The notes under the pieces were generated by a model, which was given only the letters and a program-made list of their open reading frames with translations, was not told where the DNA came from and searched no databases. This document shows, piece by piece, positions 1 to 64,000 of a stretch of DNA of 64,000 bases. Made by a program: the position numbers and the translations under genes. The stretch lies in the sequence record OQ703618.1. The stretch is one strand, 5' to 3'. Positions within the stretch are counted from its first letter, which is position 1, and every line of letters starts with the position of its first letter. Source of the stretch: Escherichia phage GADS24.

Positions 1-744
1 CTCACCTTCTTGGCGGTCAGCTTCTAAAGATTGACTTGCTGCAATAGCACGACGAGAAATTTTAGTGCGAGCAATAACAGGCTTATCTTTACGTTTTTCT
101 TCTACAGCAGCAATAGAACCAGCGATAGCCGTTTCTTTGGTGACCTTTTCGCCAGTCTTTTTACTCACATAAACTTCGCCAACATCAGAATCTACTTTCG
201 TGTACAACTCTGTGTTAATGTTAGGGATGCCTTTAATATCTTCAATGTTGGCATTTTTACGGACCATCATCACATAGGTGTGTTTACCTGTGAATTGATA
301 CATTGCCGACAATACTTTAAAACGACCACCGGTTTTAGTAGAAACTAAACGAGCAAGAAGAGTTTGAAGTTGCTGTCCGCGTCCTTTCAATTTCTTGGTA
401 GGGAATCGGAACAGAACTGCATCCATACGAAGAGCTTTAACCTGCTCATATACTGTATTGAAAATGGTGTTGATTGCATCAATAGGAGCAGGACCAAGGC
501 CATTTTTCAATTCAGCGAGATTACCCTTTTCAGACAGACTCATAATAACAACATGAGCGTATTTGTCGCCAAGTTTAACTTGTTTTACAGCATCGCCTTC
601 AGAAAGGTAAGAGAATAAGCGAACTACGATGTTTGTATCAACATCACCAATTTTCCAGACTTGCGGAACTTTAGCTTTAGGGTTCAAATTGACGACAGGA
701 AGACTGCCTTCAGATTCAAACACTTCATTTAATTGTTCAGACAT
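1..744 (-). CDS. alt: Alt-like ADP-ribosyltransferase, N-terminal 248 codons only (gene continues beyond window start)
   Basis: ATG at 742-744 with AAGGAAAA RBS; frame open to position 1; N-terminal translation (MSEQLNEVFESEG...) resembles T4 Alt as recalled; position downstream of gene 30 matches T4. Confidence 0.6.
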   Translation of the reverse strand, partial: MSEQLNEVFESEGSLPVVNLNPKAKVPQVWKIGDVDTNIVVRLFSYLSEGDAVKQVKLGDKYAHVVIMSLSEKGNLAELKNGLGPAPIDAINTIFNTVYEQVKALRMDAVLFRFPTKKLKGRGQQLQTLLARLVSTKTGGRFKVLSAMYQFTGKHTYVMMVRKNANIEDIKGIPNINTELYTKVDSDVGEVYVSKKTGEKVTKETAIAGSIAAVEEKRKDKPVIARTKISRRAIAASQSLEADRQEGE

Positions 745-780
745 AGTGTTTTCCTTTTAGTAATAATTTATATTTATGCC

Positions 781-801
781 AAAAAAGAGCCCGAAGGCTC
801 T
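781..801 (-). terminator. CGAA/UUCG tetraloop hairpin (AGAGCC-CGAA-GGCTCT) followed on minus strand by U-tract
   Basis: Inverted repeat 786-801 preceded on plus strand by A6; lies right after stop of ORF 801-989. Confidence 0.5.
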
Positions 802-989
802 TAATCTACAATCGGGAGCAAAGTACGATAAACTTCAAAATTAGGGCCTTTTTCGTACTTATCAAAATTGTCCATAAAAATACGATAGGAATCATTATTA
901 GGAAAATCTAATACAATTTGGGAACAAGAGGTGGAAACATTGCGACCATCTTTATTAGCGACAACTACTGTTTCTAAATAAGCTTTCAT
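801..989 (-). CDS. hypothetical small protein (alt.-x-like), 62 aa
   Basis: ATG at 987-989 overlaps ligase stop (TAATG coupling); track ORF 801-1010 starts with GTG. Confidence 0.4.
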   Translation of the reverse strand: MKAYLETVVVANKDGRNVSTSCSQIVLDFPNNDSYRIFMDNFDKYEKGPNFEVYRTLLPIVD

Positions 990-2482
990 TATAAACCTGT
1001 CTGGGACCACGGTCCAAATACGTCTTCAAATGAATCCGCTTCTGTTTTATCAAAACGGAACCCTTTAATAATTGGAAGGAAAATACCTACAGTACCTTCA
1101 CGGCCTTTAGAATGAACCCAACCATTGCATTCGCAATCGGCGATACGTCCAATTAATTTACCTTCACGAGCTTCTGTCATTAATCGTTCACGGTCTAAAT
1201 CATGACGCTCGTCTAAAGGAATAAGAACCTTTACACCATCAACTGTTTTATGAGTTGTATCTTTAAAACCTGAACCACAATCGGTTGTAATACGACGACA
1301 ACGTGATACGAGTTCGACACCACCTAATTTGTTAGGGTCTTTAGAGTGTTCATAGTATCCTACAACTTCTAAAGCGATATCAATAACTTCTTTAAATTTA
1401 ATTAGGTTCTTAGAGCGTTTGTTTTCCCAATATGAATCACGGTTTTTAAGGATAATACCTTCAAGACCTTGGTCAACATATTTTTTATAAACCACTTTAG
1501 CTTCGTCAAGATTACGAACTAACTGATTTTCAATTGGCTCAATTCGCTTAAAGCCTTCAGCCATATTTTCAAGAGCAGCAAAACGAACATCGTATTTCTG
1601 ACCTTTAATTTTGCCATCAGAATAGACTTCATCTAAAGGAACATAGTCCCAGGCTTGAAGAACCATACCTTCCGCTTCTTTAGGAGAAATAGTCCCTTGA
1701 AGAGATTTATTTGCTAAACCATTTGAAGTGCTACGGTCTGCAACTTGTACTTCTTCGGATTCTTCATTATCACCAAATAAGAACGACAGATCATTTCCTG
1801 AGCTCACAGCCTTTTTAATATCGAATGAATGATAAACTAATTCACCATCGATTAAAACCCCATTAGGGTGTCTTTCACGAGCTTCTTTAGTCATTTCCAT
1901 TAGTTCATCCGCTAATAGAGTAAGACCGTGATATTCGTTACCGGCACGAGAAAAGAATTGAACACCATCATCGCGAACTTCAGCGAAACAACGAGCACCA
2001 TCTGCTTTTAATTGGGCAAATGCAGGCCATTTAATATTTTTAGTAATTAATTTCTCATCATATGCAGATGCTAACATCTGTGGTTGCAATTGAATAAGTC
2101 CAGGCCACACCTTATTCGCGATAGACACTGAAGCACCTACTTCAAGGTCGCGCATCATTACACGACGAAGGACTTCTACATCATCAGGTTTACCATCAGC
2201 TATATACCACATGAGCTCTTTAATTGCAGCATTACCAGTGAGTTTACGAGTGGCTAATGTGAACTCAATAAAATCCAACATGTCATCTAATTCAAGAAGT
2301 CCGTACGCTTGAGACCTTTCACCAGGTCCTGGCCATTTCTTAATATAATACTGGATACCACGTGCATATGTTAAACGATACACACGTTCAAGTAATTTGT
2401 TGTCCTTATTTTTCTTAAGGATTTCTTGTTTTGTTTTAGTAGAACCGATCGCAGCTATTTGGTTTAAAATATCTAAAATCAT
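989..2482 (-). CDS. 30: ATP-dependent DNA ligase (T4 gp30)
   Basis: 497-aa translation closely matches T4 DNA ligase over full length (MIL.ILN.IA.IGSTK.KQ.IL.KNKDN...FGP/DF...TGL). Confidence 0.97.
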   Translation of the reverse strand: MILDILNQIAAIGSTKTKQEILKKNKDNKLLERVYRLTYARGIQYYIKKWPGPGERSQAYGLLELDDMLDFIEFTLATRKLTGNAAIKELMWYIADGKPDDVEVLRRVMMRDLEVGASVSIANKVWPGLIQLQPQMLASAYDEKLITKNIKWPAFAQLKADGARCFAEVRDDGVQFFSRAGNEYHGLTLLADELMEMTKEARERHPNGVLIDGELVYHSFDIKKAVSSGNDLSFLFGDNEESEEVQVADRSTSNGLANKSLQGTISPKEAEGMVLQAWDYVPLDEVYSDGKIKGQKYDVRFAALENMAEGFKRIEPIENQLVRNLDEAKVVYKKYVDQGLEGIILKNRDSYWENKRSKNLIKFKEVIDIALEVVGYYEHSKDPNKLGGVELVSRCRRITTDCGSGFKDTTHKTVDGVKVLIPLDERHDLDRERLMTEAREGKLIGRIADCECNGWVHSKGREGTVGIFLPIIKGFRFDKTEADSFEDVFGPWSQTGL

Positions 2483-2748
2483 TTGATGTCCTCGATTTTG
2501 GTTACGGTTCTATTATAAGCCACTTCATCTAGAAGCGATTTCAGCGTTTTCTGATAAGTGGTAATCCATTTACCAAGACCTTCAACATAATATTCTGAAA
2601 TGTAGATGAACCCTTGTTCAACACACTCTTTAAATATTTCTGCGTCTTTTACTGAACGAAACACTGGCCAATCTCGAAAGAACATGTTAACGTGACCGTA
2701 GTCACGCGTTGTGTTTTTGCCATCTGTAATATCATGAACTACAAACAT
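2479..2748 (-). CDS. hypothetical protein (30.1-like)
   Basis: ATG start 2746-2748, overlaps ligase start; synteny. Confidence 0.55.
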   Translation of the reverse strand: MFVVHDITDGKNTTRDYGHVNMFFRDWPVFRSVKDAEIFKECVEQGFIYISEYYVEGLGKWITTYQKTLKSLLDEVAYNRTVTKIEDIK

Positions 2749-2757
2749 AATTAACCC

Positions 2758-3573
2758 TTAACAATTTACAGACCAAGTCCATTTGGACGAATCTAAAGGA
2801 AAGTTTTGAATCGTCCACCATGGCTGCATATTGGTTGGTCCTGGGGTTCGCCAGGTATACGGATTCGACGGAGTGCCAATTTGATTAGGCCATGCACCTG
2901 GACTTGTTGCACCAGATTCTTTAAGCAAATCCGCCAATCGTTTTAAAAGGTCTTCACGATCTGAATCTGAATTACGCTCTGGTGGAACCAAACGAGATTC
3001 AATATCATCCCATGTGTGTACGCGTTGTGCAGTACGAGGAATATCATCACGTTCACCACGAGCCAACCAATAAATCGGTACATTAAGAATTTCTGCTGCA
3101 TGGTCACAGTGATGAGCTAAATCGTCAACGTAACAAATCACGTTATATTTTGTTTTAGCTAGTTCGAATAATTGTTCCTTTGAAGAATCATGTCCACACA
3201 TCATTACTTCAGAAAAGGCGCCTGGGAACAAAGCATTCAAATTAAATTGTCTATTCAATCGAGCATCAATTGAATCACCTAGCGCCGTCACGGCTACAAA
3301 ATTATAGTCTTCTTTTAGTTTATTGATAACTCGAAGAGCATCCGAATAAGGCGCTAAGTAACGAATAAAATCAGAGCGATTATATTTTTCTATTAATTGT
3401 TTACCGAGGTTATCGTCGGTATTGAATAGTTTACCAGGAGAAATAAATTTTTCGTCCTGAATCATTTTTAAAATATGTTCTAATGGAAGATTATATTTTT
3501 GGGCAAAATAAGGAAGTCCAGATTGCCAGCTTAAACATACACCATCAATATCGGTCAAAATAGTAGGCTTCAT
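2758..3573 (-). CDS. HAD-superfamily hydrolase-like protein (30.2-like)
   Basis: N-terminal LTDIDGV motif (HAD motif I, DxDG); 271 aa; Trp-rich C-terminal tail. Confidence 0.55.
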   Translation of the reverse strand: MKPTILTDIDGVCLSWQSGLPYFAQKYNLPLEHILKMIQDEKFISPGKLFNTDDNLGKQLIEKYNRSDFIRYLAPYSDALRVINKLKEDYNFVAVTALGDSIDARLNRQFNLNALFPGAFSEVMMCGHDSSKEQLFELAKTKYNVICYVDDLAHHCDHAAEILNVPIYWLARGERDDIPRTAQRVHTWDDIESRLVPPERNSDSDREDLLKRLADLLKESGATSPGAWPNQIGTPSNPYTWRTPGPTNMQPWWTIQNFPLDSSKWTWSVNC

Positions 3574-4028
3574 AGAGAGTCTCTTAATAGGTTTAACACA
3601 TCAATAAATTCAGCTTCGGTTAGTATTGTATCATCTTTTGTTAGACCACTAGCCATGCTGTGCTTCAAAATTTTTCCTTTAGAGGCTTGTAATGCATCGC
3701 GAAAGCCCTTGTTTTGGATCGCTGCTTCAAAATATGCATTTGTATACAACTCTTTCCATGCTGCAGAGTATCTTGAAAAGGGAACTCCAATCCAGAAGAG
3801 GGTCCCACGGTCCTGAGCTCTAGCATAAGCTCGCCCAGCTTGTTGGGCGGCAAGCCCGGATAACCCAAATATACGTCTTTGTTGTTCAACATTTTTCACC
3901 TTACATCCTTGGAGAAATCCTTCAAGACCTCCGAATTGAATACCATCCATAACAAAAGGCCATTGGGCGAAATTACTTAATGCGCATGACGGCCATTTGA
4001 AATTGCTTCTTATTTCTAATTCACACAT
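3570..4028 (-). CDS. hypothetical protein (30.3-like)
   Basis: First ATG at 4026-4028 (track start at 4037 is GTG); overlaps next gene start. Confidence 0.5.
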   Translation of the reverse strand: MCELEIRSNFKWPSCALSNFAQWPFVMDGIQFGGLEGFLQGCKVKNVEQQRRIFGLSGLAAQQAGRAYARAQDRGTLFWIGVPFSRYSAAWKELYTNAYFEAAIQNKGFRDALQASKGKILKHSMASGLTKDDTILTEAEFIDVLNLLRDSL

Positions 4029-4239
4029 CTTTAACACTTATAATTTCAACATCGGCCCAATGACCGTATCCAGGTATACGGTCTTCGATAGATAAATTTC
4101 CGTCATTTTTAGGCATTTTAATTGACGTAACGTATGGTTCTAAACGGTTTTCTGCATAATATGGAAAAACGTCTGTTACACGATAAGTAACTTCGATCAT
4201 TTCCGTACCAAACAATTTCTGGATTAATTTATTCAACAT
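4021..4239 (-). CDS. hypothetical protein, 72 aa
   Basis: ATG 4237-4239; compact packing. Confidence 0.45.
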   Translation of the reverse strand: MLNKLIQKLFGTEMIEVTYRVTDVFPYYAENRLEPYVTSIKMPKNDGNLSIEDRIPGYGHWADVEIISVKDV

Positions 4240-4426
4240 GTTTCAACCCTTTAATAGGAGATAACTCTTTACCCATACGTATGTCAGAAGTCCAATCAAC
4301 CCATTGAACAGCATACGCTTCATTGATAATTCCAGCGGCGGTTTTAAATTCAGGGAGAACTTTAAAAATCACCCCAGGAATTCCAACACCTTTTAATTGG
4401 ACTGTTTGTGCTATTAAAAATTTCAT
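4229..4426 (-). CDS. hypothetical protein, 65 aa
   Basis: ATG 4424-4426. Confidence 0.45.
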   Translation of the reverse strand: MKFLIAQTVQLKGVGIPGVIFKVLPEFKTAAGIINEAYAVQWVDWTSDIRMGKELSPIKGLKHVE

Positions 4427-4480
4427 ATTTTTCCACTTACTAAAGAAATCATTATACTCTAATCCATCCTTGGATGTAAA

Positions 4481-5095
4481 CTACTTAATGAAATTAATTT
4501 CTACCGGATGAACAACAGGTTGAGCAGTGATATATTGAGTAATTGCTTTCATGACTAGAGCTTCAGAACCAGGATTTTTCTCAACGAATTCACGTGCTTG
4601 GTTATGAGCTTCAAGTTCACTTAGTAAACCACTTCGTTGGCATCCACGGTCTTGAGTACCTTGTTCAGATAAAAAGACGACGATGTATTTTTCATCGTCA
4701 TACGGTTTAGACGGTTGAGCAAATGTTCCTTTACTTCCAAAAGGAGAGTTATGACGCCACATCACGCCGTGAGGAGTTTCAACCTTCGTATATTCATGCG
4801 GGCCATTTTTCTTAGTTTCTTGATGTGGAACTTCGTGGACCTTAGGGTTAGGACATTCAATAAAATGCTCATCTAAATCGGTCGAGAATATTAAAGTAAA
4901 ACAATTACTAAATTTACCAACACCTGCCTGATAAATTTTACCTTCAGAAGTTCTAATTTCACAAACTGAGCCAGCATCAGTAACTTCTAAAACTTCAAAA
5001 GGCTCGATAAGGTCATATGAGAACATGTTTTTAAGGCGTGGAGTAATATCCCCATTTTTAAAATTCATTTTATAAAAAGTATTAACTTTAAACAT
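4481..5095 (-). CDS. hypothetical protein, 204 aa
   Basis: ATG 5093-5095 with GAGGAAA RBS. Confidence 0.55.
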   Translation of the reverse strand: MFKVNTFYKMNFKNGDITPRLKNMFSYDLIEPFEVLEVTDAGSVCEIRTSEGKIYQAGVGKFSNCFTLIFSTDLDEHFIECPNPKVHEVPHQETKKNGPHEYTKVETPHGVMWRHNSPFGSKGTFAQPSKPYDDEKYIVVFLSEQGTQDRGCQRSGLLSELEAHNQAREFVEKNPGSEALVMKAITQYITAQPVVHPVEINFIK

Positions 5096-5107
5096 AATTT
5101 CCTCAAT

Positions 5108-5123
5108 GGGAGCCGAAGCTCCC
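5108..5123 (-). other. GGGAGC-CGAA-GCTCCC tetraloop hairpin without U-tract (possible RNA stability/processing element)
   Basis: Perfect 6-bp stem with 4-nt loop in intergenic region. Confidence 0.4.
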
Positions 5124-5130
5124 AGTTAAA

Positions 5131-5496
5131 TTAGATATCAAATTCGTTAAGAACTACATCAAAGATTGCTTCGAGATGTTCAGGTTTAGCTCGGTTACTC
5201 AGGATATGACGAATCCAAGTTTTAACCAGAAGTTTACGATTAACACCATTCCAGCAAGGATGAGTACCTAAATCACGTTGACGGAAATCATCATCTAATG
5301 CAATTTTGAAGTTGGAACCTTCCATTGTGATTGAAACCGTGATGCCATTTTCAAATCGCATATAAACATAATTAGGAGTCATATACTGCTCAATTTCACA
5401 TACTGAACCATTTTTATGCTTCCACAAACAAACCATATCGATAGAACCAGCGATACCGTTAGAAACATATTTACGTTCGAAGTTGATGTAGTTCAT
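5131..5496 (-). CDS. hypothetical protein, 121 aa
   Basis: ATG 5494-5496 with GGAGA RBS; own upstream early promoter. Confidence 0.55.
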   Translation of the reverse strand: MNYINFERKYVSNGIAGSIDMVCLWKHKNGSVCEIEQYMTPNYVYMRFENGITVSITMEGSNFKIALDDDFRQRDLGTHPCWNGVNRKLLVKTWIRHILSNRAKPEHLEAIFDVVLNEFDI

Positions 5497-5536
5497 TTTA
5501 TTCTCCAGATGTTTAAGTTGTTTGTTGGTACAGGTC

Positions 5537-5566
5537 TATAATAACATAACCTGTACCAAAGTAAAC
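5537..5566 (-). promoter_or_regulatory. T4-type early promoter (GTTTAC, 17 nt, TATTAT)
   Basis: Minus-strand reading GTTTAC-N17-TATTAT upstream of ORF 5131-5496. Confidence 0.5.
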
Positions 5567-5569
5567 TGT

Positions 5570-5938
5570 TTATGCAACTTTAATCCAATTGTCTAAATTT
5601 AAAACACCTTTGGCTTTCATTTTTTCTATCAGGTTATCTGCTGTAATGCGTCCATTTTGATACCATGTAACATCTTCAGAGTAACCAGTTTCTTCGTCAA
5701 CGTATGTTTCTGAACGAATTTTACCGGTAATAATAGTTTTTAATTCGTATGTGTCACCTGTGAAAAAGTTTGCTAACACAATTTTCCAAGAGAAATCATC
5801 AGAAGGACCTTCAGGGGTCATACAACCTACGAACTCAAATTGCTCTTTGTATAACATCCACTGGAATTCTTTAATTTCGATAGCTTTATAACCATCGTGG
5901 TCTTTACATTTGATGTATGAGTTCAGATTGATTTTCAT
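5570..5938 (-). CDS. hypothetical protein, 122 aa
   Basis: ATG 5936-5938 with GGAGAA RBS. Confidence 0.55.
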   Translation of the reverse strand: MKINLNSYIKCKDHDGYKAIEIKEFQWMLYKEQFEFVGCMTPEGPSDDFSWKIVLANFFTGDTYELKTIITGKIRSETYVDEETGYSEDVTWYQNGRITADNLIEKMKAKGVLNLDNWIKVA

Positions 5939-5981
5939 TTTGTTCTCCAGGTGGTTTTATTGATTAGATGGTACAAGTCTA

Positions 5982-6009
5982 TAGTAACACATCCTACAGG
6001 AGAGTAAAC
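5982..6009 (-). promoter_or_regulatory. T4-type early promoter (GTTTAC, 17 nt, TACTAT)
   Basis: Motif match upstream of ORF 5570-5938. Confidence 0.5.
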
Positions 6010-6040
6010 ATCTTTTTAAACTTTTTCTGCCCTAAACGCA

Positions 6041-6063
6041 CAAAAGGGAGACCGAAGTCTCCC
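6041..6063 (-). terminator. Intrinsic terminator, GGGAGAC-UUCG-GUCUCCC hairpin plus UUUUG
   Basis: 18-nt hairpin 6046-6063 with A-tract on plus strand (U-tract on minus transcript). Confidence 0.55.
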
Positions 6064-6068
6064 TAAAA

Positions 6069-6248
6069 TTATGCAACAACCTTTCCAAAACGAGAAGCAT
6101 CATCTCGAAGAACTGCACGTGCTCTGCGCATGATCTTCTCAACTGTTTGATTAATACGAGAGTTCGACCCACGCTTGTATCCAGCGCGTTTAGAGGTACC
6201 ATCAACTTTCTTTTCGACTGCTTTCTTTGCTTTAGCTTGTTTTGCCAT
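6069..6248 (-). CDS. small basic Lys/Arg-rich protein, 59 aa (below ORF-track cutoff)
   Basis: Hand translation MAKQAKAKKAVEKKVDGTSKRAGYKRGSNSRINQ...; ATG 6246-6248, stop 6069-6071; terminator immediately downstream. Confidence 0.45.
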   Translation of the reverse strand: MAKQAKAKKAVEKKVDGTSKRAGYKRGSNSRINQTVEKIMRRARAVLRDDASRFGKVVA

Positions 6249-6613
6249 TATAAATTCTCTTTAAATGAAAATGCAGGACTTATTGACATTGCCTGCTCAA
6301 GCCCTCAAGGGGAACATAGGTTTTGGATATTTAACGACAGGATAACCATAAACCCGTCATCATACCTTATAGCTCTTATCTGTTGCACACCGTTAGCTTA
6401 AAGGTTCCGGGTCCGATTTCTCGAGGATAAGATATATACTGATGGATATATAGGCCTTGAGGCGTACTCCCGATTGGCCATCACCTCGGGGTAGCATGCA
6501 CTTACCGCTATAAGAACCACATTCAAGAGGTACACCGTAAAATTGTCGGGGTCTTAAAACTATAATGATTCGCAAATCATTAATCAGACAATTCGACGGC
6601 TCCTCGATTTAAC

Positions 6614-6862
6614 TTACTTCAGGGTAATAACAAAATGACGAACTGCTTTGCGTGCTGCAGAAGCCAGAGGCTTAGCATATTTCAATTCATCTTTCTGGAC
6701 CAGGATATCGCGAAGATCGGCTTGTGCTGGATTCAGATGTTTGAAATACTGTAAGATTTCAAGAGCTTCGGCTTCAACATCAATAGATGCACCGTAATTG
6801 TCATGACCATTATTCCATGCATGGCGTTGCAGTTCAAGAGCGTGTTGTAATTGTTTAGTCAT
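6614..6862 (-). CDS. rIII: rIII lysis-inhibition accessory protein
   Basis: 82 aa, same length as T4 rIII; synteny adjacent to gene 31. Confidence 0.8.
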   Translation of the reverse strand: MTKQLQHALELQRHAWNNGHDNYGASIDVEAEALEILQYFKHLNPAQADLRDILVQKDELKYAKPLASAARKAVRHFVITLK

Positions 6863-6978
6863 TTTAAATTCTCAATTCGAGATAATATTTAGTAGCCACG
6901 TTCTTCTGAATTTCACCTTCTTTCGACAAGTCTCTCAGTTGTAGGCTACTGCTTAGAAGAGTGTTCTCTTCATATAGT

Positions 6979-6986
6979 TATTTATA
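6979..6986 (-). promoter_or_regulatory. Late promoter core TATAAATA (minus strand)
   Basis: Exact TATAAATA just 3' of gene 31 stop, 117 nt upstream of rIII start. Confidence 0.35.
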
Positions 6987-7319
6987 TCACTTATAAAGAC
7001 ATGGAATAGCTTTATAGTGGCATGTTACGAATTTCTGTTTAATTTCTTTAGGTTGTTTAAGTCCTAAAGCCACAAATGGATGTGGAACATTTCGAATTTG
7101 TCCAACTGGTAGTGGAGTCAAATCACCGACTTCAACAAAACCTTCAGGAACATCAGGACCTACAGAATGAACTACACATAGTTCAGGAACTTCACCTTGA
7201 ACACGTTTACCGATCACAAGTCCTGATTCTGTAACTTCTTCATCACCTGCTTGAGCGGGTTCAGAAACCAGAATGACATATTCACCAACAGCACGAATTG
7301 GGAGTTGTACTTCAGACAT
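6987..7319 (-). CDS. 31: gp31 co-chaperonin (GroES analogue)
   Basis: 110-aa translation near-identical to T4 gp31 as recalled ([29 protein letters not shown]...KAIPCLYK). Confidence 0.95.
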
Positions 7320-7376
7320 CTTATTTCCTTGTTGTTTGACGATAGATTAATAATACCATACTATTCGTAAAGCATA

Positions 7377-7673
7377 TTACATAAGAAGCAAACGTTCTAC
7401 CGGAGTACCATCAACCGAAATTACTTTATCAAGGCGGAAAGAACGCCACTGACCTAACTTGGTATCGAATGCTCGAACTGATTCACGAGGTTCATAACGA
7501 ACTTCTGTTGCCGGATTGTTATTTTCGTATTTGACTTCAAGTTCATCGCGCGAAGCAAACATAGTGCGTACCTCGCCGTTAGCTTTTTCAAATACAACAC
7601 AATGAACGCCTACAGACAGAATAGTTTTAATACGTTCACGAAGAACCATAGTTTCTTTTTCAGTTAAAATCAT
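7377..7673 (-). CDS. hypothetical protein (31.1-like), 98 aa
   Basis: ATG 7671-7673 one nt from cd stop. Confidence 0.5.
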   Translation of the reverse strand: MILTEKETMVLRERIKTILSVGVHCVVFEKANGEVRTMFASRDELEVKYENNNPATEVRYEPRESVRAFDTKLGQWRSFRLDKVISVDGTPVERLLLM

Positions 7674-7674
7674 A

Positions 7675-8256
7675 TTATTCACCACAAAAGTTTCGGATTT
7701 GTTCCCAATTCAGAGAACGAAGATTATTACGAGAGTACTGAATTACTTCAATACCGGCTTGTTTAAGAATGTCTGCCCAATTTTCAGGAGATCGGTCATA
7801 TAATTCTGCATATACAACCTTTTTAATACCTGACTGTGTAATAGCTTTAGTGCAATCAGGACATGGAGAAAGTGTCGTATACAACGTAGCACCTTCAATA
7901 GAATTACCTTTACGAGCTGCAAACAAAATTGCATTCAATTCTGCATGGATTTCGTTATTAGCAGACCATGCACTATGAGCGGCCCGATGTTCTTTAGCCA
8001 AAACAAAATTATCTACCCGTCCAAATGCTGTAGTGCCTTCTTTATGTCCAGCAACTATGACCGGGCTTGGTTTATTCTTCAACCAACCATTTTCTGATGC
8101 GTGTTCACAACAGTTAACGCCACCTGCTGGTGAGCCATTATATCCAGTAGAGATAATGCGTCCATCTTTTTCAATGACGGCACCAACTTTCCATGAACAA
8201 CATTTTGATTCTTGAGAAATCAGATATGCAATCTGAAGGTATGTGCTAGCTTTCAT
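7675..8256 (-). CDS. cd: dCMP deaminase
   Basis: 193 aa; zinc-binding deaminase motifs HAE...PCxxC (HAELNAI, PCPDCTKAI); synteny. Confidence 0.93.
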   Translation of the reverse strand: MKASTYLQIAYLISQESKCCSWKVGAVIEKDGRIISTGYNGSPAGGVNCCEHASENGWLKNKPSPVIVAGHKEGTTAFGRVDNFVLAKEHRAAHSAWSANNEIHAELNAILFAARKGNSIEGATLYTTLSPCPDCTKAITQSGIKKVVYAELYDRSPENWADILKQAGIEVIQYSRNNLRSLNWEQIRNFCGE

Positions 8257-9248
8257 TATTGAACCTTATTAATATGAGTTAACAGCTCTTTAGTTTGTTC
8301 CCAACTGATGCACGCATCGGTAACGGAAACGCCATAGGACATATTATCAGAAATTTTTTGATTTCCTTCATGTAGGAATGATTCTATCATAATTCCTTTG
8401 ACCAAATCATTAGCTGCTAAATTTTTACCAATACCAATTTGATTGCTATAATGCCCATCAGCGTTTGCATGGCTACAGTCAACCATTACATAATGATTCA
8501 GACCTACTGCCCTTGCTTTGTTAGAAGCTTCTTGAATATCAGAAGAATGATAGTTCGGGCCGTTGGTCCCGCCACGCAATACGATATGCGTATTCTGATT
8601 ACCTTCAGCTTCAACAATGCCTACAGTACCATCGACGTCCATACCCATATACCGATGAGGCCAGGCGGCACTATACATCGCGTCTGTAGCTACTTTAATA
8701 GAACCATTGGTTGCGTTCTTGAAGCCTACGCACATCGGTAGACCTGAAGCAATTTCACGATGTGTCTGACTTTCAGTCGTACGGGCGCCAATAGCAACCC
8801 ATGAGAAAATACCAGAAAGATACTTAATCGTGAATGGGTCTAATACTTCAGTTGCTAATGGAAGTCCCATACGTAGAAGTTTACGACACAATGTTCGTGC
8901 AACTATAAGACCGTGGTTCATATCAAAACTTCCGTCAAGATATGGATCATTTACAAGACCTTTCCAACCTACGGTAGTTCGAGGCTTTTCAAAATAAACG
9001 CGCATCACTAACAGAACATTAGGAAGACGAGTTTGAAGTTCAGCCAGACGTTTGCCGTATTCAACAGCAGCAATAGGGTCATGAATTGAACAAGGACCTA
9101 CAACAATAAGTTTGCGTGGGTCTTCACCGTTCATAATCGAATTAACTTGTTCGCGATGAGAAGCCACTTGTGATGCGTAAGCTTCCGACAAAGGAATAAT
9201 CTCAGCCAGTTCTTTTGGAGAAATAAGTTTTCCGACGACAGGTAACAT
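8256..9248 (-). CDS. 3-deoxy-D-arabino-heptulosonate-7-phosphate (DAHP) synthase, class I (AroG/AroF/AroH-like)
   Basis: 330 aa with hallmark motifs shared with E. coli AroG: VVGPCSIHDP, VMRVYFEKPRTTVGWKGL, GARTTESQTHRE, VGFKN.T.G.IKVA, SHAN, ESFLHEGNQ, TDACI.WE; ATG 9246-9248 with AAGGA RBS; stop overlaps cd start. Confidence 0.9.
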   Translation of the reverse strand: MLPVVGKLISPKELAEIIPLSEAYASQVASHREQVNSIMNGEDPRKLIVVGPCSIHDPIAAVEYGKRLAELQTRLPNVLLVMRVYFEKPRTTVGWKGLVNDPYLDGSFDMNHGLIVARTLCRKLLRMGLPLATEVLDPFTIKYLSGIFSWVAIGARTTESQTHREIASGLPMCVGFKNATNGSIKVATDAMYSAAWPHRYMGMDVDGTVGIVEAEGNQNTHIVLRGGTNGPNYHSSDIQEASNKARAVGLNHYVMVDCSHANADGHYSNQIGIGKNLAANDLVKGIMIESFLHEGNQKISDNMSYGVSVTDACISWEQTKELLTHINKVQ

Positions 9249-9370
9249 AACAATCCTTAGGAGATATAAACAGATTCTGATTCAACAATACCTTTAACCA
9301 GATTAGACAGGCTAAGTTGGTAGTGCCTCAAGATTTATGACCATTCTCGATAGTAATGAGATAGCTCTCA

Positions 9371-9607
9371 TTATAGTGTTCCATATACTCGAGTTGCTTC
9401 AACAAGACCATCACTGCCTAATTTAAGATTAGTAATTTGGTCACCATCTTTAGGATTAACGATTATGAGAAAAGAACGTGGAGATTCTTGAATAACTCGT
9501 AATGTTGCATCTTGGAAACGTTCAGACACTTTATTGATGAGTGCTTGAGCAAATTCTTTTACTTTAATCTGAAATTCGTGTACTGTAATTGGGTTTTCAC
9601 TTAGCAT
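9371..9607 (-). CDS. hypothetical protein, 78 aa
   Basis: ATG 9605-9607; early promoter upstream. Confidence 0.5.
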   Translation of the reverse strand: MLSENPITVHEFQIKVKEFAQALINKVSERFQDATLRVIQESPRSFLIIVNPKDGDQITNLKLGSDGLVEATRVYGTL

Positions 9608-9635
9608 TTCTATTTCCTCATTTGTTGGTAGAGTT

Positions 9636-9665
9636 ATAGTATCACAACTCCACCATGTTGTAAAC
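9636..9665 (-). promoter_or_regulatory. T4-type early promoter (GTTTAC, 18 nt, TACTAT)
   Basis: Motif match. Confidence 0.45.
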
Positions 9666-9667
9666 CA

Positions 9668-9943
9668 TTAAATTGCTTTGCATTCAATTTTTTGTGTACC
9701 AAAATTGATATCACATTGGATAACTAAATCGCCGTCAAGATCAAATACCACTATGGCGTGTGCAGACCCAGGGAGAAGAGTAATAGCAATAGAATCTACT
9801 TGGTCCGGGAGCAAAGCATTGAGTACATGAGTTAGCTGAGCATGAACTCTGAGTTCGGCTGCATTATCAAGCACTTCAAACATATTATTAGCAATAATCT
9901 GACTGAAGACTACCTTTACAATTTCAGAATAAGTTGGGAACAT
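9668..9943 (-). CDS. hypothetical protein, 91 aa
   Basis: ATG 9941-9943. Confidence 0.5.
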   Translation of the reverse strand: MFPTYSEIVKVVFSQIIANNMFEVLDNAAELRVHAQLTHVLNALLPDQVDSIAITLLPGSAHAIVVFDLDGDLVIQCDINFGTQKIECKAI

Positions 9944-9950
9944 AATTACC

Positions 9951-10175
9951 TCAGTGTACAGTATTTACTTTAACTCGAACAACAAATCGCTCGGTCGGTT
10001 CACCTACAGGAACAAACTCTACATGATATTCGCCTTTGTAACGAGTATTCAGATCATTACGAATTCCTGCGAGTTTGTTGATTAATGTAGGACTCATATT
10101 AAGTCCCACTAATTTACGAAGCATTTTGTATGCTTCATCTTCGATTTCATGATGTTTATCGTACATAGTTTTCAT
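9951..10175 (-). CDS. hypothetical protein, 74 aa
   Basis: ATG 10173-10175. Confidence 0.5.
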   Translation of the reverse strand: MKTMYDKHHEIEDEAYKMLRKLVGLNMSPTLINKLAGIRNDLNTRYKGEYHVEFVPVGEPTERFVVRVKVNTVH

Positions 10176-10346
10176 TTAACCATTCAATTGCCTGGTCGAC
10201 GTTATCAAATATACCGCCGTCCAACCATTCTTCATGTTCATAGTCCAGCACATCAATACCGAACCGTCCATTTACTAAAGGCCATACTACAAACAAATAT
10301 TCTTTATGCTGTTCGATGACCTCAATCACTTCATATAATCGTTTCA

Positions 10347-10347
<1 letters not shown>
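10156..10347 (-). CDS. hypothetical protein, 63 aa
   Basis: ATG 10345-10347 overlapping pseT stop. Confidence 0.45.
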
Positions 10348-11433
<1,086 letters not shown>

Positions 11434-11434
<1 letters not shown>

Positions 11435-11733
11435 TATTTTATTCCTAAGAAAGTTTCAAGAATACGAATGTTATGCTCGCGCCGGTCTTTATTAATTTCA
11501 GCAACGTTTTTATTAATTGACTTACTTCTAACGTTTGAAGAAATAAATTTAATCATATGACTTTTGAGTTGTTGCAAATCCAACCCTTTTTCTTTAGCAG
11601 CTTTACGAAGAGCTTTACCAGCTTCATCTAGTGCCTTTGCTGCATCTTTGTCATAATTGGCAAGTGACATTCCACGGCAGATATCAATATACTCATCAGA
11701 CCGTTTGATGTAATTCTCTAGTAATGTTTTCAT
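11434..11733 (-). CDS. hypothetical protein, 99 aa
   Basis: ATG 11731-11733; early promoter upstream. Confidence 0.5.
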
Positions 11734-11752
11734 TTAGATTTCCTCAATTATC

Positions 11753-11781
11753 CATAGGAGCATTATACTCTGCTCCCGAGA
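11753..11781 (-). promoter_or_regulatory. T4-type early promoter (GTTTAC, 18 nt, TATAAT)
   Basis: Motif match. Confidence 0.5.
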
Positions 11782-11790
11782 GTTTGTAAA

Positions 11791-12015
11791 CTATTTTACT
11801 AAAGATTCAATATACTCATGAAGAGCTTTAGTCGCTACTGCCCACTTATTCTGATATTCATTTTTCAGATTAGCACGAGACTGAACTAACAAGCGGTCAT
11901 TAGTCGGAGGCAAAGATTCTAATCGTTGAATCTGTCGCCCGTAAATCATGGCCGCCATTTCAGATTCATAGATAAGCCCTTTAATGTATTCATGCTGTTC
12001 TTTAGTCATTGGCAT
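11791..12015 (-). CDS. hypothetical protein, 74 aa
   Basis: ATG 12013-12015. Confidence 0.45.
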   Translation of the reverse strand: MPMTKEQHEYIKGLIYESEMAAMIYGRQIQRLESLPPTNDRLLVQSRANLKNEYQNKWAVATKALHEYIESLVK

Positions 12016-12296
12016 TTTTCCTCTTTTAAACCACTACGATAATAACATAACATAGTCTTCTGGTCATGTACATATCTTTTTACGTCGTTTAACCAGATAC
12101 GAAATTCTTGAGAGTCTTCAAACGGCATTCCAACCCACGGATTACCATCAATAACCTTTACTTGCCATTTCTGGTTATATTCAACAATAGATTCAGGCCA
12201 TGGTGGATGTAAAGTTTCTTTAGGGCTTAAGGGCACATCCTGGGCACATCCGGCTAAAATGCCAATAGATAATACAACTGTGGTTAATTTAATCAT
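12006..12296 (-). CDS. outer-membrane spanin (o-spanin) lipoprotein, PseT.2-like
   Basis: Signal peptide with lipobox ILAGC, Pro-rich mature region, 96 aa; immediately downstream of i-spanin-like gene. Confidence 0.55.
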   Translation of the reverse strand: MIKLTTVVLSIGILAGCAQDVPLSPKETLHPPWPESIVEYNQKWQVKVIDGNPWVGMPFEDSQEFRIWLNDVKRYVHDQKTMLCYYRSGLKEEKCQ

Positions 12297-12649
12297 TCTG
12301 AGAGCTTCCTGAGGTCTTCTGCAAAGGAATCGAAGGACCTGTTGATTTGTTTTTCGACCAATCCTGGTTTACTTGCCACCACGTTCTTCTTCTTCGAATC
12401 CTTACGGAGCTTTTCATTTTCGGCCTTAAGTTGGTCAACTAAAACACGGTTCTTATAAGTCATTTCTTCGATTGACTGATATTGAGCCTTGAAGTCGTCT
12501 AATACTTTAGCATTGTTTTTAGCGGTCTCTTTGACAGAAGCTAATTCAGTATTCAACGAATCAATTTTGTTGTTTAAGACAACTATTGTTACCGTAGAAA
12601 CTAGAGCAAAAGCTGCTACTATAGCATAAATCGGATTTACTTTAAGCAT
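12293..12649 (-). CDS. inner-membrane spanin (i-spanin), PseT.3-like
   Basis: N-terminal TM helix followed by K/E-rich coiled-coil region, 118 aa; 4-nt overlap with lipoprotein gene. Confidence 0.55.
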   Translation of the reverse strand: MLKVNPIYAIVAAFALVSTVTIVVLNNKIDSLNTELASVKETAKNNAKVLDDFKAQYQSIEEMTYKNRVLVDQLKAENEKLRKDSKKKNVVASKPGLVEKQINRSFDSFAEDLRKLSE

Positions 12650-13137
12650 GTTTTAATAATCTCAATGATTTCGTCTCGGGATAATCCGTTGATAAGAACG
12701 GTTTTCGGACCATCACACTGGATTTTGTACGATTCAAACAATACACACAACTCTTCTGCTGTATGATAAGGACTTGAGATTCCGAGGCGGTTGAATTTGT
12801 CGGTAAGAGGGTCGCAAATAATGTAGAATTTTATACCTGCGATATGTACGTTTGGTTGACTAATATTAATGAACACATTAGCGTCATATTTAGTCAAATT
12901 GTTTTGAAGAAATTCTACCATGGTGTTAACTGCTTCTGGCATCGCTTCGCGTTTCTCTTCAGCGTATCGGGTGGAATATTCCTTTTGCTTTAACTTCTTT
13001 TTAGCATTTTTCGCTAGAGTAGTACGAAGGTCAGTAAGATAACCAACTGCACGGCCTTTCTTAAAGACCCGGATTCCATCTGTAGAATCACCAAATGCTG
13101 CCACAACCATATCGTTAGTAATCAATTGCATATTCAT
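12637..13137 (-). CDS. alc: Alc (host transcription elongation inhibitor)
   Basis: Start placed at ATG 13135-13137 (MNMQLITNDMVVAAFGDSTDG...) with GGAGAA RBS, giving 166 aa; track ORF has a 21-codon upstream extension. Confidence 0.8.
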   Translation of the reverse strand: MNMQLITNDMVVAAFGDSTDGIRVFKKGRAVGYLTDLRTTLAKNAKKKLKQKEYSTRYAEEKREAMPEAVNTMVEFLQNNLTKYDANVFINISQPNVHIAGIKFYIICDPLTDKFNRLGISSPYHTAEELCVLFESYKIQCDGPKTVLINGLSRDEIIEIIKTCLK

Positions 13138-13167
13138 AATTTTCTCCTCGTGTTGTTGATAAAAGCC

Positions 13168-13197
13168 ATAGTAACACCTTCCTTGGTGTTTGTAAAC
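13168..13197 (-). promoter_or_regulatory. T4-type early promoter (GTTTAC, 18 nt, TACTAT)
   Basis: Motif match upstream of alc. Confidence 0.45.
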
Positions 13198-13199
13198 CA

Positions 13200-14333
<1,134 letters not shown>

Positions 14334-14350
14334 TCAGTTAGTTTTTTTAA

Positions 14351-14381
14351 ATTGTACCACAATCCTTGTGGTATGTAAAAC
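14351..14381 (-). promoter_or_regulatory. Early promoter variant (GTTTTAC, 18 nt, TACAAT)
   Basis: Motif upstream of rnlA. Confidence 0.4.
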
Positions 14382-14791
14382 TACTTTTTCTTATGTTGGA
14401 TATTCCAAGGCGGGTTGAACTTTTTGATAAAAAGCGGTTCTTCAAGGTCCATTGTTGCGATGGTCATTGAACCAAGTTCGTTGGTGACTGAAAGGTCAAA
14501 ACATTGGCGGGCCCAGAATTCAACCTTTTTGCCTTGCATTAAGGCATCCAAAATCATAAGAGATTTTCTTGAATCTGAAGTCTGGTCTTTTCGATTTATA
14601 GCTGTTCGATAATAGTTAATGCGTTTCTTTAAATTCTTGGTTTTACCAATATACACAAGTTCGTCATCTATAGCAATAGCGTATATGACATTTTTCTTAT
14701 TAGGGACATCAACTGTTTTAATTGTTGCATCTTCTAATAGCTCCAATTCTGTATATTTAATAAAGGAATATTCGGCGGCAATATCTTTCAT
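14381..14791 (-). CDS. denA: endonuclease II (GIY-YIG family)
   Basis: 136 aa matching T4 DenA (VIYAIAI.DELVYIGKTKNL.KRINYYRTAINRKD...NPPWNIQHKKK). Confidence 0.92.
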   Translation of the reverse strand: MKDIAAEYSFIKYTELELLEDATIKTVDVPNKKNVIYAIAIDDELVYIGKTKNLKKRINYYRTAINRKDQTSDSRKSLMILDALMQGKKVEFWARQCFDLSVTNELGSMTIATMDLEEPLFIKKFNPPWNIQHKKK

Positions 14792-14799
14792 AATAAAGT

Positions 14800-14813
14800 G
14801 GGACCGAAGTCCC
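14800..14813 (-). other. GGGAC-CGAA-GTCCC tetraloop hairpin between nrdB and denA
   Basis: Perfect inverted repeat; no strong U-tract. Confidence 0.4.
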
Positions 14814-14817
14814 GTCC

Positions 14818-15996
14818 TTAGAAATATTTTTTGTATGAATTGATTACATTTTGGTCTACATCATTATCAATTTGTGCGACAAGATAAGAACTGATTTCAA
14901 CTTCCTGAGGAGCTGCTTGAACTAAATCAGAGTTCAGATATTCACGAATCCAAGGATACGGATGCTTGGACGGAGCATCAGTGATTGGGCATGGCAAACC
15001 GCACTGTTTCATACGAGACACAGTCAAGTAATCAACAAAAGCACACATACTCTGCGTATTGATACCTGGACATGTACCATCTTTAAAGAGGTGTGCAGCC
15101 CATTCCTTCTCTTGACTATTTACTTCCATAAAAATGTCAACTGCTTCTTGTTCACATTCTTTAGCAATTTGAACCCACTCATCACCGTCGGTACCAGATT
15201 GAAGTTGACGGATAATGTACTGAGTACCCTTGAGATGGAGTTGTTCGTCACGAGCAATGAACTTCATAATCTTTGCATTACCTTCCATAATTTCCATATT
15301 TTTATGGAAGTTGAAAGTACATGCAAATGATACGTAAAAACGAATAGCTTCTAAGGCGTTGATAACATGCAAACAGAGATAAAGAGACTTCATTAGGTCA
15401 TGTTTACATTCTTCCATGTGCATAAGACTATTTGAATACGCATCTAAATCATATTCATTTTCGGAAAAACATTTAAAAATTTCTTTAGCATTTTCCCATT
15501 CACGGGTTTTAATCAGAACGTCATCATAATAACGTCCAATGGATTCAGCTCGTTTCATGATTGCTTCGTCTAATACAATCTCATCAAATACTTTGGATGG
15601 ATCGGTATAAAGATTTCGCATAATATGAGTGTACGAACGAGAGTGAATAGTTTCACTGAATGTCCATGTTGCAACCCACGTATCTAATGAAGGGTCAGAA
15701 ATCAGTGCCATAAGTACCGCAGATGGGGCCCTGCCTTGGATAGAATCCAATAATGATTGATACTTAAGATTGTTTGTAAAGATGTCCTGTTGGAACTGAG
15801 GAAGCTTATTGAACTGCGCAGAGTCCAACATCAAGTTTACCTCTTCTGGGCGCCAGAAAAACGACAATTGCTTTTCAATAAGTTCTTCAAAAACTTTATG
15901 TCGCTGAATATCATAACGTGCGAGGCCAAGACCAGAACCAAAGAACATCGGTTCATTCAAAACATCGACTTGTTGCGTGTTAAAAACTGTACTCAT
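14818..15996 (-). CDS. nrdB: ribonucleotide reductase beta subunit, uninterrupted
   Basis: 392-aa continuous ORF with class Ia R2 features; synteny; no intron. Confidence 0.93.
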   Translation of the reverse strand: MSTVFNTQQVDVLNEPMFFGSGLGLARYDIQRHKVFEELIEKQLSFFWRPEEVNLMLDSAQFNKLPQFQQDIFTNNLKYQSLLDSIQGRAPSAVLMALISDPSLDTWVATWTFSETIHSRSYTHIMRNLYTDPSKVFDEIVLDEAIMKRAESIGRYYDDVLIKTREWENAKEIFKCFSENEYDLDAYSNSLMHMEECKHDLMKSLYLCLHVINALEAIRFYVSFACTFNFHKNMEIMEGNAKIMKFIARDEQLHLKGTQYIIRQLQSGTDGDEWVQIAKECEQEAVDIFMEVNSQEKEWAAHLFKDGTCPGINTQSMCAFVDYLTVSRMKQCGLPCPITDAPSKHPYPWIREYLNSDLVQAAPQEVEISSYLVAQIDNDVDQNVINSYKKYF

Positions 15997-16051
15997 TATA
16001 TTTTCTCACTTAGTTATTAACTCATCCATGAGTAAATTATAATCAAAAGTC

Positions 16052-18307
16052 TTAAAGCTTACAAGCAGAACAATCTTCAGCTTTAGGTGTTTCTAATTCA
16101 TAGTCATCTGTACCTGACCCATCACGAGTGTTATGATAGTAGAGGTTTTTTCCGCCAAAGTACCAGAAGTAAAGCAGATCGTCAAGCATTACCGACATTG
16201 GCACTTTACCTTTCTCAAATACTGCAGGGTCATAGTAAGTATTAGCAGAAGCAGATTGGCACACCCATTTCAACATGATAGCAACTTGGGTCAAATAAGG
16301 TTTATTACCTTTCTTAGCAAGTTTCCACGCGTAGTCGTAAAGATTCATGTTATGTTCGATATTAGGAACAACCTGACGGAAGTTGCCTTCTTTAGATTCT
16401 TTAATACTCACTGGACCACGCGGCGGTTCAATCCCGTTTGTAGAGTTTGATACTTGACTGCTTGACTCACAAGGCATGAGTGCAGACAACGTTGAGTTAC
16501 GAATTCCATGTTCTTTGAGTTCAGCTCGAAGTTCTTCCCAATCACATACGTAGTTCGGGGCTGCGATTTGGTCAATCTTTTTATTGTACCAGTCGATAGG
16601 TAATTCGCCTCTAGACCATTTAGTGTCTGAATAATACTCGCAACATCCTTTTTCTTTGGCGAGTTTGATTGAAGCTTTGATAAGGCCATATTGCAATCTC
16701 TCAAACAATTCATGAGTCAAATCGTTAGCGTCTTCATATGAAGCGAAGTTAGAAGCTAACCATGCAGCATAGTTCGTAACACCAACACCAAGATTACGAC
16801 GCTTTTTGGCTTTTAAAGCTTCTGGAACCGGATAATCTTGATAGTCTAACAGATTATCAAGTGCACGTACTTGTACTTCAGCAAGTTCATTAATTTTATC
16901 TTGATCTTGCCAATCAAATTTATCTAATACAAAAGCAGATAATGTGCATAAACCAATTTCAGCATCAGGACCATTCACATCATTAGTTGGAATAGCGATT
17001 TCACAACATAAGTTACTCTGACGAATTGGAGCTTTTTCACGAATAAACGGAGTGTAGTTATTCGTGTTATCAACAAACTGTGGATAAATTCGAGCAGTAC
17101 CAGAACGTTCAGTCATGAACAATTCAAAGAGTTCTAGTGCTTTGATTCTTTTCTTTCTGATTGTTGGGTCTTTTTCAGCTTTCTCATAAAGCTCACGGAA
17201 TTTATTTTGATCTTCAAAGAACGAGTAGTATAGTTCGCCTGACATTTCGTGAGGGCTAAATAAAGTAATATAATCATTTTTACCAAGGCGTTCCATCATA
17301 AGGTCATTAATCTGAATTCCGTAGTCCATATGACGAATACGGTTTTCATCCACGCCTTTGTTATTTTTCAGAACTAATAGGTTCTCTACTTCTAAGTGCC
17401 ACATCGGATAATACGCTGTAGCAGCACCACCACGAATACCACCTTGAGAACAAGATTTTACTGCAGTTTGGAAATGTTTCCAGAATGGAATAACACCTGT
17501 ATGTCGAACTTCACCCATACCGATCTTAGAACCTTCTGCACGAAGCATACCAACGTTGATACCGATACCAGCTCGTTTAGAAATATATTCAATAATTGAT
17601 GCTGAAGTTTTGTTAATAGATTTTAACGAATCACCGGCTTCAATAACTACACAACTAGAGAACTGGCGAGTCGGAGTACGAGCACCTGCCATAATTGGGG
17701 TAGGCAACGAAACTTGATGAGTAGAAACGGCATCATAAAAACGAATAATATGTTTCAAACGGTCATGAGTTTCGTCTTGATGTAAGGCCATGCCGATAGC
17801 CATGATAGCAAACTGAGGAGTTTCATAAATCTTCCCAGTTGTTTTATCTTTAACTAGATATTTTTCTTTAAGCTGCATAGCACCAGCATAAGTCAGGTCA
17901 AAATCTCGCTCGTGTTTAATCCGAGAATCAAGATAAATGATTTCTTCCGCAGAATATCTAGACAACAACTCAGGATCGTATTTGCCTTCATTAACACAAT
18001 ACGAGATATGGTCGATAAAAGCAGGAGGTTCAAACTGCCCGTATACATCTTTACGAAGTGCAAACATTAGCCCTTTGGCGGCGACATACTGATAATCAGG
18101 TTCTTCGACAGAAATCGAGTTAGCTGCAACTTTAATACAAATCTTCTGAATATCTTTGGTGCTCATCCCGTCAACAAGATGGGTCTTAATTTCTTCGTAC
18201 AATTCGTATGGGTCAATTTGTGTTCCTTCACATTGCCAAGTTAAGACTTGAATAATTTTCTGTGCATCAAAATTTTGGGATACACCACTGCTCTTAGTTA
18301 CTTGCAT
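16052..18307 (-). CDS. nrdA: ribonucleotide reductase alpha subunit
   Basis: 751 aa, class Ia R1 homolog; synteny. Confidence 0.95.
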   Translation of the reverse strand: MQVTKSSGVSQNFDAQKIIQVLTWQCEGTQIDPYELYEEIKTHLVDGMSTKDIQKICIKVAANSISVEEPDYQYVAAKGLMFALRKDVYGQFEPPAFIDHISYCVNEGKYDPELLSRYSAEEIIYLDSRIKHERDFDLTYAGAMQLKEKYLVKDKTTGKIYETPQFAIMAIGMALHQDETHDRLKHIIRFYDAVSTHQVSLPTPIMAGARTPTRQFSSCVVIEAGDSLKSINKTSASIIEYISKRAGIGINVGMLRAEGSKIGMGEVRHTGVIPFWKHFQTAVKSCSQGGIRGGAATAYYPMWHLEVENLLVLKNNKGVDENRIRHMDYGIQINDLMMERLGKNDYITLFSPHEMSGELYYSFFEDQNKFRELYEKAEKDPTIRKKRIKALELFELFMTERSGTARIYPQFVDNTNNYTPFIREKAPIRQSNLCCEIAIPTNDVNGPDAEIGLCTLSAFVLDKFDWQDQDKINELAEVQVRALDNLLDYQDYPVPEALKAKKRRNLGVGVTNYAAWLASNFASYEDANDLTHELFERLQYGLIKASIKLAKEKGCCEYYSDTKWSRGELPIDWYNKKIDQIAAPNYVCDWEELRAELKEHGIRNSTLSALMPCESSSQVSNSTNGIEPPRGPVSIKESKEGNFRQVVPNIEHNMNLYDYAWKLAKKGNKPYLTQVAIMLKWVCQSASANTYYDPAVFEKGKVPMSVMLDDLLYFWYFGGKNLYYHNTRDGSGTDDYELETPKAEDCSACKL

Positions 18308-18341
18308 ATATTCCTCAGTATAGGTTGATAGACATTACTCC

Positions 18342-18364
18342 AAACGGGATAGTATTTATCCCGT
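18342..18364 (-). other. Stable hairpin AACGGGATA-GTATT-TATCCCGTT upstream of nrdA RBS
   Basis: 9-bp perfect stem, 5-nt loop. Confidence 0.4.
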
Positions 18365-18394
18365 TAATTTATTATACACTTTTAAACTGAAGCG

Positions 18395-18649
18395 TTAATT
18401 ATCCTCAGCAATAATTTCTTCGTATTCTTTAGGTGTCAAGACTGTGATATTGAAATAAACCAATGGTTCTTTTTCCATACCGTAACCACCACAAAATTCA
18501 CGATAGTCATAAATCCGTTCATGCGAATAGCAAATGAATCGTTCACCTTTAACTGTGATTTCACTATTCGGTGAAGGGATATCCAGTTCACTAGGATTTT
18601 TCATTTCAAAAATTGTGGTGCCATATGAATTAATAAAACGTAAAATCAT
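18395..18649 (-). CDS. hypothetical protein, 84 aa
   Basis: ATG 18647-18649; between td and nrdA. Confidence 0.5.
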   Translation of the reverse strand: MILRFINSYGTTIFEMKNPSELDIPSPNSEITVKGERFICYSHERIYDYREFCGGYGMEKEPLVYFNITVLTPKEYEEIIAEDN

Positions 18650-18650
18650 T

Positions 18651-20336
<1,686 letters not shown>

Positions 20337-20338
20337 AA

Positions 20339-20587
20339 TTATTTCCTCAGATTTTTCTTAACAACTTTCCAATCAGCTTTAAACTGTTCAACATCAGAAT
20401 GGTAAATCCAGAATCCTGCGCTTTCTCCATCTTCGTAGAGCGGACATCCATCACATTCTTCGTTCCAACCCATTTCACGCAAAAGACGTTCAGCTTTTTC
20501 AACAAGTTCAGAATCTTTACCGATGATATTAAAATACCATTTACCTCTAACTTCTGAATCTTTAATGCTCTGGCGTTGCAATCTCAT
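20339..20587 (-). CDS. hypothetical protein (frd.2-like), 82 aa
   Basis: ATG 20585-20587; early promoter upstream. Confidence 0.5.
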   Translation of the reverse strand: MRLQRQSIKDSEVRGKWYFNIIGKDSELVEKAERLLREMGWNEECDGCPLYEDGESAGFWIYHSDVEQFKADWKVVKKNLRK

Positions 20588-20615
20588 TTTATTCTCCTCA
20601 GTAGTTGATAGGGTA

Positions 20616-20645
20616 ATAGTATCACACTACTACCCTTCTGTAAAC
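20616..20645 (-). promoter_or_regulatory. T4-type early promoter (GTTTAC, 18 nt, TACTAT)
   Basis: Motif match. Confidence 0.45.
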
Positions 20646-21037
20646 TACTTTTTGAAAGTTTTTTGCAAAAGTTCGATGACTTCGTCGACGTTGGTTTCAT
20701 CTACGATACAATGGATTTTTGTTACACCTAAAGTTATACCTTCGTTAGTAGGTTGAGGCTTTACTAAATCTACCTCAGTAAAGTATTTGAACTCGTCAGG
20801 ATAAATCTCAAAATAAGTTTCAATTTCGCCGCCGGCAGAACATACAGTACCATCTTCCATAGTTACACTTACTACGTTTGACGTATCGCTATCATAATCA
20901 GGTTCCATTCCGTTTACAACAAAACTAGGCCCGTGGAGTTCAATCAATTTTAACATCTTAGCGTTATTGTGTGGTGCTTCTTGAACAAAGACGTCTTTAA
21001 ATAAAGGATTAATGATATAAGATTTTCCGATTTTCAT
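20645..21037 (-). CDS. hypothetical protein (frd.3-like), 130 aa
   Basis: ATG 21035-21037. Confidence 0.5.
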   Translation of the reverse strand: MKIGKSYIINPLFKDVFVQEAPHNNAKMLKLIELHGPSFVVNGMEPDYDSDTSNVVSVTMEDGTVCSAGGEIETYFEIYPDEFKYFTEVDLVKPQPTNEGITLGVTKIHCIVDETNVDEVIELLQKTFKK

Positions 21038-21066
21038 TTTGATTTCCTCATGTTGTTGATAGAACT

Positions 21067-21095
21067 ATAATATCACATCTAGTGAAGAAGTAAAC
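21067..21095 (-). promoter_or_regulatory. T4-type early promoter (A-tract UP, GTTTAC, 17 nt, TATTAT)
   Basis: Motif match. Confidence 0.5.
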
Positions 21096-21121
21096 AACTT
21101 TTTTGGCAATTTACAGATACT

Positions 21122-21144
21122 CAAAAGGGAGACCGAAGTCTCCC
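21122..21144 (-). terminator. Gene 32 terminator: GGGAGAC-UUCG-GUCUCCC hairpin plus U-tract
   Basis: Hairpin 21127-21144 with A4 on plus strand, directly after gp32 stop. Confidence 0.6.
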
Positions 21145-21150
21145 GATTTA

Positions 21151-22053
21151 TTATAGACCAGCTAACAGGTCATCTAGGTCGCCATCATCAGAGGATGAGG
21201 TAGAGCTCATGAAGTCATCTTCAGTTTTTGCAGAACTAAAGGCTTCCATGTCTTTATCAAAATCGTCAAGGTCAGAAGCAACTTTATCTGCAACAGAAGC
21301 TGCTGCGGCTGCTGCACCGCCCAGAGCGGCAGTACCAAGAACCTTAGCGAAAGATTCATTTAATTTTTCAAAGGATTTGAACTGGTCTTTAGCCGTCAAA
21401 GTAGTAAGGTCTACCATCTGGTCATATAGTTCTTTCTGGAATGCTTCGTCATTAATACGAGGAATTTCAGATTGACCCAAGAATTTAGATTCGTCATAGT
21501 TGCTAAAACCAGAAACCTGCTTAGCTTTCAGAACGAAGTTAGCACCTTCAAACGGGCAAGTAACATCAACCGGAGTTTCACCCATTTCGGTATCAACTGC
21601 AATCATTGCATTGATTTTGTCCCAAATCTTTTTACCGAAACGATATTTAAATACTTTACCTTCATTATCTGGAGCTTGAGGGTCTTTAACAACCAGAATA
21701 TTAGCCCAATAAGAAGTTTTACGTTTCAGTTGAGAATATTCAGTTTTGTTGGTATTGTACAGGTCATTTTTACTAATGTACTGACATACAGGACAAGAGT
21801 CATAATCACCATGTGTAGAAGAGCAATTTTCAATATACCATTTACCATTTTTCTTGAAACCGTGGTTAACAAGAATTGCAAATGGTAGTGCATCATCAGT
21901 TTTTGCTGGCAAGAAACGAATTACCGCTTGACCATTACCGGATGCATCTAGCTTCAGCTTCCATTCGCCTTTATCTTCTGAAGAGAAACCTTTGTTACCA
22001 TTCAGTTTAGCCATTTGAGCAGCGAGGTCAGCAGTAGATTTACGTTTAAACAT
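21151..22053 (-). CDS. 32: single-stranded DNA-binding protein gp32
   Basis: 300 aa matching T4 gp32 ([35 protein letters not shown]...DLDDLL). Confidence 0.97.
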
Positions 22054-22125
22054 GGATTATTACCTTTATTTAGATTATTTAATTTATTTACAGTTGGTTG
22101 CTACGACACTTATACCTCGTAGCTG
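22054..22125 (-). promoter_or_regulatory. Putative gene 32 translational operator (AU-rich UUAAA/UAAA repeats plus upstream hairpin)
   Basis: mRNA-sense UAAAUAAAUUAAAUAAUCUAAAUAAAGG just 5' of AUG and a GCUACGA...UCGUAGC stem further 5'; T4 gp32 autoregulation is established. Confidence 0.45.
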
Positions 22126-22133
22126 GTATGATT

Positions 22134-22141
22134 TATTTATA
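22134..22141 (-). promoter_or_regulatory. Late promoter core TATAAATA upstream of gene 32
   Basis: Exact TATAAATA on minus strand about 80 nt upstream of gp32 start. Confidence 0.45.
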
Positions 22142-22170
22142 AAGTAATTTTAACACACAAGAAATAAAGC

Positions 22171-22824
22171 TTAATACTTACATGATTTGATTGTTTCTAT
22201 GAACAATTTCTTAGCAGCATTTCCATCGATTTGAAGTATTTTTCGATATGCCTTTAATTTGGTAGAATAATTTTGCCAGACTAAATTGTCAGTAAGTTCG
22301 TCGTGCTTATCTATAATATTCAAAAATGAGTCCAACAATAAGAAAGTCTCAAATGAAATTATATTGCTTTGTAGCAATTTGAATATGTAGCTCGACTGAA
22401 CGTTGTTATTATAATCAAATATCTCTTGAAGCGCACTAACTTCAACTTTCTTACTGAAATAATAGATGTTACGTACGTCTTCAGCAAACGTCTCCTTGGC
22501 TTGTTTGAGACGTCCAATATATTCCCTATAGAAAACTAATGCATCAGCGTCTGATATCTCACCAATCCATGCGTCTTGGTTAGCAACTAAGTTGCTTATG
22601 AATATCAAGGTGAGTTCCTTCAATTTATATTTCTCTGCTAGTTTTTCAAAGAAATATTTATCTCGGCGTTTTTGATACGCATTATCCGAAACACGCATGC
22701 ACCAGTTATATTTGATTACGTCATACCGACCATTAAAATGTTGTTTGCACATCAAGTATAGTTTGTATACCGATTTTCCGTTAATATAACGTTCTCCATC
22801 AGGAGGCATGCGTATTTTAATCAT
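22171..22824 (-). CDS. 59: gp59 helicase loader
   Basis: 217 aa, near-identical to T4 gp59. Confidence 0.95.
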   Translation of the reverse strand: MIKIRMPPDGERYINGKSVYKLYLMCKQHFNGRYDVIKYNWCMRVSDNAYQKRRDKYFFEKLAEKYKLKELTLIFISNLVANQDAWIGEISDADALVFYREYIGRLKQAKETFAEDVRNIYYFSKKVEVSALQEIFDYNNNVQSSYIFKLLQSNIISFETFLLLDSFLNIIDKHDELTDNLVWQNYSTKLKAYRKILQIDGNAAKKLFIETIKSCKY

Positions 22825-23159
22825 AATAAGAAATCTAACGTATTAGTTTTTTCACCACGAGCAACTGATGGACGAAGCATGTTTTCGTCAATTGCTTCGC
22901 TTGTAATTTTTTCAACAATTCCTGTAGGAATAAATTTAGCAAATTGTGTTTCTGGAATAGAATTTTCTTCCAAGAAAGCAGTTGTTGCTTCTAAATAAGA
23001 CATACCAAATTGTTCAACCATGGATTCGATAATGAATCCGTTTTCTTGACGGTCAAGCAATTTAGCGATATCATCTTTATCGTGTTTTACTGCTAATTCT
23101 TGTTCAGATAAACCGGCCTCATCGACCGGTTTAATATCACTTAGTGAAAACTGTGTCAT
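22821..23159 (-). CDS. 33: gp33 late transcription co-activator
   Basis: 112 aa, same length as T4 gp33; synteny; 4-nt overlap with gene 59. Confidence 0.9.
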   Translation of the reverse strand: MTQFSLSDIKPVDEAGLSEQELAVKHDKDDIAKLLDRQENGFIIESMVEQFGMSYLEATTAFLEENSIPETQFAKFIPTGIVEKITSEAIDENMLRPSVARGEKTNTLDFLL

Positions 23160-23406
23160 AAAGCTCGACTACCTCTTCGTTTTCAGCTTCAAATTGATCA
23201 CGAGCGTCTTTATGATAAAGAGCTAACAAACGATTAAACATTTTTCCATCAACGCCAAGCTCTTCTTTAGCACGAGTACGAATGTCTTTAATCAGTTCGT
23301 TATAACCAGAAATTTTAAGTTTGTTATCGGAAGCTTCCTTGACTAGTTTAGCCAGTTCTTCACCATGCACATCTTGATTAAATTCAACTGCTTCTTTCTT
23401 AGCCAT
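23137..23406 (-). CDS. dsbA: DsbA double-stranded DNA-binding protein
   Basis: Start placed at ATG 23404-23406 (MAKKEAVEF...) with GAGGT RBS, giving 89 aa as in T4. Confidence 0.85.
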   Translation of the reverse strand: MAKKEAVEFNQDVHGEELAKLVKEASDNKLKISGYNELIKDIRTRAKEELGVDGKMFNRLLALYHKDARDQFEAENEEVVELYDTVFTK

Positions 23407-23413
23407 GTTTACC

Positions 23414-24331
23414 TCAGAATTCATTAATTACACTTGTTAATTTAGAAAGACCAGATTTTACAAAGTATGAATAAATCTTGCCTTTAGGTTGTGGTTTATA
23501 TGAGTTATAATACTCTATAATGGTTGAAGCAATATTATCAGGGATATAATCAAAATCAATGAGAACCAAATTTTCTTGATACCGTTTATATTCTTCAGCA
23601 CTTAATAATACTTCAGCTTGAGAACGGTCGTTAGCAATTGCTTCAATAATTGATGTTTTCATGCTCGGAGTTCGTTCACCATCAACTCTAGTAAACCAGA
23701 AGTCGCCACGAACTCGAACAGATGCAACACCATCCTTACGGTCGCCTTTAAGAATTTTAGTCATGCAATCAATTTCAGCAGAACCGTTCTTAATTTTAAC
23801 CCATTTTTTCTGTGGTGGCGACCACTGTTTAACGTTAGGATATTTATGTAATTGTGTAAAGTCACCATCTGATGCAACAATACATACCTTATGTCCAGCT
23901 AATGACAAATATTTGGTTAATACACCAATATGGTCATCCGCTTCATACTTGTCAATATCCATTACAACGTATGGCATGTATTTCTTAATCTCATCAACAA
24001 CTTGATGGAGTGCAGTAAAATATCCTTCCCAATCCCACTTTGAAGCTTCACGATCGGTTTTACGATTTTTCTTGTAATAGTAAGCAAAGTCACGACGCCA
24101 ATAACCTGAAGTAGCATTATCCATACACAATACAAATTTTGTATAGCCTTGCTTACGGAACATCACTACGTTTTTACGAATTGAATTCAAGATTACATGG
24201 CGAACCATCGGAACAGTAATTTTATCGCCATCTTCAAAGTTGTTTAATGCAGCTGCCAATGCAATGTTACTAAAGTCGGCAAGTGCAATACCTTCTTTGT
24301 AATCTTCATCCAACATCATTTCTAAATCCAT
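23414..24331 (-). CDS. rnh: RNase H (5'-3' exonuclease/flap endonuclease)
   Basis: 305 aa matching T4 RNase H length and sequence; synteny. Confidence 0.95.
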   Translation of the reverse strand: MDLEMMLDEDYKEGIALADFSNIALAAALNNFEDGDKITVPMVRHVILNSIRKNVVMFRKQGYTKFVLCMDNATSGYWRRDFAYYYKKNRKTDREASKWDWEGYFTALHQVVDEIKKYMPYVVMDIDKYEADDHIGVLTKYLSLAGHKVCIVASDGDFTQLHKYPNVKQWSPPQKKWVKIKNGSAEIDCMTKILKGDRKDGVASVRVRGDFWFTRVDGERTPSMKTSIIEAIANDRSQAEVLLSAEEYKRYQENLVLIDFDYIPDNIASTIIEYYNSYKPQPKGKIYSYFVKSGLSKLTSVINEF

Positions 24332-24363
24332 ATGAACCTCTTGTTCAGTTAGTCAACTTGTCT

Positions 24364-24393
24364 ATAGTAACATACTCATTTGAAAGCGTAAAC
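24364..24393 (-). promoter_or_regulatory. T4-type early promoter for rnh (GTTTAC, 18 nt, TACTAT)
   Basis: Motif match in divergent intergenic region. Confidence 0.45.
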
Positions 24394-24396
24394 TGG

Positions 24397-24404
24397 TATA
24401 AATA
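24397..24404 (+). promoter_or_regulatory. Late promoter TATAAATA for gene 34
   Basis: Exact TATAAATA 32 nt upstream of gp34 ATG. Confidence 0.6.
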
Positions 24405-24435
24405 AGTATTATTGAAACAATAAAGGAAAAAACGA

Positions 24436-27400
24436 ATGGCCGACATCAAACGTAAGTTCAGAGCCGAAGACGGTCTGGACGCCGGTGGCGACAAGATTGT
24501 TAACGTAGCATTAGCCGACCGTACAGTAGGTACTGATGGCGTAAACGTTGACTTCCTGGTACAAGAAAACACCGTTCAAGTATATGATTCTACGCGTGGA
24601 TATAACAAAGGATTTGTTGTTCTTTATGACAACCGTTTATATCAAGCAATAAATGATATCGTGTCTCCTTCCGGGGCATTTAACCTTTTACAATGGCGTG
24701 CAGTTCGTACCGATGCACAATGGATAACTGTCGCTTCTGGGACTTATCAACTTTCTTCAGGTGAATCGATTTCGGTTAACACTGGTGCCGGCAATGATAT
24801 GGTTTTCACGTTGCCAAATGCGCCGGTTGATGGTGATACTGTTGTTTTGGCTGATATTGGTGGAAGAACCGGTACAGTTAAAGTACAGATTAACGCGTCT
24901 GTGCAGAGTATTTTAAACTTTAGAGGTGAACAAGTTCGTACAGTTTTAATGACGCGTCCGCGTTCACAACTATTGTTTGTGTTTAGTAATCGTTTGTGGC
25001 AGATGTATATTACCGATTATGGTAAAGAATCAATCACTGTTACACCTGCGGCACCATATCAAGCACAAGCAAATGATTTTATCGTTCGTCGTTTTACTAG
25101 TGCAGCACCAATCAACATTACACTTCCACGTAATGCTAACAATGGTGATATAATCAGCCTAGTCGATTTAGATGGATTAAACCCACTGTATCATACAATT
25201 GTTAAAACATTTGATGATACAACGTCTATTGGCGAAGTCGGGACTCATATTGCCGAAGGCAGAAATGACTCTGACGCGTTTTTTGTTTTTGATGCTGCAA
25301 GTAGTTTATGGCGTATATGTGAAGGCGACCAGAAATCGCGTCTTCGTATTATCCGTGCGGATTCAAATATTCGTCCAAATGAAGAAGTTCTTATTTTTGG
25401 CACAAATAACGCTACAACCGGAACTATTAATCTTACGCTGCCTACCGGAATTTTGAGTGGTGACACTGTTAAAATTTCAATGAACTACATGCGTAAAGGC
25501 CAAACAGTAAAAATTAAAGCTGCCGAAGGTGATACAATTGCTTCTTCTGTTGCATTGCTTCAGTTCCCTAAACGTTCTGAATATCCACCTGATGCTCAAT
25601 GGGTCTCTGTTACTGAACTAGAATTCAATGGCACTACTTCATATGTTCCTGTATTAGAATTAGCGTATATCGAAGACACCGATTCTGACACTCATTATTG
25701 GGTTGTGCAACAGAATGTCCCTACGGTAGAACGTGTTGATGCTGGATCTGATGCTACACGAGCTCGTTTAGGTGTTATTGCTCTTGCTACTCAAGCGCAA
25801 GCAAATGTTGATTTAGAGAATACTCCAGCTAAAGAAGTTGCTATTACTCCTGAAACGTTGGCAAATCGTACAGCAACTGAATCTCGACGTGGTATCGCCA
25901 AAATTGCTACAACAGCGCAAGTTAACCAGAATTCCACAGCATCATTTGTGGACGATACTATTGTTACGCCTAAAAAACTAAATGAGCGTACAGCAACTGA
26001 AACTCGTCGCGGTCTTGCTGAAATTGCTACTCAGACTGAAACCGATGCTGGTCTTGATGACACAACGATTATTACACCTAAGAAATTGCAGGCACGCCAG
26101 GGTTCTGAAACGCTGTCTGGTATAGTTAAATATGTATCAACTACTTCTGCTACTCCTGCTGAAACTCGTGGTGCCGCAGGCACTAATGTTTATAATAAAA
26201 CCATAAATAATTTAACTATTTCTCCTAAAGCCCTTGACCAATATAAAGCAACTTATGCTCAACAAGGTGCGGTAATTTTAGCTGTTGATAGTGAAGTAAT
26301 TGCTGGTCAATCACAAGCAGGTTATTCTCACGCTGTAGTAACTCCTGAAACACTACATAAGAAAACTTCTACTGATGGACGTATTGGTTTAATTGAAATT
26401 GCTACGCAAGCAGAAACTAATGCTGGGACTGATTATACACGTGCAGTAACGCCTAAGACGTTAAATGATAGGAGAGCGACGGAAGGATTATCCGGCATAG
26501 CCGAAATTGCTACGCAAGTTGAATTTGATACTGGAACTGATGATACTCGTATCTCGACTCCACTGAAAATTAAAACTCATTTTGATTCTTCTGACCGTAC
26601 CAGTGTTAATTCTGATTCCGGACTTATTGAAGAAGGAACCTTGTGGAACCATTATACTCTTGATATTTCTAAAGCAAATGAAACACAACGTGGTACACTT
26701 CGCGTAGCGACCCAGGCAGAATCTAATGCAGGAACTTTAGATGATGTTCTTATTACTCCTAAAAAGCTTTTAGGGACTAAGTCCACTGAAACGTCTGAAG
26801 GCGTAATTAAGGTTGCTACTCAGGCTGAAACTGTAACAGGAACGTCAGCAAATACTGCTGTATCTCCTAAGAATTTAAAATGGATTGTCCAGTCTGAACC
26901 AACATGGGCTGCTACTACGGCGATAAGAGGTTTTGTTAAAACTTCATCTGGTTCAATTACATTCGTTGGTAATGATACAGTCGGTTCTACACAGAACTTA
27001 GAGCTATACGAGAAAAATAGCTATGCAGTATCACCATATGAATTAAACCGTGTACTTGCTAACTATTTGCCATTAAAAGCAAAAGCTGCTGACGCAAATT
27101 TATTAGATGGCCTAGATTCATCTCAGTTCATTCGTAGGGACATTGCACAGACGGTTAATGGTTCACTAACCTTAACCCAACAAACGAATCTGAGTGCCCC
27201 TCTTGTATCATCTAGTACCGCTACGTTTGGTGGATCAGTTTCGGCAAATAGTACATTAACTATTTCTAATACTGGAACGGCAACTCGTCTGATTTTTGAA
27301 AAAGGACCTCAGACTGGAACTAACCCAGTACAGACGATGACTATCAGAGTTTGGGGAAATCAGTTTGGTGGTGGTTCAGATACAACACGTTCTACCGTAT

Positions 27401-28311
27401 TTGAAGTTGGCGATGAAACGTCTAATCACTTTTATTCTCAACGTAATAAAGCTGGTAATATAACGTTTAGCATTAATGGTACTGTAATGCCAATAAATGT
27501 TAACGCTTCGGGTTCATTGAATGCGAATGGCGTAGCAACATTTGGTAGTTCAGTTACTGCTAATGGCGAATTCATCAGCAAGTCTGCAAATGCTTTCAGA
27601 GCAATAAACGGTGATTACGGATTCTTTATTCGTAATGATGCTGCTAATACCTATTTTATGCTCACTGCATCAGGTGATCAGACTGGCGGATTTAATGGAT
27701 TACGTCCTTTAGCTATTAATAACGCATCTGGTCAAGTAACGATTGGTGAAAGCTTAATCATCGCCAAAGGTGCTACTATAAATTCAGGTGGTTTAACTGT
27801 TAACTCGAGAATTCGTTCTCAGGGTACTAAAACATCTGATTTATATACCCGTGCACCAACATCTGATACTGTAGGATTCTGGTCAATAGATATTAACGAT
27901 TCAGCCACTTATAACCAGTTCCCAGGTTATTTTAAAATGGTTGAAAAAACTAATGAAGTGACTGGACTTCCATACTTAGAACGTGGTGAAGAAGTTAAAT
28001 CTCCTGGTACATTGACTCAGTTTGGTAATACGCTTGATTCGCTTTACCAAGATTGGATTACTTATCCAACAACTCCGGAAGCACGTACCACTCGCTGGAC
28101 ACGTACATGGCAGAAAACTAAAAATTCTTGGTCAAGTTTTGTTCAGGTATTTGATGGTGGAAACCCTCCTCAACCTTCTGATATTGGCGCTTTACCTTCT
28201 GATAATGCAACAATCGGAAACTTGACAATAAGGGATTTCTTAAGGATTGGTAATGTCCGCATTATTCCAGACCCTGTGAATAAATCTGTTAAATTCGAGT
28301 GGATTGAATAA
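24436..28311 (+). CDS. 34: long tail fibre proximal subunit gp34
   Basis: 1291 aa; extensive match to T4 gp34 including N-terminus MA.IKR.FRAEDGLDAGGDKI.NVALADRTVGTDGVNVD and C-terminus. Confidence 0.97.
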   Translation: MADIKRKFRAEDGLDAGGDKIVNVALADRTVGTDGVNVDFLVQENTVQVYDSTRGYNKGFVVLYDNRLYQAINDIVSPSGAFNLLQWRAVRTDAQWITVASGTYQLSSGESISVNTGAGNDMVFTLPNAPVDGDTVVLADIGGRTGTVKVQINASVQSILNFRGEQVRTVLMTRPRSQLLFVFSNRLWQMYITDYGKESITVTPAAPYQAQANDFIVRRFTSAAPINITLPRNANNGDIISLVDLDGLNPLYHTIVKTFDDTTSIGEVGTHIAEGRNDSDAFFVFDAASSLWRICEGDQKSRLRIIRADSNIRPNEEVLIFGTNNATTGTINLTLPTGILSGDTVKISMNYMRKGQTVKIKAAEGDTIASSVALLQFPKRSEYPPDAQWVSVTELEFNGTTSYVPVLELAYIEDTDSDTHYWVVQQNVPTVERVDAGSDATRARLGVIALATQAQANVDLENTPAKEVAITPETLANRTATESRRGIAKIATTAQVNQNSTASFVDDTIVTPKKLNERTATETRRGLAEIATQTETDAGLDDTTIITPKKLQARQGSETLSGIVKYVSTTSATPAETRGAAGTNVYNKTINNLTISPKALDQYKATYAQQGAVILAVDSEVIAGQSQAGYSHAVVTPETLHKKTSTDGRIGLIEIATQAETNAGTDYTRAVTPKTLNDRRATEGLSGIAEIATQVEFDTGTDDTRISTPLKIKTHFDSSDRTSVNSDSGLIEEGTLWNHYTLDISKANETQRGTLRVATQAESNAGTLDDVLITPKKLLGTKSTETSEGVIKVATQAETVTGTSANTAVSPKNLKWIVQSEPTWAATTAIRGFVKTSSGSITFVGNDTVGSTQNLELYEKNSYAVSPYELNRVLANYLPLKAKAADANLLDGLDSSQFIRRDIAQTVNGSLTLTQQTNLSAPLVSSSTATFGGSVSANSTLTISNTGTATRLIFEKGPQTGTNPVQTMTIRVWGNQFGGGSDTTRSTVFEVGDETSNHFYSQRNKAGNITFSINGTVMPINVNASGSLNANGVATFGSSVTANGEFISKSANAFRAINGDYGFFIRNDAANTYFMLTASGDQTGGFNGLRPLAINNASGQVTIGESLIIAKGATINSGGLTVNSRIRSQGTKTSDLYTRAPTSDTVGFWSIDINDSATYNQFPGYFKMVEKTNEVTGLPYLERGEEVKSPGTLTQFGNTLDSLYQDWITYPTTPEARTTRWTRTWQKTKNSWSSFVQVFDGGNPPQPSDIGALPSDNATIGNLTIRDFLRIGNVRIIPDPVNKSVKFEWIE

Positions 28312-28319
28312 GAGGTATT

Positions 28320-29447
28320 ATGGAAAAATTTATGGCTAAGTTTGGACAAGGATACGTCCAAACGCCATTTTTATCGGAAAGCAATTCAGTACGATTTAAA
28401 TTAAGCATAGCGGGATCTTGCCCGCTATCAACATCTCCTGCTTATATTAAGTTTCAAGATAATCCACTTGGGTCCCAGGTTTTTTCCGTTGGATTAAACG
28501 TTCGTGTAATAAATCCTACAACAGGTGCAGTAGTTGAATCTAAGTCATATAATTTCTCTACTGAAAACGACGCCACGTCAAGTGCATTTGTTACTTACAT
28601 GGACACATATGCTTCAAATTTTATATTTGCTCTTGTTACTAACGCTAAAACAAACTTTCCACCTGAAGTTCTCGCATGGTTTACTAAAGCTGGGAGTTCT
28701 GTTATTCCATTAGCTCAACAAGTTTTAAATATAGTGGACATTTCTTATTCAGCATTTTATATTTCTGGTAAGAATGCTATAGCACTAGAACATATTAAGT
28801 ATAGTAATAAGAAAACTTCAACCGACTATAGTACACCACTTGATGTTGTGTACGACACGATTGATGATATTGGTGCTACCGGCTTCCCTAGACGTACGTA
28901 TGAATCGTCAGACACATTTTTATCTGCTGTTGGAGGTACTAATAATGAAATTAAAAGGATGCCTACAACATCCATTATTACACCTCTCGCTGGGTATAAA
29001 TTGAAGCCTGGAGATTTCCTTTATATGAAATTCCAACTAATGGCCGATGCTGATTTGTTAGCACAAGGGACGACACGACTTTCTATTCGTTTCTTTAAAT
29101 CTCCTTCTACTTCACCTATTTCATTTAAGGATATAAACTTTGATGGGGGCGCAGGTGAATGGAAGATATATGAAGACTACATAGAAATTCCTGGTGGTGC
29201 TGATGGGTTCACGATTTATTGTTATCGTACGGCTCCAGTCGGGCAAGGTGGATTAAGAAACGTTATATTCACTGAAGTATCATGTAATGGAAGCGTTTCA
29301 AAACCTGCCGAGTTTGGTATAAATGGTATTCGTGTAAATTACGTTTCAGAATCTTTAAGTGCTCCAGACATAATGACATTACCTACTCAATCTTCAACCG
29401 ATACTGGTAAGGTATTTGGTCAAGAATTTAAAGAAGCATCAGAATAA
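28320..29447 (+). CDS. 35: long tail fibre hinge connector gp35
   Basis: 375 aa; synteny. Confidence 0.9.
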   Translation: MEKFMAKFGQGYVQTPFLSESNSVRFKLSIAGSCPLSTSPAYIKFQDNPLGSQVFSVGLNVRVINPTTGAVVESKSYNFSTENDATSSAFVTYMDTYASNFIFALVTNAKTNFPPEVLAWFTKAGSSVIPLAQQVLNIVDISYSAFYISGKNAIALEHIKYSNKKTSTDYSTPLDVVYDTIDDIGATGFPRRTYESSDTFLSAVGGTNNEIKRMPTTSIITPLAGYKLKPGDFLYMKFQLMADADLLAQGTTRLSIRFFKSPSTSPISFKDINFDGGAGEWKIYEDYIEIPGGADGFTIYCYRTAPVGQGGLRNVIFTEVSCNGSVSKPAEFGINGIRVNYVSESLSAPDIMTLPTQSSTDTGKVFGQEFKEASE

Positions 29448-29452
29448 ATTTA

Positions 29453-29476
29453 GGGAGACTTCGGTCTCCCATTTTT
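29453..29476 (+). terminator. Intrinsic terminator GGGAGAC-UUCG-GUCUCCC plus T5
   Basis: Hairpin 29453-29470 followed by TTTTT after gp35 stop. Confidence 0.6.
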
Positions 29477-29477
29477 G

Positions 29478-29485
29478 TATAAATA
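29478..29485 (+). promoter_or_regulatory. Late promoter TATAAATA for gene 36
   Basis: Exact TATAAATA 25 nt upstream of gp36 ATG. Confidence 0.6.
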
Positions 29486-29509
29486 TGGTATACATATAAG
29501 GAGACAACT

Positions 29510-30172
29510 ATGGCCGATTTAAAAGCTGGTAGTACAACTGGCGGTGCTGTCATATGGCATCAAGGTAATTTCCCTTTAATGCCAGCAGGTGATGACGTCC
29601 TGTATAAAACGTTTAAACTCTATTCAGAATATAATAAACCACAAGCTGCTGATAACGATTTCGTTTCTAAAGCTAATGGTGGTACTTACGCTGCAACTGT
29701 TCGATTTAATGGAGGCGTACATGTTCCTACTGTAGGTAGTAGTCAACAATGCGGTGTTTATCCAGGTAACGGTGATGCAGCTACTTTTGCTATGGCAAAT
29801 ATTGACATCGTTTCGTGGAATGGTATTGGTTTTAAGTCATCACAAGGTTCAGCCGACCGAACTGTTGTAATTAATGCACGTAATGGTGATATTAGTACAA
29901 AAGGCGTTGTGTCAGCAGTAGGTCAAATAAGAAGTAATGCAGTTGCTCCAGTTGCAGCAAATGATCTCACAAGAAAAGATTATGTTGATGGACGAATAAA
30001 TATTGTTACGGATAACGCAAATTCTCGTGTATTGCGTAAAGGCGATACCATGACTGGTACTTTAACAGCACCAAACTTTTTCTCACAGAATCCGGCGTCT
30101 GAGGCTAATCATGTTCCTCGTTTCGACCAGATTGTAATTAAGGATTCTGTTCAAGATTTCGGCTATTATTAA
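29510..30172 (+). CDS. 36: long tail fibre distal connector gp36
   Basis: 220 aa; matches T4 gp36; synteny. Confidence 0.92.
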
Positions 30173-30180
30173 GAGGACTT

Positions 30181-33100
30181 ATGGCTACTTTAAAACAAAT
30201 ACAATTTAAAAGAAGCAAAATCGCAGGTGCCCGTCCTGCTGCTTCAGTATTAGCCGAAGGTGAATTGGCTATAAACTTAAAAGATAGAACAATTTTTACT
30301 AAAGACGATTCAGGAAATATCATCGATTTAAGCATTTCCGCTGGCGGTAATATCAGTGGAAATGTAACTATTGACGGAACTTTACGCGTCAATGGACCAA
30401 TAAACAATTTTGGAAATTTTTCCACAAGTGGCCAGATTACCGCTGGTAGTAGTATTTCAGCTCAAGTTTTTAGAGCATTGCAAGGTTCATTTTATACAAG
30501 AGCAACAAACGATACTGCAAATGCCCATCTTTGGTTTGAAAATACAAATGGATCGGAGAGAGGTGTTTTATATTCAAAACCACAGTCTGAAAATGAAGGC
30601 GTAATTACAATGCGTGTTCGCCAAGGAACCGCAGCAGGGGCTCAAAATTCAGAATTTCATTTCATTTCTACTGATGGTGGTATTTTCCAGGCACGCAAGT
30701 TAACTGCTTTAACTTCTATTAGTACACCAACTATTAGTGTTAATTTAATTAATCACGATTCTAAAGCCTTTGGACAATATGATTCTCAATCTTTGGTCAA
30801 CTATGTTTATCCTGGCACCGGTGAAACGAATGGTGTAAACTATCTTCGTAAAGTTCGTGCTAAATCCGGTGGCACTATGTGGCATGAGCTTTGTACTGCT
30901 CAGACAGGGCAAGCTGATGAAATGTCTTGGTGGACAGGTAATACCCCACAGTCAAAACAGTATGGTATTCGTAACGATGGTCGAATAGCTGGACGTAATA
31001 GCCTTGCATTAGGTACATTCACTACAGATTTCCCGTCTAGTGATTATGGTAACGTCGGTGTAATGGGCGATAAGTATCTTGTTCTCGGTGACACTGTAAC
31101 TGGCTTGTCATACAAAAAAACTGGTGTATTTGATCTAGTTGGTGGTGGATATTCTGTTGCTTCTATTACTCCTGACAGTTTCCGTAGTACTCGTAAAGGT
31201 ATATTTGGACGCTCAGAAGATCAAGGTACAACATGGATTATGCCTGGAACGAACGTTGCATTTTTATCAGTTCAAACCCAAGCTGATGAAAACACTGCTG
31301 GAGACGGTCAGACACATATTGGCTATAACTCAGGCGGAAAAATGAACCACTATTTCCGTGGTAAAGGCAAAACTAATATTAATACTCAAGAAGGCGTGGA
31401 AGTTAACCCGGGTATTTTGAAATTGGTAACTGGCTCGAATAATGTAATGTTTTATGCTGATGGCGGTATTACATCTGTTAAGCAGCTTTCAATATATAAC
31501 GGAATATATTTAGCAGCTAATAATTCTACTGCTGGGCTAACATTCGCTCCAACTACTACAGTTGATGGCACTAAGCAAATTTTGTGGGAAGGTGGTACTC
31601 GTGCTGGGCAGAATAAAAGCTATGTAACTGTTAAAGCGTGGGGTAATTCATTTAATGCATCTGGTGATCGTAATCGTGAAACAGTTTTTGAAGTAGCTGA
31701 CGGACAAGGTTATTATTTTTATTCCCAACGCGTAGCCCCAAGCGGCTCCGAAACTACTGGTCCTGTTGTAACCCAGTTTGCTGGAGCTGTTAATGCTAGA
31801 GGAAGTATTATTACTGACGGAAGTTTTAAAGTTAATGGATTAAGCACTTTAGTCGGTAATGTTACCATGTCTAATGGTTTGTTTGTTCAAGGTGGTTCTT
31901 CTATTACTGGACAAGTTAAAATTGGTGGAACAGCTGATGCATTAAGAATTTGGAATGCTGAATACGGGGCTATTTTCCGTCGTTCTGAAGATAAGCTTTA
32001 TATTATTCCAACTCCACAGAATGCTGGTGAATCAGGTGGTATTTCTAATTTACGTCCGTTCTATATTGCATTAAGTGATGGTAAAGTCAGCATGGGTCAT
32101 GATGTTGATATCGGCGGCGGTAGATTTAAAGTAGAAGCGGCTGGGACTACGGTTGGTCAACGCATAACAGTAAATATGGCATCAGATGCTATTAGAATAA
32201 ATGCCCCAACACAAGAATCTTCTAACTTCATCCAAGGACGTAAAGCAGATGTTCCAAAATGGTATTTAGGTATTGGCGATGGCGGCAACGTCGTTCGTAT
32301 GCACAGTTACACCTACTCCCATGGTATTGCATTAAACTCTGATACGGTTGATATAGCTAAACCTCTTAGAATAGGTTCAACCCAGATTGGTACTGATGGT
32401 AATATTACTGGTGGTTCTGGTAATTTTGCTAACTTGAATACCACAATAAATAACCTTAAGACGGATATTGTGTCGAGTTATCCAATTGGTGCTCCGATTC
32501 CTTGGCCAACGGATACTCCTCCTGAAGGTTATGCCATAATGGAAGGTCAAACATTTGATGTTGACTTGTATCCTAAATTAGCTGCGGTGTATCCTTCCGG
32601 CGCACTGCCTGATATGCGTGGTCAAACTATCAAGGGTAAACCATCTGGGCGTGATGTATTGAGTACAGAAGCAGACGGTGTTAAGTCACATAGCCATAGT
32701 GCAAGTGCATCAAGCACAGATTTGGGTACTAAAAATACGTCAAGTTTTGATTATGGTAATAAAACGACTTCAAGCTTTGATTATGGTACTAAGACCAGCA
32801 ATACCACAGGTAACCATGCTCATACGGTAAGTGGTACTACGAGTGCAGCTGGTAACCACCAGCACTCACAGACAGGCCCAAGAGGACCTAGTAACCAACC
32901 GACCGGGATATTTCCTAATGGGGCTACTCTAATTAGTGGGTCTCAGGTTGTTGGTTTTGGCCTAAGCAACGGTGTCGTGCCTGGTACAAGCCAATATATT
33001 GCAAAGTCGTCAACAGAAGGTAACCATACTCATAGTTGGTCTGGTACTACAAGCACTACAGGTAACCATGCTCATACGGTAGGTATTGGTGCTCATTCTC

Positions 33101-33237
33101 ATACTGTGGGTATTGGCGCTCATTCTCATACTGTTGCAATTGGTTCCCATGGACATACAATAACTGTAAATGCCACAGGAAATACAGAAAACACAGTTAA
33201 AAACGTTGCTTTTAACTATATCGTTCGTTTAGCATAA
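30181..33237 (+). CDS. 37: long tail fibre distal subunit gp37 (receptor-recognising), with C-terminal His-box array
   Basis: 1018 aa; N-terminal and central regions match T4 gp37 ([49 protein letters not shown]...); C-terminus [31 protein letters not shown] as in T4. Confidence 0.95.
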
Positions 33238-33267
33238 GGAGAAGGGACTTCTGTCCCTTTTTATAAT
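33236..33267 (+). promoter_or_regulatory. Gene 38 split ribosome-binding site: SD AAGGAG, GGGAC-UUCU-GUCCC hairpin, U-tract, AUG
   Basis: SD at 33236-33241 is 26 nt from AUG 33268 but hairpin 33245-33258 would bring them together; also acts as terminator-like element after gene 37. Confidence 0.5.
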
Positions 33268-33819
33268 ATGAAACTCTATCACTATTATTTTGACACTAAA
33301 GAATTTTACAAAGAAGAAAATTATAAACCATTAAAAGGCGTAGGATTTCCGGCTCATTCAACACCAAAAAAACCTTTAGACCCTAAAGAAGGCTATGCTG
33401 TTATATTTGACGAACGCGAGCAAGAATGGGTATATGTTGAAGACCATCGTGGAAAAACAGTATGGACTTATGATAAGCAAAAAATTGTTATTGACACCCC
33501 AGGTGCTCTTCAAAATGTTACTACAGAAGAACCTGGTGAATTTGACATTTGGACTGGCGACGGGTGGAAGGAAGATGAAGCATATAAACGCGTAGTTCAA
33601 CGTGATAAGAAAATTCATGAACTCTATAAATTATTCAGTGTTTTAAGTTCTCTTATTGACGCAGAGGTTGCTAATAGAGAAGAAAAACGAAAATTTAAAG
33701 AGCTCAAAAAATTCTTTGCCCTTTTAGAAAAACACGAACATCTTGGCGGTGAATTCCCTAAATTCCCTGACCTTGAAAACAAATCTATTGTCAAAGCGAT
33801 TATAAATATCTTTAAGTAA
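33268..33819 (+). CDS. 38: gp38 tail fibre assembly chaperone (T4-type)
   Basis: 183 aa matching T4 gp38 (M.IYHYYFDTKEFYKEENYKP...FALLEKHEHLGGEFP). Confidence 0.9.
   Translation: MKLYHYYFDTKEFYKEENYKPLKGVGFPAHSTPKKPLDPKEGYAVIFDEREQEWVYVEDHRGKTVWTYDKQKIVIDTPGALQNVTTEEPGEFDIWTGDGWKEDEAYKRVVQRDKKIHELYKLFSVLSSLIDAEVANREEKRKFKELKKFFALLEKHEHLGGEFPKFPDLENKSIVKAIINIFK
33801..33808 (+). promoter_or_regulatory. Late promoter TATAAATA for holin t
   Basis: Exact TATAAATA inside 3' end of gene 38, 21 nt upstream of t ATG. Confidence 0.55.
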
Positions 33820-33828
33820 GGAGGTATT

Positions 33829-34488
33829 ATGGCAACACCAAAAGTATCATTTTCACTTAGTGATATTCTATTTGGGTTGCTAGATCGTATTTTCAAAGAT
33901 AACGCTACTGGAAAGGTTTTAATGTCCCGAGTAGCGGTAATTATTCTTTTGTTCCTAATGGCACTAATATGGTACAAAGGAAGTATTTTGCTGGATTATT
34001 ACGTAAGAGCTAAGTATGATACTTATACTGAAATAATCCAAAAAGAACGAGCTTTACGTTTTGAATCTGCGGCTCTAGAACAACTGCAAATAGTTCATAT
34101 CTCATCTGGTGCAGATTTTAGTGCTGTGTATTCTTTCAGACCTAAAAACTTAAATTATTTTGTCGACCTTATAGCTTATGAAGGCAAACTACCTAGCACA
34201 ATTTCTGAAAAGTCCCTTGGTGGATTCCCGGTGGATAAAACGGCCGATGAATATATAATTCATTTAAGCGGCCGTCATTTCTCATCTAAATCAGAATTTG
34301 CATTTTTGCCTACAAAATCTAAGACTGCCGAACTTTCTTATATGTATAGTTGTCCATACTTTAATTTGGATAACATCTATGCTGGAACTGTGACGATGTA
34401 TTGGTATAAGGGGAATAATATACTTGAGGAGGACCGCTTAGCGGCTATATGCAACCAAGCGGTCCGAATACTAGGAAGGGCTAAATAA
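33829..34488 (+). CDS. t: holin T
   Basis: 219 aa matching T4 holin (..SFS.SDILFG.LDR.FKDNATGKVL.SRVAV...CPYFNLDNIYAGT.TMYWY). Confidence 0.93.
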   Translation: MATPKVSFSLSDILFGLLDRIFKDNATGKVLMSRVAVIILLFLMALIWYKGSILLDYYVRAKYDTYTEIIQKERALRFESAALEQLQIVHISSGADFSAVYSFRPKNLNYFVDLIAYEGKLPSTISEKSLGGFPVDKTADEYIIHLSGRHFSSKSEFAFLPTKSKTAELSYMYSCPYFNLDNIYAGTVTMYWYKGNNILEEDRLAAICNQAVRILGRAK

Positions 34489-34761
34489 TTAGTTGTTAGA
34501 ATACATCGCTAAATGACGATAAATATTTTCAAAACCTTCATTGAATTCACTAATCAGTGTTTTCTTTTCTTCGGCAGTTAAATTTGTAATTAGTTTTCTG
34601 AACGAATTCTGATTTAACTGCCGACCATCTTTTTTAATTCCAATCTCATTCAAGAATCCGATGAAACTTGCTCGGTCTTCAACAATATCTTCCCTAGAGA
34701 ATTTAATCAAAATAGAAGCAATAGTAATAATTTCACGTACGATTTCAATGTCTTTATTCAT
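34489..34761 (-). CDS. asiA: AsiA anti-sigma70 factor
   Basis: 90 aa matching T4 AsiA (MNK.I..VREIIT.ASILIKFSREDIVE.RA.FI.FLNEIG...). Confidence 0.93.
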   Translation of the reverse strand: MNKDIEIVREIITIASILIKFSREDIVEDRASFIGFLNEIGIKKDGRQLNQNSFRKLITNLTAEEKKTLISEFNEGFENIYRHLAMYSNN

Positions 34762-34807
34762 AACGTTTTATTCATTCCACTTAGTTGATATGGATATAGT
34801 ACCATTA

Positions 34808-34969
34808 TCAGTGTTGATTGTAAACGGCTTTTTCTACGCTTTTAACGTAATTGGTATAGTCTTCCTGTTCGTACGAGTGTAAGGCCAAGAACGGAACTAA
34901 TAGTTCATTATAGACTAAAGCCTCACGCTCACGTTCGGCCTCTACTACGTTCTGAAGATTATGACTCAT
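34808..34969 (-). CDS. hypothetical small protein, about 53 aa (start uncertain)
   Basis: Internal ATG 34967-34969 preceded by AAGGAA; track ORF 34808-35023. Confidence 0.35.
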   Translation of the reverse strand: MSHNLQNVVEAEREREALVYNELLVPFLALHSYEQEDYTNYVKSVEKAVYNQH

Positions 34970-35345
34970 ATCGTTCCTTATAACTATCAATGTAGTCCTG
35001 TATGTCGAAGAACGACATTTCATATTCTAGGGCATTAAGAGCCCGTTCTTCAGTATAGTCAGAACCAAAGACGATAGTGATTTCACCAGGCTTCATGTGA
35101 TTGAAATCAACACTAAAAGGAATACGAGAACATACTTCGTCTGCCATATCTGCAACAACACTACGATACACTTCTCGGTTAACCTGATAAAGCTCTGCGA
35201 GTTCTTCAGAACGAATAACAAGTTCAGTGGCAGGATTTTCTTTGATTTTAGTAAGCATAGTCTTTACCCTTATGTTTTTGTTTACGTTTAGATTGAAGTT
35301 CTGATTTCTTCTTGTCCTTATGGACGGAAGCCTTATTGAAATCAT
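34959..35345 (-). CDS. acidic protein in arn position (possible Arn-like DNA mimic); alternative start at 35258
   Basis: ORF between asiA and motA; residues after MLTKIKENP are strongly acidic; ATGA overlap with upstream ORF at 35342-35345. Confidence 0.35.
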   Translation of the reverse strand: MISIRLPSIRTRRNQNFNLNVNKNIRVKTMLTKIKENPATELVIRSEELAELYQVNREVYRSVVADMADEVCSRIPFSVDFNHMKPGEITIVFGSDYTEERALNALEYEMSFFDIQDYIDSYKERYES

Positions 35346-35557
35346 GTTTTGCTACAAGATTGTTCATAATGCTTTATAACCTCGTTTAAACATTTACTAG
35401 TGAAAGAAAACTTTTTAGCCACTGAACATTCGATAATGTGCTCTTTCAAATCTTTAGAGTCGGTATATCCCATCTCAGTAATAAAGTGGCGAATTAAAGC
35501 TTTATTCTTATCATTAACAGAATTAAAATAATCTGCTTTAGAATCAATTATTCTCAT
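35342..35557 (-). CDS. hypothetical protein, 71 aa
   Basis: ATG 35555-35557. Confidence 0.45.
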   Translation of the reverse strand: MRIIDSKADYFNSVNDKNKALIRHFITEMGYTDSKDLKEHIIECSVAKKFSFTSKCLNEVIKHYEQSCSKT

Positions 35558-35825
35558 CGTCTAATTTCCTTAATTGATATTGCAACGAGCTAATAATTTC
35601 TTCGTTCATTTTAATATACATGTCACGCAAGAAAGATTTTAACCCGTCACGAATAATTGCTAACGTATCACCTTTACATAAATTAACCAAATAAGGATGG
35701 TCTAAAGCGTCCCAACCAGGCTGATTAGCATACATACCATAGTTTTCTTCCATCATATGATTAAGACGTTTGATATCTTGGATACGTGATTCAATAGCAT
35801 CTTTCTGGAGTTGTTTAATATTCAT
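35544..35825 (-). CDS. hypothetical protein, 93 aa
   Basis: ATG 35823-35825. Confidence 0.45.
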   Translation of the reverse strand: MNIKQLQKDAIESRIQDIKRLNHMMEENYGMYANQPGWDALDHPYLVNLCKGDTLAIIRDGLKSFLRDMYIKMNEEIISSLQYQLRKLDDENN

Positions 35826-36286
35826 TAATAAAGGTCCTCTGAATAAAGTTCTTTCTCACTTCCGCCACGTTCAATACGTACCTGTCCAGCATACGTTGCA
35901 ATAATCATTGCTTCTTCACGAGTCCAGTAATTAGAGTATTGGTCGATAAAGCCTTGGTCATCACCACAAACTTGTTGCGAGACTAATTGAGGACCAACTA
36001 TATCAAGTACTTCAGCCATATCTTTAGAGTAATGACGAACTCCAGGAATAACCAGAGTTCCACCGCTCTTCAATTTAAATCTATTAGCTGCACATACTAT
36101 AACACGTTGAACTTTTTGGTCATTATTCCAATAACACGTTTGCCAACAGATTTCAGGAACTTCATTCATTACATCATCAGCAGAATAATTATAACCATAG
36201 GACTGAAATTTTTCTGCTAGACTTTCAGGAGTCTCACGAGACAAGGCCAAATCTAATAGCTCTAAACGTTCTTTAAATGATTTCAT
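35825..36286 (-). CDS. hypothetical protein, 153 aa
   Basis: ATG 36284-36286. Confidence 0.5.
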
Positions 36287-36612
36287 TTAAACCATTCCTT
36301 AATACGTTGCCAAATAGATTTTTGTGCTTGTTTATTTACACCAATCGAACGAATAACTGGTTGTGACTGCTGATATTCTTTATAATCTTCTTTATAGATT
36401 TCGTAAGCTGCATCAACAAATGAACTGATCGCTGCCATAAAGTTTTTACGAAGGCCAAATGGTGCGTCATTATTTTCACGAATAACCATATATTGGCCTG
36501 CTTTAATCTTTACAATTGTCCCTAAATAAGCCCCGTGGTACCAAATATCCCATCCTTCCTGAGTAGGTTCTGCACATTTACGAAGTTCGTTAATAATATT
36601 CAGCTTATTCAT
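36283..36612 (-). CDS. hypothetical protein, 109 aa
   Basis: ATG 36610-36612. Confidence 0.5.
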
Positions 36613-36622
36613 TATGTATTCC

Positions 36623-37255
36623 TCACAGTACGTTAGTTACAAGGGTAATGATTTCTTTGGAAACATTAGGGAAGTCGATGTAGGTATATTTACCACCGAT
36701 CTTAATCTTAACATCATTTTCAAGAGAAGTAAACAGCTTTGATTCAGTTTCTGACATGTTGTATGCAAAGATTCTAAGAGAACCATTTCGACGAATTTCG
36801 ATCTGTCGAATACCTAGAACTCGTTTTGCAAATCGAACTTCCAAGTTACTACGGTTTTCACCGATTTCTTTAACTTCAACTTTATCTTTAATATTTTCAA
36901 AAACAAAGTTTGCTAATTCATGCATTTCAGGAGTAACTCCACGTGCTTTTCTGGTGTTACGTTTCTGAAGAAGTTCTGGAGCATTTTCTTGAGCAAATAG
37001 GTCTGCAGCTTTTTGGATAATATCCATTGCTTCACCTGTTGCTATAAGTCCATCACCAGATTTTTCGACTAAACCTTTCTTAATCAATACACCAATGTTA
37101 GAGTTAACAACCGATGCATTGTATTCCGCTTCCAGAGCTTCACGGACATTGGCAGCAGTGGTGAAGTTGTTCTTAATGATATAAACCATTATTGCAGCAG
37201 TTTTTTCATTCAGAGCGTTTTCAGAAGCTTTGATGATGTAAGTAACTTTAGACAT
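36623..37255 (-). CDS. motA: MotA middle-promoter transcription activator
   Basis: 210 aa; N-terminal domain matches T4 MotA (MSKVTYIIKAS...VVNSNIGVLIKKGLVEKSGDGLI.TGEA.DII..AA.L.AQENAPELL.KR.TRKAR). Confidence 0.9.
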   Translation of the reverse strand: MSKVTYIIKASENALNEKTAAIMVYIIKNNFTTAANVREALEAEYNASVVNSNIGVLIKKGLVEKSGDGLIATGEAMDIIQKAADLFAQENAPELLQKRNTRKARGVTPEMHELANFVFENIKDKVEVKEIGENRSNLEVRFAKRVLGIRQIEIRRNGSLRIFAYNMSETESKLFTSLENDVKIKIGGKYTYIDFPNVSKEIITLVTNVL

Positions 37256-37294
37256 TTTATTTCTCCAATTTGGTTGTTTTGTTTTGATAGGTCT

Positions 37295-37323
37295 ATAATA
37301 TCATGTTTGAAGCATATGTAAAC
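37295..37323 (-). promoter_or_regulatory. T4-type early promoter for motA (GTTTAC, 17 nt, TATTAT)
   Basis: Motif match. Confidence 0.5.
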
Positions 37324-37346
37324 TGTTTTGTGAGAAAAAAATGCAC

Positions 37347-37366
37347 AAAAGGGAGCCGAAGCTCCC
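37347..37366 (-). terminator. Intrinsic terminator GGGAGC-UUCG-GCUCCC plus U-tract (after gene 52)
   Basis: Hairpin 37351-37366 with A4 on plus strand. Confidence 0.55.
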
Positions 37367-37442
37367 TAATCATGTTTGTCCAACCAATACAGCCAAATCA
37401 CTAGTGCAGCTATTGCACCGAGAAATCCTAAGGCTAGGGCAC

Positions 37443-38768
37443 TCAAAGTGCCTCCAAGTCTTTAGTGTACTCTGTCACAACATCAGTAGACTTCCAATAC
37501 TCATTTTCTTCTTTCTTAGCTTTAGCTTCTTCTGCTAGTTTACGTGCTTCGTCGGAAGTGATATGGAAGATGTTAAGACCTACCAGTTTATCGACATGTT
37601 CTTTATACATTTCGATTTGTGCTAGCTCTTCAGTCAAAGCTTTACGAGTCTTGCCCTGAATCACAATTTCACCACTGATAACTTTTTTGATGAAGTGTGC
37701 CTTAGCAAAAGCAAGTTTAAATGCTTTTTCAGATTCAAGGATTTTGTTGTCAATACGTTTCTGAACGTAAGTCTTACGGACTTCAACAAAATCTTTGATT
37801 AAGTCCACTACGTTATCGTAGACAGCTAATTTACCCTTTTCATTAATCACTGTGATGTTTTGTGAACGACGTTCGATTAGACTAAAATCTTTCATGATTT
37901 TTTCATGACGTAGCTCTTCGTCATCAGGAAGCGAGTACTCTTTACGGAACTTCACCTTAAACCCAAAGCCGTGTTCACCGCAATCATCTTCCCATGAGAT
38001 TAGACCTTTGTCTTCCAACGGGTCGAGAACCTTACTCACATACGTTTCACGGTCGAATTTATATGGGATTTCAGTTATCTGCATTTGAGTGCGAGATGTG
38101 AACTTATATGTTCCGTGAATCTCATAACGCCCATCAACTTCATGTACTTCACCACGGAATTCCGGGAATTCAACTTTTGGCTTAGTGACATTTTTACCTT
38201 GAAGAGCTTGTAATACAGCCTTTTTGACTGATTTAAAACTATGAGGCAGAATATTTGTTGCGTAACCGGTTGCAATACCAGAGACGCCATTCAAAAGAAC
38301 TGTCGGAATAATAGGAAGATAGAATTTTGGTGGAATGTGTTCTTTATCTTCATGAGCTGGAGCATATTCAGTATCTTTATATACGTTATAGAAATTTTTA
38401 CTTACACGAGCAAAAATATAACGAGATGCTGCAGCTTTTTGGACTGTTCTAGAACCAAAGTTGCCTTGGCCATCTAACAGTGGATAGTTGTTGTTCCATG
38501 TGTTAGCCATCAATGCACCTGCATCTTGTGCAGAAGATTCACCATGGTGATAACCTAAATCTGCAACACCGCCTGCAATTGACGCAAGTTTATGAAATTT
38601 TTCTTTATTACCACGAGCCAAATCTAATGCACGATGAACCACAAAACGTTGAACCGGCTTAAATCCATCAATCATGTTTGGGATTGCACGGTTTTCAACG
38701 GTGTACATCGCATATGCTAAGGCTTCGTTATCAATAATACTTTTTAGATTACGAGAATTCAATTGCAT
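37443..38768 (-). CDS. 52: DNA topoisomerase II medium subunit gp52 (GyrA-like)
   Basis: 441 aa matching T4 gp52 length and N-terminus; synteny. Confidence 0.95.
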   Translation of the reverse strand: MQLNSRNLKSIIDNEALAYAMYTVENRAIPNMIDGFKPVQRFVVHRALDLARGNKEKFHKLASIAGGVADLGYHHGESSAQDAGALMANTWNNNYPLLDGQGNFGSRTVQKAAASRYIFARVSKNFYNVYKDTEYAPAHEDKEHIPPKFYLPIIPTVLLNGVSGIATGYATNILPHSFKSVKKAVLQALQGKNVTKPKVEFPEFRGEVHEVDGRYEIHGTYKFTSRTQMQITEIPYKFDRETYVSKVLDPLEDKGLISWEDDCGEHGFGFKVKFRKEYSLPDDEELRHEKIMKDFSLIERRSQNITVINEKGKLAVYDNVVDLIKDFVEVRKTYVQKRIDNKILESEKAFKLAFAKAHFIKKVISGEIVIQGKTRKALTEELAQIEMYKEHVDKLVGLNIFHITSDEARKLAEEAKAKKEENEYWKSTDVVTEYTKDLEAL

Positions 38769-38772
38769 ATTT

Positions 38773-38913
38773 TCACCATATTAATGAACGAATAGCCATT
38801 ATAACATCTGAAATGAAAAGCACTACTTGGATTAGTCCAAACATCACACCATAGTACAGAACCGTAAGCAACAACAAGAGCCCGAAGGCTCCTGCTAAGA
38901 TTTTCTTAATCAT
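38773..38913 (-). CDS. small hydrophobic membrane protein, 46 aa (below ORF-track cutoff)
   Basis: Hand translation MIKKILAGAFGLLLLLTVLYYGVMFGLIQVVLFISDVIMAIRSLIW; ATG 38911-38913 overlaps upstream stop (TAATG). Confidence 0.4.
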   Translation of the reverse strand: MIKKILAGAFGLLLLLTVLYYGVMFGLIQVVLFISDVIMAIRSLIW

Positions 38914-39059
38914 TACTCGCCTTTTAATACGTTAAGAAGAGCTAAGACCGCTAAGGTACCTTGTGACACCGCCTGTTGAAATACTGTTGTTTCGCCTGTA
39001 ACTAAAGTGTTAACGAATAAAAACGACCAACACAGCAATGCAATAATCCATGCTACCAT
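38913..39059 (-). CDS. small hydrophobic membrane protein, 48 aa (below ORF-track cutoff)
   Basis: Hand translation MVAWIIALLCWSFLFVNTLVTGETTVFQQAVSQGTLAVLALLNVLKGE; ATG 39057-39059. Confidence 0.4.
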   Translation of the reverse strand: MVAWIIALLCWSFLFVNTLVTGETTVFQQAVSQGTLAVLALLNVLKGE

Positions 39060-39111
39060 TTTAATTACCTCAAAAATAAATTAAAGGCCCAACTTAATAG
39101 GCCCGTATAAA

Positions 39112-39558
39112 TTAGTAACTCTGCAGAATGAATTTGAAATTATCTGCCAGAAGACGGTTCATTTCAGTGAGTGTTTGATATTCTGATGTATGATTGCGAG
39201 TGAATGCCAGAGCCAATTGTCCTTTACCATAACCAGTGGTCAGAGGTTTCATGTTCTTAGCTGCAACAAAGATTACATCATATTCAATATTGTTAGTGCC
39301 CATGGTACGGGCTAGTTGCGAACGGCCTTGACGAATGTGAGAAAGAATTGCATCCAACCCTTGTTTAGAACGTTGACGTCCTACAAAGAATCGTGCTGCA
39401 ACTTGACGCCAATCAGATGAACCTTTAACAAAGAAGTAAAAACCTTCACGAGAACGAAACTCTTTAGAAACTTCAGAACCGTACTCGCCATTACGAACTA
39501 CTGCAACAACTTCACCGCCAACTGCCAGAAGGTCTTTACGAGTTAAATATTTGGACAT
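39112..39558 (-). CDS. ndd: Ndd nucleoid disruption protein
   Basis: 148 aa; C-terminal half matches T4 Ndd (RSKQG..A.LSHIRQ.RSQLART...[40 protein letters not shown]). Confidence 0.88.
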
Positions 39559-39602
39559 GCTAATTTCCTCAATTGATTAATGTTTTTGTAATCCATGAGA
39601 GC

Positions 39603-39632
39603 ATTATACTCTGCTCTCAAGAGTTTGTACAA
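39603..39632 (-). promoter_or_regulatory. Early promoter variant for ndd (TTGTAC-like -35, 18 nt, TATAAT)
   Basis: Same context as promoter at 11753-11781 with one substitution in -35. Confidence 0.4.
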
Positions 39633-39634
39633 TT

Positions 39635-39835
39635 TTATTCGGCTATATCAGAACGTTCAAAAAGCTCTTCAACAGTTAAACATTCAGTGTCATCTTCAAT
39701 AAAGAATCGAGTCCAACACGTTGGGGCGATACAGTTATGAGTTTGTCCGGCTATAGAAGCTACACGAATAAGCTGTTGGCCATTATTCAGGACAAATTTT
39801 TCGCCAATTTCAACATCTTTAAAAAGCTTAGCCAT
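39635..39835 (-). CDS. hypothetical protein, 66 aa
   Basis: ATG 39833-39835. Confidence 0.45.
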   Translation of the reverse strand: MAKLFKDVEIGEKFVLNNGQQLIRVASIAGQTHNCIAPTCWTRFFIEDDTECLTVEELFERSDIAE

Positions 39836-39895
39836 TTTGTGTTCCTCGTGTTTTGATAGGACTACTATACCATAATCCTACCTTGATGTAAACAA

Positions 39896-40006
39896 TTAAA
39901 TTACATTAAAGTATGTTAAAGCCAACCATGTTCCAGTGAACGAACATGCGATGTAAAAACCCGTATCACAAATTGTTCTTAGTACAATAATAAGTGCATT
40001 TTTCAT
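39896..40006 (-). CDS. small hydrophobic peptide, 36 aa (below ORF-track cutoff)
   Basis: Hand translation MKNALIIVLRTICDTGFYIACSFTGTWLALTYFNVI; ATG 40004-40006 with GAGGT RBS. Confidence 0.3.
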   Translation of the reverse strand: MKNALIIVLRTICDTGFYIACSFTGTWLALTYFNVI

Positions 40007-40085
40007 AAGTACCTCAACACAATTGAAAATATTATACAAATCATTGGGATACTAAGCAACCATATTCCGATCCACATTTTAGAGC

Positions 40086-40349
40086 TCATATCTCAACTTC
40101 CGCGAGTTCCATATATCCTTTGTTGATAACCTCTTTAAGGTCTTTAGAAAGAATAACACAAAAATGGTCGTTCATATGCCCATTAACCAGACGAGTTATT
40201 TCGGCTTCAGATGACATATAAGGCACGTCTGAGTCCCAATGAGATAGTCCCAAATGGGTATAAATCATCCCTTCGTCATCTGCAGTGTTGTACATTGAAA
40301 CAAATTCGCCTGTTACTTTATGTTTTGCGTAGAAAAATTTAAATTTCAT
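40086..40349 (-). CDS. hypothetical protein, 87 aa
   Basis: ATG 40347-40349. Confidence 0.45.
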   Translation of the reverse strand: MKFKFFYAKHKVTGEFVSMYNTADDEGMIYTHLGLSHWDSDVPYMSSEAEITRLVNGHMNDHFCVILSKDLKEVINKGYMELAEVEI

Positions 40350-40417
40350 GATGTTATCCTCTTTTAGATAGGACTACTATATCATAGTCCTACTTAGTTG
40401 TAAATACTTTTATGAAA

Positions 40418-40975
40418 TTAAAGTTGAAGATACCACCCGTTGTAGTTGCTCTTGCGGACGATTTTCTTTAGGTCTTCATGGTCTCCCACAAACTTTATAG
40501 AATAAGAGAAGACGTCAGGTGAGGTTTCTTTGGCATCTAATATAATAATGCAATCTGCGACTCGATGGTTCAAGAAGGGGCCTATATTGATTCCATTACC
40601 ACCCGGATAATCACCACTGTATCCTGTGGTAACCGAAATCCATTTAGAATCTATCTGATGTGTCTTGACTTCTACACGAATTCCACAATACTTCGGATGG
40701 GCTAACACGTCCCATGCATACGTGTACGGGTCTTCTACGTCTTCAATACCTTTATTAACATATCCGTCTAGCCAATTTGCTACTACATACTCTGCAAAGA
40801 CCGCAACCTTACAACGTCGAACTACATCTTCTTTGTTTTGGTCAGGATTTTGGCTCAGGGAATACCGAGCAGTGTCAGCAATCTTCACCTTCATTTCACT
40901 AGTCAAAAACTCATTCGACAGGATAAATGTCGGAAGATTCTTCAGTCTCAACAGTCCCAAGTTCGTCTTTACCAT
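40418..40975 (-). CDS. denB: putative endonuclease IV (DenB) by position and size
   Basis: Start placed at ATG 40973-40975 with GAGGT RBS, giving 185 aa (T4 DenB length as recalled); adjacent region to rIIB as in T4; sequence identity not verified. Confidence 0.4.
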   Translation of the reverse strand: MVKTNLGLLRLKNLPTFILSNEFLTSEMKVKIADTARYSLSQNPDQNKEDVVRRCKVAVFAEYVVANWLDGYVNKGIEDVEDPYTYAWDVLAHPKYCGIRVEVKTHQIDSKWISVTTGYSGDYPGGNGINIGPFLNHRVADCIIILDAKETSPDVFSYSIKFVGDHEDLKKIVRKSNYNGWYLQL

Positions 40976-41198
40976 AGATACCTCTGATGTGTAGTTCGCC
41001 AAAATAAATGCGGTCACCTTCTTCAAGATATTCTGCATCTACAGGCGGAATTTCAATAACAACTTCGTCACATTCTAACCACCCGTAGTGTGCATCGCCA
41101 GGATGTTTTACCAATTTAGCACAATAAACTGATTTACATTTATGATGGCCACGAAGATTAGCGATTTTGGATTCTGATACGTCAAATGGATGAATCAT
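40911..41198 (-). CDS. hypothetical protein, about 95 aa, overlapping putative denB start by 65 nt
   Basis: ATG 41196-41198; track ORF begins with TTG at 41249. Confidence 0.3.
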   Translation of the reverse strand: MIHPFDVSESKIANLRGHHKCKSVYCAKLVKHPGDAHYGWLECDEVVIEIPPVDAEYLEEGDRIYFGELHIRGIYGKDELGTVETEESSDIYPVE

Positions 41199-41212
41199 AA
41201 TTACCCCTAAAG

Positions 41213-41233
41213 AAAAAGGGGACCGAAGTCCCC
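41213..41233 (-). terminator. Intrinsic terminator GGGGAC-UUCG-GUCCCC plus U5 (after rIIB)
   Basis: Hairpin 41218-41233 with A5 on plus strand. Confidence 0.55.
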
Positions 41234-41238
41234 AATTA

Positions 41239-42174
41239 TTATTCTGCAAATAATTCAGTAACGTCTGAAATTACTTCATAACGACAAGTACGCATCTTAG
41301 CATCGCCGTAGTCAACTGGGATGGACACAACATCACGTGGATGAACTTTAACCTTAACAACTTTATCTGAGCTAGAACCAAAGTAACGAATATATGATTT
41401 AGCACAAACATGTAGACCACGGGAACAAGTTTGTGTATCATCATCGTTAACACGAGTACGAGGCATTGAAACAACTTTACCAGGTGAGTTATCAAATGTA
41501 CCACTATAGCAGTCTAAATAGTCCTTACGAACTACTTTCCACGCATAGAAATGCCCATCTTCAGTGATTTCAATATCGTTTGCAACCAAGAAGTCGAATA
41601 AACGTTGTACAGCTTTTTCGCTTGGGTTTTCTAACAGGTTTTCAAGGAATGGCAGATAGAATTTAAAGTCTTCGCCTTTTTCCATAGAATCAATAATACG
41701 ATTAACCAGCCCTGAACGAATCTCTATACCTTGATAAAATAAACTACCACCTTCAATAGTAACATTACCATCAACAAACTTAGTAATAGCTTTCTTGACG
41801 TTAATAAGTTCGACAGCTTTACTAAGGTTTCCTGCGACCAGATTAGCTTTAATTTCTTCAAAATTTGCATGACTTGATGGAGTCGCATTGTATGCTACGC
41901 GTCCTTCAATAATTGAAATAAATTTAGATGACGCGTTCCATACGATTTCAGGACGATGTCCGCCGATAATAGGTTCATCATTTTCTGGGACCTGTTCTTC
42001 GTCTTCAAATTCAGCTGCTTTCTCTTCAGCTTTAAAATTCTTAACAATCTTACGAAGAGTATCTGTTGAAATGTCGAAGTAATCGGCAATTTCTTTACGG
42101 GTCCATTTGCCTGATTCGACCAGGCCGTAAGCTTCTAACTGTTCTTCTTGGGGCAAGCATTTGATATTGTACAT
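41239..42174 (-). CDS. rIIB: rIIB
   Basis: 311 aa; N-terminus MYNIKCL and C-terminal two-thirds match T4 rIIB (NATP..H.NF.EI...LVA..L..A...INV..A..KF..G.V.IEGGSL.YQ.IE.RSGLV.RI.DSMEKGE.F.FY.PFLENLLENPS.KAV.RLFDFLVANDIEITEDG.FYAWKVVR). Confidence 0.93.
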   Translation of the reverse strand: MYNIKCLPQEEQLEAYGLVESGKWTRKEIADYFDISTDTLRKIVKNFKAEEKAAEFEDEEQVPENDEPIIGGHRPEIVWNASSKFISIIEGRVAYNATPSSHANFEEIKANLVAGNLSKAVELINVKKAITKFVDGNVTIEGGSLFYQGIEIRSGLVNRIIDSMEKGEDFKFYLPFLENLLENPSEKAVQRLFDFLVANDIEITEDGHFYAWKVVRKDYLDCYSGTFDNSPGKVVSMPRTRVNDDDTQTCSRGLHVCAKSYIRYFGSSSDKVVKVKVHPRDVVSIPVDYGDAKMRTCRYEVISDVTELFAE

Positions 42175-42183
42175 AATGTTTCC

Positions 42184-44397
42184 TTATTTGGCCGCTTCCA
42201 CGGCCTTCATGAATTTAACGATTTGAGCGACCTGTTCTTTAGAAAGAGTACCACGTCGTCCCATGTATTCTGACACAATATGATAATTGGTTTCAAATTC
42301 AATAACCATTTTATCATCATTATCGTAAGCATTATCTTTAAGCTTATCGAAAATTTTAGCACACAGTTCTAACTTCCTGTTCAGGTCTCTGTTATTAGCA
42401 CCTGCGAATCGATTCCATCCCCAACGATTATTTACTGTTGAAAGTTTTGCAAAATCTTTACTGATTTCTTTGTTCTTAGAGCTAAAATACTTACTAAGGA
42501 AGTTAAGCTCTTCATTACGAGTAATATGGTTTAGATAGGGCTGTGCTCTACGACTTGGTGATACATACTCATCATAATCTACTTTATCGATTAGCGTAAT
42601 GTAGTCATTAATTGATTTTTCGAACAAGCATTCTACTTCACCAAGTTTACGAACTTTCTTAGCAATCTGTGGGCGGACCACAGTGAACTCTTTAATACCT
42701 GACAAATCGGCAATACGAGTCAAGAAACCAGAATCATAGTTCAACCAACCTTTATCTGCGTCAAGACATTCAGCATTAGAACGATTACGAACTATAGCAT
42801 AACCTTGGATTTCATCAGCTTCACTCGCCGGAATAAAGAGATCTTCTGATACCCAAACATCGTTTTCGTTCTTAAAGAACCGATGAGCACTTGGGGATTT
42901 AGGACGAGGCCCATTAGAACGAGTCTTGACTTCAATCCATGGCTTAACGATTTGTAAAAGCTCTGAAGTCTTGTACATGTTAATGTTGTCGCCATCAAAG
43001 ATAACTTTAAGGCGTTCCAGAAGTTTCATTGCATCTTCGTCTGTAGGGTCAACGAATAGTACGCTTTTACCAAAACCGCGTGGAACTTTACCGGTTAATT
43101 TAACCTCGTCTTTAGACATTTCAATTGAATTAAGAGCTCGCATTAATGGAACACGTCCCTTAACGTCGTCAATAACAATTTCAACGTTTTTAATGTTAAT
43201 GCCAATCAGACTGTTAATTGAAATAGTTGCAGATGAGCTACCACTTTCACGAATACGACGAAGACGAGGGTCTTCAATGATATCGTATACGACGCCGAGA
43301 TTACACCATTCGGGTCCCATTTTAAAACGTTTGTACAACTCAGAATAAGTTAGTTGTTCTTTAGAATATTTCAGAGATTCAATATTAGTCCCAGCCTTTT
43401 CCATGTATTTGCGAGCGGTATAGCCAAGAGAATCAATTTCACGGAACACATGACGCGGGTATTTACAATCAATCCATTTCTTAGAATCTTCAGCGAACAA
43501 TTTAGCATCGATTTCTGCAACGCGTTTATGGATATTTGCTACTGTACGTTTATCAAATGACAATGCTTCACGAGACGGGGCTACATCTAGTTCACCCATA
43601 GGGAATTTAATATAAGCTGTAGTGCATCGCGTCATCATCCATGTTTGTTCTTTAATAACACTTCCGATTGGATACACAATACCACCATAAACAGCCATGA
43701 TATTACCACGTTCACCCCATGGAGCTTCCTTGGCCAAATATACATCATCAAATTCAGGAAAGTATTTGATATCTTTAACACCACGAACTTCTGCAATATC
43801 ACCTAGAGGACGCATAACATAAGCAATTTCGGATGCGAACTTTTCAAAATCTTCTGGGTTAACAGGCACAACTACTTCAACGCCAGTCCGGTCATCAGGT
43901 CCCATCTTATCTACGAAGGTTGGCTTAATTTGTGGACCACTGTCATCTTGGTAGATTACGTAACCACGAACTTCACCATTGTGATAAGACGTAAGGTTAA
44001 ACGTATCGGTATATGCTAGTGGAGCTTTAGAGCCGAGTCCGAATCCACCAATGAAATCGTTACTCGATGTTTTAGTTGAAGCAAAATATGAGTTATAGAT
44101 TCCTGGCTCTTCGTCATTACCTCGAATGGTGAAATCACTCATACCAGGACCAAAGTCTCTAACTACAAAACGTGGGTCTAAACGACCTGGAGCCTGAACA
44201 ATAAACTTATCAGTGCAACCATTAAGAATTTGTCCATCGATACAGTTTGTGATTAATTCACGTACACAAGCCAATTCTTTGTTTGTATAAAGGTCATTAG
44301 ACAAAATCTTATAAACTTTGCTATTGCCTTGAATAGTAAATGCTGTGCTCTTACCGCCTGAGCCAATAATCGTTTCTTTAGCCGTTTCAATAATCAT
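42184..44397 (-). CDS. rIIA: rIIA
   Basis: 737 aa; synteny and size; GHKL-like N-terminus. Confidence 0.92.
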   Translation of the reverse strand: MIIETAKETIIGSGGKSTAFTIQGNSKVYKILSNDLYTNKELACVRELITNCIDGQILNGCTDKFIVQAPGRLDPRFVVRDFGPGMSDFTIRGNDEEPGIYNSYFASTKTSSNDFIGGFGLGSKAPLAYTDTFNLTSYHNGEVRGYVIYQDDSGPQIKPTFVDKMGPDDRTGVEVVVPVNPEDFEKFASEIAYVMRPLGDIAEVRGVKDIKYFPEFDDVYLAKEAPWGERGNIMAVYGGIVYPIGSVIKEQTWMMTRCTTAYIKFPMGELDVAPSREALSFDKRTVANIHKRVAEIDAKLFAEDSKKWIDCKYPRHVFREIDSLGYTARKYMEKAGTNIESLKYSKEQLTYSELYKRFKMGPEWCNLGVVYDIIEDPRLRRIRESGSSSATISINSLIGINIKNVEIVIDDVKGRVPLMRALNSIEMSKDEVKLTGKVPRGFGKSVLFVDPTDEDAMKLLERLKVIFDGDNINMYKTSELLQIVKPWIEVKTRSNGPRPKSPSAHRFFKNENDVWVSEDLFIPASEADEIQGYAIVRNRSNAECLDADKGWLNYDSGFLTRIADLSGIKEFTVVRPQIAKKVRKLGEVECLFEKSINDYITLIDKVDYDEYVSPSRRAQPYLNHITRNEELNFLSKYFSSKNKEISKDFAKLSTVNNRWGWNRFAGANNRDLNRKLELCAKIFDKLKDNAYDNDDKMVIEFETNYHIVSEYMGRRGTLSKEQVAQIVKFMKAVEAAK

Positions 44398-44409
44398 ATT
44401 TTTCTCTCA

Positions 44410-44610
44410 TCACAAGTTACGTTTAAAAATTTCTGCTACTTCAAGAAGTTCTTCTTTAGTAGCTGTATCGGTTTGTATTTTATATCGAATTTCTTTAAAG
44501 CGTTCTTTAAAGGACTCTGCTGACTCGATATCAAAAAATCTTTGGATAAGCCGGAATTCCCGGAGCACCGCTTTATCAAAAAGGTCCAAGTCCACGTTAT
44601 ATGTTCTCAT
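44410..44610 (-). CDS. hypothetical protein (rIIA.1-like), 66 aa
   Basis: ATG 44608-44610; synteny. Confidence 0.5.
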   Translation of the reverse strand: MRTYNVDLDLFDKAVLREFRLIQRFFDIESAESFKERFKEIRYKIQTDTATKEELLEVAEIFKRNL

Positions 44611-44635
44611 AATATTCTCTTCAGTAGATTCCTAG

Positions 44636-44688
44636 GGCACTATTATTAAAGACCATATAATCTATCATCTTATGTGTAATAGTGCCTC
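44636..44688. repeat. 10-bp perfect inverted repeat (GGCACTATTA ... TAATAGTGCC) flanking a 33-nt AT-rich spacer containing TATAAT
   Basis: Read directly from sequence; lies between the glycosyltransferase-like gene and rIIA.1. Confidence 0.5.
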
Positions 44689-44702
44689 AGGCGATTCAGG
44701 AT

Positions 44703-45803
44703 TTACGCTGTGAAGATTTTATCCCACATCGCAACAACTGCATCTCGGTTATACTTCTTCCATACTGCTTCAGCGCGTTTAACTCGAGCTTCGTATGTGT
44801 CAGTGAATTCTAATACAGCTTTTGTGTAAAGCGCAACTACTTCTTTCTTAGGAGTAGAGGAATCAATTTCTACACGCACAGTATCTGGGTCGTATTCGAA
44901 TGTCGCATGAGGATAATCCTTAAAAACTAACTGGATTACAGGGACACCTTTAGAGATGGCTTCAATAGAACTATTCTCTACTGTACCTGTGTCAGGACAC
45001 GTATTAATAAGTGCTTTAGCTGTTTTAAGACGTTCCATGATTTCACTGTGTGGAGCATCAATAATAACAGGATATTTAGCTGGTGGTGCCCATTTACTAG
45101 GACAGTATCCTACACCATTTTCGCCTAGTGCTTTAATCGCTTCAAGAGCAACATCAGTACGACGCATTTTAGTGTCATAACGTTGTGCACTAATAATCAA
45201 ATCAGTTGCCGGGAGAACTTCTGGTTTTTCAGTCAAACAAATAACCGGATAATCTTCGGCTTCAAACAACGGATTTGCTCGCCAATAATCATAATCAATT
45301 TTGTCAGTCAGACCTGAAGTCATATAACAATATTTGCGTTCAAATTCACGGAAGGCTTTAGTAGGAGCATAACTCTTACCACCATTCTTATGAATTTGAA
45401 TAGTCTGGTCCCAAATTTGAACAATGCCACGAGATACCGGTTCAAATGGTGTTGCCATAAAATTCTTATGAACTTTAGAGAGACCTGCGTCTTTAATTGC
45501 CTGAACGGTTAGTTTAGTCGGTTCCATAGTAACAACAAAATCGTATTCATGTATGCCGGCTAGTTCGACAATCTTACGAGCCATAGTATAACTCATACCT
45601 AGACTGAATTTAGTCAGATGTCCAACAGGGTGGTGTGTAACTTTCCAGTCACCAAACGTGTCATTATCAAAGCCGATATAATCAATATCAGCACCGATGG
45701 ACACAAGATATTTCAACACATTTAAATGTACTGCTTCAAGACCACCTTGTACACGGTCAGGATTAAATGGGACTGCACGAGATGGGATAAACATAACTTT
45801 CAT
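44703..45803 (-). CDS. GT-B fold (GT4-like) glycosyltransferase-like protein, 366 aa
   Basis: N-terminal RVQGGLEAVHLNVLKYL (GGxE-type motif) and C-terminal TGTVENSSIEAISKGVPVI (E-x7-E-like / G.PVI motif) typical of GT4 family; ATG 45801-45803 with AAGG RBS; no resemblance to T4 alpha- or beta-glucosyltransferase as recalled. Confidence 0.5.
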   Translation of the reverse strand: MKVMFIPSRAVPFNPDRVQGGLEAVHLNVLKYLVSIGADIDYIGFDNDTFGDWKVTHHPVGHLTKFSLGMSYTMARKIVELAGIHEYDFVVTMEPTKLTVQAIKDAGLSKVHKNFMATPFEPVSRGIVQIWDQTIQIHKNGGKSYAPTKAFREFERKYCYMTSGLTDKIDYDYWRANPLFEAEDYPVICLTEKPEVLPATDLIISAQRYDTKMRRTDVALEAIKALGENGVGYCPSKWAPPAKYPVIIDAPHSEIMERLKTAKALINTCPDTGTVENSSIEAISKGVPVIQLVFKDYPHATFEYDPDTVRVEIDSSTPKKEVVALYTKAVLEFTDTYEARVKRAEAVWKKYNRDAVVAMWDKIFTA

Positions 45804-45828
45804 AATTAAGCCTTATTAAAATTAAAAT

Positions 45829-45847
45829 GAAGCTCCCGAAGGAGCTT
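45829..45847 (-). terminator. Hairpin AGCUCC-UUCG-GGAGCU followed by U-rich tract (after gene 39)
   Basis: Inverted repeat around CGAA loop immediately after gp39 stop. Confidence 0.45.
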
Positions 45848-47663
45848 AGGACATCCATTCTTTACGAAGTTCTGAATCATCACCCAACAACATTTCAAAG
45901 AGTTCTTTCCAGTTTTCAGGAAGTTTAACTACGTCGTACACAGGGTTCTGAATCATTTCACGATATTCTGACTTTTCAAGGGAGCCTAATCCCTTGATGT
46001 ATCGAATACTATGCTTAGGCAGTGTATCTTTAACTTCTTCATACTCAGCTACAGTATAAAACCATTTTTGAGTTTTGCCAATTTGTGCAATAATTACAGG
46101 CGTTTTAACAAAGCGAATACGTCCTTGTTCAAACAATTCAGGCCAATTACTAAAGAAAGCAAGCAAAGCCGGATAAATACTTCCAAGGCCGTCATGATCG
46201 GCATCGGTCATAATTGCAATATTACGATAGTTCGTATTCTCTGCCTTTTCACCAAGAATAAGACCTGTGATAGCACAGATATCAAAGAGCTCTTTGTTCT
46301 TCATCATATCAGCATATGACATACCCCAGCTATTCATCACCTTACCACGTAATGGGAATCCACCGTGTAGTTCACGGTCACGAACATCAATGAGATAACC
46401 AATTGCCGAATCACCTTCTGTTAAGAACAATGTCGTATCTGCATCTTTACCACATTGGTTAGCTTTAATATGCTTATGAACCTTAGCTTTAGTTGCCTTT
46501 TTAGCTGCTTTAGTTTCTGCAGCCTTTTCTGCTGCCAATTTACGAGCTAATGCTGCTTCAACAATAGGCATAATCAAGGCTTCGTTTTTAAGAAGTGCCT
46601 GAGCAATTTTCTTAGCATCTAATTGGATATGATTACGAATATCACCATACGTTGACGTTAATCGTTCTTTAGTCTGAGAATCAAAACGCATGTTGCTCAT
46701 GTCTCTAATAAACATCAACATTGTGAGGCATTCTTTAACACGAGCTTTAGTGACTTCAATACCCTTATATTTCTTTTTAATACCAGGCAAAAGATGTTCG
46801 CAGATATCATCCATTACACATTCAACATGATGACCACCGTTTTTAGTATGGATGTTATTCACATAAGTTAAATGACGGAAGCCGTCTGGTGATGTTGTGA
46901 ATGCTATAGAGACTTTATCATTTTCTTGAATGATGTTATCTTCGCCAAATTGTTTAGCAAATCGTTTAAAATTACCATCAACCTTTTTACCATTAAATGT
47001 GAACTTGATATCAGGATAAACGACTGCCAATGTTTGAAGTCGGTCTAAAGTAATATCTAAATAAATTTGAGATAAATTATGCTCTTCAAACGAAGAGAAA
47101 TCAGGAGTGAAGATTACTTTAGTGCCTTTACCTTTAGATTTCTTAGAAGACCATGATTTGTTTTCCATTCCGTTTGAACAGTTAACAGTGATTTCATTTT
47201 CGCCATCCGACGTGATGCCTGTAAACAACGTGGAGAAGATATTAGTTAAACTACTCCCGACGCCGTTCATACCACCAGTCTTGCGTTCAGAGTCATCACC
47301 AAAGTTACCACCGGCCTTTGGAATAGTCCAGGCTGCTACAGGCCCAGGAATTTGTTCACCTGTTTGGTCGGTAACTAAACCTTGAGGAATACCACGTCCG
47401 TTATCTTCCACCGAAACTTGATTATTTTTAATTTGCACATCAATTTTATTTGCAAACTTAAATGATGTACGAATAGCTTCATCAACCGAGTTGTCAATAA
47501 TCTCATCGATTAATTTAACCAGACCAGGAACATATTCAACTTGTTGATATTTACCAAACAAAAAACGCTCATGGGCTTCTTTAGCAGAAGAACCAATATA
47601 CATACCACTACGTTTCTTAATATGTTCTACATCTGACAATACCTTAATTTCATTTTTAATCAT
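45846..47663 (-). CDS. 39: DNA topoisomerase II large subunit gp39 (GyrB-like ATPase/TOPRIM), unsplit 605-aa form
   Basis: Continuous 605-aa ORF covering GHKL ATPase and TOPRIM regions; unlike T4 where the C-terminal part is the separate gene 60. Confidence 0.95.
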   Translation of the reverse strand: MIKNEIKVLSDVEHIKKRSGMYIGSSAKEAHERFLFGKYQQVEYVPGLVKLIDEIIDNSVDEAIRTSFKFANKIDVQIKNNQVSVEDNGRGIPQGLVTDQTGEQIPGPVAAWTIPKAGGNFGDDSERKTGGMNGVGSSLTNIFSTLFTGITSDGENEITVNCSNGMENKSWSSKKSKGKGTKVIFTPDFSSFEEHNLSQIYLDITLDRLQTLAVVYPDIKFTFNGKKVDGNFKRFAKQFGEDNIIQENDKVSIAFTTSPDGFRHLTYVNNIHTKNGGHHVECVMDDICEHLLPGIKKKYKGIEVTKARVKECLTMLMFIRDMSNMRFDSQTKERLTSTYGDIRNHIQLDAKKIAQALLKNEALIMPIVEAALARKLAAEKAAETKAAKKATKAKVHKHIKANQCGKDADTTLFLTEGDSAIGYLIDVRDRELHGGFPLRGKVMNSWGMSYADMMKNKELFDICAITGLILGEKAENTNYRNIAIMTDADHDGLGSIYPALLAFFSNWPELFEQGRIRFVKTPVIIAQIGKTQKWFYTVAEYEEVKDTLPKHSIRYIKGLGSLEKSEYREMIQNPVYDVVKLPENWKELFEMLLGDDSELRKEWMS

Positions 47664-47708
47664 GTTGTCTCCTCGTTATGAAGGTATTCTATCATCCGAA
47701 ATCTAAAG

Positions 47709-47727
47709 CAAAAAGGGCCGAAGCCCT
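47709..47727 (-). terminator. Hairpin AAGGGC-UUCG-GCCCUU plus U-tract upstream of gene 39
   Basis: Inverted repeat 47712-47727 with A5 on plus strand. Confidence 0.45.
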
Positions 47728-48002
47728 TATTTAAATTTAATTTTCTGAAGTGCATCAATTGCAGCCAAACGCCCTTGTTCACTTTTAACTGTAATGACCA
47801 CATCGCCTGATACGATCACCGAACCATCAACAAATTCTATAGAGCCTTTTTTGAAATCGACCGCTGTATCTGGTTCCGGAACTTCTTCAAAGAATTTAAA
47901 TTCTGCACCATAAAGCAGAATATCACCTTGCATACTATGAATAGTTCGACCATAATCACCTACGGCTTCTACAGCAATAACAGAAACGCCGTAACCAATC
48001 AT
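47727..48002 (-). CDS. hypothetical protein (39.x-like), 91 aa from first ATG; possibly 3' part of a frameshifted gene
   Basis: ATG 48000-48002 with GGAAGAG RBS; track ORF starts with TTG at 48086; an RBS-preceded ATG at 48152-48154 opens a 23-codon frame that ends at 48083. Confidence 0.35.
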   Translation of the reverse strand: MIGYGVSVIAVEAVGDYGRTIHSMQGDILLYGAEFKFFEEVPEPDTAVDFKKGSIEFVDGSVIVSGDVVITVKSEQGRLAAIDALQKIKFK

Positions 48003-48156
48003 CTCTTCCACAATAAAATCTTTGGACAATAAAGTAGTATGCAGATTAGTATTAAGACGTTTACCAGTCGTATTAAGAAGTCTCAAGAAATTATCTTCTT
48101 GTCCTTTGATAATACGATATATTTCTTACCAATTTCAAAACCTTTAAAAGCCATAA

Positions 48157-48336
48157 TTAACCCTTCTTAAGTAAGTCGTAAAAACCACCATTTACATGTT
48201 TAGGAGCAGAAACCCGACGAGTAGACAGACGATGACATTCAGGGCAAACATCGTTTTCTCGTTCAGAGATCCTTTTAATTTTTTCATATTCATGACCACA
48301 ATCTTCAGATTGACATTTATAGTCGTATAACGGCAT
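48157..48336 (-). CDS. FmdB-family zinc-ribbon protein, 59 aa (below ORF-track cutoff)
   Basis: Hand translation MPLYDYKCQSEDCGHEYEKIKRISERENDVCPECHRLSTRRVSAPKHVNGGFYDLLKKG; CxxC...CxxC with FmdB-like N-terminus MP.Y.Y.C..CGH.YE. Confidence 0.5.
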   Translation of the reverse strand: MPLYDYKCQSEDCGHEYEKIKRISERENDVCPECHRLSTRRVSAPKHVNGGFYDLLKKG

Positions 48337-48338
48337 TA

Positions 48339-48749
48339 TTATTCCTTAAAATGTGCTTTCAACATTTGATACAAAGACCATGCCTGGTCGGTATTTTCGA
48401 TAGTAATCGTCATCACCGGAAATTCAGACAATTCGTCAAGTTCACCAGAATCTTGCTCTTCAGACGCTTGATACGGATTTCCAACTTCGTCAAAGAACTC
48501 TGCTTCATTCGTAGAGAGCCAGATAAAGTTTTCATCAAGGATATCACCACCTGTTGCGTATCCAACCGCACCAGTAGATGTTAAAATTTTAGTAGGACGT
48601 CCGAGATGGTCAACATCTAAAATTTTAAAAGGTTCCATGCCAAGACGTCGTGCATAAATCCCATTATCAGTGTGGTCTTTAATAAACTCTTCTTGGGCCC
48701 GTTTATCTATAAATTGGTACCATGAGTTAACGCGGAATTTATTAGCCAT
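48339..48749 (-). CDS. hypothetical protein, 136 aa
   Basis: ATG 48747-48749 overlapping upstream stop (TAATG); track ORF has 6-codon extension. Confidence 0.5.
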
Positions 48750-48976
48750 TAGTAAGTTTCCTTCCAATAAGTTGTACCATTTTCAGTGATTTCACGGAAG
48801 ATGCCATAGATAGGCATTTCGTCACCGAGTTTTTCGTAAACGTAAACCACTTCGGTGTAGCATAAAAATTCAGTCCAGCTTTTTTGTACAACAACTAAAT
48901 CAGGATTAAACAGAACATCTTCAAACTCATTGATGTTTGAATCAGTAGTTACGTTTTTAATGATTTGACGTTTCAT
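48749..48976 (-). CDS. hypothetical protein, 75 aa
   Basis: ATG 48974-48976 with GAGGAGAA RBS; upstream extension in track would run through the promoter. Confidence 0.5.
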
Positions 48977-49004
48977 AATATTCTCCTCTTGTTTTGATAG
49001 GTCT

Positions 49005-49034
49005 ATAGTATCATAGACCATAGTTGTTGTACAT
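49005..49034 (-). promoter_or_regulatory. Early promoter variant (ATGTAC -35, 18 nt, TACTAT)
   Basis: Motif match. Confidence 0.4.
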
Positions 49035-49558
49035 CATTTTAGCAAAATAAAATCAACTTGTTCTGCCAATGAACGTCTGAACATTAATTGACAACTTCCG
49101 AGGATGAAATCAGGTGCTTCATAGACCGCGATGTAGTATCCTTTAGCTTTCAAGAGTTCAACATCCACCTGGTCATCAAACCATGCATAAACCGCGTCAA
49201 CACTTTCAAATCCAAAATAGAACCCTTGAGCCCAATCTTCGCTCAATTCAAATGCGTGATCAATTCTATAGTATCTTAAGATATTTTGTTCAAGGAGTTT
49301 GTCTTCATTTACTGTAGGACGATTAGGGACATTATAGTTGTCGCCGTGATGGTAGAAGTTACCTGAGAGTATTCCATGCTTATCAAGGAACTCCCATGTT
49401 TCTTCAGAGTTGTCGGTGCCCGACCAACCGTATGGCGAGCGAGGTTCTTTATTCCAAGAGGTTTCCCAAATTCTGACGGCTTTACCGTCTTCGATAGCAA
49501 TTCCAGGTAATGATTCACGTTGAGTACAAAAACTACGTTCTACGCGGTAAACTAACAT
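49034..49558 (-). CDS. hypothetical protein, 174 aa
   Basis: ATG 49556-49558 with GAGGAGAA RBS. Confidence 0.55.
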   Translation of the reverse strand: MLVYRVERSFCTQRESLPGIAIEDGKAVRIWETSWNKEPRSPYGWSGTDNSEETWEFLDKHGILSGNFYHHGDNYNVPNRPTVNEDKLLEQNILRYYRIDHAFELSEDWAQGFYFGFESVDAVYAWFDDQVDVELLKAKGYYIAVYEAPDFILGSCQLMFRRSLAEQVDFILLK

Positions 49559-49584
49559 ATTATTCTCCTCTGGTTGATATGGTT

Positions 49585-49613
49585 ATAATATCAAAACCAG
49601 AGGAGAAGTAAAC
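49585..49613 (-). promoter_or_regulatory. T4-type early promoter (GTTTAC, 17 nt, TATTAT)
   Basis: Motif match. Confidence 0.5.
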
Positions 49614-49617
49614 AACT

Positions 49618-50037
49618 TTATGCAAAAGCAGCTGGGCTATATTTTTTAATTTGGAATTCAGGAACTACCATGAACTGTCCAGCGAAAACGATGTTATAAA
49701 GCTTGACACCATCTTCTACCCAACGGTCGCTAATAAATCCAGCGATTTGCTTAGTTTTCCACGGCGTTCCATCAGTTGCCGCAGCAATAGTGAATTCATG
49801 GTCTTTTTCAACAGAAACTGATCTGCATAGTCCCCATTTGAACGCTTTTTCTTCTGGTTCAATGAATTGGCTTTTAACGTAGCCAATATTACCATTAGCA
49901 TCACGAACTTTAACTTGGTTACGGCCAAAAACCGGATCACTCACAGAAAGAACTTCAACCAACTTCCCGGCAACTTTAGAGCGAGAAGCAACAGATACAT
50001 ATACGTAATCACCTGTAGAGAGATTTACAATATTCAT
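49618..50037 (-). CDS. paralog family member A, 139 aa
   Basis: Shares C-terminal motif FISDRWVEDGVKLYNIVFAGQFMVVPE and N-terminal SRSKxAGxLVEV with neighbour. Confidence 0.55.
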   Translation of the reverse strand: MNIVNLSTGDYVYVSVASRSKVAGKLVEVLSVSDPVFGRNQVKVRDANGNIGYVKSQFIEPEEKAFKWGLCRSVSVEKDHEFTIAAATDGTPWKTKQIAGFISDRWVEDGVKLYNIVFAGQFMVVPEFQIKKYSPAAFA

Positions 50038-50046
50038 AATAATTCC

Positions 50047-50544
50047 TTAAGCTTTACGAGGAGACACATAGCGAGTGATTTCAGATTCTTTAACAACTCG
50101 GAAGTCACCTAAGAATACGATATTGTATAACTTTTCACCATCTTCAACCCATTGGTCACTAATGAAGCCACACATAATATCAGTTTTGCTTGGATATCCG
50201 TATTCGTCGATGTAATCAAATTCTTTATCGGTTATAAATTCAACGCCTTTGCAAAGGGCCCATTTAAACTGTGTAGTAGGCTCAACGATATCGTTTGAAG
50301 CAAAGTGTGCAGGTGCAACTTCTTCGCTTGAAGCAAATTGGACTCGTATATGTTTTTCCAGGAATTTAGGACTTACGTAAGCATACTGGGCATCTTGTCC
50401 GCCAAAACTAGGAATGATTCGAACTTTAACTTCTTTAATACGTCCCATGCCATTTGTGCGAAGTCCGACAACTTCAACCAGACGACCTGCGGCTTTAGAC
50501 CGGGATGCAGTTGATACACGTTTAATTTCACCAATAGTAATCAT
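50047..50544 (-). CDS. paralog family member B, 165 aa
   Basis: ATG 50542-50544; C-terminal FISDQWVEDGEKLYNIVFLGDFRVV. Confidence 0.55.
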   Translation of the reverse strand: MITIGEIKRVSTASRSKAAGRLVEVVGLRTNGMGRIKEVKVRIIPSFGGQDAQYAYVSPKFLEKHIRVQFASSEEVAPAHFASNDIVEPTTQFKWALCKGVEFITDKEFDYIDEYGYPSKTDIMCGFISDQWVEDGEKLYNIVFLGDFRVVKESEITRYVSPRKA

Positions 50545-50574
50545 ATTTTTTCTCTCTTTGTTTAAGTTGAATTC

Positions 50575-50604
50575 ATTATACTCCATCCATCCTTGGATGT
50601 ACAA
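50575..50604 (-). promoter_or_regulatory. Early promoter variant (TTGTAC -35, 18 nt, TATAAT)
   Basis: Motif match. Confidence 0.4.
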
Positions 50605-50606
50605 CA

Positions 50607-51101
50607 TTAATTTAGAATATTAACTACTGCACTACGTGGAACCACACTAAAGTCACCGGCATGAACAACGTTCAGAAGTTCAACCCCATCTTCAATCCAC
50701 TGGTCAGTTACCCAGCCACTTACCGGTCCAGCGAATGGTCGACGAATTGAAACTGCTTTACACAACAAGTCTGTAGGCTCAATAGGCTTAATCAGAGTAC
50801 CGTACATACAAGCGATATCCATATCAAAGTGGAGACCATCTTTAACAGGTGCTTCTTCAATCAACAGTTCAAAGTCAGTGCTTGGAATGGCGGTAGTAGA
50901 AATTGTACCGTGTGAATTTTTAATTTCTAAGAATAACCAAGGGCCTTCAGCTTGTTTGATGAAGTTAACAATAGTGAAACTATTACCTTGAGTGGCACCT
51001 AAAATTTCACAAAACTTTTCATAAGCTCGCACTGAAGCACCGTACCAGTTGATTTGTTTTTCGTCTTTCAGGATGTAAGTAGCCGTAGTATTGATATTCA
51101 T
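50607..51101 (-). CDS. paralog family member C, 164 aa (MotB candidate by position and size)
   Basis: C-terminal WVTDQWIEDGVELLNVVHAGDFSVVP; gene immediately before dexA as motB region in T4; identity not verified. Confidence 0.5.
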   Translation of the reverse strand: MNINTTATYILKDEKQINWYGASVRAYEKFCEILGATQGNSFTIVNFIKQAEGPWLFLEIKNSHGTISTTAIPSTDFELLIEEAPVKDGLHFDMDIACMYGTLIKPIEPTDLLCKAVSIRRPFAGPVSGWVTDQWIEDGVELLNVVHAGDFSVVPRSAVVNILN

Positions 51102-51132
51102 AATGTTTTTCCTGTTTGGTTAAGATAGAAAG

Positions 51133-51162
51133 ATTATACTCCAACCATCCTTGGTTGTAAAC
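51133..51162 (-). promoter_or_regulatory. T4-type early promoter (GTTTAC, 18 nt, TATAAT)
   Basis: Motif match. Confidence 0.5.
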
Positions 51163-51167
51163 TGATT

Positions 51168-51845
51168 TTATCGCTGTTTTACACTTAACGGGTCAGGATT
51201 CTCAGGGACATCTTCAAGGCCAAGCGCATAACGCTGAGCATATTTTAACATCAAAATATCTTTAGCACAATCATGAATACTATCATGGGCAACGAATCCT
51301 TTTAGCGTACCCATCGGTAATGGACACATACTTAATCCTCGTGTCAACGAGTAAGCTTCGATTGCCGTACGAATATCGCGTTGAGCCCAGAATTTAACCG
51401 GTTCTAATTTATCGGTATCAATCTCTGGTTCAAGAACACCTTCATCACGATAGAGGTCACGAATCAAATCGACCAATATCGGGAAGTCAAAGCTCATACC
51501 ACGGCACCACATCTGTGATTTCCATTGGTCAACTTTATTAGCTCGGCAATAATCTAAAAAGATTTTAATGCCTTCAAGCGTAGTGACATCGTCTTCAGAC
51601 GGAGCTAGGTTTTTACGTGCTTCTGCTGATTGTTCTTTCCACCATTTCATAGTGGATTTAGCGAAAACTCGCTTCCCTTTCTGAGAAGCTAAATTAAATT
51701 TAATTCGCTTACCTCGTTGAACAAGTTCTTCAAATGATTCAACAACTTCAGGGTCGGAATTATATGCAATAACCGCAAGGTCAATAACAGCCGCTTTTGA
51801 TGTATTGCCGAATGTTTCAAAATCTATAATAACATCAGTGCTCAT
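51168..51845 (-). CDS. dexA: exonuclease A (DnaQ-like 3'-5' exonuclease)
   Basis: 225 aa matching T4 DexA (IIDFET.G...AAVIDLAVIA...CRGMSFDFPILVDLIRD...GFVAHDSIHDCAKDILM.KYA.RYA.GLED). Confidence 0.93.
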   Translation of the reverse strand: MSTDVIIDFETFGNTSKAAVIDLAVIAYNSDPEVVESFEELVQRGKRIKFNLASQKGKRVFAKSTMKWWKEQSAEARKNLAPSEDDVTTLEGIKIFLDYCRANKVDQWKSQMWCRGMSFDFPILVDLIRDLYRDEGVLEPEIDTDKLEPVKFWAQRDIRTAIEAYSLTRGLSMCPLPMGTLKGFVAHDSIHDCAKDILMLKYAQRYALGLEDVPENPDPLSVKQR

Positions 51846-51854
51846 AATTTTCTC

Positions 51855-53168
51855 TCAAATAAAATGGACGTCAAACCGACCACGAGTTGTGCCAACATAC
51901 AATAACTGTTTAGCTAATTCTGAATCGGCATAATGGATACACGGTGTATAAACAAAGGCCGTGTCAACAGACATACCCTGGGCCTTATGGAAGGTTGATA
52001 CTGGTAGTGCCTTCACCTTAGTGAACATACGTTTAGCATCCCAGAATTCGCTCCATGGAGCTTTACCACCTTTATTCCAAAATTTGTATGTTTCTGCGGT
52101 TTTAGCCAAAAACAAATTGAATTTATAAAGCTCTTCTTCAGAAGAAATAACCTTTATATCTTCGCGGATGTATTCTTCATCATCCCCATATGTTTCTACT
52201 GTAAGATTCCAGTATCGTATCATATATTCGCCTGAAACACCCCGTGCTTTAACAAATGTAGACGTTTCTACAGCATCTCGAATACGAACGAATTGTCCGT
52301 TATTGAAAAGCATTTCAGTCATATTTTTGCCATCTAACTTATATGTCTTGGTAAACGGCTCTTGTAGAACAATGACTTCATCTTTAATAAATGGCTTTTC
52401 TGTTTCGAGAAGTTTTCGGCGAATAATTGAATTTAACTTGTCTACTGACTTATTTGTGAATGCCATCATTCGATTTTCGAAAAGGTCTTCAGGAGTTTTA
52501 ACGACGTTAAAATAATTCATCATATACGATTTAAGGTCTGTATATCCGTGAACACCGTGCCCATCAACTACTTTATCGTAAATCCATTTGCCATTACGAA
52601 TATCAGTCGCAACATCAATAATTGGTGCATTGCTACGTTTAACTTCTGTAAGGTTGCATTGCACGAAGTCTTTGTGTGTGAAGAAAGGACTTAGATACGC
52701 AGTTGATTCGCCTGGGTCTACCGGACGAATTTGGCATCGGTCGCCGATTCCAATTACTGTACACCATTTAGGGATACTAGCTAACATTATTTTAAACAGA
52801 GAACGGTCGCACATTGACGCTTCATCAAATAACAGCACACGGCACAAGGCTAAGTCTGGAACCTTTTTCTGTTCAAATAATACGTTTTCTTCGTATGTAG
52901 TTGGGTTGATTTTAAGAATGCTATGAATAGTCGATGCTTCTTGACCTGCGAGTTTGCTTAGAACCTTTTTAGCAGCATGTGTAGGGGCTGCTAAAATAAT
53001 ACCTGATTCTCCAGAAGAAATAAGGGCTTCAACGATGAATCTAGTAAGGGTTGTTTTACCTGTACCAGCAGGCCCATTAATAGTTACGTGATGTTTCTTT
53101 TCTTTAATAGCGTTCATAACAACGTTGAAGGCGTTTTTCTGGCCTTCAGTCAAATCATCAAATGTCAT
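51855..53168 (-). CDS. dda: Dda DNA helicase (SF1B)
   Basis: 437 aa; Walker A GPAGTGKTT; matches T4 Dda. Confidence 0.95.
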   Translation of the reverse strand: MTFDDLTEGQKNAFNVVMNAIKEKKHHVTINGPAGTGKTTLTRFIVEALISSGESGIILAAPTHAAKKVLSKLAGQEASTIHSILKINPTTYEENVLFEQKKVPDLALCRVLLFDEASMCDRSLFKIMLASIPKWCTVIGIGDRCQIRPVDPGESTAYLSPFFTHKDFVQCNLTEVKRSNAPIIDVATDIRNGKWIYDKVVDGHGVHGYTDLKSYMMNYFNVVKTPEDLFENRMMAFTNKSVDKLNSIIRRKLLETEKPFIKDEVIVLQEPFTKTYKLDGKNMTEMLFNNGQFVRIRDAVETSTFVKARGVSGEYMIRYWNLTVETYGDDEEYIREDIKVISSEEELYKFNLFLAKTAETYKFWNKGGKAPWSEFWDAKRMFTKVKALPVSTFHKAQGMSVDTAFVYTPCIHYADSELAKQLLYVGTTRGRFDVHFI

Positions 53169-53476
53169 CGTAAAGTCCCTGCAATCGGAATACTAACAAT
53201 ACGGCCTGTGTCCAGGATTCGTTGATACAATTTTTGCGTCTCCGCATCTAGTTTAATGTGTTTCATTTCAAGCTTATTAAACCAGAACTTACGCGGAGTT
53301 TCGACCATTCTTAGAACTCCCATTTTTAAATCTGTTTTATACTGTGTTTTCAAAGTATCGAAAACTTTATCTGCAATATCCTTTCTAAAAAATACTGCAG
53401 GACGATGCTCATCAAGTGGAACCGGGACAGTAAATCCTTCCATATCTCGATAAACTATTGCATATACATAAACCAT
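53165..53476 (-). CDS. hypothetical protein (dda.1-like), 103 aa
   Basis: ATG 53474-53476; 4-nt overlap with dda. Confidence 0.5.
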   Translation of the reverse strand: MVYVYAIVYRDMEGFTVPVPLDEHRPAVFFRKDIADKVFDTLKTQYKTDLKMGVLRMVETPRKFWFNKLEMKHIKLDAETQKLYQRILDTGRIVSIPIAGTLR

Positions 53477-53478
53477 AA

Positions 53479-54225
53479 TTAACCTTTAATCAGTTGGAAT
53501 AATGATGCGCTAAGTGGTAGGCCACGTTTCAATTTTAATTTACCAATGAAACCGATCTTTTCAAAACGTTGCAGACCTTGGATAACTTTATCATATGTAT
53601 CGAAAAGCGATTCAGCGTCAGTTAATTTAGTTTTAGTTTTCCAGTCAGAGCCTTTAAGAAGAACATTGAGTTTAGTAAGTTCATGGCCTTCTGCTTGATG
53701 TGAGCCATTAATGCGTGCTTTCAAAGCAACAATTCTAAGTTTAGATTCGTTAGATAAAGGTTGATTTTTCATCATGTTCGCCATATGCTTAACACGATTT
53801 TCACGTTTTGCTCGGATTTTTAAAATAGTACCATAAACCTTTTTAATTTGGGCCCATTTCTTCTCGTCGAGATTAAGTTTCTCTACTTTACGGGCAGAAG
53901 GATTAGCAATACGTCTTGCAACAGCGTCACGTTTCTCAATAAGTTCTTCTAATGTTAAATCAGAACGAGCCGTGTTATATTTTTTCTTAACTGGGATAAC
54001 ATTACCTTTAATGTAGCCTATATCATTATTAAAACGTTCTAAGGATAATTTCTCACCTTCAACAGAGTTATTGAAAGATTCACCTGAGTAAGCGCAGACC
54101 TTTTGATCAAGAATGTTTTTAAGGTAATTAAAGTCTAAGTTAAAATCCTTAGAGCGTCTCTTCGCAGAAGCTCTAGTGTGGTCAAGACGACGATTGATTT
54201 TGTTAATTTTATTATTTGATAACAT
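53479..54225 (-). CDS. srd: Srd-like protein (by position and size)
   Basis: 248 aa basic protein in the srd position between dda.1 and modA; sequence identity not verified. Confidence 0.5.
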   Translation of the reverse strand: MLSNNKINKINRRLDHTRASAKRRSKDFNLDFNYLKNILDQKVCAYSGESFNNSVEGEKLSLERFNNDIGYIKGNVIPVKKKYNTARSDLTLEELIEKRDAVARRIANPSARKVEKLNLDEKKWAQIKKVYGTILKIRAKRENRVKHMANMMKNQPLSNESKLRIVALKARINGSHQAEGHELTKLNVLLKGSDWKTKTKLTDAESLFDTYDKVIQGLQRFEKIGFIGKLKLKRGLPLSASLFQLIKG

Positions 54226-54274
54226 AATATTTTCCTCTGTCTTACGGACGTTAGGTCATTTAGCTGATAGGTCT

Positions 54275-54303
54275 ATAATATCACGCCCTCAGGTAGTGTA
54301 CAC
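54275..54303 (-). promoter_or_regulatory. Early promoter variant (GTGTAC -35, 17 nt, TATTAT)
   Basis: Motif match. Confidence 0.4.
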
Positions 54304-54377
54304 TCTTTTTTCGTAAAATGCTTTAATTTTTTATGTGTTATAATGGTTCTGAGTTCCATCCGGTTATTCCAATCCAG

Positions 54378-54986
54378 TCAGTAACTGACAATAGACAGAT
54401 TCCAGATTGTATAACGTCCATCTTGAATAATAGAATCTACACGCAGTGTAGTCCCTATAGGGAGCATAAATTCACATTCGTCAGATATAAGTCTAGCATT
54501 AGACCGTCTTGTCGCTTCAGGGAAAGCTCCATTGAACTCGCAAGATGGTGCAGCCAGAATCATATTAAGCATATGTTCACGGAAGTTGAAAGCAAATGGT
54601 GCATCTTTGATGCAGAACATATTAAATGTTCCATAAAAATTATATGAAGCGAAGTTACGTGCTACACCAAACACCGGACTAAAGCTCATTACTCTATCAA
54701 ATTTAATAATACTACCAACGCCTTTATCGTCGAGTGTGGCCATAGTTTTCTTAGAGATTCCACGATACATTGTCTCAGGAACTGAAGAAGACCAATTTCT
54801 ACGAACGATTGAACTTAACTCCTGTTGAATACAGTCTGGCTTGTTTTCCATACACTGCCAAAGGATGCTTTGTTCATTATCGTTGAATTGACTATCAATT
54901 TCGTACTGCAATACATCTTGATATTCGGGGTTTTGAGCACGACGAACCATTTCTTCAATTTCACACTCGTTATACGGCATAAACAT
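54378..54986 (-). CDS. modA: ModA-like ADP-ribosyltransferase
   Basis: 202 aa; ART signature YRG...SFSP...ARNF...ECEFM (R-S-ExE pattern); synteny. Confidence 0.75.
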   Translation of the reverse strand: MFMPYNECEIEEMVRRAQNPEYQDVLQYEIDSQFNDNEQSILWQCMENKPDCIQQELSSIVRRNWSSSVPETMYRGISKKTMATLDDKGVGSIIKFDRVMSFSPVFGVARNFASYNFYGTFNMFCIKDAPFAFNFREHMLNMILAAPSCEFNGAFPEATRRSNARLISDECEFMLPIGTTLRVDSIIQDGRYTIWNLSIVSY

Positions 54987-55014
54987 TTTGGTTTCTCCTC
55001 TGGTTGATAGGACT

Positions 55015-55044
55015 ATAGTATCATCGTCCTTGTTGTTTGTACAC
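55015..55044 (-). promoter_or_regulatory. Early promoter variant (GTGTAC -35, 18 nt, TACTAT)
   Basis: Motif match. Confidence 0.4.
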
Positions 55045-55625
55045 TAAAAATTCAACATTTTTAAATGAATGATTTTGTATAACCGAGATAAAGGGTCATA
55101 TTCTAAGTCTTCAATTTCCACAATCTCAAATCTAGAGATACCTGAGACCATGTACTCTTGTTCAGATTCAATCATATCTAGGACGTCAACACGTGTTTCT
55201 TCCATAACATGCTTAGGGTTCTTTCCGGCAAGTACAATGTTAACCATGTTTTGGTAGTAATCAAAAACGAATGGAGCATTCCTGAGACTAAGAATAGTGT
55301 ACGTCTGGTATTCCCAACTCCCGGAGAATTGACGAGCTGTACTGAAATCAGTTGTGAACGATGTTACTCGTCCAGGAGACCAATGGCATCCAACAGAAAG
55401 AAGTGAAAGACGTTCTACTTCTTCTGGAGTTACACCACGGTAGAGTTCTACTGGTACTGTAGAAGTCATATGCTTACGAACAAGATGGTCTAATTCATAG
55501 TGGAAATCCGGGTCTTCCTTAGAATCGGTGCAAGCCCAGAGAATGTTTTGTTCTTGGCGGGTGAATTTGCTATCAATCAGATTTGTTAGGTATTCACGTT
55601 CTTGAAGTTCAGATTGACATGTCAT
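55044..55625 (-). CDS. modB: ModB-like ADP-ribosyltransferase
   Basis: 193 aa; ART signature YRG...SFTT...ARQF...EQEYM; paralogous to preceding gene. Confidence 0.75.
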   Translation of the reverse strand: MTCQSELQEREYLTNLIDSKFTRQEQNILWACTDSKEDPDFHYELDHLVRKHMTSTVPVELYRGVTPEEVERLSLLSVGCHWSPGRVTSFTTDFSTARQFSGSWEYQTYTILSLRNAPFVFDYYQNMVNIVLAGKNPKHVMEETRVDVLDMIESEQEYMVSGISRFEIVEIEDLEYDPLSRLYKIIHLKMLNF

Positions 55626-55652
55626 GATAGACCTCCATTTAAAGATAAGCCT

Positions 55653-55681
55653 ATCATAACACGAGAGGAGGGAATGTAAAC
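55653..55681 (-). promoter_or_regulatory. T4-type early promoter (GTTTAC, 17 nt, TATGAT)
   Basis: Motif match. Confidence 0.4.
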
Positions 55682-55841
55682 TACTTTTTAAGCTTTCCTA
55701 CTAAAGGACCATCAGGGCCAGGTTGTTCTAACATGAATAAGGACGCTTTAAAAAGCAATGTCAACCCTTTCACCATTCGATACCATGTCTCAAAGTCTTT
55801 TTCCTTGATTTCTAGTAAGAATTTCTCTTTAAATTTCTCTT

Positions 55842-56021
55842 TCATTTCCATGGACTCCATGGTGGAGGGTCGTCATAATAAGAGGCAAGGTCTTTCAGGG
55901 CTTCAACAGGTAAACTAAAGCCGTGTCGTTGTATAATACTATCTAGTTCATCAACAAGTTCACTACGATGCACTTTAGGAGCCTCAACTTCAGGCTCGTC
56001 AAACATACTCATCAAGTCCAT
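55842..56021 (-). CDS. hypothetical acidic protein, 59 aa
   Basis: ATG 56019-56021 adjacent to upstream stop; track start is TTG. Confidence 0.4.
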   Translation of the reverse strand: MDLMSMFDEPEVEAPKVHRSELVDELDSIIQRHGFSLPVEALKDLASYYDDPPPWSPWK

Positions 56022-56022
56022 A

Positions 56023-56487
56023 TTATTCACCAAGATAAAAACTAGCAGGTTCAGAGAATGTTTCTAGTGCTACGCCTTTTGTCTTAAAAAATTTCCAAAT
56101 AGCTCGTTGCAAATGGGTTAAATCTGCTAATGATGTAATAAAGTATTTTTTGGCAAAATACTTATGGTCTCGCTTTTCAAATAAGTCTAAACGCTTTTCA
56201 GGATTCACATAAACTGCATTTTCCGTAGATTCATAACCTAAGTCCTTTATGCCTTCTTCAAGACTAAACGGAGAATTTTTAGAATGAGTAATAGCTCCAA
56301 CTCGCTCTACACGAATTTTGTAACCTTTAGGAATCTGCAATTTGCAGAATTCTTCTACGATATATTGCGGATTATTTAGACTTTTGTTAATGAGAATAGC
56401 TATTTCTAGTGGAGTCTTATCTTCTACTGGTATATGTTTAAACGACTTGGCTTCAAGCAAATACATTTTAAATAACATAGCATCCAT
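56023..56487 (-). CDS. hypothetical protein, 154 aa
   Basis: ATG 56485-56487 with GAGGAAA RBS. Confidence 0.5.
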   Translation of the reverse strand: MDAMLFKMYLLEAKSFKHIPVEDKTPLEIAILINKSLNNPQYIVEEFCKLQIPKGYKIRVERVGAITHSKNSPFSLEEGIKDLGYESTENAVYVNPEKRLDLFEKRDHKYFAKKYFITSLADLTHLQRAIWKFFKTKGVALETFSEPASFYLGE

Positions 56488-56666
56488 TATAATTTCCTCG
56501 ATGGTTCACCCATATAAAGTTTTACAATACGTTCGCCTTCATCTTCGACGAGCTTCTCTTCGTGTTTCTGGAATTCTTTAGCCATATTCTCTTCAAGAAC
56601 ATCCAGCCAATCTTCTGGACCGACACCATCGTCCCAGCTTTTAAACCATTTAACTATCTTGTTCAT
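56487..56666 (-). CDS. hypothetical protein, 59 aa
   Basis: ATG 56664-56666 with AGGGAG RBS; track start is TTG. Confidence 0.4.
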   Translation of the reverse strand: MNKIVKWFKSWDDGVGPEDWLDVLEENMAKEFQKHEEKLVEDEGERIVKLYMGEPSRKL

Positions 56667-56911
56667 TCGCAGCTCCCTGAGCTTGAACCACAATCAGAAT
56701 AACTTGACCCGGAATCACCAGGCCAAGACGATACGTATGAATGATTATAACTTGAAGAGCTTGAAGCGTTAACCTGTTTTGTTTTTGGACGAATAACTTC
56801 TTCCATCATGCCGTCACCAATGTATTCCCAACTTTTTTCGTGTGTATCAGGAATAGGCATCATACCTTCGCCTGGTTTAACAGCAAACAACTTCTTCAGC
56901 ATCGTAAGCAT
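56663..56911 (-). CDS. hypothetical protein with Ser/Gly/Cys-rich C-terminal tail, about 82 aa
   Basis: ATG 56909-56911 with GAGGAA RBS; tail SSSSSYNHSYVSSWPGDSGSSYSDCGSSSGSCE. Confidence 0.4.
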   Translation of the reverse strand: MLTMLKKLFAVKPGEGMMPIPDTHEKSWEYIGDGMMEEVIRPKTKQVNASSSSSYNHSYVSSWPGDSGSSYSDCGSSSGSCE

Positions 56912-57104
56912 TAATTGTTCCTCGAACAAAACGAACACCACCATCGTCCCAACGAATTTCGGAATTAAATTTGACGTCTTCACCATCCATCATGAATGAG
57001 TGTACGACTACATCATCATAATATCCAAGACCATATTTCAACGAAACTTCTTGAGCAATCAAAGCACCTAATGTGTTATTAGGTTTAATCCAACGATTTA
57101 ACAT
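56877..57104 (-). CDS. hypothetical protein, 75 aa
   Basis: ATG 57102-57104 with GAGGAG RBS. Confidence 0.45.
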   Translation of the reverse strand: MLNRWIKPNNTLGALIAQEVSLKYGLGYYDDVVVHSFMMDGEDVKFNSEIRWDDGGVRFVRGTINAYDAEEVVCC

Positions 57105-57171
57105 ATTGTTCTCCTCTTGAGTAAGTAGGAATATCTTAACACAGTTTTTAGTGGTTGTAAACTGTAGAAAC

Positions 57172-57198
57172 AAAAAAAAAGGAATCCCGAAGGATTCC
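57172..57198 (-). terminator. Intrinsic terminator GGAAUCC-UUCG-GGAUUCC plus U9 (after soc)
   Basis: Hairpin 57181-57198 with A9 on plus strand. Confidence 0.65.
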
Positions 57199-57207
57199 TT
57201 AAATTAT

Positions 57208-57444
57208 TTAACCACTTACTGGTGTAGGGGTAAACATTGCAGCGTTCTTAGTTTTCCAAGTTGCTGCATCAGAAACTACAGTAGAATATGCTGCCTTTTC
57301 TGACGGAAAGATTTGATAATGAGAATCCGCAATCCGATGTTCGTTTGAATAAATCTCAAACGGTACAGAAACTTCCATACCTTTAACTTCTTTACCTTCA
57401 CCAGCAGGATGCGTAAAGGTTTTGATGTTTACATAACCACCCAT
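57208..57444 (-). CDS. soc: Soc small outer capsid protein
   Basis: 78 aa matching T4 Soc (GYVNIKTF...HYQ.FPSEKAAYSTV). Confidence 0.9.
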   Translation of the reverse strand: MGGYVNIKTFTHPAGEGKEVKGMEVSVPFEIYSNEHRIADSHYQIFPSEKAAYSTVVSDAATWKTKNAAMFTPTPVSG

Positions 57445-57475
57445 AATTAACTCCTTTGTTGTTTAATTACAGGTG

Positions 57476-57483
57476 TATTTATA
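57476..57483 (-). promoter_or_regulatory. Late promoter TATAAATA for soc
   Basis: Exact TATAAATA on minus strand 32 nt upstream of soc ATG. Confidence 0.55.
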
Positions 57484-57489
57484 ACTTAA

Positions 57490-58011
57490 TCAGTAACCAT
57501 TATCCTGGCGTTCAAAGTTGTGTTGGTTTTTCAAGTAGTAAAGTTTAAAGATTTCTTCAGCGGAAAGACCCAGACCTTGGAACATATTCAGAACAAAGTG
57601 GAGAATATCAATCATCTCAAATTTAATTTCAAGCTGGTCTTCAGGAGACAGTTCATCGATACGACGATTTCGATATTCAGCATGTTGTGCTTTCCATGGC
57701 TTCCATACAGAGCTAGCGGCTTTTTCACCATTGCTCATACCACCGAGTGAAGTCAGCAGTTCACGGAATTCATCATCAATATAATCTTTCTGATTACGCA
57801 GCCAATCAACAACATCACCGGCAGTGGCCAATTCATCAGGATGTTTGTTATGTTCAGGCTTGTCATTTGCCAGACGAACCTGTAAAGATTTCTGCATATC
57901 AAGCATTACCTGAAGTGGGTCTTTATCTTCGTGAATCAGAGCATTAAAATAAGCTTCTTCTGCTTTATCAACACCAGAAATAAGTTGTGAACATTCATTA
58001 AAGTGCGCCAT
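57490..58011 (-). CDS. 56: dCTP pyrophosphatase (dCTPase/dUTPase) gp56
   Basis: Start at ATG 58009-58011 (MAHFNEC...) with AAAGGAAA RBS; 173 aa matching T4 gp56. Confidence 0.93.
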   Translation of the reverse strand: MAHFNECSQLISGVDKAEEAYFNALIHEDKDPLQVMLDMQKSLQVRLANDKPEHNKHPDELATAGDVVDWLRNQKDYIDDEFRELLTSLGGMSNGEKAASSVWKPWKAQHAEYRNRRIDELSPEDQLEIKFEMIDILHFVLNMFQGLGLSAEEIFKLYYLKNQHNFERQDNGY

Positions 58012-58099
58012 TATTTTTCCTTTCAATTCAGTATAAGAGAGTTAATTCTAACATTAATTTTATAAAGCGTAATAAATAATAGGTAACTAAGGAGATATT

Positions 58100-58297
58100 A
58101 TGTTTAAACTTCCGTCGTTAATCAACGCTATTAAAGGCAATAAAAAGAAAACTGCTATCGCTGCAATAGTTGTAGGTGGCATTATTTCATGGAACTTCGG
58201 GATTGCACCATTGTTAGTTGCTAATGGTATTATAGTTCCTTCTGTTCCATTGGATACTGTAGTTGATTTGGCCTTTGCTATTATAGGGCTTATTTAA
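58100..58297 (+). CDS. small membrane protein, 65 aa, divergent from gene 56
   Basis: ATG 58100 with AAGGAG RBS; two hydrophobic segments; near-consensus AATAAATA 20 nt upstream. Confidence 0.5.
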   Translation: MFKLPSLINAIKGNKKKTAIAAIVVGGIISWNFGIAPLLVANGIIVPSVPLDTVVDLAFAIIGLI

Positions 58298-59316
58298 ATC
58301 TTTGAATAACGAGATAATCTCATTTTAGCATGCAACCCACTTGAAATATTCTGTTTCATATATTCTAAAATTTCTTGTGGTGTTGCATTTTCTTTCATTA
58401 CCATATCATTCACGTCCTTTGATCTCCACGGAGCTCGGTCCCAGAACATGACACGTTCGCCTGCATCAACTAATCGCTTCATGCGAGCTATAGTGTCCGG
58501 ATGCCTAGGTTCATTATCCATTACCCATACCCGACGTTCTTTAAATGGTACCACATCTAAATCTATTGAGCCGCCTGTAATAGCGATTGCATTGGGTATG
58601 AATAAACTATCAATAGGGCCTTCCATTACCCAGACGTCTCCTTCCTTAACACGTTCAACACCATAAATTTTTGTTGCAGACTCAAACGCTTTAATAGTGA
58701 TATATTTCTGAGGAGCATCTTTACGAAGTGCACGTCCTTGGAATGACTCAGCCTTCCCATCTTTATTAAAAATAGGAATCACTAAACGTGGCTCGGGAAT
58801 CTCTTTCTTATACGTACCAGGTTGAATCTTGTTGACCAATTTAGGCCATTCTAATGTGAACCATAATCTGTTCCATGATTCTTTAGGAATACACCGAGAC
58901 TTAACATATTTCACAATAGGATGCTCTTCAGGCAGCTTGTCCAGACGAGAACAAGACGGCAAAGAATTTATAGTCTTTTTCTCCGGTTCTGGTTTATGTT
59001 CAGGAACCTTTTCAATCTTTGGTTCCATTCTAGCTTTTTCTTTACGAACTTCCATTAGATATTCGCGATAAAGCTCTTCATCATACTCTTTTAAGTATCC
59101 GGAAATTGTATTATGGTATTGACAATTATAGCAATGTACATTACCAGGAGTACCGCCATAATACCATCCGCGAGCTTTCATTGCATCTGTCTGGGAGTCG
59201 CCACAAACTGGACATCGAAATGTTAATTTAAATGTGCTTGAATTATTGATTTGTCTAAAACGAGGTAGGTGAGAAAACGCACGATAAGCAAATTCATTAT
59301 CTATCCATTCAGCCAT
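58294..59316 (-). CDS. 61: DNA primase gp61
   Basis: 340 aa; zinc-ribbon CPVCGDS...CYNC and TOPRIM region; matches T4 gp61. Confidence 0.95.
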   Translation of the reverse strand: MAEWIDNEFAYRAFSHLPRFRQINNSSTFKLTFRCPVCGDSQTDAMKARGWYYGGTPGNVHCYNCQYHNTISGYLKEYDEELYREYLMEVRKEKARMEPKIEKVPEHKPEPEKKTINSLPSCSRLDKLPEEHPIVKYVKSRCIPKESWNRLWFTLEWPKLVNKIQPGTYKKEIPEPRLVIPIFNKDGKAESFQGRALRKDAPQKYITIKAFESATKIYGVERVKEGDVWVMEGPIDSLFIPNAIAITGGSIDLDVVPFKERRVWVMDNEPRHPDTIARMKRLVDAGERVMFWDRAPWRSKDVNDMVMKENATPQEILEYMKQNISSGLHAKMRLSRYSKI

Positions 59317-59355
59317 AGTATTCTCCAGAGGCCTTAAATTAATAAGGCCATCATA

Positions 59356-59823
59356 TCACAACTTATTAATATTTACTTTAATTCGCTTTCTTTTCTTGGA
59401 AGGAATTTGTTCTGGACCTTTATTTACGACTGCACCTGTAGTTGTTCCTGATGCAATAGCTTGAGGACTACCGCCTGAATCACCAGCAACCATATCCTCA
59501 AATAAAGGGAGTTCTTTAAATATTTCTTTCTGTTGTTCTTCCGTAATGTTATAGCGTGAAGCTACAGCACTCCAGGCAGACATCATTGAGGCCATTCCAT
59601 TAAGACCTGGAACAGTGCTCATCATTCGCTTCATTGAACGAACTGAAGCATGAAAAGGTGTATACGCCGCTTTCTCTTCGGGAGTAGAAGGACGTTTAAG
59701 AACACTTCCACGTTCATCGATGATTTTGGCTTCGTATGCTTTCCATTCGGTAAAAGGTTTTTGCATTAGTCGAATAAACTTATATGCGTAAACAGAATCT
59801 ATTGCAGTGTTAATAATACCCAT
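59356..59823 (-). CDS. hypothetical protein (61.1-like), 155 aa
   Basis: ATG 59821-59823 with AGGAGGT RBS; track start is TTG. Confidence 0.5.
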   Translation of the reverse strand: MGIINTAIDSVYAYKFIRLMQKPFTEWKAYEAKIIDERGSVLKRPSTPEEKAAYTPFHASVRSMKRMMSTVPGLNGMASMMSAWSAVASRYNITEEQQKEIFKELPLFEDMVAGDSGGSPQAIASGTTTGAVVNKGPEQIPSKKRKRIKVNINKL

Positions 59824-59842
59824 AGGTACCTCCTGAGTATAT

Positions 59843-60040
59843 TTAATCAATTACAAAGATTGCTTTGTCACCATTTATATCTGTGACTTCATATGTAGTG
59901 CCTTCATACTGTGGAATATTCCAAATTACACCATCATTAGCTTTTACGCTAATATGGCATTGGTGTTTTGAAACAACTTCATAATCTTCAAAACTTGTAA
60001 AAACACTAATTTTAGAACCAGTGCAAATTGCAGTAGTCAT
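59843..60040 (-). CDS. hypothetical protein, 65 aa
   Basis: ATG 60038-60040 with GAGGT RBS. Confidence 0.45.
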   Translation of the reverse strand: MTTAICTGSKISVFTSFEDYEVVSKHQCHISVKANDGVIWNIPQYEGTTYEVTDINGDKAIFVID

Positions 60041-60041
60041 T

Positions 60042-60692
60042 TTAACCTCGATTCATAAATGCATTAAATATTTGGTCATCAACAGAAATTTCTAATTCGA
60101 CTTCAATTGTTTCAGCCTTTTCTTCAGGTGGTAATTCGTATCCACACACTACAATTTTTTCATCGATACCAAAATATACAGAAGCAATACGATTAATGTT
60201 ACTTTCAGTTAAGTCTAAATCAACATCAACATCTTTTTGACATACACTTAAAGGATAACTAATACGGGTTATTTTATTATCTTTAACAAAGAGTCCGCCA
60301 ACATACTCTGTACTACGTTTGAAGTTTACACGTTTCCGAATTGAAAGATATGATACATCTTTACCGTGAGCTCGGCTCATAGGACATAATGAATAGCTAG
60401 AATAAGAGATGTCAAATCCTACACCTTCAATATGAGCCAACGCGTCATGATTAAACCAATTATAATCATATGCCAAATCCATTATATTGTAATATGTGAA
60501 AGGCATCGGATTAACATCATACGTTGTACCTTTAAAATCTGCCCAGGCGACGATTTCGTTATCTTTAACAATTACAAAAATTACACCAATATGATATCCG
60601 TTATTATTTTCGTTAGGCGTTATATTATAACATTGTGCATTAGGAAATTTACCATATTTAAATGGCGCATTTTTGTGCATATAATAAATCAT
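60042..60692 (-). CDS. hypothetical protein (61.2-like), 216 aa
   Basis: ATG 60690-60692 one nt from upstream stop; track start is GTG. Confidence 0.5.
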   Translation of the reverse strand: MIYYMHKNAPFKYGKFPNAQCYNITPNENNNGYHIGVIFVIVKDNEIVAWADFKGTTYDVNPMPFTYYNIMDLAYDYNWFNHDALAHIEGVGFDISYSSYSLCPMSRAHGKDVSYLSIRKRVNFKRSTEYVGGLFVKDNKITRISYPLSVCQKDVDVDLDLTESNINRIASVYFGIDEKIVVCGYELPPEEKAETIEVELEISVDDQIFNAFMNRG

Positions 60693-60693
60693 A

Positions 60694-60987
60694 TTATTCA
60701 CCTGTGATTTCGGTTACGATATCTTTGTTATCGAAATTAGGGTCACAATACAAAACATAATTGTACTGCATGATACCGCCAGACTTAAGTTGTTCAACAA
60801 CTTTATTAACCATATTAGGACGGTCTCTTTTAGTGATGTTCATGATATCAGAGAAGATTTGTTGTTCAACATCTTCTTGATTTGCAGTCATTGACCACTC
60901 ACAGAGGTCTTTATCATAACCTGCCGTAACTGGAGCTGGTGCACATGATACTGCAAGTAAGATTGCTGCCAATGATAACTTTTTCAT
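60694..60987 (-). CDS. sp: secreted periplasmic protein, Spackle (Sp)-like by size, signal peptide and position
   Basis: 97 aa with N-terminal signal peptide MKKLSLAAILLAVSCAPAPVTA; AAGGAG RBS; T4 sp is a 97-aa periplasmic protein in the 61.x region. Confidence 0.45.
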   Translation of the reverse strand: MKKLSLAAILLAVSCAPAPVTAGYDKDLCEWSMTANQEDVEQQIFSDIMNITKRDRPNMVNKVVEQLKSGGIMQYNYVLYCDPNFDNKDIVTEITGE

Positions 60988-61016
60988 TTTAACTCCTTAG
61001 TTGATTTGATAGGACT

Positions 61017-61046
61017 ACTATACTATAGTCCATCTATAATGTAAAC
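61017..61046 (-). promoter_or_regulatory. T4-type early promoter (GTTTAC, 18 nt, TATAGT)
   Basis: Motif match. Confidence 0.45.
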
Positions 61047-61050
61047 AAGT

Positions 61051-61299
61051 TTATTCTTTTTCGCGAATAATAATTACTTGTTGAGGCTGCTGAGCAGATT
61101 TCTTTTCGGCAACGATAGACCAAATTAAAGTTCCAATCCAACCAACCATCGTCCAGTTAAAGAGTAAAGATACAAAGAAGATTGCTGTTGTGCTTTTTGT
61201 GCCACGAATAAGTGCGATTACCCAAGGCAACATGTAAATGATGATTGAACCAATACCTGCGATTAAAACCGCTACTGAACTAGCTACGAATAATTCCAT
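61051..61299 (-). CDS. small two-TM membrane protein, 82 aa
   Basis: ATG 61297-61299; two hydrophobic helices. Confidence 0.5.
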   Translation of the reverse strand: MELFVASSVAVLIAGIGSIIIYMLPWVIALIRGTKSTTAIFFVSLLFNWTMVGWIGTLIWSIVAEKKSAQQPQQVIIIREKE

Positions 61300-61327
61300 G
61301 TTAATTTCCTCTTGATTTGTTATGTTT

Positions 61328-61357
61328 ATAATATCTTATTTTAACTTTGGTGTAAAC
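61328..61357 (-). promoter_or_regulatory. T4-type early promoter (GTTTAC, 18 nt, TATTAT)
   Basis: Motif match. Confidence 0.45.
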
Positions 61358-61360
61358 CAA

Positions 61361-61729
61361 TTAGTTAAATTTGTTTAAACGTTCAATACACTGGACGTAG
61401 TTATTTGCGATTTGTTTCTGGGTAGGCTCTTTACCAGTTGTTTCAACATAGCGAATGAATGCGATTTCAGTAGCCTGTAGACAATGTTCTTTAACGCGTT
61501 GTTCTTTTGACATAGCTACAGTATCAGAATCACGATAACGTTGAGCATGTGCATCAGCTTGAATCATTCGATTACCTACAGTAACCGGGTCTTCCACTTC
61601 AACTTTAGGTTGGTCATACTGTTTAACATTTGGATTGTAAATCAGTTGGCCAACGTTATTAGGGATAAAGCCATGGGCACCACATCCGGTTAATCCAAAT
61701 ACCATTGCTAAAGCGATTAATTTTTTCAT
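61361..61729 (-). CDS. lipoprotein, 122 aa
   Basis: Signal peptide with lipobox LTGC; ATG 61727-61729. Confidence 0.55.
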   Translation of the reverse strand: MKKLIALAMVFGLTGCGAHGFIPNNVGQLIYNPNVKQYDQPKVEVEDPVTVGNRMIQADAHAQRYRDSDTVAMSKEQRVKEHCLQATEIAFIRYVETTGKEPTQKQIANNYVQCIERLNKFN

Positions 61730-61757
61730 TTCAATTTCCTCTGTGGTTGATAGAAAG

Positions 61758-61787
61758 ATAGTAACACAGTATGCGATGCTTGTAAAC
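61758..61787 (-). promoter_or_regulatory. T4-type early promoter (GTTTAC, 18 nt, TACTAT)
   Basis: Motif match. Confidence 0.45.
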
Positions 61788-61789
61788 AG

Positions 61790-62002
61790 CTATTTTAAAC
61801 TTTTGCGAAATTTGCGTTTTTCTTGACGAATCTGTCGTTTAGTCGGACGTACAGCAAATTTAACGAAGTCCACTTTGCCATGTGGAAACTTTTCAGATGC
61901 TTCACAGTCCATCATTAGTTCCCATCCTTCCAGAATAAGAGCTTTCCATTGTGTAGTTGATGCAAATTCGTATGTTGATGGTTTAAACACAGTTGAATAC
62001 AT
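61790..62002 (-). CDS. hypothetical basic protein, 70 aa
   Basis: ATG 62000-62002 with AGAGGA RBS, one nt from upstream stop; track start is TTG at 62047. Confidence 0.4.
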   Translation of the reverse strand: MYSTVFKPSTYEFASTTQWKALILEGWELMMDCEASEKFPHGKVDFVKFAVRPTKRQIRQEKRKFRKSLK

Positions 62003-62003
62003 A

Positions 62004-62195
62004 TTATCCTCTGAAATCAGCTTCAAAAACTTTCTCGTCATTAACAAATGCTTTAACTAATGCTTTGTTCACTTCAGCAAGTTGTACCGTAACCCACTCG
62101 ATTTCTTCGCGATCACCTGATAACATGATATCTTTAGTGAACATCTCACCACTTTTAAACCAACCAATAAAAGTAACTTTAGTTAATTTGCTCAT
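62004..62195 (-). CDS. Dmd-like small protein (tentative), 63 aa
   Basis: ATG 62193-62195 with GAGGAAAT RBS and ATGA overlap with upstream stop; small 61.x-region protein; assignment is by weak recollection of T4 Dmd, not verified. Confidence 0.3.
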   Translation of the reverse strand: MSKLTKVTFIGWFKSGEMFTKDIMLSGDREEIEWVTVQLAEVNKALVKAFVNDEKVFEADFRG

Positions 62196-62509
62196 ATTTC
62201 CTCGCAAAATGCCCATTCAGCGTGATAAACTGTAGCACCTTTAGTATTATTCATTTGAACTACGTCTACCGGAGAAATTACTCGATAGAGACGTGGTTCA
62301 CCTCCATAAGAGCGTGCTGCTCGTCCTGCATAAATCTTTGCTAAACCAATATCTTCAGTAAAGAATACACGATCCAGGTTTTTCTTACGTCCAGTTTCAG
62401 ACAGAACTCCTGTTTCCTCAGGAGGACAAAGCATGTTTTCGATGTTAGCTGAACTACTTGAACCGTGATAAAAAATCTTAAATTCTGCTTTACAATCGAT
62501 GGTTTTCAT
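62192..62509 (-). CDS. hypothetical protein, 105 aa
   Basis: Track ORF; early promoter upstream. Confidence 0.5.
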   Translation of the reverse strand: MKTIDCKAEFKIFYHGSSSSANIENMLCPPEETGVLSETGRKKNLDRVFFTEDIGLAKIYAGRAARSYGGEPRLYRVISPVDVVQMNNTKGATVYHAEWAFCEEI

Positions 62510-62535
62510 TTTGTTCTCCAGTAGTTGATAAGTCT

Positions 62536-62564
62536 ATAATAACACAACTACTGGAGAAGTAAAC
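62536..62564 (-). promoter_or_regulatory. T4-type early promoter (GTTTAC, 17 nt, TATTAT)
   Basis: Motif match. Confidence 0.5.
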
Positions 62565-62939
62565 TTAAAAACGTAATTTAGATACATCTACGTTGATTTC
62601 GCTTTGGTTTGCGTCGTATGCAATTAAACGAACCGCTTTAGATGGGTCATTCAATGCATAGAAATGATGGAACATTGCTCGAACGATATCACCATTTACG
62701 AGTTCTACCTGGATAGGAGAACCTTTTTCGAGTTGGAAATGTTCATAAGCTTTGATGGTTCGCAGATAATCAAGTTTTTGATTTCCGGCTCCAACAATTT
62801 GTACGATACGTTTGCCCATGTTTTCCATACGAGATACAATAGTTTTAGGAGCAAGAATAACGTAGGTTGCCAGTGGAGAAACTACTTCAACAGTTGTGTT
62901 TTCGGTGATTGCAGTAAAAATTGCTTGAGACATATTCAT
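62565..62939 (-). CDS. hypothetical protein, 124 aa
   Basis: Track ORF. Confidence 0.5.
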   Translation of the reverse strand: MNMSQAIFTAITENTTVEVVSPLATYVILAPKTIVSRMENMGKRIVQIVGAGNQKLDYLRTIKAYEHFQLEKGSPIQVELVNGDIVRAMFHHFYALNDPSKAVRLIAYDANQSEINVDVSKLRF

Positions 62940-62968
62940 AATGTTTTCCTCTTGGTTGGTGTAAGTAC

Positions 62969-62998
62969 ATCATATCATGCCTAGAGGAAGATGTAAAC
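62969..62998 (-). promoter_or_regulatory. T4-type early promoter (GTTTAC, 17 nt, TATGAT)
   Basis: Motif match. Confidence 0.4.
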
Positions 62999-63005
62999 CC
63001 CGAAA

Positions 63006-63021
63006 GGAGACCGAAGTCTCC
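63006..63021 (-). other. GGAGAC-CGAA-GUCUCC hairpin after gene 41 stop (T-tract on plus side, weak U-tract on minus side)
   Basis: Perfect inverted repeat; orientation of termination ambiguous. Confidence 0.4.
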
Positions 63022-63027
63022 TTTTTA

Positions 63028-64000
63028 TTAAAATTTTAACTCATTGGCTAAGCTATCTAGGTCAGCACGTGTTGTTTTGGCTTTACCTACGCGTTCCGTA
63101 CGATTCACCTCTGCCTGACGCATCTGAGCACCTGCGTTTTCATTTACTGTGTTAGGTGTGTTCATGCCTTCTTGCTCAATCTCAATCCATTTCTGGTTGC
63201 CTTTACGTACACCCATCAGGAATTTATTCCACTTATTCTTATCACCGTATCGTGATTTGATTTGTTTGATAAGTTGTTGTTCAGCTTGTGCAAGTTCTTC
63301 TGTTTCAATTACGGCCAACATGAAATCTGCCGTTGCTGGTAAACCTGCTGATTCTGCAATATCACTCATGTTCATATCCGAAGCATCCCATGCTGCACGT
63401 CCTACTTGAGCTGCAGTCCATAGAACTGTTTCAGATTCTACTGCTAATGCACGAAGTTCTTCTGCGATAGCTTTAACTAATGTGTAGCTATTTTCAGTGT
63501 AAACTCTGATACGACAAGACCCACAAATACCTAAGTAATCAACCATGATTACAGATGGCACAAAGTTCTTCTTGAGTTTCAATTCATTAAGCAATGCACG
63601 GAATGTATTAGCATTAGCTCCACCAGTAGGATACTGTTTAACTACTAAACGTCCTAATGTTGTTTTTGAACGCCATTTTTCCATCTTAGCTTTATATTCA
63701 GCATAAGATACGTTACCATCATCGATATCATCGAGTGATACGTCAAGCATGTTTGCATCTATACGCTTAGCGCAAACTTCTTCGGCCATTTCCATGGAAA
63801 TATAAAGAACATTATGACCTGTTTGAAGATAATCTGCAGCAAGTGAACAAAGGCCTAAAGATTTACCGACGTTAACACCAGCCATTAAAACGTTTAGTGT
63901 ACCTGTTTCTGCACCGCCTTTGGTGATTTTATTCAAAATGTTTAATTTGAACGGGACCTTACGTGCTTTATTTAGATAAGAAAGCCAGCGTGCTTCGTAG
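63028..64000 (-). CDS. 41: replicative DNA helicase gp41 (DnaB-like), C-terminal part; gene continues beyond window end
   Basis: Translation matches T4 gp41 C-terminal two-thirds (GVNVGKSLGLCSLAADYLQ.GHNVLYISMEMAEEV...); frame stays open upstream of the track's TTG start to position 64000. Confidence 0.93.
   Translation of the reverse strand, partial: YEARWLSYLNKARKVPFKLNILNKITKGGAETGTLNVLMAGVNVGKSLGLCSLAADYLQTGHNVLYISMEMAEEVCAKRIDANMLDVSLDDIDDGNVSYAEYKAKMEKWRSKTTLGRLVVKQYPTGGANANTFRALLNELKLKKNFVPSVIMVDYLGICGSCRIRVYTENSYTLVKAIAEELRALAVESETVLWTAAQVGRAAWDASDMNMSDIAESAGLPATADFMLAVIETEELAQAEQQLIKQIKSRYGDKNKWNKFLMGVRKGNQKWIEIEQEGMNTPNTVNENAGAQMRQAEVNRTERVGKAKTTRADLDSLANELKF

Follow-up and report, generated by a model that had tools for sequence, protein, structure and literature searches.

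Between goF and gene 39 of Escherichia phage GADS24 (record OQ703618.1), the stretch of DNA analyzed here, a window of 64,000 nucleotides, reads as a small zinc-ribbon ORF followed by two short overlapping frames. Are these two frames the pieces of a single gene, and if so, is the break in the phage or in its record? The original prediction, made from the sequence alone, regarded the zinc-ribbon frame as a micro-ORF missing from the list of ORFs and explained the other two by a frameshift in a gene of roughly 140 aa, with a pseudogene, a sequencing error, or a programmed shift as the possible causes. We addressed these questions by comparing the locus with the same region of related phages.

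Results

Comparison of the 1.2-kb locus with phage records gave 388 matches, none of them identical, and the best of these was Escherichia phage JN02, with 98.8% identity. The window is identified as a Mosigvirus (RB69-like Tevenvirinae) genome. On the minus strand, the order is cef, goF, the 59-aa ORF, the split gene, a hairpin terminator, and gene 39 (Table 1). This is the goF-39.2-ORF005c-gene 39 early-gene block of RB69-like Mosigvirus. Elsewhere in the window, a segment at 30763-31990 is only about 75% identical to JN02, with flanks at 97 to 98%. It forms part of the distal long-tail-fibre gene (a 1018-aa ORF at 30181-33237 on the plus strand), and its divergence from JN02 is the usual host-range mosaic. 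An exact look-up of this protein in the contig index gave no entry.

Table 1. Features at the goF-gene 39 locus, with positions in the window
Feature	Position	Strand	Basis or remark
cef	48749-49021	-	Gene upstream of goF
goF (comC-alpha) ortholog, 136 aa	48339-48749	-	PHROG 622, E 3.7e-37; annotated in RB69 and Mizar
Zinc-ribbon gene, 59 aa, intact, ATG start; ortholog of T4 39.2 (NwgI)	48157-48336	-	ORF, profiles, synteny
5' fragment of the RB69ORF005c ortholog, 23 codons	48083-48154	-	Own RBS, GAAGGG, at 48166-48161
Private 2-nt insertion (AT), (AT)2 to (AT)3, repeat spanning 48117-48122	48117-48118		Alignment with JN02, NHEP36, and Mizar
Rest of the ORF005c ortholog, read in its ancestral frame (codons 13-141 and the TAA)	47727-48116	-	PHROG 622
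Terminator-like hairpin (GGGCTTCGGCCC, then a T run)	47713-47728	-	GC-rich; immediately follows the stop of ORF005c
Middle-promoter-like site for gene 39	47686-47710	-	Pattern match
Gene 39, fused 60+39 topoisomerase II large subunit, 605 aa	45846-47663	-	Downstream neighbour of ORF005c

The zinc-ribbon ORF, which encodes MPLYDYKCQSEDCGHEYE...CPECH..., lies exactly where it had been placed and passes the tests for an FmdB-type protein. It scores 49.3 bits against Pfam PF09723 (Zn_ribbon_8; curated cut-off, 34.4) and 48 bits against NCBIfam TIGR02605 ("FmdB family zinc ribbon protein"; cut-off, 31.3), and it also matches PHROG 1076 ("FmdB-like transcriptional regulator"). Its N terminus, MPLYDYKC, fits the MPxYxYxC motif. 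These matches are far above chance and assign the protein to the FmdB family, with a predicted zinc ribbon. Two CxxC pairs had been described. The second is indeed CX2C (C31/C34), but the first is CX4C (C8/C13), with a 2-residue insertion relative to the FmdB family model. While the canonical FmdB first pair is CX2C, the window ORF and T4 alike have CX4C.

When compared with the 58-aa T4 39.2 protein, in a form that we reconstructed from the T4 record, the window protein is identical at 42 of 56 residues (75%; E = 2e-32). Its gene occupies the slot of T4 39.2, RB14 39.2 (which encodes 58 aa), and RB69p006, between goF and gene 39, and the order goF-39.2-gene 39 is the same in T4, RB14, RB69, and 10 contigs. 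A tblastn search with the protein matched 848 phage records, with an identity of at least 99% in 134 cases; among the matches listed, 39.2 is annotated in RB69, RB14, and many of the 848 records. The likeness to T4 gp39.2 extends to length (58 to 59 aa), to the pattern MPLYDYKC...CP.CH with its four cysteines, to a place in the gene order just after goF and before gene 39, and to an occurrence across T-even phages. With no substantive difference between the two, we identify the 59-aa ORF as the ortholog of T4 gp39.2/NwgI, an already known gene. It was absent from the ORF listing because 59 aa is below the 60-aa default threshold, and in this sense it had been missed; in RB69, RB14, and other phages, it is already annotated as 39.2/NwgI. 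Annotators should use this name for the 59-aa ORF. T4 gp39.2 is described as a 58-aa modulator of the GroES/GroEL machine, NwgI, which pushes GroEL toward an open, GroES-binding conformation (Ang and Georgopoulos 2012, cited in PMC5153855). GroEL modulation and a growth requirement on specific groEL mutant hosts are known for T4 39.2 only, and a role at GroEL may be predicted for the window ortholog.

The T4 reference record has an irregularity of its own at this gene. In NC_000866 (3647-3840, minus strand), the annotated 39.2 is 45 aa long, and the conserved C terminus (PKHGNNGFYDLLKG) resumes in another frame right after the annotated stop. Elsewhere the gene is read continuously: RB14 has the 58-aa ORF, and T4T matches residues 1 to 57 of the query in one piece. 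The published T4 protein, too, has 58 aa (PMC5153855). The frame change, taken together with RB14, T4T, and the published length, suggests that the T4 reference carries a 1-nt discrepancy.

Next to 39.2, both frames that had been proposed for the split gene have the coordinates given to them. The ATG at 48154-48152, with GAAGGG 6 nt upstream, opens a 23-codon ORF ending at 48083, which consists of 12 native codons (MAFKGFEIGKKY) followed by 11 out-of-frame codons and a TGA (48085-48083). The second frame, -1 relative to the first, is open from 48125 to a TAA at 47729-47727 (132 codons from stop to stop), and the sole candidate for a start codon in the remainder of the gene is a TTG at 48086-48084 that overlaps the TGA (TTGA). 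This remainder matches PHROG 622 over profile positions 9 to 131 of 132 (E = 3e-17).

The same interval is a single 426-nt (141-aa) CDS in JN02, NHEP36, and Mizar. In the alignment, these relatives read AAGAAATATCG and the window reads AAGAAATATATCG; at 48115-48124, the window has AAATATATCG, and the form without the insertion is AAATATCG. The two extra nucleotides sit between codons 12 (Y) and 13 (R), inside a KKYRI motif. Four of its residues, K10, K11, Y12, and I14, do not vary, not even in the RB14 homolog, which is 43% identical, and the N terminus, F..GKKYRI, is conserved as far as that homolog. The proposed frameshift in a gene of about 140 aa is thus borne out: orthologs have an uninterrupted ORF of 140 to 141 codons, and the window has 2 nt more at codon 12/13 and stops after 23 codons. 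We regard the window copy as a disrupted allele of the ORF005c orthologous group.

A gene of the 39.x series had been expected here. The split gene is instead 91.8% identical in nucleotides to RB69p005 of RB69 (NP_861695) and 98.4% identical to its NHEP36 counterpart, in the same slot, and we identify it as the ortholog of RB69ORF005c (RB69p005) and of RB32ORF005c of RB14, a gene that T4 does not have. The likeness to RB69ORF005c covers 92 to 99% nucleotide identity, the slot between 39.2 and gene 39, and a shared start codon, RBS, and terminator; the difference is that the window copy alone has the AT insertion. We considered T4 39.1 as an ortholog and rejected it, as 39.1 is a different, lipoprotein-like gene that coexists with ORF005c in RB14. 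RB14 has both genes, T4 only 39.1, and the Mosigviruses only ORF005c. T4 39.1 has a history of its own. RB14 39.1 (1275-1535) encodes 86 aa with a signal peptide and a lipobox-like LVGC, and in the T4 reference (3399-3670) the gene falls into two parts, a 24-codon ORF without annotation (MKYISRSIAALVLAVSLINSTDAD, then a stop) and the 65-aa 39.1 of the record. Where the two meet, T4 has one T more than RB14, and a different residue takes the place of the lipobox Cys. By this comparison, T4 39.1 is a further accessory gene of this slot that has been frameshifted or has decayed.

How widespread is the split form? A search with the gene found 157 phage records, and all 60 of those listed, an even sample down the ranking, fit an uninterrupted gene of 423 or 426 nt as judged by match length. 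A tblastn search with the intact protein likewise gave 157 records at 80% identity or above, and each of the 16 listed matches over its full length in one piece. In all ten genome or metagenome contigs whose gp39 is identical, the ORF005c slot has a called gene of 140 or 141 aa. Exact-protein look-ups with the 119-aa and 91-aa fragments and with gp37 gave no entry. The insertion allele, sought with a 76-nt probe in the phage collection, was absent from all 17 records matched, and the exact 28-mer across the insertion was absent from IMG/VR. An exact 23-mer scan of metagenomes produced one match, to an unrelated AT-rich contig without BLAST similarity to the window, which we dismissed as chance. 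Every full-length ORF005c copy examined is intact and forms a single gene, and the original prediction had named two independent short genes in orthologs as the finding that would speak against it. Among all the relatives compared, the insertion is seen in this sequence only.

The rest of the gene bears no sign of age. Once the two bases are removed, the window encodes the 141-aa protein of NHEP36 without a single change; the 5 differences between the two genes are all synonymous, and so is the one substitution in ORF005c that is private to the window. Third codon positions account for 23 of the 32 variable sites in the 426-nt copies. Purifying selection thus acts on this gene in the lineage, and no decay is seen in the window copy; therefore the break is either very recent or not real.

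To judge the quality of the sequence, we aligned the 64 kb with JN02. Most of the 99 gap events are compensating pairs in divergent segments, mainly in tail-fibre genes. Isolated indels of a frame-shifting length are found at 781, 988, 5569, 9327/9330, 14377, 16015, 22065, 24427, 37276, 37335, 51106, and 57173. All of them are non-coding, lying before start codons, after stops, or where no frame is open. Those at 781, 5569, 22065, 24427, 37335, 51106, and 57173 are differences in the length of A or T runs, and all lie outside annotated or inferred coding sequences, in intergenic or upstream DNA. Relative to JN02, the AT insertion is the only indel in the 64 kb that breaks a CDS.

ORF005c matched no Pfam or NCBIfam family, and its homologs are confined to Mosigvirus (139 to 147 aa) and Tequatrovirus (122 to 124 aa), with a few truncated forms. 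PHROG 622 is matched by both ORF005c (E = 3e-17) and goF (E = 3.7e-37). The direct comparison of the two proteins is weak (BLASTP E = 0.042; hhalign E = 0.008 at a probability of 4.8%), and the hhalign alignment is colinear over the N-terminal domains. The matches suggest that goF is a distant paralog of ORF005c. An AlphaFold2 model of ORF005c, built from a 20-sequence alignment, has an N-terminal beta-rich domain at moderate confidence (pLDDT 68 overall, mostly 64 to 87 over the N-terminal 95 residues). A Foldseek search of viral models with it retrieved many uncharacterised early proteins of T4-like phages, including T4 MotB.1 (P39415; E = 8e-4). The GoF/MotB.1/Frd.2 family, LSm-like proteins of Tevenvirinae, is marked by an N-terminal five-stranded barrel of SH3 topology with FeoA-like structural neighbours. 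ORF005c resembles it in the PHROG 622 match that it has in common with goF, in the beta-rich N-terminal domain of its model, in a place in the early region, and in apparent dispensability, but is not named as a member by Kim et al. (2025, PMC12152347). Although the scores are low, ORF005c is probably a further, unlisted member of this dispensable family. T4 deleted for goF or motB.1 has normal growth and a normal burst size, and an effect on RNA stability or expression in T4 is seen only with the GoF(D25Y) mutant (PMC12152347).

Discussion

The split frame is a very recent, private frameshift, whether a genuine mutation that inactivates the gene or an error in the consensus; of the three causes originally proposed, the pseudogene and the sequencing error are kept, and the programmed shift is not. 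If the consensus is wrong, the real phage has an intact 141-aa gene, and the extra AT is a base-calling or polishing artefact in a dinucleotide repeat. We take this to be a serious possibility, if the less probable one. An insertion allele that is unique among all the relatives examined, and whose removal restores the exact protein of a relative with no other damage, is what one would expect of it; an error, too, would leave the gene otherwise undecayed and the allele unseen anywhere else. Public records of T4-type phages do hold such discrepancies, as in the case of 39.2 in the T4 reference. Arguing for the phage rather than the record is the spectrum of the other indels. Since the homopolymer differences are confined to the small non-coding fraction, the sequence appears to be accurate and its indels filtered by selection, as in real variation. 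An error-prone assembly would spread indels into coding sequence too, but no second CDS is broken in the 64 kb. Moreover, the commonest errors of current sequencing platforms are of other kinds than a 2-nt insertion outside a homopolymer. The pattern moderately favours a genuine mutation over a consensus error.

The two remaining explanations accept the sequence as it stands and make it functional. In one, a -1 shift or a +2 hop on UAU-AU within 48083-48125 would produce the full-length protein. The new UAUAU could let tRNA-Tyr re-pair 2 nt downstream and restore the exact ancestral frame, and a lone A_AAG motif is present in the overlap at 48107-48104; both points are speculative, and low-level slips of these kinds do occur in E. 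coli. In dnaX, IS911, and T4 gene 60, too, one protein is encoded by two overlapping frames, and the gene 60 bypass is known from the phage lineage to which the window belongs. Unlike these systems, the window has neither conservation nor a slippery heptamer, stimulatory structure, or take-off and landing architecture. The full-length copies examined in relatives consist of one uninterrupted ORF, inspection of 48083-48125 found no X XXY YYZ heptamer in the zero frame, and the fold predicted for the RNA downstream is no more stable than those of shuffled sequences (z = -0.57). The flanking sequence does not differ from that of intact relatives, which means that no features favouring a shift have evolved, and we consider programmed recoding very improbable. 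We give even less credence to two independent genes, a 23-aa micro-ORF and a separately initiated gene of about 119 aa. Here the TTG overlapping the TGA has a geometry that fits termination-reinitiation, but no good Shine-Dalgarno sequence is suitably spaced from it. The 23-aa ORF opens with 12 codons that make up the conserved N terminus of the ortholog, and in the second-frame translation the alignment with PHROG 622 begins at residue 2 (codon 48122-48120). As an evolved arrangement, two genes are refuted by comparison with the orthologs, which are one ORF; at most, incidental reinitiation might occur.

We therefore favour, as the probable account, a recent, strain-private AT duplication that knocks out a probably dispensable ORF005c and leaves 39.2 intact. 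We infer that the change happened in the phage and not in the consensus, that it came about by slippage, and that the loss is tolerated. The tandem duplication in the ATAT microrepeat at codons 12/13 would most likely have arisen by replication slippage. With the normal RBS and ATG kept, the allele would direct synthesis of a 23-aa peptide, and the 141-aa protein would not be made. Minor products are conceivable. Reinitiation at the TTG might yield a 119-aa product without the conserved N terminus; inspection of the sequence around this codon found no well-placed Shine-Dalgarno for it, the nearest candidate being an AAGGA 15 nt upstream. Alternatively, a rare +2 slip of tRNA-Tyr on UAU-AU might give traces of the full-length protein.

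Loss of ORF005c is probably tolerated, because the gene looks like a member of the GoF/MotB.1/Frd.2 family and gene 39 appears to be separately driven. T4, which has no ORF005c, speaks for dispensability. Shortened homologs (93 to 94 aa, 62% coverage) are present in some Tequatrovirus genomes, for instance in Escherichia phage ECO4 (NC_054911, 15950-16201). Together with the absence from T4, they suggest that ORF005c has been truncated or lost repeatedly in T-even phages. As for gene 39, the site downstream of the hairpin has a perfect MotA box, tttTGCTTTA (TGCTTTA at 47710-47704), followed after 12 nt by a -10 element, TAGAAT (47691-47686), and then by the GAGGAG RBS of gene 39. The consensus for middle promoters is (a/t)3TGCTTtA at 12 +/- 1 bp from the -10 element (PMC2988021), and the site looks like a candidate MotA-dependent middle promoter of the topoisomerase gene. 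With a terminator hairpin, a promoter-like site, and an RBS of its own, gene 39 should be unaffected by the insertion.

A more interesting role for the insertion is improbable, in our view. The AT might be a selected knockout, for example, in an escape mutant freed of a protein that triggers or is targeted by a host anti-phage defence or is otherwise costly on the isolation host, or the +2 hop on UAUAU might tune the dose of the protein. If either were true, it would be the first phenotype for an uncharacterised GoF-like member of the LSm family.

For annotation, the frameshifted ORF005c should be marked as such, either as a pseudogene or as sequence in need of checking, and not entered as two hypothetical ORFs. 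The biological consequence of the recent AT duplication that we favour is small, and we see no sign of a new mechanism. Should the mutation be real, it would be one more natural indication that a GoF-like early gene is dispensable under the conditions of isolation, and the isolate would be a ready-made knockout for studying this family.

Follow-up and report, generated by a model that had tools for sequence, protein, structure and literature searches.

At positions 49618 to 51101 of the 64-kb window, the whole stretch of Escherichia phage GADS24 DNA that was analysed here, three open reading frames of 139, 165 and 164 aa follow one another on the minus strand. The first-pass annotation of this DNA had taken them for a tandem group of paralogous early genes, and all three reading frames were found where it had placed them and at the sizes it gave. 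The question raised by this locus is whether the three genes are truly related, which named genes they correspond to, and what kind of selection acts on them.

Genomic context of the locus

The region 48300-52000 shares 98.8% DNA identity with Escherichia phage JN02 and 95-97% with many other Mosigvirus (RB69-like) T-even phages, and the best matches are all from Mosigvirus. Judged by these matches, the source of the window is a Mosigvirus. Every gene of the locus is carried on the minus strand, in the transcription order dda, dexA, 164 aa, 165 aa, 139 aa and 174 aa; beyond the 174-aa ORF follow cef, goF, a 39.2-like zinc-ribbon gene and gene 39. The genes, with the evidence used for assigning them, are as follows.

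53168-51855, minus strand: dda
51845-51168, minus strand: dexA
50607..51101, minus strand: motB.1 ortholog, 164 aa (PHROG 2333, Pfam PF17613, identity to T4 MotB.1)
50047..50544, minus strand: motB ortholog, 165 aa (Pfam PF17613, PHROG 1671, identity to T4 and RB27 MotB)
49618..50037, minus strand: second motB copy, 139 aa, RB69ORF010c type (PHROG 1671, Pfam PF17613, RB69 annotation)
49034..49558, minus strand: motB.2 homolog, 174 aa (PHROG 1106 at 1.9e-45)

The locus is very probably the standard motB cluster of an RB69-like phage, with the order dexA, motB.1, motB, second motB copy, motB.2, cef and goF. In RB69 (RB69p009-p013; NC_004928) the cluster reads dexA, motB.1, motB, ORF010c (139 aa), motB.2 (174 aa), cef and goF, and since this order and these names are the same as here, the RB69 annotation supports the identities of the genes. 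The two clusters differ in two respects. The motB.1 gene of the RB69 reference is split by two frameshifts into ORFs of 132 and 29 aa, whereas it is intact in the GADS24 window; the annotated 29-aa "peptide" of RB69 is the tail of the frameshifted motB.1. The other difference is in MotB, which has 151 aa in RB69 and 165 aa here, owing to an indel in the linker. A tblastn search of the 64-kb window for a fourth copy, or for a free 29-aa C-terminal peptide, gave neither.

The annotated record of T4 has a different order: dexA, motB.2, motB.1, motB, cef and goF. The 164-aa gene had been said to sit where motB lies in T4, which proved incorrect, because the neighbour of dexA in T4 is motB.2 and the 164-aa protein is by its sequence a MotB.1 ortholog standing in the motB.2 place. 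In the GADS24 window motB.2 is found on the opposite flank, and this relocation brings the 164-aa gene next to dexA, in difference from T4. The 174-aa protein on the far side is 34% identical to T4 MotB.2 (E 4e-16) and its RB69 equivalent is annotated motB.2; it gave no match to the Pfam MotB family and is unrelated to the trio. These assignments clean up the gene identities at the locus, as many GenBank records call all three genes, and even motB.2, "transcriptional regulator".

Relationship of the three proteins

The C-terminal sequence pattern reported earlier for the three proteins is present in each of them, as GFISDRWVEDGVKLYNIVFAGQFMVV, GFISDQWVEDGEKLYNIVFLGDFRVV and GWVTDQWIEDGVELLNVVHAGDFSVV. 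It falls within a conserved block located as follows.

50640..50714, minus strand: conserved C-terminal block of MotB.1, residues 130-154, WVTDQWIEDGVELLNVVHAGDFSVV
50092..50166, minus strand: conserved C-terminal block of MotB, residues 127-151, FISDQWVEDGEKLYNIVFLGDFRVV
49663..49737, minus strand: conserved C-terminal block of the 139-aa protein, residues 101-125, FISDRWVEDGVKLYNIVFAGQFMVV

The N-terminal SRSK-AG-LVEV segment is likewise present, and as had been described it is common to the 139- and 165-aa proteins only. By BLASTP the 139- and 165-aa proteins are 40% identical end to end (E 9e-29), and the 164-aa protein matches the 165-aa protein at E 3e-10 and the 139-aa protein at E 5e-11. 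Smith-Waterman z-scores against 1000 shuffles were 42, 16 and 16 for the three pairs, and profile-profile comparison of the C-terminal domains of MotB and MotB.1 gave a probability of 99.7% (E 5e-27). The similarity of the proteins is thus far beyond chance by pairwise alignment, by shuffling and by profile-profile comparison. All three proteins also pass the curated gathering cut-off of 25 bits that defines membership of Pfam PF17613 (MotB): the 165-aa protein with a full-length match (1.6e-37, 129.3 bits, profile positions 2-157 of 162), the 139-aa protein with 75.9 bits, and the 164-aa protein with 36.8 bits, through its C-terminal part only. We concluded that the three belong to one small family limited to T4-like phages, which has in common a C-terminal beta-barrel of about 55-75 residues. 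Phylogenetic grouping of the 164-, 165- and 139-aa proteins with MotB.1, MotB and RB69ORF010c, respectively, was checked as well, as was synteny with RB69, and both hold.

The paralogy of the three genes is therefore real; yet it is ordinary, and already known down to the arrangement in Mosigvirus. It has been reported that MotB and MotB.1 have a common conserved C-terminal domain and different N-terminal domains, and that one of motB and motB.1 probably arose from duplication of the other (Patterson-West et al. 2021; PMC7827196). Table S6 of the same work lists RB69, JS09, PhAPEC2, APCEc01 and other Mosigvirus, together with RB51 and Sf24, as having two motB genes and one motB.1 gene (PMC7827196). 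Tandem paralogs in the early host-takeover region, as first proposed, are hence what is found, but the genes carry names and have been published; the objection that they might simply be motB-family orthologs with known roles largely applies. As a discovery the trio has little weight, its genes being named in the RB69 annotation and its paralogy, domain sharing and copy numbers having appeared in 2021.

Identity of the 165-aa gene

The 165-aa protein matches PHROG 1671 at 1.1e-63 and is 46% identical to the MotB of T4 and 76% to that of RB27, and on these alignments it is MotB, 'Category 1' in the scheme of Patterson-West et al. 2021. Its start is correct, because the longer ORF of 186 aa would contain the promoter and because the MotB proteins of T4 and RB69 start at the homologous MI(T/I)IGE. 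Residues 1-62 form a basic KOW/SH3-like N-domain of pI 10.7, which a variable linker (63-91) connects to the C-terminal domain (92-165). Both the KOW-like N-domain with SRSKAAG and the DQWVEDG..LYN.VF C-domain recur in T4 MotB (Pfam PF17613; Patterson-West et al. 2018, 2021), whose gene is likewise an early one between motB.1 and cef. The linker has neither the length nor the sequence of that in T4, and no other part of the protein varies as much (dN/dS 0.68).

Identity of the 164-aa gene

The 164-aa protein matches PHROG 2333 at 2.3e-81, and PHROG 1671 by its C-terminus only. T4 MotB.1 aligns with it over the full length (residues 3-164) at 47% identity, and the Foldseek family matches of its model in BFVD include the T4 MotB.1 model P39415 (rank 7, E 5e-9). 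We assigned it on this evidence as a MotB.1 ortholog ('Category 2'). Its MotB.1-type features are the class of the N-domain, the PTDLL...GWVTDQWIEDGVELLNVVHAG C-terminal domain (more fully PTDLLCKAV...GWVTDQWIEDGVELLNVVHAG) and the place of the gene directly upstream of motB, all of which it shares with T4 MotB.1 (P39415, a 13.8-kDa protein; Kim et al. 2025). A linker insert of about 22 residues, HFDMDIACMYGTLIKPI, distinguishes it from T4 MotB.1, in which this insert is absent.

The protein is acidic overall (pI 4.8). Residues 1-85 form an N-domain that is itself acidic, and a disordered linker with the motif FDMDIACMYGTLIKPIE joins it to the MotB.1-type C-terminal domain (about 109-164). Its AF2 model has a mean pLDDT of 80.5, with residues 86-104 below 50. 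At profile level the N-domains of MotB and MotB.1 are unrelated (hhalign probability 0.2%), and the 164-aa protein is for this reason placed outside MotB proper. A weak signal was obtained between the MotB.1 N-domain and the N-domain of a 180-aa class (hhalign 21%, E 0.001). An LSm-like N-domain has been predicted for MotB.1, as for GoF and Frd.2, and deletion of motB.1 in T4 left a wild-type burst and no phenotype (Kim et al. 2025; PMC12152347).

Identity and maintenance of the 139-aa gene

PHROG 1671 covers the 139-aa protein from end to end (6.3e-51). The protein is 88% identical to RB27_010, the extra MotB-like protein of RB27, and its RB69 counterpart, ORF010c, is annotated "similar to motB"; by these criteria it is a second MotB of the RB69ORF010c type. 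It has a KOW-like N-domain and a C-terminal domain with almost no linker between them. Both domains are shared with T4 MotB (37% identity), from which it differs in being nearly linker-free and in being encoded by an extra gene that T4 lacks. The AF2 model (mean pLDDT 87.7) shows two five-stranded barrels, each with strands b1-b4, a 3-10 helix and strand b5.

Since the gene has neither a linker nor a promoter of its own and is missing in T4 and most Tequatrovirus genomes, it might be regarded as a redundant motB duplicate that is decaying and has no function of its own. Metagenomic proteins in which a MotB N-domain is fused to the C-terminal domain of the 139-aa protein, an arrangement that recombination between tandem copies would produce, agree with this. 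We consider such decay extremely unlikely, as all 8 genomes compared have the gene as an uninterrupted ORF of exactly 139 aa, and it is preceded by a Shine-Dalgarno sequence of its own (AAGGAA). Its dN/dS is 0.15 and every family-invariant residue is kept: S18, S20, A23 and G24 in the N-domain segment, and D104, W106, E108, G110, L113, N115, V117 and V124 within the C-terminal block. The confidence of the structural model and the conservation of the gene across Mosigvirus and some Tequatrovirus genomes likewise speak against decay.

The number of copies in other phages, which had been proposed as a check, was surveyed in 777 phage records with a MotB-family match. One to three MotB-family genes are present per T-even genome. 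Of the 777 records, 207 carry the 139-aa type at or above 80% identity, the values among them being 84-100%, and it occurs in Mosigvirus and in some Tequatrovirus (RB3, RB27, RB51 and Sf24). In the remaining records the best match to it is below 60% and is MotB itself. Best matches in the band of 60-80% do not occur in any of the records, and the 139-aa type is on this account a distinct, maintained paralog.

Domain architectures in the wider family

A profile built from the three C-terminal domains recovered 29 clusters at 50% identity among 1.84 billion representatives. Most of the clusters inspected hold proteins of 100-250 aa, mostly with a KOW-like domain at the N-terminus and the C-terminal domain after it, which suggests that this form is the ancestral one and that MotB.1 came about through replacement of the N-domain. 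The family itself very probably originated by tandem duplication, before the gain of a new N-terminal domain in MotB.1. The same profile gave three weak matches to repeat proteins of 570-934 aa, which look spurious.

C-terminal domains of the MotB.1 type, 72-88% identical from class to class, are joined to at least four N-terminal architectures, in proteins of 143-145, 164-169, 177-183 and 241-252 aa. In Karamvirus-like phages, a MotB.1-type C-terminal domain is joined to a KOW domain. Comparison of the N- and C-domains of MotB with each other gave no evidence that they are internal sequence duplicates (hhalign 1.2%).

Promoters and transcription

According to the first-pass annotation, each of the three genes has a separate early promoter. 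The promoter-like sites of the locus, all of which were called as consensus matches only, are listed below.

51133..51161, minus strand: sigma-70/T4-early-type promoter-like site before motB.1, TTTACA-17-TATAAT (11/12 matches)
50575..50603, minus strand: promoter-like site before motB, TGTACA-17-TATAAT
49585..49612, minus strand: promoter-like site before the motB.2-like gene, TTTACT-16-TATTAT with an upstream TG

Strong sites of the kind claimed thus precede the 164- and 165-aa genes, and the site before motB.1 (51161-51133) is identical in phage moskry. The claim fails for the 139-aa gene. Its start is separated from the end of motB by 9 nt that hold nothing but a Shine-Dalgarno sequence, and a search of the 290 nt before it gave no early promoter, MotA-box middle promoter or TATAAATA late promoter, the best sigma-70 score being 8/12. 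The third site (49612-49585), which is downstream of the 139-aa stop, probably serves the unrelated 174-aa gene, and it was probably this site that had been assigned to the trio. Given the 9-nt gap to the motB stop and the lack of a promoter of its own in the interval searched, the 139-aa gene is probably served by the motB promoter-like site as well, co-transcription with motB being the simplest view.

The inverted repeats CAACCA-AGGA-TGGTTG and CATCCA-AGGA-TGGATG in the two promoter spacers were considered as covarying hairpins and rejected, since their folding energy is no better than that of shuffled sequence (z 0.04 and -0.9).

Selection on the three genes

Diversifying selection had been suggested for the trio, and the dN/dS values estimated from 8 Mosigvirus genomes do not bear this out. 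The 139-, 165- and 164-aa genes gave 0.15, 0.23 and 0.14, respectively, as compared with 0.02 each for dexA and dda. Within the 165-aa gene the value was 0.68 for the linker and 0.12 for the C-terminal domain, and for the shared domain overall it was 0.12-0.14. The trio is clearly under purifying selection, looser than that on the enzymes, and the MotB linker alone looks relaxed. In MotB.1, dS was 0.56 for the C-terminal domain and 0.08 for the N-domain, a contrast that points to recombinational mosaicism.

These values bear directly on the idea of an arms race, in which the trio would be an anti-defence expansion under diversifying selection, each copy acting against a different host defence or host-factor variant. 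Several features are in keeping with it: the genes lie in a dispensable early region, the copy number of the family varies among T-even genomes from 1 to 3, N-terminal domains have been swapped among MotB.1-type proteins (classes of 143, 164, 180 and 248 aa), and the high dS of the MotB.1 C-terminal domain suggests shuffling of alleles. All three genes and the shared domain are, however, under purifying selection; the C-terminal block is nearly invariant across genera, and the 139-aa copy hardly varies among the 207 records that have it. In addition, mutants of T4 motB and motB.1 have only a two-fold or zero effect on burst on laboratory hosts, with no defence phenotype reported. We therefore regard an arms-race expansion as very improbable. 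The picture of the locus is clarified accordingly: it has two promoters for three genes, and diversifying selection is removed from it.

Predicted fold and function

A search of the PDB with the MotB sequence gave no solved relative (best match E 0.69), and none of the trio matched the Pfam KOW (PF00467) or Tudor families. The C-terminal domain was assigned by HHpred to the OB-fold in the 2021 publication. Among the best 60 structural neighbours of either list there is no OB-fold, and the strand order is SH3-like, not the b1-b3, helix, b4-b5 order; for these reasons the published assignment is probably not right, and the models indicate an SH3/Tudor-like barrel instead. The likeness to the Tudor/KOW/'Royal family' of SH3-like barrels (53BP1 tandem Tudor, Spt5 KOW, NusG C-terminal domain) is one of fold, the identity of 10-21% amounting to no sequence relation, and it implies for the trio no aromatic-cage function and no role at the ribosome or RNA polymerase.

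What is known of T4 MotB indicates what these proteins may do. T4 MotB is toxic and raises the burst size two-fold; its binding to DNA, whether unmodified or with glucosyl-hmC, shows no sequence specificity, and H-NS and StpA are recovered with it on purification (PMC6070864). It also changes H-NS footprints and up-regulates 75 host genes (PMC7827196). Binding to DNA or to host factors, which had been put forward as a possible role of the trio, is accordingly a published activity of T4 MotB, and for the GADS24 proteins it would apply by orthology. By the same orthology the MotB of GADS24 would, like that of T4, be an abundant early protein of the nucleoid-associated type, binding host DNA and glucosyl-hmC phage DNA tightly. 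Son et al. 2021 (NAR) reportedly describe MotB as a nucleoid-associated, nucleoid-compacting protein.

The charges of the domains suggest how the work may be divided between them. The N-domains are basic, with a pI of 10.7 in the 165-aa and 9.2 in the 139-aa protein, and the shared C-terminal domains in the GADS24 window are acidic to neutral (pI 4.7-7.1). Because of this difference, the KOW/SH3-like N-domain would be the DNA contact, and the shared domain is more likely to be a module for protein interaction or self-association than a DNA-binding OB-fold. The 139-aa copy would be a short-linker MotB co-transcribed with motB and probably acting on DNA in the same way, and the acidic MotB.1, with its predicted LSm-like N-domain, would couple a different N-terminal function to the common C-terminal module. 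If true, the assignment of the shared domain as SH3/Tudor-like and probably non-DNA-binding could guide the domain dissection of MotB with regard to H-NS remodelling.

The C-terminal domain of T4 MotB is slightly basic (pI 7.9), in difference from that of Mosigvirus MotB, which is acidic (pI 4.7), so that the argument from charge does not hold equally for all members of the family.

Action on RNA or on transcription elongation, in place of DNA coating, would be another role for the family, with the KOW domain working on RNA polymerase as in NusG and Spt5 and the LSm-like domain of MotB.1 working on RNA. This corresponds to the historical sense of the name, 'modifier of transcription', but we think it improbable. 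In its favour, an LSm-like N-domain is predicted for MotB.1 as for GoF, a protein whose D25Y mutant stabilises an mRNA (PMC12152347); against it, an RNA reporter assay showed no effect of MotB.1 (PMC12152347). For MotB itself DNA binding has been demonstrated, and RNA-seq of a T4 motB-am mutant showed mild changes in only a few late genes and none in early and middle genes (PMC6070864). Database names such as 'transcriptional regulator' might be cited in favour of an RNA role, but they are inherited.

Starting again from DNA-binding N-domains and a shared interaction module, one may speculate further, though we give the following only a rather small chance of being right. The C-terminal barrel, as modelled, might serve for docking in the manner of Tudor/SH3 domains, so that different N-terminal effectors are brought to one common target, for example H-NS/StpA filaments or each other, and the trio might then be a three-part set for anti-silencing or nucleoid remodelling and not a group of redundant copies. 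Two basic DNA-binding KOW domains and one acidic domain predicted to be LSm-like would act as the effectors, and the short linear motif in the linker may regulate or extend the docking. Of the 126 proteins whose C-terminal domain is of the MotB.1 type, 94 contain this mobile motif of about 16 residues, DxD[IV]A[SC]MY...P[LI], the position of which varies; the model shows it as disordered.

Probable duplication trace in the promoters of motB.1 and motB

The promoter-like sites preceding motB.1 and motB in the window were compared with each other and with the T4 motB promoter (T4 locus L002, position 2925).

51133-51161, promoter-like site of motB.1
50575-50603, promoter-like site of motB

The spacer and the -10 region are nearly the same in the two sites and read CCAAGGATGG(T/A)TGGAGTATAAT. 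Each site also contains a 6-bp inverted repeat, in which the A/T change is compensated. The folding energy of the inverted repeats in both promoters was no better than that of shuffled sequences; therefore, they are probably a trace of duplication rather than a structure.

Three retrieved proteins, P0028, P0029 and P0031, are hybrids: the N-domain and linker are those of MotB, and the C-terminal domain is that of the 139-aa paralog. This is the form that unequal recombination between tandem copies would produce. The three hybrids originate from metagenome contigs of 1-4 kb, and it is possible that they are assembly chimeras.

A motif associated with the MotB.1-type C-terminal domain

The 164-aa MotB.1 protein carries a short motif in its linker.

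50781-50828, minus strand, motif FDMDIACMYGTLIKPIE, residues ~92-107 of the 164-aa protein

The sequence FDMDIACMYGTLIKPIE is the form taken in this protein by the pattern DxD[IVL][AV][SCH][MTA]Y-x(3-7)-P[LI]. Of the retrieved proteins, 126 have a C-terminal domain of the MotB.1 type and 145 one of the MotB type; the pattern was found in 94 of the former and in just 1 of the latter. Its site is not fixed: it can directly precede the C-terminal domain, lie at the N-terminus or be internal. The region is disordered in the AF2 model. Unlike the 164-aa protein, T4 MotB.1 is without the motif. We consider the whole pattern a possible short linear motif.

In the window and the six other Mosigvirus loci of the comparison, motB.1 is an unbroken 164-aa gene. 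In the RB69 reference, two frameshifts spread the gene across three reading frames.

L005 (NC_004928) 4377-4873, motB.1 region of the RB69 reference

The 29-aa ORF RB69p012 of this genome, classed as a 'Category 3 peptide' by Patterson-West et al. 2021 (PMC7827196), is the C-terminal tail of motB.1.

A hairpin preceding the motB.2-like gene

49563-49607, minus strand, strong hairpin (-23.9 kcal/mol, z -5.7)

None of 200 shuffles reached the folding energy of this hairpin. The -10 element of the promoter-like site 49612-49585 falls within its loop. GAGGAG, the Shine-Dalgarno sequence of the 174-aa motB.2-like gene, is base-paired with the 3' arm of the hairpin. In read-through RNA from upstream, the predicted hairpin would hide the ribosome site of this gene; in RNA begun at the 49612-49585 site, the ribosome site would stay unmasked. 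The arrangement resembles that of T4 e, soc, 49 and I-TevI.

A possible GoF relative and database annotation

4481-5095, minus strand, 204-aa ORF

Over its first ~90 residues, the encoded protein is similar to the GoF of the window (29% identity, E 9e-4, tblastn). It may belong to the GoF/Frd.2 LSm-like group as well.

GenBank records disagree on MotB, both for the gene in the window (50047-50607) and for its counterparts in five other phage loci (L001, L006, L008, L009 and L010). The annotated start codons vary, giving proteins of 151 to 186 aa, and some of the ORFs run through the promoter. The gene is split in the HX01 annotation and unannotated in ST0, and 'transcriptional regulator' is a frequent label on MotB.2 homologs.

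Follow-up and report, generated by a model that had tools for sequence, protein, structure and literature searches.

A ten-gene island between replication genes 41 and 61 of Escherichia phage GADS24, with a predicted minimal ADP-ribosyltransferase beside dmd and tifA

Gene content and transcription units of the island

The window analyzed here is a 64,000-nucleotide stretch of Escherichia phage GADS24 (OQ703618.1), in which the interval 59356-62939 is filled, in the ORF listing, by ten consecutive minus-strand ORFs with gene 61 and gene 41 flanking them (Table 1). The initial annotation had described ten small ORFs between primase and helicase, and these are real: all lie on the minus strand, each is preceded by a Shine-Dalgarno sequence, and each has PHROGs or Pfam homologues, with conserved homologues matching in length. 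Two starts were corrected, to 59823 instead of 59850 for gp61.1 and to 60692 for AdfA. None of the ten proteins had a match in PADLOC or NCBIfam, and a search against Rfam at permissive thresholds gave chance-level matches alone.

Table 1. Genes, early promoters and hairpins of the island and its flanks, in order of position
Feature	Position	Strand	Description	Basis
gene 61 (primase)	58294..59316	-	downstream flank	ORF, RB69 annotation
61.1	59356..59823	-	155 aa, helical N-terminal domain and gp23-like C-terminal segment	phrog_2086
ORF033c	59843..60040	-	65 aa	phrog_3249
adfA (61.2)	60042..60692	-	216 aa, anti-DarT factor A	PF23813
sp (spackle)	60694..60987	-	97 aa, periplasmic superinfection-exclusion protein	PF25676
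early promoter P5	61017..61046	-	before sp-adfA-ORF033c-61.1
imm	61051..61299	-	82 aa, inner-membrane superinfection immunity protein	PF14373
early promoter P4	61328..61357	-	before imm
imm.1	61361..61729	-	122 aa, lipoprotein, lipobox LTG/C (cleavage at the slash)	DUF5481, RB69 annotation
early promoter P3	61758..61787	-	before imm.1
tifA (61.4)	61790..62002	-	70 aa, ToxN inhibitor	DUF7279
dmd	62004..62195	-	63 aa, antitoxin against RnlA and LsoA RNase toxins	PF17587
ORF040c	62192..62509	-	105 aa, predicted minimal Arr-like ADP-ribosyltransferase	structure model, structural matches
P2 hairpin	arms 62509-62527 and 62545-62563	-	ORF040c Shine-Dalgarno in 3' arm
early promoter P2	62536-62564	-	inside strong hairpin, 62509..62564
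ORF041c	62565..62939	-	124 aa, lineage-restricted protein	phrog_10668
early promoter P1 (GTTTACA…TATGAT)	62969..62998	-	before ORF041c
UUCG-loop hairpin	63003..63024	-	terminator or stabiliser type, directly 3' of gene 41 stop
gene 41 (replicative helicase), 3' part	63028..64000	-	upstream flank, leaves window	RB69 annotation

Five T4-type early promoters (GTTTAC…TAnnnT) were located in the intergenic gaps of the island, and the motif occurs 27 times in the window, where chance predicts 6.3. Judged by this motif, the five promoters would fire just after infection and define five transcription units: three single genes (ORF041c, imm.1 and imm) and two operons (ORF040c-dmd-tifA and sp-adfA-ORF033c-61.1). 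The earlier statement that most of the genes have private early promoters is overstated, since five promoters serve ten genes.

Gene 41 is followed by a perfect 9-bp inverted repeat with a UUCG loop (dG -12.8 kcal/mol, z -2.5). The hairpin that encloses P2 has a 14-bp stem (dG -25 kcal/mol, z -5.3), and 0 of 200 shuffled versions folded equally well. A weaker CUCC/GGAG version of it is found in related loci. Hairpins at the other four promoters were weak or did not surpass shuffled sequence; the ORF040c hairpin alone stands out. We infer that ORF040c would be silent on read-through transcripts because its ribosome-binding site would fold into the hairpin there, and that its translation would be limited to transcripts from its own promoter.

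Relation to RB69 and T4 and the known counter-defence genes

RB69 was 98-99% identical to the island stretch at the nucleotide level (98.0% over 100% of the query) and carries the same ten genes in identical order (NC_004928, 17317-20898), with 75 differences in 3.7 kb. Since RB69 is almost identical to the window, the island is already annotated and named. At least 95% identity to the stretch was found in 155 records, and more than 150 Mosigvirus genomes reached 98-99%. The genes most diverged from RB69 are adfA and imm.1 (about 3%), and a 1-nt deletion in the RB69 reference splits 61.1 into two CDS, whereas 61.1 in the window is intact. In T4, the same gene 41-61 position holds five genes (61.1, 61.2/adfA, sp, 61.4/tifA and dmd), the locus termed the "anti-TA island" by Srikant et al. 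2022 (PMC9391042), whose proteins are 57-66% identical to those of the window. That the window has more ORFs than T4 had been noticed initially, and the difference of ten genes against five arises because imm and imm.1, which lie between genes 42 and 43 in T4, are relocated here and ORF041c, ORF040c and ORF033c are extra. Relative to T4, these three lineage-variable genes have been added, and 61.1 retains a long form, its 155 aa being about three-fold the 54 aa of T4.

Searches with the Dmd, Sp, AdfA and TifA families placed all four proteins well over the curated Pfam thresholds. Dmd matched PF17587 at 77.6 bits (cut-off 27 bits; profile positions 3-60 of 60) and PDB 5i8j at E 3e-37, is 58% identical to T4 Dmd, and would bind and block the RnlA and LsoA RNase toxins, as established in T4/RB69. 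TifA matched DUF7279 at 71.6 bits (cut-off 24.5) and is 57% identical to T4 TifA over 70 aa, starting at T4 M1; it is without the C-terminal extension of T4 TifA but has the central basic-residue cluster (RPTKRQIRQEKRKFRK) of the known TifA architecture (PMC9391042). The window tifA differs by 1 nt from that of RB69, whose product inhibits ToxN (PMC9391042), and TifA would bind ToxN and RNA so that the ToxIN system is blocked. As in T4, dmd and tifA form one operon behind an early promoter; unlike in T4, ORF040c lies between the promoter and dmd.

AdfA matched PF23813 at 391 bits (cut-off 27; profile positions 1-211 of 211) and is 64% identical to T4 gp61.2. At position 164 (RB69 numbering) the window has Arg where T4 has His, which is the RB69-type R164 allele, and the residue check found the DarT1-neutralising His164 allele to be absent. 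R164H is the change that neutralises DarT1 (PMC11257639); AdfA would bind DarT allele-specifically, and the R164 allele present here would not neutralise DarT1. Sp matched PF25676 at 145 bits over its full length, with an N-terminal signal peptide, and PDB 6x6o at E 1e-39; it is 66% identical to T4 Sp, leader included, and in the periplasm it would inhibit gp5, the tail lysozyme of a superinfecting phage, as in T4/RB69. Imm, with two hydrophobic segments, matched PF14373 at 56.9 bits (cut-off 27.9), is 64% identical to T4 Imm along its whole length, and in the inner membrane would block DNA entry by a superinfecting phage, also as in T4/RB69. Imm.1 is 32% identical to its T4 counterpart.

The signal-peptide protein, two-TM protein, lipoprotein and Dmd-like candidate recognized at the outset are therefore Sp, Imm, Imm.1 and Dmd by Pfam family, and the proposal of a superinfection-exclusion and anti-defence cluster is borne out by the presence of all of the Dmd, Sp, AdfA, TifA and Imm families, with which published functions agree. 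It is not the case that every ORF is an ortholog of known non-defence function. The island is very probably the RB69/Mosigvirus form of the hypervariable accessory segment that separates replication genes 41 and 61 and holds early-expressed host-conflict genes, and no observation spoke against this identification. As an anti-TA/superinfection-exclusion locus it is already published and not new, work on T4 and RB69 having demonstrated that island proteins counter RnlA/LsoA, ToxN and DarT (PMC9391042, PMC11257639).

Among 5.8 billion sequences, ORF041c is represented by only 2 protein clusters. It occurs in 134 phage records, nearly all Mosigvirus, and had no match in Pfam, NCBIfam, PADLOC or PDB, the PDB matches being weak and at chance level. 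ORF033c is present in Mosigvirus and Dhakavirus loci and had no Pfam or PDB match.

The mechanical ORF listing gave extended, overlapping forms of tifA (85 aa, TTG 62047) and dmd (70 aa, ATG 62216), which had been read as a pair of out-of-frame overlapping ORFs and would fit an island in which certain of the ten ORFs arose by chance and true alternative-frame genes are hidden. We consider this extremely improbable: homologues of matching length are conserved for all ten ORFs, the internal ATGs are where the profiles and T4 orthologues start (T4 TifA M1 aligns at ATG 62002 and the Dmd profiles begin at ATG 62195), and the RB69 and HX01 annotations concur. The longer starts are a product of the longest-ORF rule, and overlapping dmd/tifA genes are ruled out by the T4 TifA and T4 Dmd alignments; the two genes are adjacent with a 1-nt gap, and the sole real overlap in the island is the 4 nt (ATGA) shared by ORF040c and dmd.

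ORF040c, a predicted minimal ADP-ribosyltransferase

ORF040c is highly conserved across 609 phage records. Its structure model is confident and has the beta-sandwich fold of ADP-ribosyltransferases (ARTs), and all of its structural matches are ARTs. Fold comparison alone succeeded: against PDB sequences neither the single sequence nor the profile found a match, and ORF040c itself is under every Pfam and NCBIfam threshold, with no Pfam match at E up to 0.1. Family members found with the ORF040c profile (E 1e-24 to 1e-27) matched Arr-ms PF12120 over the same residues at 26.9-31.5 bits (cut-off 25 bits), and L065 did so at 25.5 bits (cut-off 25). Distant relatives also match Arr-ms, some of them as fusions with ART-PolyVal, NUDIX, portal plus 2H phosphoesterase, or Toprim domains. 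The residues H15-G16-S17 are invariant and align to Arr H19 (the NAD-binding H-G-[ST] motif), and E103, a candidate counterpart of the Arr catalytic residue, is invariant in the subfamily. Compared with Arr (rifampin ADP-ribosyltransferase, PF12120) and AcrIF11, ORF040c is shorter; it differs from Arr also in falling below the Arr-ms threshold and in having its own invariant basic loop SE-GRKKNL. We presume that ORF040c would be an active NAD+-dependent ADP-ribosyltransferase of an Arr-like branch, which may modify a host macromolecule, either a protein or an RNA, in the service of takeover or counter-defence.

The position of ORF040c, in one operon with dmd and translationally coupled to it through the ATGA overlap, raises the alternative of a phage-borne type II toxin-antitoxin pair in which the first job of Dmd is restraining the phage's own ART. 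Iyer, Burroughs, Anantharaman and Aravind 2022 predict computationally that a Dmd antitoxin neutralises an ART toxin (PMC9503650). They describe two pairings with Dmd: that of a 'p0068-family' ART, putatively the ORF040c family, in phages of Escherichia, Shigella and Salmonella, and that of a Mod-like ART in Klebsiella phages. Our literature search found nothing on ORF040c past this 2022 prediction. In Dhakavirus, one or two Dmd paralogues come after the ART. However, any Dmd was present within 4 kb of the ART in only 10 of 62 IMG/VR loci and in none of the other 52, and elsewhere the ART is followed by a gene for a two-TM peptide of 55-60 aa, by a lipoprotein gene, by an unrelated ORF or by no neighbour at all. 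T4, moreover, lacks the ART but has Dmd, for which a host target has been demonstrated in that phage. This co-occurrence (10/62) rules out an obligate ART-Dmd module, and we regard the pairing as an unlikely explanation.

A Tpt1/KptA-type RNA repair enzyme, stripping 2'-phosphates from RNA after damage by the host RNase toxins opposed by Dmd and TifA, would fit an ORF040c-family gene near rnlB in Slopekvirus and the relatives that carry fused 2H phosphoesterase and NUDIX domains, the partners of KptA chemistry (PMC9503650). The sequence-level link of ORF040c is nevertheless to Arr-ms, not KptA, and the protein corresponds to the NAD+-binding lobe alone, with 75 residues aligning to a 179-aa Tpt1. 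The RNA-binding N-lobe of Tpt1 bears the catalytic Arg-His-Arg-Arg tetrad, which would be missing from ORF040c. Membership in Tpt1/KptA was therefore rejected, because 105 aa leaves no room for the second lobe of that architecture, and an RNA repair function is very unlikely.

gp61.1 and the meaning of the island

Besides the Arr-like ART reading of ORF040c, a likeness to the major capsid protein gp23 of T4/RB69 was found in gp61.1. Its C-terminal ~48 residues (about 102-149) are homologous to gp23 residues 54-103; the gp61.1 profile matched PDB gp23 at E 3.7e-7, with an hhalign probability of 96.6%, and T4 gp61.1 is 46% identical to gp23 over 37 aa. The alignment spans the Leu/Ile-x-Glu position that is cut in gp23 maturation. 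Unlike gp23, gp61.1 is without the HK97-fold body, ends in a basic tail, and is encoded in an early operon beside the primase gene. We found no literature on this similarity. The protein occurs in 1473 phage records, in 588 of them in the long form; it is near-universal in Straboviridae and not accessory, and may have no part in defence.

CmdTAC is a host system triggered by Gp23. An early mimic could be a decoy for capsid-sensing host systems such as this one, or a competitor or substrate of the prohead protease. Taken jointly, the two readings are that ORF040c is a minimal Arr-like ART serving as an enzymatic effector of counter-defence or takeover, with RNA or an RNase toxin as a possible target, in the same operon as Dmd and TifA, and that gp61.1 is an early mimic of the gp23 N-terminal segment; we offer this combination tentatively, as rather doubtful in its entirety.

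As a whole the island re-discovers a published locus and therefore adds little. Its practical value is a map of RB69-like phages in which five validated counter-defence/exclusion genes stand beside five unstudied neighbours, and such neighbours were called 'attractive anti-toxin candidates' by Srikant et al. (PMC9391042). For two of them there are now testable hypotheses: ORF040c, a very small and very conserved predicted ART in more than 600 phage genomes, and gp61.1, which resembles the region of the gp23 maturation site.

Gene content of the island and its relatives

The interval flanked by the primase gene 61 (58294-59316) and the helicase gene 41 (63028 onwards) holds ten head-to-tail ORFs, all on the minus strand and each preceded by a Shine-Dalgarno sequence. 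Megablast with the 3.7-kb stretch found 98.0% identity to RB69 and at least 95% identity to 155 phage records, which were almost exclusively Mosigvirus, and the same ten genes are present in the annotations of RB69 and HX01. The identity to RB69 and the matching annotations therefore indicated that the window belongs to an RB69-like T4-type phage and that the region has already been annotated publicly. The sole plus-strand gene here, RB69ORF029w (58100-58297), encodes a 65-aa hydrophobic ORF that is convergent with gene 61, the two 3' ends sharing 4 nt.

Genes of the island between gene 61 and gene 41 in Escherichia phage GADS24
Gene	Coordinates	Strand	Product	Support
ORF041c	62565-62939	-	124 aa, lineage-restricted	2 protein clusters; 134 phage records
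ORF040c	62192-62509	-	105 aa, Arr-like ADP-ribosyltransferase (predicted)	
dmd	62004-62195	-	63 aa, antitoxin vs RnlA/LsoA	PF17587 77.6 bits; 58% to T4 Dmd; PDB 5i8j
tifA (61.4)	61790-62002	-	70 aa, ToxN inhibitor	DUF7279; 57% to T4 TifA
imm.1	61361-61729	-	122 aa, lipoprotein (lipobox LTGC)	DUF5481; 32% to T4 Imm.1
imm	61051-61299	-	82 aa, superinfection immunity	PF14373; 64% to T4 Imm
sp	60694-60987	-	97 aa, spackle, superinfection exclusion	PF25676 145 bits; 66% to T4 Sp; PDB 6x6o
adfA (61.2)	60042-60692	-	216 aa, anti-DarT factor A	PF23813 391 bits; 64% to T4
ORF033c	59843-60040	-	65 aa	phrog_3249
61.1	59356-59823	-	155 aa, gp23-like C-terminal segment	

The initial annotation was largely right about this region, and its count of more ORFs than in T4 was correct: the T4 interval contains 61.1, 61.2, sp, 61.4 and dmd only. 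The additional genes of the window were ORF041c, ORF040c, ORF033c and a relocated imm.1-imm pair, which is located between genes 42 and 43 in T4 but within the island here, and 61.1 was 155 aa in the window versus 54 aa in T4. Relative to the window and HX01, the RB69 reference has a 1-nt deletion at window position 59671 (L001 1557-2023), as a result of which its 61.1 is annotated as two CDS (RB69p031 and RB69p032); the deletion is a frameshift of the reference or else a sequencing error. The part that did not hold was the pair of out-of-frame overlapping ORFs, as the 85-aa and 70-aa versions arose only from the choice of the earliest possible start codon by the ORF lister. The longer tifA start was rejected, since both M1 of T4 TifA and the start of the PHROG TifA profile fall on the ATG at 62002, and so was the longer dmd start, since the Dmd profiles and T4 Dmd begin at the ATG at 62195. 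A single base separates dmd from tifA, and the ATGA between ORF040c and dmd is the only genuine overlap.

Most of the Dhakavirus-like loci compared (L006 2819-3217 and 3359-4607; L009-L015) had two TifA-like paralogues, and tifA was altogether absent from two Mosigvirus contigs (L007, L008).

Counter-defence genes and early transcription

Gene 61.4 was renamed tifA by Srikant et al. 2022 (PMC9391042), who reported that ToxN was inhibited by TifA of T2, T4, T6 and RB69, that of RB69 possibly being the most potent, and who proposed dmd, tifA and adfA as a possible 'anti-TA island' in which other genes were 'attractive anti-toxin candidates'. The interpretation of the region as a superinfection-exclusion and anti-defence cluster, first made from the sequence alone, was supported. 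AdfA was discovered in RB69, and DarT1 was bound by the R164H variant but not by wild-type AdfA with R164 (PMC11257639); AdfA of the window has R164. Outside the island, gp30.3/AdfN, the anti-DarT NADAR enzyme (3570-4028, minus strand), is full length and shares 95% identity with T4 AdfN through the last residue; a truncating frameshift in this gene was reported for the RB69 reference (PMC11257639). Because AdfN is full length in the window, we infer that GADS24 should resist DarTG1 despite the R164 allele of AdfA.

The T4 early-promoter motif (GTTTAC-N(14-19)-TAnnnT) was found 27 times in the window, where 6.3 copies were expected; nearly all are on the minus strand, and five of them lie in gaps between genes of the island. 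Five transcription units are predicted: ORF041c; ORF040c-dmd-tifA; imm.1; imm; and sp-adfA-ORF033c-61.1. The ORF040c promoter is enclosed by a strong hairpin (62509-62564) with a perfect 14-bp stem (dG -25 kcal/mol, z -5.3); the -10 element lies in its loop, and its 3' arm forms the ribosome-binding site of ORF040c. This site would be hidden in read-through transcripts from upstream and exposed in those from its own promoter, so that only the latter would be translatable for ORF040c. Related genera have a weaker CUCC/GGAG version of the hairpin, and folding of each of the other four promoters of the island showed none comparable. Separately, many early promoters on the minus strand of the whole window have pyrimidine-rich CUCC/UUCC tracts in the spacer right after GTTTAC, which could pair with downstream Shine-Dalgarno sequences.

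ORF040c and its relation to Dmd

ORF040c has no counterpart in T4 at this locus, and its highly conserved family was present in 609 phage records, identities ranging over 60-98% in phages of Escherichia, Klebsiella, Acinetobacter, Aeromonas and Vibrio. Sequence searches with ORF040c of the window itself gave no Pfam or PDB match, and fold comparison of its model matched diphtheria-toxin-like, PARP and DarT enzymes, among others. The profile search returned 222 cluster representatives, several of which passed the Pfam threshold of Arr-ms (PF12120) over the same residues. Alignment of Arr with one relative revealed the H-G-T, E-x-G-R and T-x-D motifs in common, and the invariant residues of ORF040c include H15, G16, E38, G40, R41, K43, N44, T51, D53, Y60, R63 and E103. 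In multi-domain proteins reaching 3,900 aa, relatives combine the ORF040c-type domain with a second ADP-ribosyltransferase domain (ART-PolyVal), with NUDIX, with a lambda-type portal plus 2H phosphoesterase, or with Toprim (multi-domain examples: L064 3455-6007; L065 2447-4303; P0253, P0278, P0280); we read these fusions as a signature of conflict effectors, some possibly delivered with the virion. One multi-domain protein of 850 aa has several YHG[ST]/YHA-type motifs, spotted by eye only, which could be further ART-like modules.

According to a prediction by Iyer et al. 2022 (PMC9503650), Dmd and a 'p0068-family' ADP-ribosyltransferase (ART) make up a toxin-antitoxin pair in phages of Escherichia, Shigella and Salmonella; judged by gene context, these two are probably Dmd and ORF040c. 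Dmd was directly downstream of the ART in 10 of 62 IMG/VR loci, all Mosigvirus- or Dhakavirus-like, whereas in the remaining 52 no Dmd lay within 4 kb, and the ART was followed by a two-TM peptide, a lipoprotein, an unrelated ORF or no gene. These 52 loci make an obligate toxin-antitoxin relation unlikely, and the mechanism that we favour, tentatively, is that of a stand-alone host-directed ART. In Dhakavirus-like phages, the ART can be followed by two tandem Dmd paralogues, as in L006; in L015 the second match was weak.

Similarity of gp61.1 to the major capsid protein

gp61.1 was found in 1473 Straboviridae records, and its gene is not accessory. T4-type phages retain just the C-terminal ~45 residues, and the 54-aa gp61.1 of T4 is essentially the gp23-like segment. 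This conserved segment (residues about 102-149) shares homology with residues 54-103 of gp23, the major capsid protein, on the basis of the gp61.1 profile against PDB gp23 (E 3.7e-7), hhalign against RB69 gp23 (probability 96.6%, E 6e-10) and 46% identity over 37 aa between T4 gp61.1 and gp23. In the alignment, L-F-E109|D-M-V-A-G-D of gp61.1 is opposite L-T-E|A-E-I-G-G-D of gp23, and the hydrophobic-x-Glu pattern is preserved throughout the gp61.1 family. The aligned L-T-E|A position of gp23 is the cut site of the prohead protease gp21 (consensus Leu/Ile-x-Glu), and residues 54-103 of gp23 span both this site of maturation cleavage and the ~35 residues with which the mature protein begins. The AF2 model of gp61.1 was poor and its fold search gave no match, and our literature search found no paper on the similarity. 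Since CmdTAC is reportedly triggered by capsid protein (PMC11618068), a role of gp61.1 as a decoy for this capsid-sensing system is conceivable, as pure speculation. The island as such, which evolves by duplication and loss, is already known, and the remaining interest lies in ORF040c and gp61.1.
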